Made by a program: the position numbers and the translations under genes. A stretch of DNA of 62,924 nucleotides, filler included, from Craspedostauros australis (lineage: Eukaryota): the NCBI GenBank assembly GCA_030167865.1. It is 19 parts of 19 records of this genome, joined end to end, with 100 filler letters (N's around TTAATTAATTAA, not from the genome) between each part and the next. Parts side by side here need not be neighbours in the genome. Positions count along the whole stretch, not along the records: positions 29,465 to 34,373 come from JALAGF010000431.1; 18 more parts are not named here. One strand, written 5' to 3'. A model generated the notes under the pieces. That model had not been told where the DNA came from. It saw only the letters and a list, made by a program, of their open reading frames with translations, and searched no databases. This document shows, in pieces, positions 1 to 62,924 of this stretch (positions are counted from its first letter, which is position 1; every line of letters starts with the position of its first letter).

Positions 1-1
1 G

Positions 2-1039
2 ACCAATCCTCCCAAATCGAAGCAACGACCATCTCTCGAATCCCGACCATCGCAATTGGCCGATCTTTCCTTGACTAAATCATCCGCAAAGGCGCCATCA
101 TCGTCATCATCGCCATCATCATCGCTGTCATCATCACAGTCCAAATCCAAACTCAATCTTCAACAGTTCGAACGCGAACACGAACACAGAGGTGTCTCGG
201 CCACAACCCCAAGCCCCATCCAGTCCTGGAGCCTTGAGTTTGGGAATCGAATTGCAATCAAGCAAGAAGGACCGGGCGTCCCCTTCCCGCAACAGATCTG
301 CATGCAGTTCGTTGCGCCCAAGCGAAGACTCAAAGCAACGACATTCACGCGGACGAAGCACGGGTGGTCTGCGCGACGCGATCAAGGAAAGGATCTCCAA
401 GGTGCTTGGCAATGGGTCCCGACGTCACCATTCCAGCAAAACAAGAGGTGTGTCATCACCATTGATATTACCATCGAGATCACCGTCGCCACGGCATTGG
501 CGGAGAAGCGCATAGCACACCAGTGGCAAGCTGCATTCAACATCATTGTGCCATCGTCGTGACGGAGCAATTCACACTTCCTCCTCTGGAAGAAGCCGCT
601 GCTCGTCATCGGCGCGGAGTCGTCGAAGTCCGTCCGATCGCGGCCGCAGAAGACTGCGCAAGTATCGATGGACTCATCGCCATCATCGCGACGCCAACGA
701 GCATCTGGCAGTTCGGATGATGTGAACGCAGCCTCGCGTTCACGCGAAACCAACTCAAATGCGCACTCCACCGGTACTGGTTTGCAACGGCACAAGGGCT
801 CACGTTCCCGAAAGCATGACCGAGGAAGTTCGCAAAGGCCAAATCAACGTGGCCATGGCCAATCGACACCACGTGGCGAAGATCGGCGAAGGAAGTTCTC
901 CCATGAACGATCATCATCGGCGCGACAACGAAACAGATCAAGAGGATATCGAAATTACAGCGTCGAACGGCATAGCAATGAGAGAGATGAGAATGGACGG
1001 CATGGCAAACAACAACATGGCAACAAACGTTCGTCATAA
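2..1039 (+). pseudogene. Possible 3' part of a low-complexity Ser/Arg-rich gene, apparently disrupted
   Basis: One frame is open from the window edge to 1039 except for a single TGA at 560-562 (ORFs 56..562 and 668..1039 share a frame); no domain recognised. Confidence 0.2.
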
Positions 1040-2199
1040 CACGAGGCCCTTCAATCAAATCGTTGTGGACGAAGCAGATCGTCAACTCGCGATGCTGTCT
1101 ACCATGAGAAGCTGTCTGGCACAAAGCCACTGCAACTCACATAATAGAAAGTGGTCAGGAGAAAGAGCGCGTCTCAGTGCCACCATCCCTTGATGAATGG
1201 TACCAAAACTCCCACCCCGTGATGCATCACGACACGATGGGATGGAATGAGATGGAGGGGCCGCTCCGTACTCGTATCATACTCATAGAGGTATGGTAGA
1301 TCCACATCCCTGTAATGTAATACACCTACGAATAAACTGTACTTCTCTACGTATGTTTGGAACAGTACCGCATACACTATATCTGCTTGTGCAATAGAAC
1401 ACTGTGATGAAGGCACCGGATGTTTCAAGAGATTGAAGGGCTGGATACTGCTCCCACACTGCCTCCGCCTTGTCTACGACTAATCTGGTTCGCTCTCTGT
1501 GGTATATACGCACACAAGGATGTTGCCGATGCCATTCATGAGCAGATTGGACATCTGTGGTTCCATCCGCACTCTGCCATCAGCATCGTTGTTGGTTCGT
1601 TGCGCAGACAAAGGACGAATGGCAGCAGCATTATCACAAGCCGTGCGGTCGTCACCATGCCGCCGGATTCGCACACATAGCACTCCACTCCAAGTCACAC
1701 TGCCAAGCAGATTCAAAGCGATAGTGCCGATGCCAGCCGATCCAAGTTTCTGGAAGAGACGATCTACGAAGAGCACATGGCGAACAAGGCAGAGAGAAAT
1801 GGTGAGAAGCCGCGAGGAGCATGGTTGGTACGCGATTCCATCGACCGTCCCGTATCGCGCTATCGTCCTCATCTCACCAGGAGTTGCACTCCCACCATTG
1901 TGCCAACACTGCAGTCGAGAGCCTTACCAAGTCCGAGGAGGAGCGATCACTTGCCGTTGGAGAAACAATTGCCAGGGTCACCATCCATTCCAATCTTCGA
2001 AGCGAGCAGTGCCAGCATGGCGGAAAGACAGGAACCGACGAGCCAGCGCAGTCCAAGCATCCAGAGAGTTTGACGAGCAACAGAAGAAACCAACGAATCA
2101 ACCAACCAACCAACAAGCAACCCCATGCAGAGTGCAAGTACTGTATTGCGGATCATGGTTGGCACAGAGTTCCATATGGCGCAAGAAGCACGTGGTCAG

Positions 2200-2701
2200 C
2201 GATCCATGGCCCATGGATACCGTATACCTACATGTCCTCCTTTGTGGTGATCCCAACTTCGTTGATGAGGCGGATGTTCCTGTCGATCACCTCTGTTGAG
2301 CATCGATGCTCTGGAAGTCACGAGCCAAGACGGCGGCACTCATGCCTATGGATAGAATGCGCATGGTGTTGTGTGTTGGTGGTCCGTGTGGCAGGAACAG
2401 TGGAGGCGGCACAGTATCACTCTGCTTGTTGATTGCTGAACGTGTCAACTCATCCCAATACGCAATGTGGTGTTGGTTTGATGTTGAGGACTCTTGTTGC
2501 CTGTGCGGATGGTGATTGTTGCAATGCGGTGGGATGGCAACCAGCCAAATCCAAATGAGATGGGTTGCAACCAACGAAGGCAATCACATTGGTGGCTTCA
2601 TCGGCGGCTTCATGGTTGTTCGAGGCATTGGCTCACACCTCAAGTTGATGCTTGCGATGGCAGGCGGACGAGGGTCAGTGGTCTTGCAGATGCCACGATG
2701 A
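2200..2701 (+). pseudogene. Possible degenerate rhomboid-protease remnant
   Basis: NSGG-like motif followed downstream by GNHIGGFIGGF (resembles rhomboid TM6 HxGGxxxG), interrupted by a stop at 2513-2515. Confidence 0.2.
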
Positions 2702-2762
2702 CGCAAGCAAGCGTGGGCCATGGTGCACATGGTGGTGGCGGCGGTGGTGGCGACGATGACAG

Positions 2763-2862
2763 NNNNNNNNNNNNNNNNNNNNNNNNNNNNNNNNNNNNNN
2801 NNNNNNTTAATTAATTAANNNNNNNNNNNNNNNNNNNNNNNNNNNNNNNNNNNNNNNNNNNN
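2763..2862. other. Artificial contig-joining linker (N-run, TTAATTAATTAA, N-run); representative of about 18 in the window
   Basis: Same ~100-nt structure with stops in all six frames recurs near 14746, 15985, 17238, 21959, 23216, 29365, 34374, 39342, 40694, 42584, 43760, 45880, 47379, 50985, 54813, 56144 and 61418; ORFs are cut abruptly at each. Confidence 0.97.
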
Positions 2863-3177
2863 GTAGAAGCCAGTACTGAATGAACAGAGTGTCGAATGCG
2901 GAGTACGCATCAAACACGGAGGATCGTGTAGCACGAGCACACGATGAAGAGAGAGAGAGAGAGAGAATACAGAGAGGAGCGAGAGAGGATCTCGCGTACC
3001 GACTCATAGTCGGAGACCGAATCTACGAAACAGATTGANNNNNNNNNNNNNNNNNNNNNNNNNNNNNNNNNNNNNNNNNNNNNNNNNNNNNCCAACGTAA
3101 TGAAATAGCAAACGAACGACTATCAACCAACACCATCTTCCACGATCGTAGGTTACCGTGAGCGGAACTTGCCAACA
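2863..3177 (-). mobile_element. LTR family A, partial copy 1
   Basis: Near-identical to 17338-17636 and to the reverse complement of 39045-39341; sharp TGTTGGCAAG terminus and an internal (GA)n tract; flanks differ between copies. Confidence 0.85.
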
Positions 3178-3816
3178 CGAACGCAAACAATACTGACGCA
3201 GAGATCGTGCCTCCATGACAGACAACAAACAGAAGAGGAGGAAATCGCGCTGCAACGAGAAGAAAACGAAACATGGGAGCGAATTGCATGCGAGACTCAA
3301 ACGATGAAGGAAAATACGAAATCTCCTGAGATGGTGGAACAAAATGTGAGGACATAATTGCGGTGAAGAGCCAGAGCCGAAATAGAGGGACTAAATAAAT
3401 AGATTTACGCTGAAAATGACATCGACAATCCCTCTTTTGGCGATGCCGGCGAAGGAACCAAGACACCGAATCTGGCCATAGTGCGCTAGTTGTGTCTAGA
3501 TGAGCTCAAAATCGAGGGGTCCATAAAAAATAAAATAAGATCTTATAGCAAGAACGAGATTCACAGCATATCTTATAATTTATCTAATTTATGAATATGT
3601 GGGTGGCTTGGTCGAAAGCCCGATAGGTTGCCACCACCCCAGGACCGACTGCAGGTCCCGTCACTCAAGTGGTTCCTAATACTTTGTGTCGAGATGATTG
3701 TCTCTAGATTATAATTTGTTTTAACCGTTTTGGTGTCACGGTGCCGATCGGATACACCCTTCCGACTCATCATTCATAGGACATGACACGATACATGTAT
3801 GGTACACTGAGTTCGT

Positions 3817-5811
3817 TTAGGCGTGCATGACGGCCTCGTCATCCTCCGCAACGTGATCCTCATCCTTCTTGTCGTTCTCGGTGTCGTTGCCTGGCGCCTT
3901 CATGGCCTCATCTTGCGGATCGAGGAATTTCAGATCCTCTTGCGAGAAGAGGGCGTGCACCAAGTACGATCGGATGGGCACGAGGGCGGCGACCATGGCG
4001 GGGAAGATGTATCCCACTTCGGAGAAATGGCCGATCGCAAAGATGGTGGTGCCGCAGGCTGCCTGGATGAAGGTGTAGAGCTGCGTCGTTCTCCATGGAA
4101 CGTTCTGCATGATGGGCGTGGTCGGACGGGCCTCGGGCACCTGCGTGGTGTAGAGTAACCGTTCCATGATTTCGTTACCGTCCAAGGCGACGATGCCGAG
4201 ATACAGGAAGATGCCGAAGAGCGATCCGACCGGGATCCATGACACCATGACGAGGGAGCAGAGCGCGACGAACATGAGCAAGGCCTGGAAGAGCGAACTC
4301 CAGCGCTGTTCCTGGCAGTCGGAGAAGATCTCTCGTGAGACACCGTCGATCATCTTGTGCTCGCGCTTGCACAAGGCGCGCACGTGCAGCGGTGCCTGTG
4401 GGATGAGCCCGTTGCCCGGCGGTACTCCGAGCAGGCCGCTGTGAGGTTCAAAAGGCATTACGAAACAAGTTAAGATGAATGGTGAGAAATGTTGACGAAT
4501 TCGCATGGATCACGTAGCATACTTCAATCCAACAACAGCTCCATAACAACATGTTCCACACCAATGCACAACTCAAGCATATCCAACAACAAAACACGAA
4601 CGAACGTACCACGGAATCATGGTGATACCGAGAATGAAGAAATCCCAATGATACGCCGGTGGCTTCTGAAGATGGAACTTGGGACTTTGCGCCATGATGC
4701 TGGAGACGTTGTGATCGATGAAGAAGAGGGCGAAGAACATGAATCCTGGAAACAGCGCACCCAGAATGCCCTTCGTCTCGATGCCGTCCAAGGGCGACGT
4801 GAACCAATCGCGGTCGGATGTGGGCTGCCAGTCCCATGGCGTCGTGCGGATATTGACGCGCTCCAGGGCGTCTTCGCCGTTGGCGTCCTCGAGGGCGACG
4901 CCCGGCAGGTAGGAGAGGGCCGTCGTGATGATCAAGGCGAGCATCATGTTGTAGCTGGTGAGTATTTCTCGCGTGAGCTCGGTGAACATGGTCCACTGCT
5001 CGGCGTGATGCAGCGTCCAGCAGATCCAGCACGTGGCGACGCCGATGAGGACGTTGGCGTAGGCCGCGCTGCGAATGGCCGGATCGAGGTTCTCCTCGCC
5101 CATCTTGGCCGGGTTGACGAGATCGCGGATGGATTCGAAGCAGAAGCTGATGCCGATGAAGAACTCGAAGATCTGCAGCGTGAATGGCGTGATCCGCCAG
5201 ACGAAGTTGACGAGGCCGGTCATGGCGGCGATGATGTGCATGAGGGCGGACCAGATGATGACCCACCAGTAGAATGCGAAGTAGTCGGCGTCGAACTGCT
5301 CCGCCAGTCCGTACGAGGTTCCCAGGAGCAGCGCGGTGGGACCCGTGATGCCGAGCACCGTCATCGCCTGGCCGGCAAAGAGCGCGTAGATGGTGCCGAT
5401 GATGCCCGCGCTGAGCAGGACCTCGGCGACGGCCAGGTTGCCTTCGGTCTGGCGATCCAGGACCTCGGCGAAGATGAGCGCGGGGATGAGCTGCACCACG
5501 AAGGCGTAGAAGGTGGCGTTGAAGACGCGCAGTATGTTGGACGGCACGCCCCAGTCACCCATGTACAGCGGTCCGCGCACCTTGAGATCGTCCACCATGC
5601 CTGTCATGAATTGGAAGATGGGCATGCTCTTGGTTGCGTTGTCCGCACTGTCTGTATTGTTTGTATTGTTTGCATTGTCCGCATTGTTGCTGTCGCCGTT
5701 GCTGTCCTCGATCGTGACCTGCTCCGTGACAGGAGAAGCGTCGCTGTCCGCATCATTGTCGCTGATGGTGACCGGCGACTGGTCTGTGATTTCGTCTTCT
5801 CTTGGTGGCAT
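3817..5811 (-). CDS. SLC4/BOR-family anion (bicarbonate/borate) transporter, 2 exons (5811-4610, 4438-3817), ~607 aa
   Basis: Multi-TM protein with GITGP, FFIDHNVSS, KPPAYHWD and PPGNGLIPQAPLH motifs typical of HCO3_cotransp/BOR1; the GTACGT...CAG intron 4609-4439 restores ITMIPC-GLLG in frame. Confidence 0.93.
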
Positions 5812-6379
5812 CTTGTGGTCTTCCAATTGCAATAACAGAGTGATACAAGTGACACAGTGACACAGTGATGCAGTGATAGAGAGATAGAGTATGGTACGAG
5901 TAGAGTGTTCTACTCTGCTTGTGTTGTTGTGTGTTGTTGTGTGTTGTTGTGTGTTGCTGTGTGTTGCTGTGTGTTGCGCTTTCTGATTTGTTGTGAGCGC
6001 AAACAGTGTGCAGCCGATTTGTTTTCGTGTTTGGCGGTTGGATGGAGTCGAAATGTGTTGAATAGTGTTGAATAGTGTTGTTGGCTTGGACTGAGTTCAG
6101 TTCCGTTGGGTACTGTGGTTGGAAGAGGAATAGATTCCGTCTTTGTTCTCGTCTGCAATGGCAGCTTTGGCAAGAAGCAGTTGAGCAAGAACGAGTACCG
6201 CAGTGTGATGTTGCCGAGTATCAGAGCGCGCGCAAATGCAGAGCGCGAGTTCGTTTTCCAATCTCCTTTTTCTCCTTTTGTTCTGTTTCTTCTCCTGGTC
6301 TTCTTGACGCTTCGTTCGGCAACTTCCGACGTCAATGCAGAAAGGCGCGATCAGCAACGATGGTCGGGACGATGATTGC

Positions 6380-6380
<1 letters not shown>

Positions 6381-6428
<48 letters not shown>
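6381..6428. repeat. (ATG)16 microsatellite between the divergent SLC4 and MFS genes
   Basis: Perfect trinucleotide run read directly. Confidence 0.95.
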
Positions 6429-7222
6429 GGCGGCAGTTGGTTTGGAACCTTTGGGAATGAATGAATGGATGAAGATGGGATTGCCCTCTCTCTGCGCGCT
6501 TTGCTGCTGTTTGTGACTTTGGGAGCTTTGTAGCCGTTGTGTTGTTGTTGTTGCTGTTGCTGTCGTCGTCGTTCCCGTGATGGATGGACGGGTGGGTGGA
6601 TTGGTGGTGGTGGGCGCAACGTGTGTGTCTCATGCGTCAAAGAAAGGCACGGAGAAAAGGGATCGTTGCAGCGCAGGCTCGAAGTAACTTTTTGCTTCTT
6701 CCGTTGTCCATTCACAAACGTGACGTGGTGCTATTTCAACTGCAACTGACGTTGTCAGCGGTTAGATTCGAAATTATCTCCATTTGTGCCGACAAATTTG
6801 GCTGCGCGTCGTGCAGCTTCCGTGGAGATTTGGCGTCACATCGTCATTTCTCCAAATGGATGGATGGATGTGTCGTGCCAACGAGCGTGTCGTGCGTTCA
6901 CAGAATAATAGTACCTTTCACGAAGTACTACTATTACATTGTTGGTTGAGAAGTCGATCCCAAAAGAACAAATCCAAAACACGGATGCCATCACATGATG
7001 TGCTTCGGCAGCCCAGGAAGGATTTAACACAACATCAGGTTCAGATCATCACAATCAGCATCATCTGCACCAACATCTGCAGCAACAGCATCATCCTCCG
7101 TCGTCTCTTGTTGTTGGTATCGGCGCAACCGTTGTAACACGGAAAGCATCTCTCACGATTCCCCGCTCCAACACCTCCACAAGCCTCCTCGTACTCATCA
7201 TCCACAATTGGACAAACCAACG

Positions 7223-9146
7223 ATGCCATCGGTTCATCATCTGTTCCTCGTGATGGCCTGGATCACTCTTTTCGGCGGTTCCACCACAACGCAGGCGTTG
7301 GCGCCTCCTCAAAGGCAGGCCGATGGCAGGTTGGGACATCAGCAGATTCAACAGCCACGCCATCAATGGCATCACCAGCATCACAATCAACAACAGCGTC
7401 GACAGCAGATGCGCCCATCGCTCGATCATGGCATCGCACTCACGACGAATGGATTGGCGTTGCGGCCCAATCCACTGCGCACGACGTTGCTGCAGGCCAA
7501 GCCATCCGATGACTCTGGATCGGCAAGCATCGACGAAGATGACAGCAACAACGCCTGGCTCTTCTTCCTCGTGCTTCCACTATGGGCCGTCCTCCTCTCC
7601 AACCAATGGTCGCGATATCTCATCGGATACGTCGTGGACTTCAGCCCCAACGCCGATCCCTTCCTCGCCATGAACGTCGCCATCGGCTTCAACGAGGGCC
7701 AGTACGCCATCTTGGCCTCGCTGGCTTTCACCATCCTCTTCGCCATCGCGTCGTTGGGCGCCGGCGCCTTGGCCGACCGCGTCAACCGCCAACAGCTCAC
7801 CGTCGCCTCGGCCATCGGCTGGAGCGTGGCAGGATTGGGCATGTCCATGTCCTCATCGTACGAAGAGGTCGTCGTGTGGCGCGTCGTCATGGGATTGGCC
7901 TGCGCCTTTGCCACGCCGACGGCCTACAGCCTCATCAATCAGAACGTGCCCAAGAGCCGCGTGGCGCTGGCCAGCAGCATCTACGGGACGGGCGTCGTGT
8001 TCGGTGGCGCCTTCGCATCGCTGTCGGTGCTGTTGGATACGTCGTACGGCTGGCAGACCACGACGCAGGTCGCGGCGCTGTTCGGGATTCTAGCGGCCGG
8101 TGTGGCCGGCATTTGCGTCAAGGATGAGCGCGACGTTGCGTCGTTGATCGATGTTGCGGACGATGGTGATGATGATGATGATGATGATGGGAATGGAGAC
8201 AATCCGATCTCAGAGTTCTTGACGAATGTCAAACAAGTCACATCGACCAATCGGGTCAAGTGGATCCTCATCGCCAGCGTCTTTCGCTTTTCGGCTGGTC
8301 TGTGCATCGGGGTGAGTCGTCGTCGAATGGTCGTTGAATGGTCGTTGCATGGTCGTCGAAGGATTGTTGGAGCGCATCTGCGGATGGATCAATGAATGAC
8401 GACGTTCTTGCAGTGATGTGCGATAGAGTAGTGTTGCTCCGATCTGCTCTGCTCTGATGCATGCAAATGGAGACAAAATCCAACTCACTTTGATGCCCAC
8501 GTTTGCATGTACTGCCAACACTCGCCATCATTCTCGAATCCACATCGCTCCATGACAGGTATGGGCACCACCCTACTTCCGACTTACATTCCCCGACAAC
8601 ATCGCCGACTACGCCGTCGCCCAAGCCGCCATCACAGGCCTCGCAGGATCTGCCAGTGGCGTCGTCGGTGGTGCCTGCGCTGATTGGTTGTCGTCACAAG
8701 GCGGCGACGACCCGGCAGGACGCAGATTATGGATCCCCGTCGTCGGCAGCGCGCTGGCAGCACCGGCTTGGTACTTCACCATGACGACGCAGGGTGGGTT
8801 CACTATGGCGATGACCTTCCTCGCCATCGAGTACTTCGTCGCGGAATGCTGGTTCGGACCCACCATCAGCACGCTGCAGGCCACCGTGGGACCCAAGGTG
8901 GGCGGCACGGCGCAAGGCGTCTTTTCCTTGACGGGTGCCGTTGCCAATTTGGCGCCCACCCTGTTGGGGTATCTGTACGGCCGGTCGGTCGATGCCGCGA
9001 ACATGGCGGCCGGTGCCACGCAGTCGCAATCGTCGTTGGTGGATCTGCTCGTGGTGGGGGTTGTCGTGTCGTACTTGCTCAGCTCGTTTGGATTCGCTAT
9101 GGCGGCCACGGCCAAGGAGACGCCGGAGCCGTCCTCGGAGTCGTAA
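7223..9146 (+). CDS. MFS transporter (spinster-like), probably plastid-targeted; exons 7223-8311 and 8559-9146, ~558 aa
   Basis: MFS motif A (GALADRVNRQ), about 12 TMs, signal peptide ending TQA-LAP plus a transit-like stretch; phase-0 GTGAGT...CAG intron 8312-8558 gives GLCIG-VWAPPYF. Confidence 0.9.
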
Positions 9147-9553
9147 CTCGCAGAGTAATAGGACACTACCAAATGCTATAGAGTAGCCGTTTTGGAATCA
9201 TCACGTTGATTGCAGGAGGATGTCCTTCTTCTTTGGGTTCTTTTGAGGGTGCATAGGTAGTGCGTGTGGTAACGAACAAAACTGAAGTAGGATGATCTAG
9301 ATTGGTGGTATGTAGATTTTCGCTCCTCTTCTGATTGAGTCAACAGCGTTTTGACGTCATCACGCGAAGCAGAAAGAAGGGTTGGCCACCAGAGCCGCAA
9401 CACGAAACACGCGCCCACGCGAACATCAACATCAACAAGGAGCACCCATCAAAGCCCATCATCATCATCCTCCTTCACGAGAGACAACCAAAGGAACATC
9501 TCTCCTTCTTTGAACAATACCATACACTTTGACGATACATTCCCACGCAGAAC

Positions 9554-10031
9554 ATGACCATGCCACCGACAGTACTGTACAGATCCCTGCTGAGGGAGGC
9601 CAAGAAGATGGGAGATTACAACTTCCGATCGTTCGCCTTGAGAAGAGTCAAAGCTGGCTTCAAGGCCAACAGGGCGCTGCAAGGGTGAGTGCTGCTTGCG
9701 CGTGTGTACTCGGAGAGCTTGTCTCACTGATGCTTCGATGTTGGCCGATGCGATATGCTGTTGCCACACATACGCGCATGAATGAATAGATACATACATA
9801 AGTGACCAGTCGCTTCCTCCATTTCTCACACTCCTCTTCACGATCCTCTTTGCCTTGTTTCATCCTCACAATTCATGCAACTGCCTTCATGTGTCCACAA
9901 TACTTCACCGTAAATCACGCAGCGAGGAAGCAACCGCAGCAATTCTGGATGGACAGAAACAGCTGGAAATGCTGAAGAGACAGGCGGTGTTGGGACAGCT
10001 GTATCCAAGCGCGAGAAGCGTGATGGAGTAG
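9554..10031 (+). CDS. ISD11: LYR-motif protein ISD11/LYRM4 (mitochondrial Fe-S assembly); exons 9554-9684 and 9923-10031, 79 aa
   Basis: Manual translation: MTMPPTVLYRSLLREAKKMGDYNFRSFALRRVKAGFKANRALQG/EEATAAILDGQKQLEMLKRQAVLGQLYPSARSVME. LYR, YNFR and LKRQ..LY signatures; GTGAGT...CAG intron 9685-9922. Absent from the ORF track. Confidence 0.92.
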
Positions 10032-10357
10032 ACAACAAGTGCTAGGAAACAAGTGCATGAAAAATGCATCATGATGATATTGCGACGTCTGTCACATCGT
10101 TACCTTCGACAGGCGCATAGTATCCACTCTGCAGTCCGATATGCTTGTGGCACATGCATGTGTTCTCCCGAGTATCATCAGAGCGCAAGAGGATCAACCC
10201 AATGCGGAATAGAGTACTCCATGGAGAGCACACGCGCACACACTGGATGGCATCTCAAATTACGGACCAAAGAAAATAACGGACTCCACATTGCGTGTTC
10301 GCACGAGTTCATGTTGTTACGGAGTATATGGCACCATATTCTAATGTTTTGAAGTTA

Positions 10358-10897
10358 TCACTTGCGCTTGAACATGGCCTCTGCCTTGGCCATATCCTTC
10401 ATCAATCGCTTTTCTTGTCGCTGTTGGCGTTCTTCAATGAGACCCTGCATGCCTCCAAATCGTTTGCGTGCTCGCCGCCGCAGTTCCGTGCGCTTGTACA
10501 TCTTCATCGGCGTCCAACCTTTGTGATGCGGATTCTCACGTTCTTCACATTCGCACACGGCCAACGTGCCCTGCGGCAAGCAATACATCTTCATGGCCTC
10601 CTTCTTCGTGACGAAGGACGATGCATTCTCTTCGAATTGTTCCAAGACATCGAGCTGAAGCAACTTGGTCTCTTCGTCATCAGCGTCGTCTTTGTCTTTG
10701 TCTTTCTTTGCTTCATCCTTCGTTTCACTTGTTTCGAGCTTGCGTCGTTTCTGCTGTTTTTGCTGTTGTTGCTCGATCTCTTGCTGCCGTTTCGCAGCAG
10801 CAGCAGCTTCCCGTTCTTCCCGTTTGCGTTTCTGGATGGCCAAGGCACGCTCTCGATTGCGGTGCATGCGATCCAGCTGTTCTTGCGTCAATTCCAT
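10358..10897 (-). CDS. XPA/Rad14-like DNA repair protein (XPA C-terminal domain, no C4 zinc finger); may extend to 11079 through an intron
   Basis: VTKKEAMKMYCL...ENPHHKGWTPMKMY...RFGG matches the XPA_C pattern; N-terminal LTQEQLDRMHRNRERAL resembles the XPA RPA-binding helix. Confidence 0.82.
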   Translation of the reverse strand: MELTQEQLDRMHRNRERALAIQKRKREEREAAAAAKRQQEIEQQQQKQQKRRKLETSETKDEAKKDKDKDDADDEETKLLQLDVLEQFEENASSFVTKKEAMKMYCLPQGTLAVCECEERENPHHKGWTPMKMYKRTELRRRARKRFGGMQGLIEERQQRQEKRLMKDMAKAEAMFKRK

Positions 10898-10902
10898 TTG
10901 GA

Positions 10903-11079
10903 TTATGCCTGAGCCGATGGCGGCAACGCCTTGTCACGTCCGGAAAAGAAGACAAAGGCCATGCGCAAGGCACCAAAGTAGACGCCCAGCTGTCCGAAGA
11001 ACCACAGATTCTGAGTGAGTTGGGAGGACGATCCGCTTCCGCCACCACCTCCCTTACCGTCGGGATACAAGACGAACAT
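10903..11079 (-). CDS. 58-aa single-TM microprotein, Tom5-like (candidate)
   Basis: MFVLYPDGKGGGGGSGSSSQLTQNLWFFGQLGVYFGALRMAFVFFSGRDKALPPSAQA*; MF start and a hydrophobic Y...LR segment recall metazoan Tom5 and plant Tom6. The stop lies 5 nt before the XPA ATG. Below the ORF-track cutoff. Confidence 0.55.
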   Translation of the reverse strand: MFVLYPDGKGGGGGSGSSSQLTQNLWFFGQLGVYFGALRMAFVFFSGRDKALPPSAQA

Positions 11080-11788
11080 GTATGCAGCTTATTGTCGAGT
11101 GTTTCTGTTTGTTTGTTAGTGTTGGGTAGATTCACACGTGGAGATCAGATTGTAGTTAATCGATCCGACGTGCTTTGCCTGCCGATCCTCTCTTGCGATT
11201 GAGTCTCCCTTGGTTTTGTGTCGAAGCGTGGTTTGGGTTCGTGCTTTCTCCCTGTTGCGCTCTGTGTGTTTGGAGTGTGCTTTCGTTGTGTTGATGTGCG
11301 TGTGTGGCTGCGAATTCGCGACGACAAATCCAAAAAAGCGATTTAGTCGAACGAGTCAAGGCACCAAAACCGAAACAAAAGATGTCTTCCTTCGCCATCT
11401 CTCCAATTCTTCTGTGGCGACTTGTCACGTGGGATGTGCTTCCAAGTCGTTTCACTTGAATTCATTTCAATCCATCCCCACAACTGCAAGGATGGCTTTG
11501 GACACATCGATCTCGATGTCGATACCGATGTCATCTCCCAGCGAATGATCGACATCCTCCTCTTTTCCTGCAGTTGATGTGAATCGCCACTGAGCGAGAA
11601 CGATTTCGGAGCGAAGAGCACTTGAAGAAGTGTCTCTCGAACACGATCACGAGAGAGAGCCGCGATACTCAACGACATATTCTACTTCATCGCATAGTCG
11701 TAGCACACCACTCGATCGGTTCAACCCAATCAATTGACATCAAGCAGCACACACCAAATACTATATATATCGTTGGCGTTCCGTGATT

Positions 11789-12958
11789 ATGAACAAGCGG
11801 AGGGAGACGACGGCGACACCAACGGCCAAGCCACGCACTGGTTCCGACCATATATTGCGCGCACCGACTCCATCATCATGCAAGAATAGACCGTCAGCGA
11901 CCAAGCGCAAATTCATCCTCCTCCTTGGGAGTCTCTGCGCGGTCGCTGGCTTCATCTTTGTGACCACAGCAAGCAACGGATGGACGCAACAAACGATGGG
12001 CACGGAGCAATTCGCCAGCAATACTGCGAACAGCAACGCCAATGACCATGACAACGGCATCAACAGAATACACAGCGAACGATCGAACACGCCATCGATC
12101 ACGGATGCGAGTGCCGCTCATCCCATCAACGACGACTTTCCAACGAATAATTTGAGGATTGCATTTCTGGGAGACTCCCTCACGAGGTACACCTACCTCA
12201 GCTTGGTGCATTATTTGAAAAAGAACGAGTGGCCAAAGAATCGTGACAGATTCATGACCATGTCCCCGTCCCTTCCATCACAGGCATGGAACGAGTTCTT
12301 CCAATACACCAACGCGATTCTGCAACCCGAGGAAGCTTGTGACTGCTACAGGAACTGGGAGGGCGCATTCAACGCCGATCTGCACGTGGAGAATCGATAT
12401 TACGTCGATGTGGACCGCAACGTCAGCATCGCCTTCTTCAACAGGTTTGGGCAGCATCCCTTCCATGGGCACTGGAACCGAGACGACGTCAGACTTCAAC
12501 ATCGACGGCAGCGTGATGCCAAGGATCATGGACTCCCGCTGGACCTCCAATCGCGTCCGTTCACCTGGAAGTACCTGGCGTGGCCCAATTTTATTGTGCA
12601 ATACGTCCGACCGTTCCGGCCTGATTTCGTCGTCTTCAATCAGGGCCACTGGTCGGGGCATGACCTGAGAAAGTCAAATGTCGTGCGCAACATCCGAGAT
12701 GCGTTGAACCGAACGGGCATCACGGGTATCTATCGCACGACGACACCGCGCAGGGACGGCAAGATATCTGGCAATCACGATGGCCGTGTGTGCTCCATCA
12801 TACAGCATTGCTGGAATGTGAGTTGGATCGACCAAATTCCGAAGGATGGCGATCACTTCATTGACCCCATTCACTTCCATGCCGAGATCAACAATCGCAT
12901 GGTGCGGCAGTTGATGGAAATGATTCGCGACATTCAAGGCAATGCAGCTAACAGCTGA
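11789..12958 (+). CDS. Type II membrane SGNH/GDSL-like (TBL/PC-esterase-like) protein
   Basis: Single N-terminal TM, RIAFLGDSLTRY (GDS motif), VVFNQGHW and C-terminal DPIH (DxxH); uninterrupted ORF. Confidence 0.8.
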   Translation: MNKRRETTATPTAKPRTGSDHILRAPTPSSCKNRPSATKRKFILLLGSLCAVAGFIFVTTASNGWTQQTMGTEQFASNTANSNANDHDNGINRIHSERSNTPSITDASAAHPINDDFPTNNLRIAFLGDSLTRYTYLSLVHYLKKNEWPKNRDRFMTMSPSLPSQAWNEFFQYTNAILQPEEACDCYRNWEGAFNADLHVENRYYVDVDRNVSIAFFNRFGQHPFHGHWNRDDVRLQHRRQRDAKDHGLPLDLQSRPFTWKYLAWPNFIVQYVRPFRPDFVVFNQGHWSGHDLRKSNVVRNIRDALNRTGITGIYRTTTPRRDGKISGNHDGRVCSIIQHCWNVSWIDQIPKDGDHFIDPIHFHAEINNRMVRQLMEMIRDIQGNAANS

Positions 12959-13189
12959 ATCACGCAGAGGAGCATACAATTTTGAATACTCTCCAGTTTT
13001 GTCAGTGTGCGTGCGACGGAAATATCATGGTGTTGTGCTTGTCGCACAGCACTCGAGAGAGAGAGAGAGAACGAGAGAGTCAAATAGAGAGGCTACCATG
13101 CTTTTGGACCTACCCAGAGCTCGATGCTGTGGCCACACCAAATGTACTCCTTTGCGGATATCTCTCTAGTTCCGTTCATGTAAAAAGTA

Positions 13190-13654
13190 CATCTCCGATC
13201 CTGCGGTGGTGCAAGAAATCCGCGACACCCTCAATGGAACCGGCATCACGGGCATCTACCGAACGACGTCTTCTCGCAACAACTGACAATTCTCACTGAA
13301 TTCCTTGCTTCTTACTCTTTTACTAATCGTACTAGTCAAATACTGGTCGGGGGTTGTCTTCGGACAACACTCACAAATAATCAACAAGAGCTCCGACCAG
13401 GGCACGCAACAACGGGCCAATACGTCTTCCGTAGTTACTTGTGCTTGTTTGACAACGACGACAAGGAATTCGGTCAGCACGATGCTCACGCCTGCTCGAT
13501 GATGGACTACTGTTGGAATGTGAGCTGGACCAAGGAGTTGCCCAAGAACGCGAGCAACTTCGTAGACTACGTGCATCTCCATGCCGAGCCCAATATTCGC
13601 ATGGTACAGCAGCTGCTCGATATCCTCCACGACATCAGAAAGAACCCAAGATAA
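13190..13654 (+). pseudogene. Truncated tandem paralogue (C-terminal part) of the SGNH-like gene, split by a solo LTR
   Basis: VVQEIRDTLNGTGITGIYRTT...CWNVSW...DYVHLHAEPNIRMVQQL aligns to the C-terminus of 11789-12958. Confidence 0.85.
13284..13454. mobile_element. 171-bp solo LTR with a 5-bp target-site duplication
   Basis: TGACAA...TTGACA termini; flanks ACAAC/ACGAC (1 mismatch); removing the insert plus one TSD restores the frame and paralogue spacing (RTTSSRNDDKEFGQHD vs RTTTPRRDGKISGNHD). Confidence 0.8.
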
Positions 13655-14846
13655 AGCCCATCACCACCAAATAAACTGATGCGTTTTTTGCTGACAACGT
13701 GAATGTGGGAGAACGGTCGGCGTTGCGGATGCTCTGGCAAAACCGCATTCCTGTATTTGCTGGCACACTGCCTGATGCAAGTTTTCTCTCGTGCAGAGCA
13801 TTCCGATATCGCTGGATGCAATCATGACTTCAGATAATTGAAGCATTGAGGATGTGTGAGACACGCCAAACATAACAAGAGGAGGAGGAGGTTGTTGCCA
13901 TTGCTGTTTGTGATGCAAACCCACGAGTACGATACGAATACGAGTACGAGTAGTAGTGCAAACACTGGAGGATGACCCCACTCTCCCGAGAGAGTGCTGA
14001 TTCTCATCATTTGACGCGACCGCAGTTGTTGTGTGGAGGGACGCGATAAATGTCGATGAGGCAAGATCATGTGAAGTAGAGTATGTACATGCTACACGTA
14101 GCATTCTCTCTGGAGCTCTGCTCACTCGTTGACCAGGGTACAACTACACTCAAAGATAGCGATTTGTGGTGTTCTGGTGAATGGACGCGCGACTTGGACG
14201 ATCACTCGTTGATTTCAGGAAGAAAACAGAATCTGTTGCGTTTCTTTCTTTTTTGTTGAATCATCGATGAATAGGAAGGTAATCTGGTACTTCTCGAACT
14301 GTGACACTCGCTGTAGTTTTCACAAAACGTCAGAAACTCGCTAACTCCCATTTTTGCAAGTTACGACACACGTGAAACTGATTTAGAGTGAAAAAGAGTA
14401 AAGATGCAGATTATGAGTCTTATCGATGTCGTATGCGTCAGTGCAGTTGTCTCATGTCTGTGTTGTCGGTGATTGGTAGTAGTGGCTATCGTGTAACGCC
14501 GTTTCAACGGTTTCGTACATATCCCGGTTTGGTCCCCTCGATGCGCGGTGGCTGTGCTAGCCGTCGTATCGTCACATTTTGGTTGCATTCGGGATGTACC
14601 TGCTGCATGCCCCACATGTGGACACCACAGGGCGCTCAGCCCACCAACCATGAGCAGAGCCCATGATTGACCACCCTTGGGTACTGTTGCGCAGCGCCGA
14701 GGTCAAAAGAGGACCCGTTGTGCTTGTTCTTTTCGTCTCGGTCCTNNNNNNNNNNNNNNNNNNNNNNNNNNNNNNNNNNNNNNNNNNNNTTAATTAATTA
14801 ANNNNNNNNNNNNNNNNNNNNNNNNNNNNNNNNNNNNNNNNNNNNA

Positions 14847-15984
14847 GCCTTCGCCGAAGCCTGGGGCGCAACTCTCATCGACAATGGTGCCAAGTTCGAC
14901 CCGCTCGCAAGGATGGACAAGGAGAAGATTGGATACGCCTTTTGCACGGATGAGCCGTGGTGCAAGAAGGATTGGTGGTACGCCAAGTTCGAACAGCATG
15001 AAGGTGTGCTGCATGCCGACAAGATCTTCCTTTTCGAGTCCAGGACCTACGTCTCCCGATTCCGCAGATTGTTCTTCGAAATCGCCAAGAATGACAACGA
15101 GGTCTTCAACACATACGACGAGAACAACAAGTGCGGCATCTCCCCCATGTGCGTCGACGATGGTTCCACCGCTTGCTTTGCCGACACCAAGCAGAGCGAC
15201 TTCTGCGGCCCATTCGACTTTGTCGTCATGGATGTCAACAGCGACGAGCAACTCCGTACCAATGACGTGTGGGAATTCTTCACGGATTGCGCAACCTCCT
15301 GGCCATCTTGCACCAGACACGATGTCCGCACCCCCAAGTTTGTCTACGGCAAGTCCCCCAAGGTGCACACCTGGCGAAGCGGCGACACGCGCGTCATCCG
15401 TCTCAAGGGCAACGGTTTTGAGGGTGAGGTTCAGTACCGCTGCGCCAACAACGAGCAAGGTCTGGATCTGTACAACTTCGGACATCAGATGTGGGTCACC
15501 GATCTCTTCAAGAAGAAGAAGAGCGAGTGCACGGAAAGCCCAACCGACTCACCAACTGCATGCCAGGACGGATTCCTCACCAAGCCACCGGTCAACATCA
15601 ACATCGTCATCGACATCTCCTATTCCAGCTACCTCACCCAATTCGGCGGTTCCCACATTGGCGACCTCAACGGCGACGGCAAGGCGAACACGATCTTGGA
15701 TGCAGAGATTGGCGCGGTCCTCCAGCTGCTCAAGGTCATCGAAAACTCCGACGTTCTGGATAACGACAACGTGGACCTTGGTGTTGTGGTGTTCGAGACC
15801 TCCGGCTTCTACAAGGGCGACTACATGCCAGCAGGACGCTACAAGCCCCTCAACAGCAACGGAGACGGCGTCAACCCCGAACTCCTCAAAGATCTCCGTG
15901 GCATCCAGACCCTCAAAACGAACGCCACCGTCATCTACCAGAACAAGGGTTTCACCAACTTCGACGATGCCTTGGACAAGTCCA
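14847..15984 (+). CDS. Partial Cys-containing protein with a von Willebrand A domain (both ends in gaps)
   Basis: Open across the contig with strong codon bias; INIVIDISYSS (MIDAS DxSxS), VVVFET and TNFDDAL motifs. Confidence 0.8.
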
Positions 15985-16083
15985 NNNNNNNNNNNNNNNN
16001 NNNNNNNNNNNNNNNNNNNNNNNNNNNNTTAATTAATTAANNNNNNNNNNNNNNNNNNNNNNNNNNNNNNNNNNNNNNNNNNN

Positions 16084-17237
16084 NGTCTAGCTCCGCCTGA
16101 GTTGGCTTGTGCATATCCATGTATGCGAGGCCTTGACGCACGGTGAGCGGGATGATGAATCCGTCTGGTGTGACGATGGTTTGCCGGCCGCCAGGGAGGT
16201 TCTTGGGTCTCTCGTTGACATCCAATCCAAACGCCGCGAGTTGGTTGGCAGAATGGATGGTGCGCCCTTTCCCGTAGTTGGCGTACTGATGGAACCAACC
16301 GANNNNNNNNNNNNNNNNNNNNNNNNNNNNNNNNNNNNNNNNNNNNNNNGCCAGATCCTTGATCTCTGCGTCACCAATTCCAGAAACATCGGCCCGGTTG
16401 GACGTGGACTCCATCACCAGCATGTCATCGCCAACGAGACCGCCGTTGGCACCTCCATCCACCAATGCGCCTTGCACAGTTACGTTCGTGTTGTTGAACT
16501 TGTACGATACGTTCGTGTGAGACAGGGTGTAGGTGCGACCATCAACGACGAGGGTAGCCGGCGGGCTCCTGGACGAGCTAGACATGGCATTGGAAAGCAT
16601 ACGGTTGATGGCTGTTCCAGCGGTAGAACTAGATTCGTTATTGTTACTACCATTGTCGTTGGTCTGAGTGCCCTGTTGGTTGTTCTGGTTGGATGTGGAT
16701 CCACTGCGGTTGGTGGTGTTGGCGGAACGCCTAGGCTTGTCCTTCTTACCACGTCCAGACTTGGCTCGCCGGGCTTGGAGGAAGTCGCTGCGTTGCTTAT
16801 CCGACAGCTTCTGGAACTCCTCTCGCGGCAGCCGTTCTCGCGTCTCCTTGCTGTAGTCCTTGTTGGGCTTCCAGAGATTGGGTCCGTCGTCCTTATCCTT
16901 CCCGCGTTGCTTGCGCTGGTCGGTGTTGTTGACCTGGCGCGGCGGCTTTGGCTTGTTGGCGTCGTGGCCATCGAGTTGGACAGCGTACGAACGGACGAGC
17001 TCAACGAGGGTATCGAACTCCATGGTGGTTGCGGACTTGCCAGGTGAGTAGGCCAGGATAGCGGTCTGCAGGTAGTCAGTCTGGAAGATAGACTGGTACA
17101 GAGCCTTGTCTGCCTCGATGGCGTTGGTCAACCACTCCTTCTTCGTTGCGTCATCGATTGGATCATCACGCAAAGCCTCAAGTTCGTGAACCTTGTGTTG
17201 CCACAGGTCCAGAAACTGTTCACGAGTCTTGCGCCAC
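16084..17237 (-). mobile_element. Ty1/Copia (CoDi-like) gag-protease fragment
   Basis: Open frame with aspartic protease motif ALVDGGANGG and downstream FHQYA...IHSANQL...TPDGFIIPL segments typical of diatom Copia polyproteins. Confidence 0.8.
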
Positions 17238-17337
17238 NNNNNNNNNNNNNNNNNNNNNNNNNNNNNNNNNNNNNNNNNNNNTTAATTAATTAANNNNNNN
17301 NNNNNNNNNNNNNNNNNNNNNNNNNNNNNNNNNNNNN

Positions 17338-17636
17338 AACGAACGGAGTGTCGAATGCGGAGTACGCATCGAGCACGGAGTATCGTGTGGCACGAGCACA
17401 CGATGTTGAGAGAGAGAGAGAGAGAATAAAGAGAGGAGCGAGAGAGCATCTCGTGTACCGACTCATAGTCGGAGACCGAATCTACGAAACAGATTGAAGC
17501 ACCGAGAGCATCGGGCAAGAGATCGGGCGTACACCGAGAGGATCGGAGTAGCCAACTAATGAAATAGCAAACGAACGACTATCAACCAACACCATCTTCC
17601 ACGATCGTAGGTTACCGTGAGCGGAACTTGCCAACA
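17338..17636 (-). mobile_element. LTR family A, partial copy 2
   Basis: Near-identical to 2863-3177; ends GGAACTTGCCAACA. Confidence 0.85.
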
Positions 17637-19280
17637 ACCGTCAATTGAGCAACATAGCCCTGAACAAGATCCCATTGTGGTATCATTGCCAGATGGGAAC
17701 TTGGGGACTTGGGCATATTCTGGATGAAGTGCTTCTTCTAACGAATGACTTGGATGTGGCTCGGTTTTGGCATTTGAGAGGAGTTGAGTGATATCAATAG
17801 AGAGCGATTCCACCTTGTGGTATGGTACTGACAAGGACAAATGGGCATCCTGCTTGTGCGTTTGCGTTCCCGATGCCTCTGGAGGGCGGGCCTTGTTGTT
17901 GTCGTTTAAATCACCAGGATCTGTTTTGGAATCTGTTGCGGCATCTTCACGAGGTGTGCAGGCAGAGCATACTTGAAGAATGTACTCACGGAGTCAGAGA
18001 CAACCAGAATTGGTGAACCCCTCCATGGGTGTGTCCGCTGGTGTTTGCAGGCCATCTATATTGTGAATGGTGGATGCCTGGTGAGACGAACATACTCTAT
18101 ATAGAGCCCATATCCAACAATGGCATTTGGTGCCCAATTGTGTCCTTTGCTTCTTGACCTGACATGGGCCCAAATCAACCACTATCACATGCCACTCTTG
18201 CCCATCCACGAATCTTCCCATGGGGGTTCACCTATGTTCTTGGATAATGCACGCATTGGACTGGTGGTTGGTGTGGTGCCATTGCTGCTGTTCGAAGACC
18301 CTTGTAGAATTATGTTGTGTTTCTCCATTGTCATCTTGTTGTGCAGAGTTTGATGTTCTCAACCGTGGCTTGCTGTTAGGGGACGTGGAGATTACCCAGA
18401 ATCGTACCGCATGTACGCAAGGAACAGGGTACAAAACACTTTGCGAGTCAGGAAGCCACAAAACCATTCCATCACAAAGAAACGCAGCTGACGATGTTCC
18501 ACAACGTGTTGTGGTTGGTGTTTCACAATGTAGTATCTATTTCCTGTCACGTAGAGGACGGATCAGAGAGAACAAGCATGAACTAGATCTTATTGTGCAA
18601 TTGCCACTTTTCCCAATAGCAACCATTTCGGAGCAAACCAGTGCACAAACTCTATAACTAGTGTAATCGTTAGAGCATCGAAAGCGATCTGCAGGATGGC
18701 AGTTGCACGATCACATGATCACCATGATGGTTATCTTCAGCCCAACGGTATTCACCACCATGAAGGTAGCGAGGAGTTGGTATCCTGTCGCTGTTTGCGT
18801 TGCTGCTGAAGATCACAATTTGGCTTCTCCTTCGCCGATTCCGTGACAAAGGATCGAATTATTCGATGGAGCGCGTCGCTGTTGTGCGAGTTCCGCCACG
18901 TCACGCACTTCCTCCAGCTGAAACGTCTGCCTCGCACTTCACTCCGAATCTTTGTTCTTCACCGTCCATCCTCTCTGAAGAGCCACTGGAAACCAACGCA
19001 AAGCGCAAAAGGGCGCAATCGAGGGATGACACAGAGGATGCGCACGAGTGCACATGTGGTTGGTACCTTGTCAATGTAGGAGGTCTGGCGTCAACTGGCG
19101 GCGACGGCATCGCATGAAACACCCACCCAGCATTGTGCACATCTTTGTACAAACATTTGTTCGTCGCTCCGAAAAGGAGGAGCAGTGATGTCCAATGGCC
19201 CTGGCCCTCCGCCTCGCTACTGCAGAATCCCCACCCACAGCACCACATGTGAACAGCAAACAGTAAACAGCAGACAACCA

Positions 19281-20310
19281 CACGAGCAGCATGAGCATCG
19301 CCAGCTAAAGCAACACGAGCAGCCGCATGAGCATCGCCAGTGCCAGCCACACGAGCAGCAGACAGCAGCATGAGCATCGCCAGTGCCAGCCACACGAGCA
19401 GCCGCATGAAGAGCGCCAGCTCCAGCCACACGAGCAGCAGCATGAGCATCGCCAGTGCCAGCAACACGAGCAGCAGCACGAAGATCGCCAGTGCCAGCCA
19501 CACCAACAGCAGACAGCAGCATGAGCATCGCCAGCTCCAGCAACACGAGCAGCAGCATGAGCATCGCCAGCTAAAGCAACACGAGCAGCAGCATGAGCAT
19601 CGCCAGTGCCAGCCACACGAGCAGCAGCATGAAGAGCGCCAGCGCCAGCTCCAGCCACATGAGCAGCAGCACGGAGACCGTCAGTGCCAGCCACACAAGC
19701 AGCAGCATGAGCATCGCCAGTGCCAGCAACACGAGCAGCAGCACGAAGATCGCCAGTGCCAGCCACACCAACAGCAGACAGCAGCATGAGCATCCCCAGC
19801 TCCAGCAACACGAGCAGCAGCATGAGCATTGCCAGTGCCAGCCACACCAACAGCAGACAGCAGCATGAGCATCGCCAGTGCCAGCAACACGAGCAGCAGC
19901 ATGAGCATCGCCAGTGCCAGCCACACAAGCAGCAGCATGAGCATTGCCAGCTCCAGCCACACGAGCAGCAGCATGAAGAGCGCCAGCTCCAGCCACACAA
20001 GCAGCAGCATGAGGAGCGCCAGTGCCAGCCACACCAACAGCAGACAGCAGCATGAGCATCGCCAGCTCCAGCAACACGAGCAGCAGCACGAAGAGCGCCA
20101 GCTCCAGCCACACCAACAGCAGACAGCAGACAGCAGCAACATGAGCATCGAAAGCTCCAGCAACACGAGCAGCCGCACGAGGAGCGCCAGCTCCAGAATC
20201 ACAAGCAGCAGCACGAGGAGCGCCAGCTCCAGCCACACCAACAGCAGACAGCAGCATGAGCATCGCCAGCTCCAGCAACACGAGCAGCAGCATGAGGAGC
20301 GCCAGCACCA
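19281..20310. repeat. ~1-kb minisatellite of 36-bp units with interspersed 43-bp variants
   Basis: Consensus CACGAGCAGCAGCATGAGCATCGCCAGTGCCAGCCA; variants add about 7 nt (ACAGCAG) and shift the frame. Confidence 0.95.
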
Positions 20311-20627
20311 GCAGACTGCACACAGCATACAGTACACAGCAAGTGAGCAATCGCCACCGAATGACAATATTTCCCAATAATGTCAACATCAAACTCTTCC
20401 ATCTTTGTCGAGTCTTTCTAGAAGTATCGCCCATAGCTAGTTCCATGTTGCTACTTGGTGTCCGCGATGAGTTCTGCTGTCCGTTTCCATTTTGGTGGTG
20501 TCCTCTGCGCAGATTGTCAACGAATGTATGATAATTGGCTTGTTCTCCAGAGAGAGGCTTGTCAGCAGATTGCGTGTTGAACATGAACAAGTAGTGATCT
20601 GCGTGTACTTTACTGATGGTTCAAATG

Positions 20628-21875
20628 TTATTGCTGTTCGTTTCCACATTGGTGGTTGGATTTTTGTGCGGTTGTTCGTGGTGGCTGTTCTGTGTGTTTT
20701 GGCGCCAATTTTCTCTTTCTTGGGTTTGGCATCGTCTTGTTGAGATGGGCTTGTACACGGTCCGGTGTTGTTTGCCATCTGAGAAGCCAATCGTGCTGCA
20801 CAAATTCCATCACCTTTTCATGTGCTTCATGTTTCAATGCAGCTTTCCTGGTCTTTGGATCATTCAGGTTGTAGTAGCCATCGAGAAATGCCTTGATGTG
20901 CGGTGCCAGTGGAACACGTTTCCTTGACTTGGTCATGGCCCACCCAGCACTCATTTTCGGTGGATGCAAGGCAGTTCTGGTGGGTTCTGCCAATGTGTGC
21001 TTCATCACAACATCTCCAATCCCGCTCTCTTTCACAGCTTGAGCACATGCAGTGGCAATACTATGTGCCTCTTCATCTTCTGGAACAAGATCATCTTCCC
21101 CCCTGCGCTTTGTTGTTGGCAATTTGGTTGTCAGAGCGGGTTTGTTGGACTTCTCACCAAACTTGCAGCTGATTGCAAGATCCTCCTTTGGATGCTCATC
21201 CAGCTGCTCCTTGTGAACCGTGACAGGTTCTGAAACCCCTGAAGATGCATTCACATCCACATGATCATCATACCATTTGACGTGATGCGTAGCTCTCACC
21301 GAAGCAAAGTTCACCTTGAACTTTTTTGTTGACTTGATTGACTTTTTCAGCTTGGATGCGTCGACAAGCACCACAATTGTTCCTGCTATCTTTGCTTGAT
21401 TCACTGCCTCGAAGATTTCCGATTCTGTTGTCACCTTGAAGCCCCCCTTCAGATATGAGTCCAACACACGAGTAATGAAGCTGAAATGGGTATCAAGCCG
21501 ACACTTACCCGTCTGTGCCTCGGAATACACCCACTCCTTGATGTTTGGTAGGTGCTGATTCTCTGCATCGTTGTTCAGGTGGAAGATGTATGGAATCAAT
21601 TCTTGGCTTGCAAAGCAACTGGCATTGTCACTTTGCATGATGACCTCTGTCACATTTGGGTATTCAACATGAATCCGCTTCATCAGGAGCTTCAACACGC
21701 CTGCAACTTGATTGTGATCTTGAGTAGAGTAGCCAGCAATGACAAAGTCCATGAACTCGAACTTAAATAGGCCATTCTTACAGGTCACTATCATTGCACC
21801 AAGCAGTGACATACCTGTCTTGCCGTAGTACTGTGTCTGAGCTTCCTTTGGCCACCGTGGCAACGTTTTCTGTTG
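20628..21875 (-). mobile_element. Sola3-like DDD transposase, 5' part displaced by an LTR insertion
   Basis: K.LP...EAQ..YYGKTG, QSDNASCF and SEAQTGKCRLD motifs; homologous to 61518-62924. The first ~17 residues of the listed ORF come from the LTR. Confidence 0.7.
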
Positions 21876-21958
21876 TGTCGAGATGTACATGTGAGTATAT
21901 GTCGAGATGTACGTGTATATGTGCATCGTTCACCCGCTATTCTCTCATACGCACTTGG
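21876..21958 (+). mobile_element. LTR family B, partial copy 1 (inserted into the Sola3-like ORF)
   Basis: Starts TGTCGAGATGTACATG; near-identical to 29284-29364 and to the reverse complement of part of 39442-39744. Confidence 0.85.
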
Positions 21959-23086
21959 NNNNNNNNNNNNNNNNNNNNNNNNNNNNNNNNNNNNNNNNNN
22001 NNTTAATTAATTAANNNNNNNNNNNNNNNNNNNNNNNNNNNNNNNNNNNNNNNNNNNNTATTTGGTCGGATGTGATGATCTGCACAGGTCTGAGACAAAG
22101 TGAGGAAGGAGAGGATACGATGAAAGGGCACCATTCATTGACAGGCACAGCAACTATTACTACTACTACACTACTAGGGCGAGCACAAGCATGGAACACA
22201 ACANNNNNNNNNNNNNNNNNNNNNNNNNNNNNNNNNNNNNNNNNNNNNNNNNNNNNNNNNNNNNNNNNNNNNNNNNNNNNNNNNNNNNNNNNNNNNNNNN
22301 NNNNNNNNNNNNNNNNNNNNNNNNNNNNNNNNTTGTGACGAGCAAAATGTGAGATCATGTCGCAGATGCTAACGTGTATTTAACGCGTACCAAACGAACG
22401 ACAATCCCGGCGTCTATTCCATGATTGGATACCATACGATAAATGCGTGAGAACATGATCGAACTTTCTGCAAAATAACTAGGAATTTCATGGGGATCGA
22501 CCCATACGACTTCAGAAAGCCTTTGAATATGCATAAAACTTAAAATAGGATCTATCTCAAAAATGTAATGGTTAATTATTTACAAGGAGAGGTGGGAGAA
22601 TACGATTATATGCTTGGTTTGGATCTACTGAAAAAATGTTCTTGAGTCCCGTAACAAAGTGCAGGTCGACTCACTAAGGCGGCTCCTATTGGAAACACGG
22701 TCGAAGTGGTCAACCGTAGCCATCAGTCACAAACAACACAACATCAGCAAAACGAGAACACACAGCAACACCACAAGGAACACAGAACGGGACGAAACGC
22801 AGCGGACATCACGTGCAAAACAGGCACACACGAACACAGAAGCACAACGACACAACACGACAAATCTTTCATCGCAGCACAAGGCCAAACGTCGCCTCTC
22901 AGTTCACCCACAAACACCAGCCGGAGGGAACGCCCACACCAAGCCTGGCTGAGTCGAGTTGAGCTGACGGAAAGGTGTCGGAAGATCACCAACTGCCACT
23001 GTCATTGCCGTCGTTGTCGCCATTGCCGTCAGTAATCCATATAGTACACGTGATACCTGGACTACTACATCCACGAAGGCACAGAG

Positions 23087-23215
23087 ATGAAGCAGAAGCA
23101 GAAGCAGCGGGCATCAACGAGAAGATATTCCTGCGGGAGGGTTATTCTGGCGATCGGGGTCGTGCTATCCGTCGCCCAGCTCTTGGCCCACATCAAAACC
23201 ACCCCGGTGAGTTTC
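23087..23215 (+). CDS. Possible N-terminus of a type II membrane protein, cut by a gap
   Basis: MKQKQKQRASTRRYSCGRVILAIGVVLSVAQLLAHIK: basic stretch followed by a hydrophobic helix. Confidence 0.3.
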
Positions 23216-24447
23216 NNNNNNNNNNNNNNNNNNNNNNNNNNNNNNNNNNNNNNNNNNNNTTAATTAATTAANNNNNNNNNNNNNNNNNNNNNNNNNNNNN
23301 NNNNNNNNNNNNNNNGACTTCACTGGACAGTTTCCATCCGAGATTGGTCAACTCACAGCGCTCACCTATCTTGATCTACAAGGGACCAATTTCACTAGAC
23401 CGCTTCCAACTCAGCTTGGCCTCCTCACATCATTGGAAATAACCGGAATTTCCGGAATCTAATTCACTCCAATGGTCTCAACACAACTGGCCAAGCTTAT
23501 GAGCCCATTCAGTCACAAACCAACGAGTCACAGGGGGAGCAGTCTACTACTCCGCTCGGACGAGTTTGCAGCACCTTGCCGGCTCGCAGTTCGGTTGGAT
23601 GCCGTTCAGTGTTTTGGGAGCCGCGGCAATTTTGGAGAGAGCCCTTTGCAATGACGTTCCCGGCAAGCCTGACAGGTTGTCACGTTGCTGGACATGATGA
23701 CGTGGGTTGAAATGTCTGCGACCTTTGAACTTTCTTCGAGCTCCTTTGTGCATACCATATACTGAGTACCTTGGTGTGATACTACAAATTTGATGTGATA
23801 CCATTCGTATAGAGCATGCGCCTCATCCGGCACACTCAGTTTATCTTCGACAGTGAATCGGGTTCTCCACTATTCTCCCGTGCGTGCCCACTGTGACAAA
23901 GTAGACAAAAATACATAGGCACATCCATACACACAGCGCGCTGCTCATCGCGCACTCCTACCTTTGTCAGACTCAACTGAAAGGCAATGCGTTACTTTGC
24001 ACCATACTATAATCGTCCAGGGTATCCATGTTGGTGCCTGCTTCCTGCTCGTGTCATCCTTGTCGTCTCCTCATGCTTCATCATGCAGATCCTGCTAGTT
24101 GTTGCTCCCTTGCTCTCCCCTCTGCTCCTACTCACATTCGTACGCACGGTTGCGCCAATGCCCTTGCCTGTGGTCCAATAGTTGTCTGCATACTCTTGCA
24201 ATCCATCCTACTTCATTTTCTCCATCAGTTAGGATTCGGGCGTAGACGGCGCGAATTGGTGGAGAATGCCTCTTGGATCTGCCGGCTTCGGGATAGCCAT
24301 GTAGTGCAGTTCAAGAGAGGTGTATTGATTGAAGAGTTGTTACTGTAACGATGAGTAGTAGAGTGCTTTTTAGCTAATCCTTGTTTGTTTATTATGAGTT
24401 AGTTTGGTAGTGTTAGTAGGGTGAAGAAACGATGCCACACAACTTGG

Positions 24448-24910
24448 TGAGACCCTGCACTGATGTACTTGGTTCAGTGCCACAGGGTAGGCGATCATAA
24501 CAGTGCCTTGCTCTCCGTAAATGTAGACACACTGCAGTGTAGGCCATGAATCCTGGTAGTGACGGTCATGAAGCAGTGGCTGTAGTTGGATCTGACCCTC
24601 GGATTCCATTGCTTGAGTTGAAGCAGATTGGATACACGCATCATGACTACGGCTGTGATGCAGTAGTCAACAGCATGAAGGGAATCGAGGTATGTTGTAG
24701 TATAAGGATCTGAAGAGCACATAGTTCCCAAGGTGAGGTGTGAGTCAGGTCGGTCATGCTTGAGTCATGATGGATTCGTGAATGGAGGAGAGAAAGGAGG
24801 AGAAAAGATTTGGTGGTCAATCAAGTCAGAAGATTTCGCGCCAAAAGCAAGAATTTCTCCCATCGGTTTGATACCGTGTCCGGTAATAGTCTGTCCCTTA
24901 TTGAATCTCA
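24448..24910 (-). repeat. 3' LTR of Copia element 1 (distal boundary uncertain; could extend to 24344)
   Basis: Begins TGAGA right after the PPT; matching inverted TGAGA at 24448-24452; shares blocks with the LTR at 34475-34873. Confidence 0.6.
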
Positions 24911-27900
24911 ACTCTCCCTCTCAGTGTTGGGTCGTGATTTGAGTTGTGGTATCGATGAAAACTTCATCCTTCGTTGTTGTTGATTGTTGGTGGTTGTTAC
25001 CAACCCATGATCTTGAACCGTAAGTACTCGAAGACCATGATGGATAGTCCCTTCGTAAAGATGTCGGCGAGTTGCTCCGGCGTGGAGATGTGTTGGATGC
25101 AAATGAAGCCTGCCTTGACCCAGTACCAAAAGAAGTGCCACTTGGTCAAGAAGTGTTTGGTGCGTGCTGTCGGCTGATGATTGGTGGCGAGGGAAATGCA
25201 GGCTTGGTTGTCCTTGAAGACAGTGCACTGGAGGTTGGTGTGCAGCGCCATGTTGGTGCCTGCGTTGTCGATCACTTGTCGGATGAGCTGTTGAATAGGG
25301 ATCAATGTTCGCATTGCCAGAGAAAGAGCGGCGTACTCTGACTCCATCGTTGATAGTGCGATCTCAGTTTGAAGCTTTGATTTCCAAATGAGAGGACATC
25401 CACCCAGTGTGATGAGATAGCCGGTGCGTGACTTGACCGCCACAGGGTCTGTGCTGTCCTCTCGTTGGTAGAGGCCTGCGAAGTCAGCGTCCACGTAGCA
25501 CTTGAGATCGAGTTGCCCAGTGGGGCGAACGATGGTGCCCATGGTTTCCGTGTGCTTGAGATAGCGCATGATGCGCTTGACGGCCTTGGCGTGTGAACGG
25601 CGAGGGTCCTGTCCAAAGCGTGCGACTTGGGAGACTGCGAAAGCGAGGTCTGGACGAGTATTTGTTGTGAGGTACAGCAGCATACCAACGACGGAGCGGT
25701 AGTTCCACTTTTCGTTCATGGCTGGCTCATCCTTACACTGTCCGAGTGCGAGCTGGGTTGTTGGTACCGGGCATGGATTGCAGTTCGTCCTTTTTGTCGT
25801 CTCAAGGATCTTTTTGATCAATCCTGATTGCCGAAGATGAACAGTGTCCGCCTTTGGGTCGCGGCAGAGCTCAATTCCCAGAAACTCAGTGAAGCTGCCT
25901 TCCTGGGTTAGCTCGAACCTGAGTTCACGCATTGATACAATGAATTCATCAGCATCCTGCTTGGTCTTGGAGGCGATTCCTGCATCGTCAACGTAGAGGA
26001 CGATCATGATGTTGTGCTTGATGAACAGGCATTGCTCTTGATCGCAGGCTATGAAGCCGACTGTGATCAGGGCCCGGATGAGGTGCTCGTACCACAGGCG
26101 CGGAGCGATCGTTAATCCGTAGAGGCTCTTGCGAAGTCTGAGACAGGTGTTGGGTCCTTTGCTTGATTTGAAGCCGCGAGGGAGGTGGAGATGTACAGGC
26201 TTGTGGATGGAGGCCTGTACGAATGCGTTGGTGAAGTCGATTGATGTGGTTGTCCAACCCATCACGATGGATGTGCTCAGGAAGATGCGAACGGATGACC
26301 AGGCCACGACTGGCGCATAGGTGGATGCATCCTCATTCATGAGGTCTCTGCGGCAACACCAGCGACCCTTGTATTTCTTGATTGTCCCGTCTGGCAAGCG
26401 CTTGCGGCGGAAGACCCAGGTCCCCGGGAAGATTCGGTCGTTGACGACGTCGGCCTTTTGGATCTCCTCCCACGTTCCTTTTTCCGTGAGAGCCTTGATT
26501 TTCTTTTTGGCTGCTTGCATCCATTCGTTCTTGTTGTCGTCGCGGATTGCTTCGTCGAAGGAGAGGGTGTCAGGATCACTATTGGATGCCTTGTACACGG
26601 ATGAACGCTCGGCGATGTTTAGGTCGCCTCCTGTCGCGAAGTAGCTCATCATGTGTCCATCAACGTATGTTGGGAAGTTCGTTGAGTCTTGCTGCGGCTC
26701 GATGATGGAGACAGCGTAAGCATGTTGTTCGATGTTTGCCCATGCGTGTTCTGGGATACATGTTGCTGTGTCGAGGATGGATGATGGGTCGACTTCAAGT
26801 GTTGATCCGTTTTGATCGGAGGCTCGCGTTGCTGGAGCCTCCTTCAGAGGTGCCGTGTTGGTTTCGATCATTCCTTGGACGAATTTCTCAACTTCGAATT
26901 CACTTGGCTGTGGCCATGGCCCTGGACAAATGGTCGTGACTTGACGACGGAGCAGCTCGAATGCGAGACGATAGCGGTGATTCTCAGCGATGGCGTTTCA
27001 CACGGAGCGAGTCCTTTTGAAGGTGTTACCGCTGATGTTGATTTCAGGAGGGAGAAAACCTTTCATCATTAGGTACTCCGGATCCTGGTACGACCATGCC
27101 TCTGGTGTGGCCGACGACATGTAATCGAAGGCGTCGAAGCTGGGGTTCATGGTGCCAGTGCGGATGAAAGTGCTGAGTCTTCCAACGAATTGACCAATAG
27201 CGTAGTCCGTTGCTTGTCTCCTGAGGTCGTCGCAACGAATCTCACAGTGGAGGTCGACTTCGAAGTGTCTCTCCATGTCCGAGTAGAGATCCTCGTAGAT
27301 GTCTTGGAATGGAGTTGGTCCCTCCTCAGTCATGTCGTCAGGGTCTGGTTGCCACCAGTCGGCCATGTTGACGCTGGCTTCTTCTGTTTCAGTCGGCCTT
27401 GGCGCGAATGTTGGAAGGACGAAGTTAGTTGGTTGTGGATTCAAAGTGTTGAATCGAAGTCGAAGTCTGCGCAGCAAGTAGTGAGCATCCACCTTGAATT
27501 GGTGTAAGTCGATAGAGAGAGAGTCGCTGCCTTCGCGTTGGAGAGGTTCGATTGTGTGTAAGCAATCGACGACAGCTTGTGAGAATGTAATGATCGATGA
27601 AGAATCGGGGTGCAATTCCCTGGGTGTTGTTGCCTGTTCGATCTCTTCCATGGTAGCTACTGCGGGGCAGAAGTAGTAATCATCGGTATCCTCGTCGTCC
27701 AACCATGTGGCCTTGCCTCCCATGCGTGCATACGTGAATCGCTTTGGTTGTTTGCGACTTCTCGTGCTTCGAGGTCTTGTTGGCGTTGACTCGGGCTTCG
27801 GCGTGGTTGTTGTCGTGGAATTAGTCTCAATTGGCGTCGGAGCTAAAGGTGGTAATGGAGTTGCCGGTGCTGGAATTGGTGACTCCCGGAGAGGTGAATC

Positions 27901-28262
27901 CAGTTGCGGTTGAGGTGTTCACTGGTCCGGTGACTCTATAGTAGAGTCAGGTACCGGGGACTCATCAACAGCTCCCTCTGTCGAAGACATTTGCCTGTTG
28001 GCTCCCTCTGAGACTGGCATTGGAGGGGCGAGAGTTTCACTCGTGAGATCCGGGATCTGTTGTGTCAGTGGTTGCGACTCTTTCGCCAATACCTGTGGCG
28101 CTCTTTCACGAACGGTTTGTCGGTTTTGCGTCTCAGTTGTCGGTGGTGGAGTATGATCGTCGTTGCGTTGTAACCGGTTGTGGTCTCGCGTGTCTGACGC
28201 GAAGATGTCGTCCTGCTCCATTGACTCCACATCGTCGTCGTCGAATGGATATTGAAAGGTGG
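24448..28262 (-). mobile_element. Degenerate CoDi/Copia element 1 (end of integrase, extra domain, RT, RNase H, PPT, 3' LTR)
   Basis: RT LYVDD and RNase H YVDADFAG / IALSTMESEY / QLADIFTK in 24997-26871; frameshift near 27000; PPT GAGAGGGAGAG at 24922-24912; truncated at 28262 by another LTR. Confidence 0.93.
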
Positions 28263-28884
28263 TGTAATAGAGCCCAAACGTAATGGCTGTTGTCTTGTTG
28301 GCTGTTCTTTAGCTGTTGGCTGTAGAGGCTTGACTGGCAAGCGGTCCGAACGTGAGTCTTCTGTTCCACAAGTAGTCAATTGAGAATACTGGTAGATGGT
28401 GAAGAAACGTGCGGATTATGTGATTAGTGCAATTGTTCTTGTTGGTGTGACACCCTGTGTGGGTTGCCCTGGAAAATGGTCGTAGGGTTTGCGTAGCCCA
28501 AGTACCACAGGAGGGGGCCCTTTCGTTGGGTTGCTGTCAGAAACGGGCCGTAGGGTTTTCGTAGCTCCAGTACCATGGGAGAGTTTCCTTCATGGAGTTG
28601 GAAGCTGGGCGAAGGTCATCTTGCGTGTACTCCCACGTGGAACTGTACCGTCGATCCAGCAGTCTTGTATCGGCATCAAGTTTTTGGTGGGGAGGGGTTC
28701 CGATGACACAGTCATTGGGACCCTTTTTCCATGGGTCCTGGACTTCAAAGAGTTTCTTCGAAGACTTGTGCCTGCTCCAAACGTGGTAATGTCCGAAACG
28801 TGGTTCAGACCGATTCGTGGGAAAACGAGTCATGTGTTGCAGGAAATCCTTCCTTAGCCTAACTGCTAGCTTAGCTCTATTACT
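28263..28884 (-). mobile_element. LTR family D (~620 bp) of a nested retroelement
   Basis: 10-bp terminal inverted repeat TGTAATAGAGC...GCTCTATTAC(T); purine tract GAGATGAAGGGG abuts it on the minus strand; Copia 1 homology stops exactly at 28262. Confidence 0.65.
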
Positions 28885-29283
28885 CCCCTTCATCTCACGT
28901 CGCAACGAGTTGACTGGAAGCAAGAAAGCTAATCGTAGCGTTGACCGTGCTGCAGCCCAAGATAGCAGCATTCTCATTCCATGCATCAAGTTCGTCGATG
29001 TCTTCGCACATGGGATCTTGGCTGTCTTCGTCCGCCAATCATTCCAGTTCCTCGTTGAGCCTTGTGGTGATGGTGGTCTGTTGGATCTCATTGATGTGGG
29101 TCATTCCTCCACGGTGGGGGGTGCCGGTAATGTCTTGGGTGGCTTGGTCCGATCTGGGATCAGTGCGGGGGACTGCTCTGATCCTGTTGGTAGGGTCAAG
29201 GATGGGTAGATGGTTGGGCATGTAGTTCATGGCTGTCGTTCGTGCCCTTGGCATGACGTTGCAGGATTGGAGTCGCCTTGGGG

Positions 29284-29364
29284 TGTCGAGATGTACATGT
29301 GAGTATATGTCAAGATGTACGTGTATATGTGCATCGTTCACCCGCTATTCTCTCATACGCACTT
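29284..29364 (+). mobile_element. LTR family B, partial copy 2
   Basis: Near-identical to 21876-21958 with a different left flank. Confidence 0.85.
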
Positions 29365-31000
29365 NNNNNNNNNNNNNNNNNNNNNNNNNNNNNNNNNNNN
29401 NNNNNNNNTTAATTAATTAANNNNNNNNNNNNNNNNNNNNNNNNNNNNNNNNNNNNNNNNNNNNTTCAATGCTGTCGCAGTGATACGCCGACCATTTCAG
29501 TCATCCAATCATCGTGCCAGGCACCAAAACGACCTGGTTAGTGAACTTGCTCGGCCAGATTCGTGAATTGGCACTAAATCTGCACAAAAGTCAACGACAA
29601 CGACAACGACAACCACGACCAAAACTTTGGAAGTAGCACAAAATGAATGGCTGTTGTTGGTTTGCGCCTGGAATTGGTATCTTTTGCCGGGACTGTGGGA
29701 ACAGAATATCATTCTGTTTACGACGCCTGAACAGAATGATATTCTGCTCGCCGAGGGGGAAGTTCGCATCCCGCCCCCTGAAAAGTGTCTCTATCAGGTT
29801 ATGACTCCCTCGTGGGACTGCTCGGGACTGGGGGAACAGAATGCGAAAGTCCTCTATTGGGCATCGTTGTTTCGTCCATCTCTCTCTCTCTCTCTCTCTC
29901 GCCTGTTCTGTTCTTGTGCTGGGCTTCTTGTTCTTGTCGCAGCCATGTGCATTGTGCCAAAGCGCCATTGGCTGCTGCATTTGTGACCAAACACAAGTCA
30001 TAGGGACAACATGACGTCATGGGTTTTAGGTGTTGTTTGTGTGACAATCTTAAATAACGATGGGATAGCATTCAGATGTACCTATGACACGCGGGGTTCG
30101 GGTCAGTGCACGATCGAATCATCCGATCGGTACAGTGTTCGTCGAGGAACAACGAAAATGCCCACATGTGTGCTCACGAGGACAATGGGCCTACCGAGAT
30201 GAAACGAAGGACACAAAAAAGAGAAGCCCAATTCCAACCACAGAGGCAAAGCAGCACGCAGCGCACAACGGAGCGAGAGAGGCAAAGGGAGAGGACAGAA
30301 CACGACCACCAAACCCCAAAGAGTGGAGCCCAACACCAACCCCTCCGCACAACAACCAACGACCAACGACCAACACAACATCACGGACCAAGAGAGGGGT
30401 ACGGACGACAACGACGGAATCCATAGATCGTGTGACGAGTGTAAGAGCGAACGAGCTGCGCATTCGGATACCCGCACAACCCAACGAGAAGCGCGTTGAC
30501 ACTGACGATCAAGCGCGCCCTCTTCTGGTGGGATTGTTGTTGTCGGTGTTGTCGGTGTTGGTGTGACTACATCAACACCTGTGATTGCGATCGCCCCTTC
30601 TTGAACCGAACCACACAGCAGAGCAGAGCAGAGAGGCGAAAGGACACAGAAAGCCAAAGAAAGGAGAGGCGGCGCACAGGCAGACGCAAGGCTCATCTTT
30701 GGTGCATACAACCTACAATTACGACCATACCGAGTATTCCGACCATACCGACCACGCATCAGATCGTACTGGCGCGAGGACTTGGAAAGCGCAAACGGAG
30801 ACAGCCAAAAGCCACCAGGGGCCAAAACAGGAAGGGCGAGACGAAGGCGCGAACCATTGGCGGACACCTTCGGCAGCCGCGGCACCAGGATCGGCATCAA
30901 TACCACTCGAGCAGCAGTAGCTGTATCAGCGAAAGCCGCAACGAGAACAGCAACCATTGCGTCAACACGGACAGGAACAGCACGAACAGGAACCGCCACA

Positions 31001-33521
31001 ATGTGCGGCCAAGACCACTCTTCCGGGCAGACCAAACGCCTCTCTTCCTCTCTGAGAGAGCAGGTCCAGGCCATTTCCAATGCCATCCAGTTGGTCGTTG
31101 ATGGCGGCGACAGCGGTTCCGACGCGAGCTACAGCATGAAAGACGACATTTCATCATCACATTCATCACCACCGCCATTGTCCGTTCCGGGCAGTCTCTC
31201 GACACGGTACGTTCTTTGCCGCTGGAAGTCCTCACGTGTGTATGCGTATGTGTGTGTACAAGCGCGCGCCTGCCCGTTCGTTAAGCTCCGTCCACCATGG
31301 CGCACAGGAAAGAGCAGGTTGGGGATGACAACAGGCGACGCAGAAACAGCGACGAAAAGTTCGGATTCAGCAACCGCCGATCGAGAAGTCCGAGCTGATC
31401 TTCTTCTGGGTCTTGGCTTCTGTTGACACTTTTGTCGCCTTTCTGGTGTGTTCGTTCCCAGTTGGCCTACACTCTGTTGCTTGTGGCGACTTTTGGCTAC
31501 ACTCTATCCCTGCGAGGATCCTGCAGTATCGAGACCGCTGCGGTAGTCCTCTGCCACTACCACCACGCCGCACACTTCCTTCTTTCTCTTCACGAATGTG
31601 GCCTCGTTCATTTCGAGTGTTTTGCGCCTACCTTCTGCACCCTCTCTCGGTACCGTGTCCTATCATACACACCCCTCGAGCATTCCTTGCCAGATCCAAC
31701 ATCCACGCACTACCTACCATACTCCGGGCACCCTCCTCCTGACCCCTGACCGTCTTGCGACATCCCACGTCTCACCCTCCCGTCCTTCCTCACAAAACGC
31801 CACCACGTCTCCACCTCATCCTGCCCCCTGTACCTACCAATCTCCATCTCAATCCCAACCTCAGCAATACTACGAGTGCAGGAGGAACGCATAGCGACAA
31901 CGGCAGCACCAACGGCGATAGCACCAGCACAAGCATGAATATCGACCATCCACAATCATCGTTGCAGAACCTGATCGCCACCACGACGTCTGAAACGCAC
32001 AATGGCGGTCCAACCAAAGCGGAGAATTGCATACTCCCCACGCTGATACAGAACCACATGCCACTCACCACAGTCCCAACGAAAACGCTGCGCACGAGTT
32101 TGGAACCAATCGTCCAGGCTCTCAAGAACCTGGACGCCGAGGTCTTGCTTGATCTTCAGCAGGCCGAAGCTGGAGCAAGAGTTGCGAAAGGGTAAGTCGA
32201 CATCGTTGAGGTCATTTGTGTTGTTGAGGTTGCATGGGACCTGCGTGTGGTGGCATTCCGGTCCGTCCCAATCAATCGAAGCGAATTGGTGCGGATGCAG
32301 CACGCCTTTTGCACGCCCGTTCATCACAACTACACGTGGTGATTCGGGGTCTTTGAATGTACATCCTCATAGACACCAGCGGTCACCCACCGCCATCCGC
32401 AAGCATGATCAGCATGTTTCTCACCCCCCATCTTGCCTTACTCGCTGATGCGTACGTGCGTGCATGAATGCATGAACGGTTGCATTCGGGTTGTCTGTTC
32501 GTTCGTTCGTTCGTTCATTCGCTTGATTGGTTGATTCATTGCTTGCTTGCTTGCTTGTTTGGAATCACCCTTCTCGTTTCCATTTTGTCATCCCTGTTTG
32601 ATCTTGATGGTGACATGACGAAACACGAATTCTCAATGATCTTCTTTGCAAACGCGGAACCAACCTATCATCCCACCTCTGCATGTCTCTGCACTCAGGC
32701 GGTTTGTGAGACCAGTGTACGATGAAGTCATGCCCTCTCTGCCCAACCACGGCAGCACAGCTTCTGGCTACTCCTGCGTCCGCTACTTGCAGATTGCCGA
32801 AGTCCCCAACCAGTATTCCATCGGCATCTTCGTGTTTGCTCCGCATGCCAGGATACCGTTGCATGATCACCCTGGCATGTGCGTTCTGTCCAGGGTTCTG
32901 TACGGAGACCTGCAGAGGCTCTCCCTCGACCTGGCCCGGAATCAGTCGCTGTCCTCAGATCATTCCACCAGGATGGTGAAGCCCAGCAACGGGACCCGCG
33001 GTGCCGGTTTGAAGTCGCCACCGTCCCCCACAACACCGGTCACCGACCAACGGAGCCGGTACTCCATAGATTGCATCGCTGACATCCAGTCGCCCAAGCG
33101 CCAGAAGAACAGCCGGTGGCTCGGTAACTGGTGGTCGCAGCAGCAAGCCCCAGCGCGACGCGTCCCATCCAACCTGCCGGAAGGGTCCAAGCTCGCGTAC
33201 AAGAACCATGTAGACCATCTCGAGGCCCCGGATGTCACGATGCTCTACCCCTTCGAGGGCAATCTGCATGAGTTTGTGGCCGGTCCCAACGGCGCGGCTG
33301 TGCTTGATGTGCTGCTTCCGCCGTATGCCAACGATGAAGACAGAGACTGCACGTTCTACACTATCCACGAGTTGACGTCGACCTGGGCGAAGACTGAGAA
33401 GGAGCTGTGCTACATCGTCCCCACGGGACAGCCTGAGAACTTCCACTGCATCTCAGGGCAGTACAGGAACATTGGTGGCAGCGACATGCAACCGCAGCAG
33501 CAGGAGCAGGACGACATGTGA
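31001..33521 (+). CDS. Cysteine oxidase/cysteamine dioxygenase (PCO/ADO family); exons 31001-31206, 31865-32191, 32699-33521; ~451 aa
   Basis: IPLHDHPGMCVLSRVLYG, GNLHEF and VLDVLLPPY...RDCTFY are PCO_ADO signatures; two phase-2 introns (GTACGT...CAG, GTAAGT...CAG) join in frame. Confidence 0.88.
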
Positions 33522-34474
33522 GAGGGCAGGAACAACATCAGCTGCTGCCAGCGATGCCGGAGATTGCCGTCCCGCTCCATTCTGCTCTCGCAGCAAACGA
33601 GGATGAGGATAGGATGAGTCTGGCGAATCCTGTGGAGTATTGTGCTTGTACAGTAGCACTCTGGCTGGCGAAGACCACCGAGAAAGTGTCATACTATGGT
33701 CGCACAGCTCGTGATGCCAAGGTTCTGAAAATAGAAACTTTAGAACAGAATCGATTTTGCATTACCACAGCACTACTCGTACGTACGTATGACCCCATTC
33801 AGCGAAGTCGTGTAGTATCCTGCGGATTTGAGATACTGAAACGTGATATTTTTAGAACATGATTTTTCGTGTTGTCCATTAGGGTTAGATTCGTTTAGCT
33901 AGCTTCTACGACACAAAAACATGGCTGGCTTGTCTTCTCCGCAGACGAAAATGATGACGTCATTGACGGTCGATGTCAGACTGCAATGGTATCCAACTGT
34001 ATGATGGTGAAGTTGTGGCAGGTTTGGTATCGTGTTGATTCCTCACGTTGTTGGTGATTTGGCTCGGTTGGACGTTTCCTCCGTTGTGCGTGTTGTGTCA
34101 AACTGCACAGCGTTGGTGGTGGCATCCCTGCGCGTCGGCTGCAACAGCGACACTTGCGAATGCTACACAACATAACACCATGTAATGGAGCACAGTGACT
34201 TATCGTATGGGATGAAAAATATAGTATAATATTATTTTACACCAAGCTTAGTTTGTTAGTACAAAGTCCTGCGTAACCTGCTTTGCTCTGCTTGGACATG
34301 GGATGCCGAGGTCATCTGCTGAGCTGTTGGCATGGTGCGGAAAGAGACTGATGGCGGCGGTGTTGTTTACCTTNNNNNNNNNNNNNNNNNNNNNNNNNNN
34401 NNNNNNNNNNNNNNNNNTTAATTAATTAANNNNNNNNNNNNNNNNNNNNNNNNNNNNNNNNNNNNNNNNNNNNG

Positions 34475-37400
34475 TCATGCAGTAGGTCTCGTGGCTTCAG
34501 CAGATGTTGAAGGGATGGGAGCTGTGCAGCCGGAGCCAGCAGATTGCACTTGCATCAAGATTCCATTGCTGAGGTTGAAGCAGCTTAGATTGCTCACGAT
34601 GTGGCTGACATGGCCGACAAACGTCGTGACAGCAGAAGGGAATCCAAGTGAAGTCCATCTGACAGGATCTGAGGAGCATATAGTTCCCACATGCGTTGGT
34701 TGGCTTAGACGGACCGTAGCATGNGAATCGGGAACGATTCGTGACTGAAAAGAGGGGAGGGCAAGGAAGGTCTGTCCATTGTCGGGTTTGGACAATTACG
34801 CGCCAAAAGTAATTTCAAGCAACGACACGGGATACCCTAAAAAGGAAAGTAGTTGGTTCTTAGTTGAACTTCAACTCTCCCTCTCAGTGTTGTGTCGTGA
34901 CAAGACGTAGATTTCGAAGAAAACTCCATCCCTGGTGTTGCTGGTTTTACCAGCCCATAATCTGCTTGCGCAGATACTCGAAGAGAACGACCGCCAGCCC
35001 CTTTGTGAAGATGTCGGCGGGTTGTTCGGTTGTAGCGATGTGTGTGATGCAAATGAACCCTGCCTTGACCCAGTACCAGAAGAAGTGCCACTTGGTCAGG
35101 AAGTGCTTAGTTCGTGCCGTAGGTTGATGGTTGGTGGCGAGCGCAATACATCCCTGGTTGTCCTCAAACACCGTACATTGGAGCTGCGTGTGCAGCGGCA
35201 TGCTTGTGCCGGCATTGTCGATGACTTGGCAGATGAGCTGTTGGATGGGGATGAGCGCGCATCGCCAGGGACAGGGCCGCGTATTCCGCTTCCATGGTGG
35301 AGAGAGCGATTTCCGTCTGGAGTTTTGACTTCCAGATCAGCGGGCACCCACCCAATGTGATGAGATATCTGGTGTGGGAAGTGACAGAAGTTGCGCTCGT
35401 GTCGTCTTCGCACTTGTAGAGTCCGGCGAAGTCGGCGTCCACGAAACACTTGAGGTCGAGCTAGCCCGTAGGATTGACGATCGTGCCCATGCTTTCGGTG
35501 CTCTTGAGGTAGCGCATGATTCGTTTGATCGCTTTTCCGTGGGAGCGGCGCGGGTCGTGCCCGAAGCGGGCGACTTGAGAGACGGCGAAGGCGAGGTCAG
35601 GGCGCGTGTTCGTTGTCAAGTAGAGCAATATGCCGACGACGGAGCGATAGTTCCACTTCTCGTCGAAGAGTGGTCCGCCTACGTCCTTTCCGAGCAGAAT
35701 CTGTGTTGTTGGTACGGGGCATGGACTGCAGTTGGTCATTCTTGTGGCAGTGAGGACCTTCTGAATAAGCCCTGGCTGGCGGAGATGGATGCAGTCCGAC
35801 TTGGGGTCCCTGAGTAGCTCGATTCCCAGGAACTCCGTGAAGCTGCCTTCCCGAGTGAGCTCAAACCCACGTTTGCGCATCGACACGATGAATGCGTCCG
35901 CCACCGTCTGTGTTTTGGACGCGATGCCAGCGTCGTCAACGTAGAGCACAATCATGATCTCCGGCTTGATGAACAGACACTGTTCCTGATCGCATGCCTT
36001 GAATCCTTCGCCGAGGAGTGCCTTGATGAGGTGATCATACCAGAGGCGGGGAGCGATAGTCAAACCGTACAAGCTTTTGTTGAGCTTGAGGCACGTGTTG
36101 GCGCCCTTGCTGGATTTGAATCCGCGAGGGAGACAGAGGTAGACGGGCTTGTGGATCTTGGCCTGGACGAAGGCGTTGGTGAAGTCGATAGAGGTCGTGG
36201 GCCAACCCATCACGATAGCGGTGCTCAGGAAGATACAGACAGACGACCATGCCACGACGGGAGCGTAGGTGGAGGCGTCTTCTTTCATGAGATCGCCTCG
36301 ACAGCACCAGCGGCCCTTGTATTTCTTGATGGTTCCATCTGGGAGGCGCTTGCGGCGGAAGACCCACGTTCCAGGGTAGACTGGGTCGAAGATACGGGTT
36401 CTGTCCACTTCTTCCCAGGTGCCCTTTTCGGTGAGTTCCTTGATCTCCTTGCTTGCAGCTTGCATCCACGCTTCTTTGTTGTTGTCCTTGAGTGCTTCAT
36501 CAAAGGAGAGAGTGTCTGGATCGTTGGTTGATGCTTTGTAGGCTGTTGAGCGTTCCGTAATGTCGAAGTCGCCGCCTGTGACGAAGTAGCTCATCATGTG
36601 GTCGTCCACGTAGATAGGGTAGTTGGTCGCGTCAGAACTGGGTTCGACGAATGACGCAGCGTAGGCGTGTTGCTCGATGTTGGCCCAGTCAGTTGACGGG
36701 ATGATGTTGTTGGTGTCTAGGATCGTCGTTGGGTCGACACGCAGGAGAGAATGTGGTGATGTTTTGTTGTTCGAATTTCGTGTGTTGGGCTCTGTCAACA
36801 GAGGTTTCGCGTTGAAAGGCCACAATCCCAGAGCAAATTCGTTCACATCGCGTTCATTCGGCAACGGCCATGGTCCAGGACGCAGAGTGGTGATCTGGCG
36901 TCGGAACAGTTCGTACATCAGGCGAGCACGAGGGTGATGACCAATCTCGGTCCACACAGACTGTGCTCGCTTCCACAGGGTGCTAGCGGTTGTGTTGCTC
37001 TTCGGTGGGAGCACACCCGCACGTAGCGAAGTCTCGATATCGTCTTTGTGCCATCCGCCCCTCTTTGCGTGTCGCAGNAAGTCCAGGGCGTCGAAGTCAG
37101 GGCTTGTGGCGCCAGTGCGGATGAATTCGCTCAGCTTGTTGATGAGCTTCTCTACTGCGTAGTTTGTCAGTAGGGTCCTGTTGCTCTCGCTGCAGATGAG
37201 TTGGTCAAGACCCTCGTCGAAGTACGCCGTCATGTCGTTGTAGAGATCCTCGTAGACCTCATCGAAGTCAACGAGGCCTTCGTCGTTCATGGTGTGGGGG
37301 TCCGGGACCCACCAATCGGCCATGTTGATGTAGGCTTCCGTTTTTCGGTTGTCGTGCTTCGGCTCAAGTGGTGGGAGCGAATGGTTTGGGGCGTGCGGAT

Positions 37401-39044
37401 TCAAAGTCTTGAAACGTAGCCTCAATCGACGTAGTAGGTAGTGGGCGTCCACCTTGAATTGGTGAAGATCGATGGAGAGAGAGTCGCTGCCTTTTCGTTG
37501 GAGGGGTTCAATTGTTTTGAGACAGTCAAGAATGGTGTGTGAGAATTTCATCAGAGAGGGTGAGTCAGGGTGCAATTGGAGCACTGTCTCATCATGTTCG
37601 TCCTCATGCATGCTGGCTACCGCTGGGCAGAAGTAGTACTCTTCGGCGTCCTCGTCGTCCAGCCACGCAGTTTTGCCTCCCAAACGTTGGTAAGTGAAAC
37701 GCAGGGGTTGCTTGCGCGCTCGCGTGCTCCGCGGCCTCTGTGTTGGGACTGCTTCGTCTGTGACGGGGACTGGAGAGGATGTTCGCGTGTAGACTGGGGA
37801 TGCCGGTTCTTGCTTCAAGGTGATCGGCGGTACCGGTGTGGGTTCCGGTCGTGGAACCCGTGGAGTTGATTGCTCTGCTGGTGCGGCCTTTGGCGAGTTC
37901 TTTGCGGCTCCCTCAATTGGCTGTACTCGTGGCACCTCTCCCTCTGAGGCTTGCATCCGAGGGGCCAGGGAATCGCTGAGGGCGTCAACCATTGGCGGAG
38001 TTACCGGGAGCTCTTCACCTGAGGGTACCGGAGCCGTTCCCGCTTCTCGCCTTTCGGGTGGTGGTTGGTACACAACTGGCGGAGAAGTTCCTGGAACCGG
38101 AGCATCGTTGCGTCGCAGGCGTTCCTGATCGACGGCGTCCGACGCGAAGGTGTCCTCTTGTTCCATGGCTTCCACATCGTCTTCGTCGAATGGGTACTGA
38201 AACGTCGTGTCTCCAAACATTCGCGTCCATTCATCAGACTGATAGTCGGGCAAGTGTTTGGGGTCCGTTGATATGGTGGCGAACCAGTCGTCGAACACGG
38301 CATGAAATTGCGGCGTGATGGATCCAGTCCGCAACGACAGCACTAGAGGGACCGTGGACGCGTGCTTTGTTGAGAGGCCCATGTTCACGTAGCGTTCGCC
38401 TCTTGGTTCCCAGCGCGGGATCTTGCGTCCATCAGCCAGCGCTTTGTTTAGCACATAAACGGGGCTGCCCCACACATGCAAGTTGTGTAGTTGCTTGAGC
38501 GGAAGTAGGATACGAGCAAGTATATCATAGGGGGTTAGCCCTGTTGCTGGGTTAGGGACGCGGTTGTAGATGTAAGCCGCGTGTACCACGGCCATCGGCC
38601 ACAGTTGCGCATCGAAGATGTCTGGCCAGTGGATGCTTTGGTGCATCATCATGGTCCGAGCCATTGACACAATAGTTCGGATGCTTCTTTCAGCTATCCT
38701 GTTGTGGTGATGAGCCCCCACACCGGCGAACCGGTGGACCTGATGGAAGGCCTCGAGGTGTCTCGTGTATTCTGGCGATGTGAATGTAGTGGCGTTGTCC
38801 AAGAGGTAGGATCTGACGGGTACGCCTACATCGCGGCACATAAGCTCGAACTTCTCTTTTACTTCTAGAGTGGCATGAGTCGTGAGGGCGGCCACCGGTT
38901 CCACGTGAATGTAACCTGAAGCATGGTCTATGAAGATGGCTCCTCCCTTGTGCATGTCGGTTGGGTCGCCTTTTCCTCGTCCTGAGAAGAGGTGTCCTGG
39001 TGTGCGTCCGACGAAGTGGTCAACGGATACTTGTTGGCCGGGGA
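34475..39044 (-). mobile_element. Degenerate CoDi/Copia element 2 (integrase, extra domain, RT, RNase H, PPT, partial 3' LTR 34873-34475)
   Basis: Integrase VSVDHF / FIDHASG / DNAT / AERSIRT, RT LYVDD, RNase H; premature TAG at 35461-35463 and a frameshift near 35260; same family as element 1. Confidence 0.95.
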
Positions 39045-39341
39045 TGTTGGCAAGTTCCGCTCACGGTAACCTACGATCGTGGAAGATGGTGTTGGTTGAT
39101 AGTCATCTGTTTGCTATTTCATTATGTTGACACTCCGATACTCTCGGTGTCCGTTCGTTCTCTTGCCCGATGCTCTCGGCGCTTCAGTCTGTTTCGTAGA
39201 TTCAGTCTCCGACTATGAGTCGGTACGCGAGATCCTCTCTCGCTCCTCTCTGTATTCTCTCTCTCTCTCTCTCTCTCTCAACATCGTGTGCTCGTGCTAC
39301 ACGATCCTCCGTGTTTGATGCGTACTCCGCATTCGACACTC
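39045..39341 (+). mobile_element. LTR family A, partial copy 3, inserted into the integrase of element 2
   Basis: TGTTGGCAAG starts exactly where the integrase frame (PGQQVSVDHF) is cut. Confidence 0.88.
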
Positions 39342-39441
39342 NNNNNNNNNNNNNNNNNNNNNNNNNNNNNNNNNNNNNNNNNNNNTTAATTAATTAANNN
39401 NNNNNNNNNNNNNNNNNNNNNNNNNNNNNNNNNNNNNNNNN

Positions 39442-39744
39442 GTAGTAGTCTGTCAGATGATATCGTCATCTGAGGTTTAGTTGGGAAGTACCTCGAGATT
39501 CTCTTGGTACCATTGACGCATGGACGGACGATTTTCTGATTCTCTCAGAAATCGTTATTTGCAAATTTCTTCAAGAAATCTTGCCCCTTTTCATGTGTTC
39601 CATTTCCCCTGTAATTCTGACGAATCACAGTATACTATCGACACGAATGTAGTTATACCGTCCAAGTGCGTATGAGAGAATAACGGGTGAACGATGCACA
39701 TATACACGTACATCTTGACATATACTCACATGTACATCTCGACA
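39442..39744 (-). mobile_element. LTR family B, longer partial copy 3
   Basis: Reverse complement of 21876-21958 at about 39662-39744, presumably continuing to the gap. Confidence 0.8.
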
Positions 39745-42120
39745 AACTTTCCCCTGGGAGAGTTGCCGATATAGCACGATTTGTTGATTGACAACTCGTG
39801 GCGCCAGCGGTCCACCTGTTAATCTTAGATGTAGTTACATGTTGCACTTCTTGGCTCAAGCGACCCAACGTCGGCACGCAACCAACAGTGGCAATCATCC
39901 AAAGGCCTACTCACAACCAGATCTCTTTTGCTCTTTTTGCATCTTTTGTTGGTCGCTGCCTCTCTTGAAGCACATGTTGACATCCGTTGCAGCGCTACCA
40001 TGTACTCATCGCATGAGACTTCATGCAGCACTATCCCAAGTGATCAGTGGTACAGTTTTGAATCTCCCTTGTCCCTCCGCTGCGGCGTATTGCGTGTTTC
40101 TGTGCTCGTATCGGTGGTTCCTTGTGTACGCATCCTTTCTCTGGAGTAAACATTTGGCAACAGCTGGATCTTGAACTGGTACGGCTGATGACGATGGGCA
40201 CCCAGCTGTCAGTGTGCGAAGAATCCAGGGGTGCAGACACTTCTGCAGGCCAGCGCATGCAAACAGTTGCATAACAATTGACTTCTACTTGTTCTGTTTA
40301 CTCTGATCGCATCAGTGCTCGCATGCAAACGATCCATCACACATCGCACTCCCCGCACATGAGGAAGCAGAGAGAACAAAGGATGGACTGGGGATTGATT
40401 TGAAGAAGTTGCCTCCTTTGAAGCACGTACTCCATTGGTTCCGTTAGTTGTGAAGGACACACAGACCCTACAACAAAGAGTGCCCAGATCACGCCATGAA
40501 GCAACTCCCAGATGCCTGAGACGAGATGCCAACGATTGCAATCGTCAGGTGCAGGAATGCTTTTGTTGCCGCCATTTCGGAATGCGTTCAGGATGCTGGT
40601 ATGCAACCCCAGCATATGGAAGAAACGACGGAGCTTCAGCTTAACAGAAATGAGAAACAAAATCATCCACAGCCTGATACTTCGCAGGATCTGNNNNNNN
40701 NNNNNNNNNNNNNNNNNNNNNNNNNNNNNNNNNNNNNTTAATTAATTAANNNNNNNNNNNNNNNNNNNNNNNNNNNNNNNNNNNNNNNNNNNNCTCTCAA
40801 GCTTTCTTCAGGTATGAAGAAAATGATATGTTACACGTAAACGTCGACGTCAAAATGGAGAATCCGTGAAATTTTTTGCTATTTGGATTCACTATAGGCC
40901 CTGGGTCATGAAGGGATAGTATGCTACATACGAGCAACTCGTACACGTGGAGTATGAGAAAACACCTCCACTCTTCACATCCAGAAATATCGATGGTCAA
41001 TGGTTCGTTTGTGACCTTTGCACAACTTTCATCCAACCTGTGATACGAACCACGAGTATTGTCGTCTTCCTTTCGGATGAGGTGACTCTAATCGGAGATT
41101 TGATACACAATGGCTTTCCCAAAGAGAGGAAGCAAGACGAAAGCAAACACCAAAGAAAGCATCAAAGCAAGCATCAAAGCAAAGGATGTGCCACCATGAC
41201 GGCGTACAAGCTTTCATCGGCAACGCTGTGCATCCATCGGGGCGCAATGTGTTGCTTCGTCATGCCACAGAGAGGGACTTTGCTCTCCTCTTCTCTAAGT
41301 CTCGTCCAAATCTCTTCCAAGTCCAATCTAATCTAAATCTAATCTCACGAGCACTTCTTTCTCCCCTTCCTCCTTCTCATCTTCCTCTTTCTCCTCCCTT
41401 TTCTCCTCCCTTCTCCCCGCTTCTCGCATCTGACATCGACGAAGCCGAGATATGTCCGACTTGGGTGGGGTACAAGGAGCAATGTCGATGTGTACCAACA
41501 CAGAGAGAGAACTGAGAACTCGCAGCATGCAACGGAGTATTGCATGGTATGATGACTCTCTGGAGGGTATGATGACTATGTCTTCAGCACCTTGTGCCAT
41601 CCACGAGAGAGAGAGAGAGAGCCATGGGTAGATGTAGACATGGACAGAGCCATGTCAATACTTGGCATCGACCTACACGGGCAGAGTGCAGAGGAATGTA
41701 CCAGAGTGGAGTACTCACATACCACACACCACACACCATCACACATCATCATCATAGGAGGCTCCCGTATCACCGCAGGATACAGTACTCCATCCACGTA
41801 GAGTAGATCGTACAAGTGCAGCATGGATCGTATGACCAGGAGCACAGGCACGAGAATGACTATACCTACATGCACACGATCATGCACCCAACCCATTGTA
41901 CCAACCACTGGTTGCCCATGCTTTCTCGCCATCAATCTATCAACACCATCAACACCATCAACACCATCGATCTTGATGGATGTTACTCCAGATCTGATCA
42001 TAAAAACGATCAGCCGATCTAATCAAAACTAAACCAAACCAAACCAAACCAACACGAGGACATACAACCAAACCAACCACAACCACAACCACAATCACAA
42101 TCACAATCACGAACACCAAC

Positions 42121-42501
42121 ATGTCTTTCATCAACATCACCAACAACAAAGCCATGACAGCAACCCTCTTGCTCACTGTGCTTCTCACCGCATTCAGCTC
42201 CAAGGCCCAAGCCATCACGGTCAATCACCGTGATCCTATCGATCCCATCGATCCTGTTGATCCCATCGATGGCAATCACCAAGAAAGGGCTCTCCAACAA
42301 ACCAACCCAACACCATTCACCAGAGCCAATGCTCAAGCCTTCGTCGACTACCAAATCGACAGAGTTCTCCTGGACTGCAACGACTTCCTCCTCACATTCG
42401 CAGGAGCGTCCATCCCAACAGGAAACGGCAACGTCTTTGGATCTGGCTCTGGATCAGGATCAGGCTCGGGATCCGGTTCTAGCAGTAGCAGCAGTAACAG
42501 C
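42121..42501 (+). pseudogene. 5' part of a secreted protein gene (signal peptide, DPI repeats, ERALQ, GS linker) interrupted by an LTR
   Basis: LLLTVLLTAFSSKAQA signal peptide (ATG at 42121 or 42154), an RxL-type propeptide motif; the frame runs into TGTTGGAAA at 42502. Confidence 0.6.
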
Positions 42502-42583
42502 TGTTGGAAATCCGGGGTGGTGTGATAGTAGAGAACTAATCGTTTGTTAGAATCTACTTCTCTGAACTGTGAGCTCTTCATTG
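42502..42583 (+). mobile_element. LTR family C, partial copy
   Basis: TGTTGGAAATCCGGGGT...CTAATC...TGTTAGAA...GAACTGTGAGC is homologous to the reverse complement of 52030-52106. Confidence 0.7.
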
Positions 42584-42683
42584 NNNNNNNNNNNNNNNNN
42601 NNNNNNNNNNNNNNNNNNNNNNNNNNNTTAATTAATTAANNNNNNNNNNNNNNNNNNNNNNNNNNNNNNNNNNNNNNNNNNNN

Positions 42684-43759
42684 GTTGTGCTATGATGAGT
42701 GATCTCGATCTCTTCATCTTCGTCTTTGATTTCTTCGTCATCTGTAGTTTCCTCGTTGGAATCGTCGATCATCTCGTTGCTGAGTTCGTCACTTGCCTCA
42801 TTGGATGATGGATCGCTCTCATCGCCTTCTTCCTTTCGACCTCGTTCATTGAAGTCTGCGAGCTCGCACAGAGCTCTGGGAATGCTCTTCCCTGTAGATG
42901 ACTTCGGATTAGCTTCTCCCTTCCTGCCTCGTGCTTTGTGACGTCGGATCCTCTCCTTTCTGGCTATGTCATGCTTGTTTGGTTTGCTTGGTGGAGATCT
43001 GGATGGTGTATTACGTGTAGACCTCGCTGGTGTGTTCGGAGGAGTGACGTCTGTGTCATCGTCGGCTTCGTCGCCGGATGGTAGGATCTCATCATCCTCA
43101 TGATTGGATTCGCTCCGATCTTCCTCGGTATTTCGGATTACTTGAGTCACTACTCCGTCGTCCTCATTATCCTTATCATCGCTGTCTGATAGGATATAGT
43201 ACCTGTTGCTGTCAGCGAAAGATACTCTCTTCGCTTCCGATGTTTGACGCGTTGCCGTCCTTGGCGTTGCTCCCTTCCGTCCGATGGTTGTGAAGCCTTC
43301 TGCGTCTGTTGTTCCTGTTTTGTTTGATACGTTTGGTGCTGGTGCCCAGCCACGGAACTGTCCGTATGATTGGTTGAGCCACTTGATGTCCCGTGAGCAG
43401 ATGAGTGACTTGGTCGATGGTCTGTACATGTTGTAGACCCCTGATGCATGTTGGTGTGCATATCCGATGAACACCATCTCTTCTCCTCTATTCTTGAGCT
43501 TGGCGGTAATCCCGCCATAGGTAGTCTTCACAACACCCACCTCTCCAAACGTGCGGAGTGCATCCGCATATGGTGGATCGTTGCCAAAGAATTGTCAATG
43601 TGGTGACTCCTTCTGGTTCTTCGCTACGGTGATGTTGGCAATGGCGGTGGCAGTGCTAGCAGCCGCTGCCCACAAGCCGTGCCTATACTCTTTGTCGAGT
43701 TGTGCTCCGTTGAGCATGGAGCGGATCTTGGTGTAGAGGTACGCGAACTTGCGTTCCAC
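42684..43759 (-). mobile_element. Copia integrase C-terminal fragment (different family), with an internal stop
   Basis: VERKF...LW...LRTFG...KL..RG..MVFIGY...SRDIKW (GKGY-type region); TGA near 43597. Confidence 0.85.
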
Positions 43760-44544
43760 NNNNNNNNNNNNNNNNNNNNNNNNNNNNNNNNNNNNNNNNN
43801 NNNTTAATTAATTAANNNNNNNNNNNNNNNNNNNNNNNNNNNNNNNNNNNNNNNNNNNNGGACTTGTTCTGCCAACCAAGACGACAGTGCGCTTTGTGGA
43901 CCACCGCAGCAAAGTGTGACGAGAATGAGCAACACCAAAACACCGCCGCAGCGAGGAAATCCCATCTCCACACCCGCAACAATGCGGGACTCAGAAATGA
44001 TCGTTTGCTCTCGTGAACCAACTCGGCATTCTTGTAGTAGTCGTATGAGTCGAACATCTCGAATCGAGTGCGCTGCATCACGTGTGGCGAACTGGCAACT
44101 GGCAGTTTCTTGTCATTTGTGAACAGACTCCGACACAAAAAACGTGATTTTCTCTTTTTCCGACAACTCCCAGTTCCCGTGCATTATTTCTGACACGATC
44201 GGCAAACCAACCTCTTCCGGAAGAGCGTACTTCGAAATTCCTTCGTGCCGACCAGAGGGCTTCCGCCAAGAGGCAACACAAACTCCACACGGCGGCAATG
44301 GTTGCGACAAAACGGTGAACACCAAAACAGAAGTTGGCCTTTCCTGGCGTGGTACTGCGCTCGTAGCTCCTACACGTACTACTACTTCACGAACCACTTC
44401 AGTTCCAACAAAGTGGTACTCTAATGAACATTCGACGAATAAGCACCGGCTCGCGCTCTGCATTTTCACCATGAACAAGCGGTTCCGTCACAACACGACC
44501 CGAACAACTCCTCCTTTCTCGTCTTTTGGCGCTGACAGTTTCAC

Positions 44545-45879
44545 TCACTGCTTTGCTCCCTGCAGGTTGTGCTCGATTTTGTGTATAAGAGAGTCGCGAA
44601 CACGGAATGGTCCCACGCAGCTGTCTTTGCATGGTAACATCATCCGCTCCAAGGCTGTGTCCGGGTTGTATGGACTACCAGCATCCTGCAGCAGCGCCAT
44701 GCTACCGTCTTTCCCGAAGTGATTCACAAAGCCTTGGATCCAGGATCTCGGTTCATCGCCGCACAGTGGACCTTGCCTTTCCAGCGCTTTTTCACTTTGG
44801 GTCCTCCACTTTTCGGCACGATCCTCTACCCCACCACGGCTGTCACCTGGACGCAGGAAGGCCTCCAGCGTTCCGATGTAGTGGTTGATATGAAAGATAT
44901 CCTCACGCTGCCCCCAAGCATGGGGGCAGTGTGAGACGAGCAACCGATGTACGCTCATCTTTCTCCCCACGAAGTTCAGCTTGGAGACATCTGCAATGGC
45001 CTTGCCGATGTAGTGCTTCTCTTCCAGATGGCGGAACCGCAGCGTCTGGAATCGATACGGATCCAAAAAGTCCGGGACACCACGCCGAATATGGTCATCT
45101 GGACTCTCAATGGAACTGACTTGCATGCGTCTTGTTGTGATGCACGACCGCTCAAAGTTGCTTGCTCCATTCGTGATGTTGTGATGCTGGACCTGTTGGA
45201 GAGCGTTGAAGAGGCTCCCTGGCTCAGCCATCCTTTCGGATGCATTGGGAACTGTGTTGCTGTTCAAGACGATGATCTCGTCTGTGTCAATGAAGAATGA
45301 CCATGTGCGGTTGCGTTCCTGGAGATGCATGGAGCACCCACGGTAGAACTCTCTTTGATTCGCCTTGTGTATCTTGTATGCCATGTTGGCTGCTTCTTCT
45401 GGCTTAGCAATCCCAGGCAACTTGTCCTTCCACCTCAATATAGCTGCTTTGTTTTTCGCGTCTCTGCCAAAATCATCAATATGGTGCCACACCGTAATAT
45501 TCATCAGGCCCTCCCATCGTGCAATCAGCGGTTGAAGGTCTTGTGTACTTTTAGGATCACGAAGGATGACGAGAGTGCGCAAAGAGAATGTGAAGTAGTG
45601 GTATGCAATCCATTCGACAAGTCGTTGTGAGTCGTCCATCCACATGAGGCAAGCAGAGGATGTCTTGCTTACTGGGAGATCAAGTGAAGGTGGCGGTTGG
45701 ATCTTGTTCGCACTTGTGGTGGTGGCGGATGCTGTCTCTATTGCTTTCGTTGCGGTCGTTGTTGGCTCTGCTGGAGTGGGCACAGCTGATGCAGTTGCTG
45801 CCACTGGTGTTGCTGACGGAGGCACTGCATCTTCCAAAGCAGTGCGTGGTCCACTTGTGATGGTGTGATTGATGGCACT
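44545..45879 (-). CDS. Glycosyltransferase-like (GT-A fold, GT92/GT2-related) protein, 5' end in a gap
   Basis: SACL...LVEWIAYHY, WSFFIDTDE (DxD), GKAIAD and HINHY motifs after an A/T/P-rich stem. Confidence 0.75.
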   Translation of the reverse strand, partial: SAINHTITSGPRTALEDAVPPSATPVAATASAVPTPAEPTTTATKAIETASATTTSANKIQPPPSLDLPVSKTSSACLMWMDDSQRLVEWIAYHYFTFSLRTLVILRDPKSTQDLQPLIARWEGLMNITVWHHIDDFGRDAKNKAAILRWKDKLPGIAKPEEAANMAYKIHKANQREFYRGCSMHLQERNRTWSFFIDTDEIIVLNSNTVPNASERMAEPGSLFNALQQVQHHNITNGASNFERSCITTRRMQVSSIESPDDHIRRGVPDFLDPYRFQTLRFRHLEEKHYIGKAIADVSKLNFVGRKMSVHRLLVSHCPHAWGQREDIFHINHYIGTLEAFLRPGDSRGGVEDRAEKWRTQSEKALERQGPLCGDEPRSWIQGFVNHFGKDGSMALLQDAGSPYNPDTALERMMLPCKDSCVGPFRVRDSLIHKIEHNLQGAKQ

Positions 45880-45979
45880 NNNNNNNNNNNNNNNNNNNNN
45901 NNNNNNNNNNNNNNNNNNNNNNNTTAATTAATTAANNNNNNNNNNNNNNNNNNNNNNNNNNNNNNNNNNNNNNNNNNNN

Positions 45980-47378
45980 GGATGACTGGGATGAGTGGCA
46001 AGCTGCGGAGTTCAAGCAGATGGAGCAGTACCACCATCAAGGGATGTTCGGTGATCCAGTGGACGCTCCTTCCGGTGCAGCGGTGTTCAATTGGGTGTGG
46101 GTGTATGTTGTGAAGGCCCATGAAAACAACCGCAAGAAGGCCCGCGCAGTCTGCGATGGTTCCACCCGAGGAGGCAACGTCCGTGTCTTTGGTCATACCT
46201 ATGCTGCCACGCCGGATCTCACTGAATTTCGCATCCTTGTTGCTATTGCTGCCGTCCAACGCCTGCTCATCTTTGGAGCTGACGTCGCCAATGCTTTTGC
46301 TGAAGCTCCGGCCAGCGCGCAACGATACTACATGAAGGTGGACGATCAATTCCGTTCGTGGTGGGAGCAGAAGCATGGTGCTACCATTCCTCGTGGCCAT
46401 GTTGTGCCCGTTCTCAAGAACCTACAGGGTCATCCTGAGGCGCCTCGACAATGGAGCATCCATGTCAATGGGATCATGAAGCGCATGGGCCTGACGTCCA
46501 CCACGCACGCCCCGTGCCTTTACACTGGACTCATCCGCGGTGAGCGTGTCTACATACTCCGGCAAGTCGACGACTTCGCAGTCGCCACGTCACGGCAGAC
46601 CACCTACGTCGCGTTCTGTGATTTGCTTGACGAGCAACTCAATCAGCCAATCACTCGGCATGGACTCTTCTCCCACTACAATGGGCTTGATCTCACTCAG
46701 GGCCGATCGCATGTGACGGTACACTGCACCACCTATCTGAACAAGGTGCTCCAGAAGCATGGATGGCAAGATCTGCGGTCGTCGCAACGACTCCCCATGC
46801 GCACGGACAATGGGTACAATCGACAACTGGACAATGCGGACGTCCCAGCTACTGAAGGAGAACGGCGACAACTACAGGCATCGTTCTTCAGTTATCGACA
46901 GGCCATTGGTGAACTAATTTGGGCCATGGTTTCATGCCGTCCGGACATATCATTCCCCGTGGTGAAGCTCAGCCAGTTTTCCGTCAACCCAGCCAAGATC
47001 CATTATGAGGCGGTCAAGTACCTCTTCCGATACATTGCTGCCACAAGGGAACTTGGAATCACATACTGGCGGCCGTCACCCCTACCCGAACTTCCAGACA
47101 TCCCCGTGCTGCTGCCCCTTTCACCGCCTGAGGACTTTTCGCACAACGTGGACAATCATGAGACAGTCCGATTCTCCACGGTCTATGGATACGTGGACGC
47201 CGACTGGGGCTCCGATATTCGCCATCGGCGCTCGGTCACCGGCATCGTGTTCATGTTCGGCGGCGCTGCCGTCGCGTGGAAGACTCGTGTTCAACCGACC
47301 GTGTCCCTCAGCAGCTCCGAAGCCGAGTTTGTCGCTGCCAGCGATGCTGGCCGCATGGCTCTGTGGCTTCGTTCCATC
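45980..47378 (+). mobile_element. Copia RT-RNase H fragment (further family), open across the contig
   Basis: KKARAVCDGS, ADVANAF, KNLQG, RQVDDF, YVDADW and SSSEAEF motifs. Confidence 0.92.
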
Positions 47379-47478
47379 NNNNNNNNNNNNNNNNNNNNNN
47401 NNNNNNNNNNNNNNNNNNNNNNTTAATTAATTAANNNNNNNNNNNNNNNNNNNNNNNNNNNNNNNNNNNNNNNNNNNN

Positions 47479-48789
47479 AGCCTGAGACAATGATGTGGTT
47501 GCGGACGTGGTTGATCTATCATCAGGGCCTTCTGCCTTTTGGTTGCTGTCATTGGCAGTATCCTCTGCTGACAACGGCGTGACGAGGCACCGTGCCAGCG
47601 GGTGGTCTGGCGTGAGGTCCAGTGGTTCGTCAGTATGCGGGTTAGTGTCCTGGCGGATGGCACCAAGCAGAAGGAAGTTTTGCAACCCGGAATCAGCTAC
47701 CAACCAGGCGATGAGGCTGAGGCCCACCTCGGCAGACCACTGCAGATCGTCGAGGAACATGTAGATGGGTCGTTCCTTCGTCGAGACTGCCTTAATGAAC
47801 TGTACGAAGATGTACTGGAGCTGGTTCCACATCTTTTCTGTCATGGCTCCACCCGCCGCTGGTGAAGATCCATCGCCGTTGGCGGTGCTNNCGTTCATGC
47901 TGGTGCTGTAGTTATCGCGCNGGCTGACGGATTGGCTCATGACAGAAGCGCCGCCTCGGGCTGACTTGGATGTCAAGATGGAGAGAGATGGCACCACTTT
48001 CACCAAGGGACGAAGCCCGCCGTTGGGGAATGCTGCTCGCGCGCATTCACGCATGCGATCGAGTTCTTCCTTGGGTCCGTTCTTGAGTTGGGTTGTGAAG
48101 TCTTGAATGGCCTGGGCGATGGCCGAGAATGGGTCACTCTTTCCTGTGTACTCGTCATACTTTCCACGCAGGACGTAGCAGCAGGAGCAGGAGGGTGCTG
48201 CATCGCCTGCACCCGCTTGTTCAGTCTTCGTTTGCTTCTGGTTGGAGCCCTTGCCGCAAATGCAGCATGTCTCCAGGAAGTGATCAACGAGAGCGGACTT
48301 TCCTGTACCGCTGACACCCCAGACCAGTACAGCTGGATGCACATCGAGCTTCTTGGTTGCTTTTGGTGTTGATGATGGTTCAGGCTTGACCTTGTTGTCT
48401 GCCTCATCAGTCGATGGCTCCTGCGGAGAAGGAGTAGTCGTAGCATCGCTCTTGTGTTCTCCGATGACCTTGTCCTTCAGAGCTTTGAGCTGCTCGAGCT
48501 CCGCTTCTCTGCCAAGGAATTGCGATGTATCCTTCCAGGGAGCGACGCCACTTGATGGGCCAACTGTACCAGTTCCATCGTCGTTCGTGGTGGTGTTGGT
48601 GTTAGGGTTGGTGTTAGGGTTGGCGTCGTCTTCGGCATCGCCAGATCCATCGTCGATGGAAGAGAAGGTGGTGCTGACGTTCTGTTCTCCTTCCTCCTCT
48701 GCCTCCGTGGAGGAGTACCCGTCCTTTTGGAACTCTCCGATGGATGATGGGAGGTTGTCAAAACAGATTTGGGCCTGTTCGATCTCCAT
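47479..48789 (-). CDS. STAND-type P-loop ATPase (AAA_16-like), N-terminal part; 3' end in a gap
   Basis: FLGREAELEQL, Walker A GVSGTGKS, GKYDE...PFSAI and Walker B MFLDDLQW, as in the ATPase module of bacterial kinase-ATPase-sensor proteins. Confidence 0.85.
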
Positions 48790-51568
48790 GGTGCGAAGTG
48801 ATGTGATGTGATGTGATGTGGAGTGGTAATGCACAAGAGAGAGAGAGAGTGATCGATTTTGGCCAAGGTGGCAATGTTATGACCTTCGAACTTCTCTTGC
48901 AGAATGATCATTCACCTTTGAGCAAAGCAGCGCGTGGATTGCCACGAGATTGCCACGAGATTGTTGCAAGATCGGCAGGAGCCGGGAAGTTGAGAGTGCT
49001 GAGGGAGTGAGACCCTGTCACTTGATTTGATCTCTGCTGGTGCCACGTGATGCTGTTGATAGCGAAACAAGAAAAAGCATGATGGCATTTCCTTGTTTGC
49101 TTGATTGATTGTCTGTTTTTGGTTGTTCCGCTGTCGACCCTGCCGCGGAAAGAGGCGGGTATCGCGCGACTTGCTTCCAAAAAGCGTCGCCTCTCATTCC
49201 GCTCGCGCCATTTCTGCTTCGAAGCAAACTGTGACGGCTTATCAGATCTTGATGACATCTTCACACCAACAAGCAAGAGGTTGGGCGCCTTGACTTTTGG
49301 CGGGTGAGAGAATGGCATCAAAGTCAAGACTGGACGAGCGACAGAGATGCATCCCTGTGCCAAAGTACCCTCGTCGATGGCGCGGCCGTTTCCTGTTTGG
49401 ACTCTTTGTGACTGGATGGCCGACGTCCCTCGTGCCAGATCCACTGCCTCCCAAAGTGGCATGGGCGAAGACGCTCTTGTGAAGACAAGATCCGTGCTGC
49501 AGCTTTTTTGGATCCTGATCGTCGATGACAAAAAGGCAGGACAACGTCTGGGTGGAGCGAGGAGTGGAACGCCCGCTTCCGCGACGGCCGTTTGCCAACG
49601 AGCGACTGAATGCTGGCACACGTTTTTGCATCTTTGTTTGGCTACTGTGAGTCCCATGTATCGAAATCACGAGCGAATCAGAACACACGATGAATCTCAC
49701 ATCGCAGAGTATCATCGTGATCGTACTGTTGGAGGGTCCAGTCGATTCAGTCGGCGCACTTTCGATAAGTGTGGCATATCAGTATCTACCGCTATATCCA
49801 AGACCAAAAACACGCTTGACTTGTCGCGATCGCTGTTGTTGGTGTTGTCATTGCTTGCAAATTGGTGCCAGTTATGCAATTGCATTGCAACCTATGCAAT
49901 GGTGTGTTTGGGATGCTAATACGCTAAACTAGCATTTAGGTTAGGAGAGGATTTCCTGACACTCATGACTCACTCTCACTCGGATTGGTCCGGACCACAC
50001 CTTGGATATCGCCACGTTTGGAGCAAGCATGAGTCATTGAAGAAGATCTTTGGACCCTTGGATCCAAGAAAAAGGATTCCAATGACCAGGTCATTGGAAC
50101 TCTTTCCATAGGAATCTCAATGTCCGGCCAAGCCAGCCGGATCCAGGGAACAGCAAGACATGGAACCTGTATTGCAGACCTTTGCCATGCTCCCATCTCA
50201 ATGAACGGAACCACCTGTGGTACTGGTGCTACACAGCCCTACGACCCTTTTGTGAAAACTGTTAGGAATCGGGAGTACGACTTTGTCAAGATACCTACGG
50301 TTACCGCACCTCTCCATACATCATGACGTCTCAATAGATTCAACTATTGTTGATCACACTCGGACCACCTTGTAGCATGTCCTACCTCAGATGACCATCC
50401 ATGACTGGCATCACACCCAGTCATGCCCTGCAACAGAGTCTGTCCATGGTCTGTCACAAGAATGAGTGCGAACCTGGGATCCGACCACAAGGGATGCATC
50501 TGCGCATGAGCCAAGACTATGAATGGTACAAACAATGCATCTCTAACAAGTTGACATGCCTCGATGGATAGAGACACTCCAGAATTTCCCAAAAGGGAGA
50601 AACACTGAGCAAGAGAAATGGAGGCGATCCCTCAGTCACCCAAGAGCACGAATGGTGACATGACATGTGACAAAGACAATCACAGAAAATGTGGTGGCAG
50701 CATGGGAGGAATACTGAGGTATTGACGATGATGTGGGATCGATCGACATGAGACCCATGGCAAGGTACCTGCATGGCTACAAGATGTCCTGCATGGCTAC
50801 AAGATGTCCTGCATGAGTGTAGAAGAGAAACAAAGCTACTGAAATGCGCCATGAGATGGCAAGAGAGAGAGAGAGAGAGAGCAAGATGATGATACAGATG
50901 AAAGCAACCATGGGCATGCATATGATCATGGTGTGCTACTATGGATTTTGCTTGCTATTGAATTGGGGTTGAGAGGAGACAATANNNNNNNNNNNNNNNN
51001 NNNNNNNNNNNNNNNNNNNNNNNNNNNNTTAATTAATTAANNNNNNNNNNNNNNNNNNNNNNNNNNNNNNNNNNNNNNNNNNNNGCAATTCGCATGCACA
51101 AGAAGCTGCAGGAGAATCAAGACAACCAAGCGCAGAAACCAGAGAATAGCGCAATGAAATGCCCATCAAGATAGTGACGTTGCGATGGGAAGAAATGCTG
51201 ACGAGGTGCATATCGCCAAAATATAACCGTAATTAACCGAAAAGACACCATCGAAAATAGTAAGTCACGAACAACCAAGACCCATTTCCGAAATTTGAGG
51301 AGGAAAAATAACACGGCGTTGTGCGTGGTAGATAGGGGCGTATAACTTTTGAACCAAAGGTCGGATGAAGGCCATTTTTATATGGATAAGATCGCACGGT
51401 GGTCTAGATTATGTTTTTATATGTCATTTTAAATTTTACGAAAATCTGAGTCACGACTAGGCGCGACTGCACCTTCGTTCACTCAAGTGGGTCTTATGAC
51501 TATGACTAAGGACACGGACGCAATTGATACCTGTATAACCGCGAGGAGGATAGCCTGTCCTCTGGTAA

Positions 51569-52106
51569 TGTAAGGACGACACCCATGGCGGATCAGGAGG
51601 CCCCAATACCAAACCAACCATGGCAACCATGCAGACAACAACGTCAGTCAGAACAGCAGGTCAATGGGCAAGTGACGCACCCCCTTCAGAGGACAGCACG
51701 TGCCCCTCCTGCAGACAAGAACATCTGCAGGTTTGGAACATCAGAAAGGATCAGAACATCAGCAGGTTTGGAACATCACCAAGGTTGACACCGATTGTGG
51801 GACGATGGTGTCATGAGATCAACAACAGAAACATATGATAGGCAAGTGCTCAGGGCTGCAAATCCCTACCATGCAAGTGTAGACAGCTACAACGATGCAG
51901 AGACAAGGAAGCAAGAACAGAGCATGATGAACGAAGAGGGAAGCACCTAAGAGACAACAGGACACCCCGTGTTGCCACCTTGACAGATGCCTGCCATGAA
52001 GATGAAATCGGAAGAGAAAGTGAGATTGTGCTCACAGTTCTAAAATGGTACAGTTTCTAACAGCAGATTAGACTACAGTACTAACAATAACCCCAGATTT
52101 CCAACA
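51569..52106 (-). mobile_element. Probable solo LTR, family C (~540 bp)
   Basis: TGTTGGAAA...CCTTACA termini on the minus strand; one end homologous to 42502-42583; flanks GTAA/GTGA are a possible degenerate TSD. Confidence 0.6.
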
Positions 52107-53110
52107 GTGATGGACCAACTCACAGCCGAATAGAGTAATGCAAGCATCAATCGGGCGCTCCTGATGAGATGGCCTTGACAGAAATGTTGTTTTCCTTGCG
52201 ATGGTGACTCCCAGTATTGCGGATCACCTCTTCCAGTCATTCATCTTGATGCAACAGGTGTGTTGCCTGGTGATGTTTGCATCTGTCTCAACAAGTGCTT
52301 CCGCCGATCGTCTGCGTCGGGGACAGCACAACCTTGTCGCAGGCGCTGTGATACGACGCCGGAGTTAAAAGAGTCACTGTATTGCTTTGCTCGTTCGGAT
52401 GTTCCGGAGGCGTTCCGACCCCAATTCCGTGATGCGATGCGATGCTGCTACCAAGCGCATGGACTGGCCAAGCCTCGCCGATCCCGAGGACGCGTAGCTG
52501 TTGGTCAATAGTGGAAACGAGAGCGAGCCATACATGCGTGGAACAAGCAGGAAAAGGCGATGACCGATGGTCCCATCGCCATTCGCACAAGGGAAGTGAC
52601 AGACATCCGCTCACAGCTGCAAAACGACGACGTAGAGCGCGAGATCATTTGAGCAATTTGCACATCACGTACACCGAAACGCTGAAATGTTGCGACTCTG
52701 GCATCGTTTCGCACCCCCGTGCGATGCGTGATGGGTGATGCGGTCAGCATCTTGCGACGCCACAGTGATGGGCGATCAAAGCGTATGAAGCCGACAGAGA
52801 ATCGTCGTTTCGAAGTCGCAGCGGGAGCATGAGCACAAGCCTTGCGACGCAGCGATGGCGATGGCTGTGCCTTTTGGTTGCGGCGTGCGGTTTTGTGATG
52901 GCAACAAGTTGTGAATAGAACCGTTATAAAACGTTACATGTAAGTCTTTGAATAACATCAAGCGCGGTTTTTGTCTCTCATTCTTCTTTCGCCCACCTCC
53001 TCAGTCTCTTCTTTCTTGACGGTATGTAGGGCACCGTCCTAATTCTACAATTCTACATTTTCGAGTATGATGCTATACCGTATTATAAATCAGTGCGTTT
53101 CATTCATGCT

Positions 53111-54812
53111 CTAGAGGTGTGATACGTCAGTCAGCATGGACACCTCATCGCCCCCGGCGTCACCAGTGTTGCCATCGTTCCTACATTCCAATCCCGTGGC
53201 AAGCCTTGGTGATCTGTGCGTATTATCGCCGTGTTTCAATGCATCAGTCGGCGTCGTGTGAACTGATCTGCTGTGTGCTGGTGTCATTGTCTTTTGGTTT
53301 GCGTAGATCAAGTTGTAGTGGCTGCGGTAATCAAACGTTGGGAGCACCTTGCCTGTGATGGCATTCCGGATGATGNNNNNNNNNNNNNNNNNNNNNNNNN
53401 NNNNNNNNNNNNNNNNNNNNNNNNNNNNNACATATAGCTTCTCGTTGATGAACTCTCCTCTTTCTTGTTTCAGATGCTCCAGTTTGAGGACAGCACCCCA
53501 CTGCCTGTAGTACTCGTAGGAGCGAGTGAAAATTTCAACGATGTCACGTTTCCCGCATAGCTTTGTGTTGGCCAGCATGTACTCACCTGCCAACTCACAT
53601 GCCAACGCCGCGTCATGAACGTGTCCGCAGTCAATGGAAGACACAATGGCATCCTCATACGCTTGCTTCACCTTGTCCAGTTGCTGTGCTGTCGATGATG
53701 TCTTCGTGACTGAGAGCAGCTCCGCTCGAAGCAGCAACGAACGGTTGATGCTTGAAAGTCCCTTCTTGCGGCACATCGTTCTGATCATATTCCTCATCTC
53801 CTTTAGCCACTTCATGTACTTCTTCTGCCTTGTTTGACGGTACAGGGCAGCCGCTGTCAGTCCAGTGAACATGACGTGCTGAAACGCCCTTGCGTAAGAG
53901 CTATCGCCAGCCACAGCCTTCTTGTGTCTCGTCATGATTGCTTCAGCAATGTCATATTTGTGGAACATGACGCAGAGCTGTAAATGTACGGCGAAAGCCA
54001 CCCGAAGTTCGAGACTACCGAGCGAGCTGACGTCGCCAGACTCGCCGAAATCTCTGGACTCTTCCCAATCCACGGCCTCATGACCCAACAGGACGGATGA
54101 AAATCGTATACCTTGCTTGACAAAGCCGGTGGCTGATGAGATCTTGTACAGTCGCATCTGATCGACGAGCTCGGTGTAGGAACGATAGATGTCTTGGAGC
54201 GGATAGCCTTCGGCCTGCGCAAGGAAGTTGCATGTCTGCCAGCATGTCAGCGCATCGCTGAAGGCGCCGTGCTCCATGCTGGAGATGTAGCATGGGATGT
54301 AGCCATTTACGAGAGGTCCTATTGGCTCGCTCCATGGATGGATATAGAGCGCGCGGAGGACATGTGCAAGCCCTCTGATGGATGGACTCTTCGTCCTGTC
54401 CATGATCTTCGTTGACAGCCTCCCGAACCGCAAGGCGCTTTGTTCGTCTCCCAGCTTTCCCATGAAGAGACCGTAGCTTGCGAATGCCAAGCCTACATCC
54501 TCAGTGATACCGTGCTTTTTCGACCAAAGAATGATGTTCAAGGTGGGAAGAAGCGAATGGATGGCGTCTTGGCAGAGGAAGCTTCGGGTGTTTATCTCGC
54601 GGAGAAAGACGAGGGGGAGGATGTCGGTGGGGTTGGTCGCGAGGGGTTGGCACATGATCTCTTCATCCGATACTCGCTTCGTGTACCTGCGCACCATCAG
54701 TATCTTCCTCAGGGCGTGCAGCCCGTATGACCCTTTGGGGTAGCTGCGCAGCGACTGAGTCACCTTGCGTCCCAATCGGAGGCCTTCGTGCTGCTTGTCT
54801 TGAGCTCCCAGG
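53111..54812 (-). CDS. C-terminal helical/TPR-like half of a STAND ATPase-family protein; 5' end in a gap
   Basis: HG...LAFASYG, HPWSEPI, LLLRAE, YEDAI...ALACELAG and Y.QWGA..K motifs characteristic of the helical region of the same family as 47479-48789. Confidence 0.78.
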
Positions 54813-54913
54813 NNNNNNNNNNNNNNNNNNNNNNNNNNNNNNNNNNNNNNNNNNNNTTAATTAATTAANNNNNNNNNNNNNNNNNNNNNNNNNNNNNNNN
54901 NNNNNNNNNNNNA

Positions 54914-56143
54914 TGCCAGTCCACCATCGGTGCGCCATGCAAGTACAACGTGATCAATCCAGAATTGGTCACAGACGAGTGGCTCCTCGAGCATGTTGGC
55001 GCAGGAATGGCGAAAAAATTCAATGCCCCCCTTGCCCTTGCATTTGCTCGTGGACTCCTGTGGGGTGCGATGGATTCTAAGGCCTGCCAGATGATGCCTG
55101 CATGGCTCTCTGACAGTGTGCGTAAGGCCTACCGCGAGCTGGCAAAGGAATCTAACTTGGACCCAGATGCTAACCCTGTGAAGCGAGTCTGCCTCTACGT
55201 TGGCAACGTGCGTGGTGCACTCAAGATTGCAGAGGGTCCACGTCCGAGCATCGATCAAGCGGCTGGTATGGATGGCAATCCATTCCAGGATTACCACCAC
55301 ACCAACGGGCTCGCAGAGGTTGCGGTCGACAGGTTGGATACCCAAAAGCGTGTCCTTGGCAACATCATGGCGAGCGTTGAAGAGATCAGGTCTACCGTCC
55401 TGGCCAACCAGGTCAAGAGCAACAGGACGGAGACGAAGCAGGACGTGATGGAGACGAAGCTGGACAGGATGGAAAAGAAGCTCGACGCCCTCTTCGATCT
55501 TCTTACGAAGAACAGCAACCATCAACCTCCCATCATCGATTCGGTACCAGCAGCAACTGTGCCGATCAATGTGCCTATGCCGATCAATGTGCCTATGCCG
55601 ATCAATGTGCCTATGCCGATCAATGTGCCCGTGCCAATCAATGTGCCTGTGCCAATCAATGTGCCAATCAATGTGCCAATCAATGTGCCTGTGTCAACCG
55701 CAGAACCTGAACCAGCAGCACCACCCACACCAACCACAGAACCTGCACCAACCGCAACATTCGCGCCAATGGAGGTCGAAACAGAACCATCCAAGGTGGA
55801 GCGAGCAGAGGCTGAAGCGCAACTCCAAGAACAGAGATTGGAGCGAATTCTTGCAGAGGCTGCAGAGCAGAAGCGAATCGCAAAGGAAGCGAGAGCCAGA
55901 GCAAGGACGATGGCAAAGCAGACGGAGAAGCCTGCTCCAGGGCGAGCAGTCCTCACTAGACAAATCCGCACGTTGGAGCGGCTTTGGGAGGAGTACTTCG
56001 TGGGGATGAGGGGGTTGATTCCGGCGAAGAACATGGGAAAGGCCCTCCAGGACAACATTAATAAGTCCACCTTCGGGCGTCGCAGGTACATTTGGGAGGA
56101 GTTCGACCGTCTCGCTGAGAGAGGCATCGTCGGAGAACAAGAC
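54914..56143 (+). mobile_element. CryptonS-like tyrosine-recombinase transposon protein, C-terminal part with a GCR1_C-like domain
   Basis: GAPCKY...WLLEHV...LLWG...AY...NPVKRV followed by TLERLWEEYFVG...PAK...RRRYIW; an 18-bp (VPMPIN)n repeat at about 55558-55693. The catalytic residues would lie in the gap. Confidence 0.68.
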
Positions 56144-56243
56144 NNNNNNNNNNNNNNNNNNNNNNNNNNNNNNNNNNNNNNNNNNNNTTAATTAATTAAN
56201 NNNNNNNNNNNNNNNNNNNNNNNNNNNNNNNNNNNNNNNNNNN

Positions 56244-56730
56244 GCAGCAGCTGATTTGCGATTTCATCCATGATGCGCCCCATTCCTGTCGGTATCTGGA
56301 GGAGAAAAAAGACAACCCACCAAGGAATGTTCGCAACATGCTGTGGTACAAGCACAACGACATCGCCTTCTCAGCCGCGGAGCGAGGTGTGATTCCCAAA
56401 AACAAGCAAGCCCGACGATCAAGGGTAAGCTTTGCGAATCTACTGGCACTCTACCATGGTCACACATGCAACAAGACGATGGCAGATCTGCCATTGGTTT
56501 GCCCTTCCGACGATCAGCTGGAGCACTTTCTNAACATGTCGCTGAGTATAGAACGCCAATTGATGCCTGATTGGTACGCTTCTCCAGAGGGCGAATCGCT
56601 GCATCGATCAGCATTTCAACACACCGCGTATGGCAAACGCGAGTTTTGCGAAGTGGACTTGGACCGACTCTTTGAGAATGTCACATCCTGGGATGGCCTG
56701 TTGCGAAACCTCAATCGGACCTGGAATTGA
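56244..56730 (+). CDS. C-terminal fragment of a hypothetical protein
   Basis: Frame open from the gap to TGA at 56730; LPLVCP...SL..E...FCEVD pattern recalled from diatom hypothetical families. Confidence 0.55.
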
Positions 56731-57354
56731 GGCGAGGCTGCAAGATCCTGCAATTGCTATCCGTGCGCAAAGTCGCAACCAGCAATGATGGGCTTCTGCG
56801 CTGTTGTGGGTTCCGACATGCCATTGCATGTCAATAGAGTAGAGTACATACCCATGCATTGTAAATGAATCAATTTGATGAACAAGGAAATGAGTTTCGT
56901 CGATCATATGGTACAGTACAGTGTTAGGATCTACGGAAGGTACCATGCTGTCGAGAGTAAACACTCTGTTTTATTTGCAGAGATAATAGGTTGGAAATGA
57001 GATGGCTTTCCTTTTCGAAATCACGAGATTACTGGTACAGTCGTGCGTAGATACTCCATGGTCTCGACTCGAGACTGTAGACTTCAGTTGATTGCATGTA
57101 CATACGGACAGACGATTGCAGTGTCGGACAGAGATGTGAACTCGGGATTGTCGCACGACTGAGAACACAATGGAATTCGATCGAAGAACACATCGAGAAA
57201 TTCTCCGAAAATCGATCAGGGATGTCACAACTTGTGACAGAAACACAAACCTCCTCCACAACGAAATCGTCTCACAAAATGCAAGCAACAACACACAAAC
57301 CACAACCCACAAACAACAACCCACGACACACAAGCAACAACAAAAGACACGACA

Positions 57355-58265
57355 ATGATATTCTCACCTTCACCATTCGATACCTACGACGGCGAGTACG
57401 AGCCGTACTTTCGCCGCAGTCAGCCGCAACACTATACGACTATGAACGCCGATGAGATGTACAATCGGAGACACGCGGCCGCTGCTGCTCGCAGAGAAGC
57501 GCAACGACGGGCGGAGATCGAAGACTACTACCAACACAAGCAGATGGAAGAGATGCAGGAAGCCATGCGACAGCGCCGCCGCCGCCAGGAATATGAGCAC
57601 TACGTCGCAGAACGTCAACGTCAACAAGAACACGAACGCATGGTGGCAGAGCGTCGTCGCCAGGCTGAAATGGAAGCAGCCATGAGGCAGCGACGCCGTC
57701 AGCAGTTCAATTCATGGTTTGCTGACCATGACGATGAGAGTTCCGGCGATGAATCAAGCAGCCAACGACACTCTCCGATCTTCAACCGTCATCGTCGCCG
57801 CAGCCAGCAACGACAGCAACGACAGCAGCAACAACATGAGCATGAGGAGGAGGAAGAACAACCATCATACCAATTGGTCCGTGGTCTTGACGGACGAATC
57901 TACAAGCTCCCAGTCCAAAGTGTGAGTCCGAAGGAGAAGCGATCATCCATCCATGAGGACCGCCGTTCGGGGCCATCCAATCCGTCCCCAGCACGTGCGA
58001 AGCCCACCGATTTCTCGGAGACCGATACTGAAAGAAAAGCCCACACTGCAACGCTGATCCCCAAGATGCTACGCCAAGCATTGAGGGACACCAAAAGGAC
58101 GCAGTCAAGCGAAGCAGCAAGCAGAAAAAGAACAAGAAGAAGCTCATCACTGTGATTGTGGAAGACGCCTCCGACAGCGAATCCGAGGATGACATCAGAA
58201 ACTCGGTATGGCGCAATCGTCGACCCTCCCCAGGACAATGGATGGAACCGGTCGAGGGGTTCTAA
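57355..58265 (+). CDS. Coiled-coil Q/R/E-rich hypothetical protein; needs one frameshift or intron near 58032-58040
   Basis: The ORF is continued in another frame by a protein-like C-terminus, VEDASDSESEDD...SVWRNRRPSPGQWMEPVEGF*. Confidence 0.6.
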
Positions 58266-58819
58266 TTGAGCAGCGTCTATGATCGTCGACATTCTTGCCA
58301 AAGTGGTGGACGGATTATCCTGCTCCAAATATGGCAACCATCTTCGGCAGCTTTCTGCTGAGTCCGGAATGGAAGATGATGATGCCCTTATTGGAATGAA
58401 ATACTCCAATGTAACACACGAATAGAATCACCATTTGAATCTAGAGAGAGAGAGAGAGTGGCTCAACGGAGCATATTACATAACACATATTGATCTACGA
58501 TTGATGCAATGTACTATTGTACTGTTTGCGCGAGTATGTGACTGTTTTGGAACGATGAAGGTATGTTCCTCTTTCGTACGACTCGTCGAACCTGCCTTAT
58601 TATGATTCGTGTGGTGCAACGTGTGATAGTGGGGACGGACGCGAGCCAACACTCGAACCCACAATCGCAACATCGACACGGCCGTGCCGGATGACAGGAG
58701 GAGCCATCGCTCTCGATCTTCAATTCCCAACCTGATACCCCAACGATTAACAACAACAACATCCATGGGAGGAGTAAAGAAGAATCAAACACCACAGCGG
58801 ACTTGTATTCGAACCAACG

Positions 58820-59729
58820 ATGATGTGAATAACGTTGCTCTCTCTTCTGGCCATCGCGACTTGGATCTATGTATGTGATGGGCTTCACCTTGGTACGCAT
58901 CAGACAACTCCAATTCCGTCATCGTTCTCGCTATCGTCAGCACAGCATCCATCATCACCACGAGTGTCGCAGCCATTGCCAGCATCATTGGAGAACAGCA
59001 GAAGATCTTTCTTGCAGCGCACACCAGCTACTATCGCATCATGCATTGCCAGCACCGTGCTGATATCATCGCCATCGCCTTCCTGTGCCATAACCGCGCC
59101 TGTGGATACGACATCGCGTATGGTGGATGTTGGTGGTGGCTTCGATCTGCGATCCGGCAAGCAGCTCAAGACGATCGACGCAGTATTCCCAAAATCGATG
59201 GAAGGAACATGGAATTGCGAACGTGGTCGTGTCATCGGAGGGAGATGGTTTCCAAGACGAATCAGCGTGGAAGGCACTTGGCGGAGGAAGTAGGAATAAT
59301 GGCAAGCTCAAGGCGCCCGAACAGTACCAAGTCAAGTTCATCCCATCCGCACAAATCGGCGACGTCGAAGGTGTTGTGATGGATCGAGCATTCGAGATAC
59401 AATCTCGGGCAGGCGCGACCAAGATCTTCTGGGATGCGGATTCTCCAAATGTGTTGCGTTACGATGGGAAGATGATCACTGCCGTGCAAAGATCTGTGGA
59501 GCTTCCAAGCGACAAGGGGTTTGGTTCTGCCGAGCTGTTTCTGATTGAGGAAGGTCTGTTCGAACGCGCCGCGCAAGTCAAACGCAGATTCCGAAGGGGA
59601 TATGACGATGGCGGCAATCGAATTGTAGAAGGCTTGGAGATTATGAAGACGTACCGTGTTTTGGATGGTGTTGCTGGCACGGAGATGCCGACATCCACAA
59701 CCAAGTCGATGATCCGATTGACTCGGTAA
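58820..59729 (+). pseudogene. Disrupted plastid/thylakoid-lumen protein gene (DUF6816-like, tentative)
   Basis: ATG ATG TGA precedes an in-frame signal peptide; SRRSFL twin-Arg motif plus hydrophobic stretch; a frameshift near 59222 joins WNCER to VVVSSEGD...DRAFE...PN. Confidence 0.65.
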
Positions 59730-59985
59730 TCGTCACGGTCAGTAGAGAGGCAGCGTAAAACAATAGCAATTTCGAAGGAATCTTCCTCACGCTGTTAGCA
59801 TTGTCGTTGCACTCTGCATCTGTCAAGCTCGTGCAACTACTCTCTACAGCTCCCTATGAATGGAAATACTCTGCATCGTCGCTGCCGCACTTGTAGGTAT
59901 GGCAGAATAATGGGGCAGAATACCTTCGTCACACGAGTAAATCGAATTTCAATCAAGAATGGCACCACATGGAGAGATACGTGAG

Positions 59986-61417
59986 CTACCGCAGCGCCTC
60001 GGTTATGACATCGCGATTCGGCGCACCCCACACATCTTCGACCTTCAGATCGCCGCTGCCGCTTACTTCCTTCGTGTGCGCTCCGACGCTGGCCAACGAC
60101 AGAACGGAGACGGCACTTTCGCCGCCCGCTATGGCTTCTTCCGGAAATTGGACCCCGGCCTGCACGTGACCGGCGAGGACTGCGCAGCAAAACGCGACCA
60201 CACATTCACCGACGCAGGGTTCCAGATTCTCATGCGCGTAGAGGGCCGTAGCTCGGATGGATGAATCCGAATCGCACGTGACATCGCATCTCATGGCGTT
60301 GGTGGCGCCGGCAAAATAATCGACGACGCGGACGATCGGCAGCGAGAAGACTGCGAGCTTGGCCATGATCTGTTCGTTGGCAAGCAAGGATGATGGCAGC
60401 TGCGCCATGACGCCAAGCAACGTGTTCCAGAATCCTGGTGCGATTCCGAACAATGACTTGACGCTGCCGACTCCCAGAACGTCATGGCTGTTGATTCGTA
60501 TGGTTTGGTTTGGTGTGGTTTCACGTCGTGTCGTGTGCATGATTGGTTGGCAGTATTTCGAGAAGGAACAATCCAAGAATTTGCAGCGAAGCAGCGCAGA
60601 AGTCAGAGGATGAGTGTATGATTGTGATGCGGATGGATATAATGGTTGCGAACCTGGGTCATTGACCAGTACAAAGTGCTCAGTCAGGATTGGGTAACGA
60701 GAAGCAGCATGAAAAGACGAACACTTGCATGAAGCGATACAGCGCTGCGCACTTTCAAACGAGACCATGAAACGGAGATACGACAGTCTCCACAATTCTC
60801 TTCATCCACCTCATCTCCCCCCGAATAGAACCATGCCGATCACTCGCACGGACGCGCTCTCCAATAGATTCAAAGGGGCGATCGGCTTGTCCCCCACGAT
60901 GGAACCGAAATTGACCGTCTCGTAGTCCTTCATCGCCGCGACTGGAATGCGGCGACCTTTGACGACCGTCAACGCTTCTTCTGCCAGAATGAGGAACGTT
61001 GCCACGAGCATGATTGCTCCGGCACCGCCCGATCCCGCTGTAAAGAACCCGAAATCGACATTGAGATTGGCCGGCTTGAGGTTCTTGGTTTGCTGCAGGA
61101 CTTGCCGCACGAGCTACTTGGCCATGAGACTGGATATGCCTCGCCAGCATCCGGTGCTGATGATGCAAGGGACGTTGGATTCGATGGCCTTGGCATTGTA
61201 CTTCGCCTTGGCGGCAGAGCCTGTGCAATAGTCATCGCAGACGTCGATGTAAGCAACGCTGTTGGACACGCAGGCCGCGATAACACCGTTGGGTGTCTTG
61301 ACCTTGCCTTGGAAGGGACCGGCCGTGTGGACACACATATCGTAGCTGCCCCGCTGCAGCACCGATGCGACGGATTGCTCCTCCTCGCGGTCCAGAGCCT
61401 GGAATTACACATCGTCC
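59986..61417 (-). pseudogene. Saccharopine-dehydrogenase-like oxidoreductase with premature stops; 5' end in a gap
   Basis: VHTAGPFQ, YIDVCDD, FTAGSGGAG and FPEE motifs; in-frame TAA (61407-61405) and TAG (61116-61114); intron 60847-60488 with a GCGAGT donor. Confidence 0.85.
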
Positions 61418-61517
61418 NNNNNNNNNNNNNNNNNNNNNNNNNNNNNNNNNNNNNNNNNNNNTTAATTAATTAANNNNNNNNNNNNNNNNNNNNNNNNNNN
61501 NNNNNNNNNNNNNNNNN

Positions 61518-62924
61518 TCCTTCAGCCAACACACCTCGTGGGTGGATCGCACCCCTGTCCCACTTGTGAAGGCCTTGCCAGTAGGATGAAGCAGAATGGC
61601 ATCCATTTCAACCTTGCTTGCATCCAGAAGGAAGGCAACTGAAGATCGCACCGGAAAGTCACACATATTTTGAAACACCTCTTGTTCCGTTGTTGCCTTG
61701 TGACCTGACCTGACCGCCTTGCGTAGTTGCCCACTCACAAAGCTGAAGTGCGTATCGATTGGGCACTTGCCAGTTTGAGCTTCAGTATACACCCATTGTG
61801 TGATCTTTGGTAGATGTGCCATTGCCTCTTGGTTCTGTGCATGGTAGATGAATGGGACAAGTTGTTGACTTGCAAAGCAGCTCGCATTGTCACTCTCAAT
61901 GACAAGNGTCTTGGCACCTGGATGCACCTCCTGTACAAGCCCTGGCAAAACTGTCAACACTGCTGCCACCATCCTGTGGTCTTGAGCTTTGTGACCTTTG
62001 ACCAGGAGGTCAAGGAAACGATGGTGAAATTCGCCTTCTTCGAAAGCTGTGGTCATGACACCAAGCAGTGACATGCCATTCTTCCCAAAGAAATCCTGTT
62101 GTGACTCCAATCGCTCTGAAGGTAAGATCTTCTGTTTGAAGTCAAGGATGCAAAGGACCTTGCCTTCCTCCAGCTTCAGACTCTCTCTGATCTCTCGAAG
62201 CTTGATGAATTGCACCTTGGCCCGGATCTTGTGAGCCATTAATGACTGCAAGCGAAGTTGCAATTCGTCAATGGCATCCACCATGGTTGCGAGTTCTTGC
62301 TCGTATGCTGTGCCCTTCATTTTGTTCAGGATGGCAGTGATGCAAGGCTTCACAATGAAAGGAAGGAATGACATGGTATTTCCACATATGTCACAAAATC
62401 CCTTCCAAGTGGAACACTTGTTTTTCTCAAGAGCAAATGAAGCGCAGTGGAATGCGTCTTCAGAGCACATCTTCTGCATGTGTGAGAAGCCATACTCCCA
62501 CTGCACAAACACTGAGATTGCGTGCCATTGCTTCAGCACTTCATCGCGAGTCCCAGGCGACAGCAACATTGGCAGTGGGGGTGGAGGCTTTGGAACCTTG
62601 TCAGGATCCACCTTGTCAGCCATTGGGACTTCATATGTATTCTCCTTGCTGGGTGTTGGGATGCTGCTGAGTCTATGGAGCATGTCCTTGAATATCTCTG
62701 ATGGCCTGTAGAAGTCGATGTAGTAGGATGAGAGGCCAGCATGACATTGACTATGCCGGGTGAGCAATTTGGCCAATTCGTAGAAGGTTGGCCTCCCAAC
62801 ATTATCAATGGTGGACTTTTTGTACTGTCGGAAAAGTTCGTCAATGCTCCAAGCACCCAACTCGAACACAGGAAGATCAGGGAAGTCCTCGCCCCGGAAC
62901 TTGATGGACCGGCACAACCCAGGC
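61518..62924 (-). mobile_element. Second Sola3-like DDD transposase (partial, both ends cut)
   Basis: ILDFKQKILP...ESQQDFFGKNG, ESDNASCF and TEAQTGKCPID, plus an upstream HC...C...CxxC cluster; homologous to 20628-21875. Confidence 0.72.

Follow-up and report, generated by a model that had tools for sequence, protein, structure and literature searches.

The closest described enzymes are the PCO/ADO proteins whose structures have been solved: AtPCO2, AtPCO4 and AtPCO5, and human and mouse ADO (7cxz, 7chj, 7rei, 7lvz). Described Cys/Arg N-degron substrates include ERF-VII, VRN2 and ZPR2 in plants and RGS4/5/16 and IL-32 in animals. ERF-VII proteins have a Gly after the Cys, as does the protein examined here, and in RGS proteins Cys2 serves palmitoylation and degron function alike. 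Oxygen sensors are themselves subject to feedback in hypoxia: ERF-VII induces PCO1/2 and HIF induces PHD2/3. We know of no oxidase that carries a Cys N-degron, and a literature search found none bearing its own. The same search turned up no diatom study of PCO/ADO or of the Cys N-degron pathway, and diatom oxygen sensing is undescribed in that literature.

The window (the whole stretch of 62,924 nucleotides of Craspedostauros australis DNA that was analysed) is made of short contigs chained by N44-TTAATTAATTAA-N44 linkers, and the gene lies on a contig of 4.9 kb (29465-34373 of the window). It is a three-exon diatom gene of the PCO/ADO type, and the enzyme that it encodes is ordinary except for its unusual start. 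Exon 1 (31001-31206, + strand, 206 nt) begins at the first ATG after a putative long 5' UTR (30202-31000, + strand) and ends at the donor ACG/GTACGT (the slash marks the exon boundary). It contains the ATG (31001-31003), the Cys2 codon (31004-31006), a tail of residues 1-16 and the helix alpha-1 (residues 17-35, 31049-31105). Intron 1 (31207-31864, 658 nt, GT...AG) interrupts a codon behind its second base. Exon 2 (31865-32191, + strand, 327 nt; acceptor ...CCAACCTCAG/C, donor GG/GTAAGT) encodes a Ser/Thr-rich linker, an in-frame ATG at 31935 (MNID) which is a rival start, and the helix alpha-2 (TLRTSLEPIVQALKNLDAEVLLDL). Intron 2 (32192-32698, 507 nt, GTAAGT...CAG) likewise falls between the second and third base of a codon, and it contains short tandem repeats (32487-32567). 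Exon 3 (32699-33521, + strand, 823 nt; acceptor ...GCACTCAG/G) encodes the catalytic cupin domain, with the metal-site His codons at 32862-32870 (HxH) and 33267-33269 (third His) on the + strand, and the stop codon at 33519-33521. The model keeps its reading frame across consensus splice sites and gives a product of 451 aa that starts with MCGQDHSS. The three exons and phase-compatible introns proposed in the first-pass annotation stand, except that the end of exon 1 is corrected to 31206. The 3' flank (33522-33764, + strand), possibly a 3' UTR, ends together with a contig of sequencing run X1, which supports it weakly because contigs cannot reveal an RNA end.

Intron 1 separates the helix from the MN[IVL][ED] motif, at a site that agrees with an intron-like read-through in the relative P0023. 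The position of intron 2 is conserved, since numerous gene calls from the genomes of relatives start in intron-like sequence right before ..C.PIYD. Exon 2 aligns to a helix shared by the 19 aligned relatives (L..P...AL..LDA..LL), and joining exons 2 and 3 rebuilds the unbroken G.RV..G...PIYD block of the relatives.

The assignment to the PCO/ADO family, already made in the first pass, is confirmed by the match of the ORF at 32700-33518 (+ strand), on exon 3, to PF07847 (PCO_ADO; E 2.8e-33, 115.5 bits against a Pfam cut-off of 27). H55, H57 and H190 of exon 3 (HxH...H), which we take to be the metal ligands, are invariant across 23 sequences, and the HxH...H motifs of a relative align with those of PCO4. 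Exon 3 also encodes a variable insert of ~85 aa in the barrel, with a W-rich motif. With 2163 matches to a diatom-based profile at E up to 0.001, diatoms clearly possess this family, and in diversified form. By analogy with the family, the enzyme would be an Fe(II) thiol dioxygenase, which adds O2 to a thiol, probably that of the N-terminal Cys of other proteins.

The AlphaFold model of P0013, a relative which is 58% identical to the protein of the window, has a mean pLDDT of 69 and matches PCO2 (Z 19.8) and human ADO (Z 19.2-19.7) over model residues 2-354. In the alignments with the solved chains, the first aligned residue is 2-8 in the model and 3-7 in the chain, so that the N-terminal helix is alpha-1 of the ADO/PCO fold. 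In the protein of the window, exon-1 residues 17-35 are predicted to pack against exons 2 and 3 (ipSAE 0.65 versus 0.02 for the best control, contact agreement at least 58%, partner pLDDT at least 51). Among solved complexes, 51 of 78 attain the ipSAE mark, as do 2 of 108 mismatched pairs, and passing it amounts here to likeness to the ADO/PCO fold, since like structures are already solved. Sequence comparisons detect the helix weakly: BLASTP with small words, in a 25-sequence set, matches exon 1 to the N-terminal helix of P0013 with E 0.025 and gives no match at the helix with default settings; with a helix HMM, the ORF of exon 1 comes top among 156, yet with E 0.18; phmmer leaves this ORF outside the 12 best. 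The matches of a PDB sequence search with the relative P0094 stopped short of the N-terminal helices. The exon-1 helix also resembles the alpha-2 helix of relatives.

The first-pass annotation described a long Ser-rich N-terminal extension, and this description does not survive. Residues 36-140, which are Ser/Thr-rich (34% S+T), form a linker that joins two helices of the fold, alpha-1 and alpha-2, and the free tail before alpha-1 has 16 residues only. Residues 1-16, with Lys12 among them, are outside the confident interface; a residue that is not named in this interface is uncertain rather than proven free.

The leader that precedes exon 1 is T-poor (11% T) and ATG-free. The last + strand ATG upstream of 31001 sits at 30199, and the resulting gap of 802 nt is the longest + strand ATG-free gap in the window. 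Between 30202 and 31000, ATG is the sole trinucleotide of the 64 that is absent, and none of 5000 dinucleotide-preserving shuffles of this stretch was ATG-free (mean of 8.4 ATG, sd 2.0). The earlier observation of an ATG-free stretch at about 30202-31000 is thus borne out. There are three stops per frame in the leader, and no Pfam family was found in the ORFs within it and opposite to it. A 341-aa ORF opposite the leader was dismissed as a product of the T-poor composition, with no Pfam family. The start context at 31001 is CCACAATGT, with an A at -3. Since this ATG is the sole in-frame one upstream of alpha-1, Met-Cys-Gly is probably the true N-terminus. We infer the start codon itself, and the Met-Cys-Gly start proposed in the first pass has gained support from the AUG-free leader and from the predicted docking of alpha-1, which the fold seems to need.

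The explanation that we favour, tentatively and a little short of an even call, is that Cys2 of this protein is a lineage-specific feature with no demonstrated function. Translation from the first AUG, past the AUG-free leader of ~800 nt, would give Met-Cys-Gly-Gln at the head of a 16-residue tail, followed by alpha-1 (17-35), a disordered Ser/Thr-rich linker of ~105 residues, alpha-2 and a cupin barrel with HxH...H. In line with it, according to an excerpt of PMC11773813, confirmed PCO substrates amount to only 7 of the 246 Met-Cys gene models in Arabidopsis. Against it, a human-cell reporter screen, as described in an excerpt of PMC12377780, found that nearly half of the Cys-starting N-termini acted as ATE1-dependent degrons, which suggests that an exposed Cys2 could well be oxidised.

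The relatives of the window's own clade do not share Cys2. It is found in none of the 36 other rows of the starred 37-row clade that contains the window, several of which are gene models starting after alpha-1, whose annotated starts may not be the true N-termini, and in none of the 12 relatives with a visible N-terminal helix. None of the 14 other rows of a nested starred 15-row clade has Met-Cys, and a first search gave 0/25 full-length relatives with Cys2. Of the first 120 matches, five open with Met-Cys, and these were dismissed as gene calls that begin inside the protein or in intron sequence. The protein P0196 (MCAPHL) represents an additional Met-Cys lineage, and no relatives were found for its N-terminal 160 residues. 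The metagenome loci include no close relative of the gene (48% at best over exon 3, no match for exon 1).

The situation is different in a PCO/ADO-like clade of the Thalassiosirales (the species names given to its proteins include Conticribra weissflogii, Thalassiosira profunda, T. exigua and Discostella pseudostelligera). These proteins share with the window's the family and the alpha-1/linker/alpha-2/barrel architecture, but they form a separate starred clade, a sister clade within the family. A Met-Cys start (about M-C-[LVI]-x-[TS]-M) is present in 14 of the 27 proteins; annotation of the remaining 13 begins at the second Met, and some of them are nearly identical to Met-Cys forms. In the Met-Cys proteins, Cys2 is invariant (14/14) and positions 3-5 are variable; the third residue is L, V or I in 13/14, where the protein of the window has Gly. 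ATG is followed by TGT or TGC in all four of the loci that reach the N-terminus of this clade, among 56 metagenome loci fetched, and three of the four have in-frame stops 2-7 codons upstream of ATG TGY. Most members also have a CaaX-like C-x-x-x end, with Cys at position -4 in 19/27 (e.g., CSLS, CNLS), whereas the protein of the window ends with QDDM. The retention of Cys2 in this clade suggests that a Met-Cys start on such enzymes is not always neutral. As regards conservation of Cys2, whose lack the first-pass annotation had named among its grounds for refutation, the picture is therefore mixed: it fails in the window's own clade but holds for all Met-Cys forms of the Thalassiosirales clade.

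The first alternative, which we regard as unlikely, is that the enzyme is its own substrate: after Met removal it would oxidise its own Cys2, in trans or in cis, and arginylation and degradation would follow, so that the enzyme level would drop in high O2 and climb in low O2. The support for the Met-Cys-Gly start and the position of residues 1-16 outside the confident interface, with Lys12 available, are consistent with this alternative. Removal of Met ahead of Cys is complete according to the excerpt of PMC11773813, and the Gly at position 3 is not in the set (acidic, Ser or Thr) that is disfavoured after Cys in the human screen, as excerpted from PMC12377780; the hydrophobic class preferred in that screen includes the L, V or I of the Thalassiosirales proteins, whose invariant Cys2 also speaks for this alternative. 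On the other side are the lack of Cys2 in the window's own clade, the P0196 lineage, which has no relatives on which to check conservation, and the lack of papers on a Cys N-degron pathway in diatoms in the search mentioned above. Besides, there are two Met-Cys lineages in ~60 N-termini (excluding the window, which was picked for its Met-Cys start), a number that is not clearly above an estimated base rate of 1%. An excerpt of PMC9884297 describes ATE1 as being conserved throughout eukaryotes. No ATE1 or UBR-box domain was found in the 110 scanned ORFs of the window.

The same idea can be extended to diatom PCO/ADO oxygen sensors that carry their own Cys N-degron, an extension that seems equally doubtful to us. 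The first AUG of the Thalassiosirales genes would give the invariant Met-Cys form, and Met-Cys-Gly would have arisen independently in the pennate-type lineage of the window. In the Thalassiosirales loci, Cys2 lies 5 codons ahead of the second ATG, whose context is the stronger one (G at +4 in 4/4, A at -3 in 3/4); leaky scanning to this second AUG could therefore yield both an O2-labile and a stable form.

Another, still less probable alternative is that the protein does not start with Met-Cys, either because of an unseen upstream exon or because the main product begins at ATG 31935 (MNID...), on a transcript that starts in intron 1. The MN[IVL][EDQ] motif, including its Met, is common to the window and seven relatives (P0011, P0013, P0022, P0023, P0036, P0048, P0052), P0052 is annotated from this Met, and ATG 31935 is itself just preceded by an ATG-free gap of 339 nt. 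Sequencing run X1, whose kind is guessed, has two contigs at the locus (31394-32594 and 32916-33764) and none over exon 1 or the leader; nothing was found at the locus in runs X2 and X3. The first X1 contig starts within intron 1, as such a transcript would, but it continues unspliced through the intron-2 donor and so may be DNA or pre-mRNA. A product starting at 31935 would also be deprived of alpha-1, a helix that belongs to the fold of solved ADO and PCO and for which docking is predicted in this protein, and the AUG depletion of the leader favours 31001.

Finally, it is very unlikely that Cys2 has another role, as an S-acylation membrane anchor, a tethered pseudo-substrate or a metal ligand that regulates the active site: L, V or I after Cys2 and the CaaX-like ends of the Thalassiosirales clade, which may indicate lipid anchoring there, point to such a role, but the window's protein has Gly-Gln after Cys2 and no Cys at -4.

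If Cys2 is neutral, the gene is an ordinary member of its family. Should the oxidase act as a substrate too, this would be, to our knowledge, the first case of an N-terminal cysteine dioxygenase under the control of its own reaction, and the abundance of the sensor would itself depend on O2 at the protein level. The conserved Met-Cys start of the Thalassiosirales, among which are laboratory species, would make this idea directly testable.

Compared to the solved PCO/ADO enzymes, with which it shares the Pfam family, the protein of the window is distinguished by its probable Met-Cys start, its disordered linker of ~105 residues between alpha-1 and alpha-2 and its variable insert of ~85 residues with the W-rich motif. 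The model of its relative has the same fold as these enzymes, including alpha-1 (Z 18.6-19.8), at an identity of just 24-28%. Like the Cys/Arg N-degron substrates, it probably has a Met-Cys start, with a short tail outside the confident interface, but these substrates are regulators, whereas here the protein is the oxidase itself. The ERF-VII/PCO and HIF/PHD loops have the same outcome as the proposed loop, more sensor enzyme in low O2. They operate via transcription, and the feedback on plant PCO1/2 is known at the transcript level, whereas the proposed loop would be a post-translational version, which acts via the half-life of the protein.

The assignment of the gene to the PCO/ADO enzymes is secure. 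The stop-to-stop ORF 32640-33521 carries the PCO_ADO domain (Pfam PF07847, E 2.8e-33, 115.5 bits for a cut-off of 27), and sequence, fold and metal site all place the protein in this family. The whole gene lies on one contig (29465-34373) and has three exons on the + strand: 31001-31206 (donor ACG/GTACGT), 31865-32191 (acceptor CCTCAG/C, donor GG/GTAAGT) and 32699-33521 (acceptor CTCAG/G). Both introns cut a codon after two bases, so that the phase-compatible model proposed by the first-pass annotation holds; the spliced product has 451 residues. The exon 2/3 junction rebuilds the block G.RV..G...P.YD, which runs unbroken through relatives derived from transcripts. Many gene calls made on genomic sequence of relatives start at exactly this junction, in intron-like sequence; the position of intron 2 is therefore conserved. 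The gene calls of P0074, P0078, P0083, P0092 and P0100 run through the intron at this site (after ...G.RV.DG, then GYV...), which leads to spurious inserts in the deposited proteins.

The window contains 23 linker sites (e.g., 29365-29464 and 34374-34473), made of paired N44 around TTAATTAATTAA, which has stops in all six frames. It is thus a concatenation of short contigs, and gene neighbourhood across linkers is meaningless. At 3820-6096 (- strand), the HCO3- transporter membrane domain PF00955 is hit by two ORFs (E 1.3e-34 and 1.5e-46), which form a split, probably intron-bearing gene for an SLC4-type bicarbonate transporter. Further matches are a 666-aa copia-type reverse transcriptase ORF (PF07727, 25000-26997, - strand, E 8.1e-37), an MFS transporter (7028-8392, + strand, E 1e-24), an XPA C-terminal domain (10361-10933, - strand, E 5.6e-07) and a DUF6816 ORF (59094-59726, + strand, E 8e-07).

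The leader is free of ATG, as first claimed for about 30202 to 31000: the + strand has none between 30199 and 31001, ATG is the only trinucleotide missing from it, and none of 5000 dinucleotide-preserving shuffles is ATG-free (mean 8.4 ATG). This is the signature expected for a scanned leader. The 341-aa ORF on the opposite strand (30106-31128, -) matches no Pfam family and is explained by the scarcity of T on the + strand, since this keeps stops rare on the complementary one.

Near the N-terminus, twelve relatives carry an R-[ED]-x-V-x-x-[LI]-[VI]..[LI] helix, which LREQVQAISNAIQLVVDG from exon 1 resembles, with weak statistics (BLASTP E 0.025 against P0013; first of 156 ORFs with a helix HMM, at E 0.18). 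In the AlphaFold model of P0013 (mean pLDDT 69, pTM 0.69), this helix spans residues 6-23 and residues 29-86 are disordered. The model aligns structurally with human ADO (7rei, Z 19.2, rmsd 3.9, 224 aligned), PCO2 (7cxz, Z 19.8) and PCO4 (7chj, Z 18.6). Since the alignments start at model residues 2-8 (chain residues 0-7 for ADO and PCO4), the helix corresponds to alpha-1 of the fold. When the exon-1 peptide was folded with exons 2 and 3, entered as separate chains, it was predicted to dock on them via residues 17-35 and 57-63, with an ipSAE of 0.65 versus 0.02 for the best of three controls, contact agreement of at least 58% and partner pLDDT of at least 51; with solved complexes the mark used is attained in 51 of 78 cases, with mismatched pairs in 2 of 108. 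Given that the structures of ADO and PCO are known, what this result shows is likeness to the ADO/PCO fold, and such a likeness is the very point at issue for exon 1. Residues 1-16 (MCGQDHSSGQTKRLSS) sit before alpha-1, outside the confident predicted interface. The Ser/Thr-rich stretch (residues 36-140, 34% S+T), first described as a long N-terminal extension, turns out to be a linker joining alpha-1 to alpha-2 and no free extension.

Apart from ATG 31001, no in-frame ATG precedes alpha-1, the next one (31136) being downstream of it. Together with the leader, the alpha-1 likeness and the predicted docking, this supports the proposed start, and Met-Cys-Gly is probably the beginning of the protein. 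The contigs of sequencing run X1 leave exon 1 uncovered and display no splicing, a blank which is not evidence either way.

The exon 3 search found 378 proteins. Among the best 120, those with names are from diatoms (Nitzschia, Cylindrotheca, Bacillariaceae, Entomoneis and others) and the top non-self identity is 58%, so the searched collection contains no close relative of Craspedostauros australis. Within these best 120, Cys2 occurs in none of the 25 proteins whose Met start reaches upstream of alpha-2; it is also absent from the 12 relatives in which an N-terminal helix can be seen. Five further Met-Cys starts among the best 120 were rejected, their gene calls having begun in intron sequence or partway through the protein. 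In the tree (99 rows, 337 columns; IQ-TREE, quick search, SH-aLRT support), the window groups with P0013, P0015 (Nitzschia) and the Cylindrotheca proteins in a clade of 15 rows (starred, 98). This clade is nested in a starred 37-row clade (100) of which the window is the sole Met-Cys row, some rows of the window's clade being models begun after alpha-1, whose true N-termini are thus not visible. A long branch in another part of the tree leads to P0196 (MCAPHL), for whose N-terminus no relatives were found. In the window's own clade, the expected conservation of Cys2 among orthologues is therefore not borne out. Judging from these sequences, Cys2 is most likely a lineage-specific acquisition inside a clade devoid of it, which, by the criterion that the first-pass annotation set, counts against a conserved self-degron loop.

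That Cys2 is incidental in this gene has somewhat less than an even chance of being right. It is unlikely that the enzyme oxidizes its own Cys2, a residue absent from the rest of the window's clade, although the PCO/ADO family does keep Met-Cys in the Thalassiosirales. The protein is at most a candidate N-degron substrate. According to PMC11773813, the initiator Met before Cys is completely removed, and of 246 Arabidopsis gene models with a Met-Cys start only 7 are confirmed as substrates; in PMC12377780, nearly half of the human Cys-starting N-termini acted as degrons in a reporter screen. These base rates point in both directions.

Searching 1.84 billion representatives with a profile built from 18 diatom proteins gave 2163 matches at E up to 0.001, of which the best 150 were listed. 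Among the 263 proteins gathered, 80 look full-length (they start with Met and have the HxHP motif no fewer than 110 residues from the start) and 5 of these start with Met-Cys, 4 of them grouped in a single clade. This clade was identified as Thalassiosirales (Conticribra weissflogii, Thalassiosira spp., Discostella) by searching with the first 150 residues of P0149; it is separate in the tree (27 rows, support 98). The start M-C-[LVIN]-x-[TSI]-[MLVA] is found in 14 of the 27 proteins, with an invariant Cys and 4, 8 and 3 kinds of residue at positions 3, 4 and 5, respectively; three of the Met-Cys forms have no second Met. The remaining 13 are annotated from a Met five codons downstream, some of them despite near identity to Met-Cys forms, as in P0276 with P0280/P0281, P0279 with P0278 and P0277 with P0169. 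Public annotations disagree on which Met starts; the pentapeptide M-C-[LVI]-x-[TS] precedes the second Met in P0146, P0149, P0264, P0266, P0267, P0269, P0273-P0277, P0279, P0200 and P0205.

A metagenome scan with two seed motifs distant from the N-terminus gave 56 loci, five of which reach it. Four, of Thalassiosirales type, have the pentapeptide (L001:55-90, L002:181-216, L003:301-336, L004:2486-2521) and read ATG, TGT or TGC, three codons, ATG, with in-frame stops 2-7 codons upstream in three; L001 and L002 match the already counted P0200 and P0274 closely or exactly. The fifth, L008, is of another clade and starts with Met-Ser. At the second ATG of these four, +4 is G in 4/4 and -3 is A in 3/4, a context which makes two starts five codons apart possible in Thalassiosirales.

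Translation of the window's gene from elsewhere than ATG 31001 is rather improbable. The rival in-frame ATG (MNID, 31935-31946, + strand) encodes a Met common to seven relatives, but its product would lack alpha-1. This MN[IVL][EDQ] Met is common to the window and the Bacillariaceae-like P0011, P0013, P0022, P0023, P0036, P0048 and P0052, in a linker otherwise variable, and may be an alternative start yielding a form without alpha-1.

That Cys2 of the studied gene has another role is more doubtful still. In Thalassiosirales a lipid anchor would be a rival role: 19 of the 27 proteins end in C-x-x-x, with CaaX-like Cys at -4 (CSLS, CNLS, CNLY, CKNY and similar), which suggests prenylation, but the window's protein has no such end, its C-terminus being acidic and without CaaX-like Cys, like those of 14 checked pennate-type relatives.

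Of the 14 Thalassiosirales Met-Cys proteins, 13 have L, V or I at position 3, the hydrophobic class preferred in the human ATE1-dependent screen (PMC12377780); the window's protein has Gly there. In the literature library searched, no paper deals with PCO/ADO or with the Cys N-degron of diatoms. We know of no prior description of a conserved Met-Cys start on an N-terminal cysteine oxidase itself. If functional, such a start would be a variation on the known theme of PCO/ADO and the Cys N-degron.
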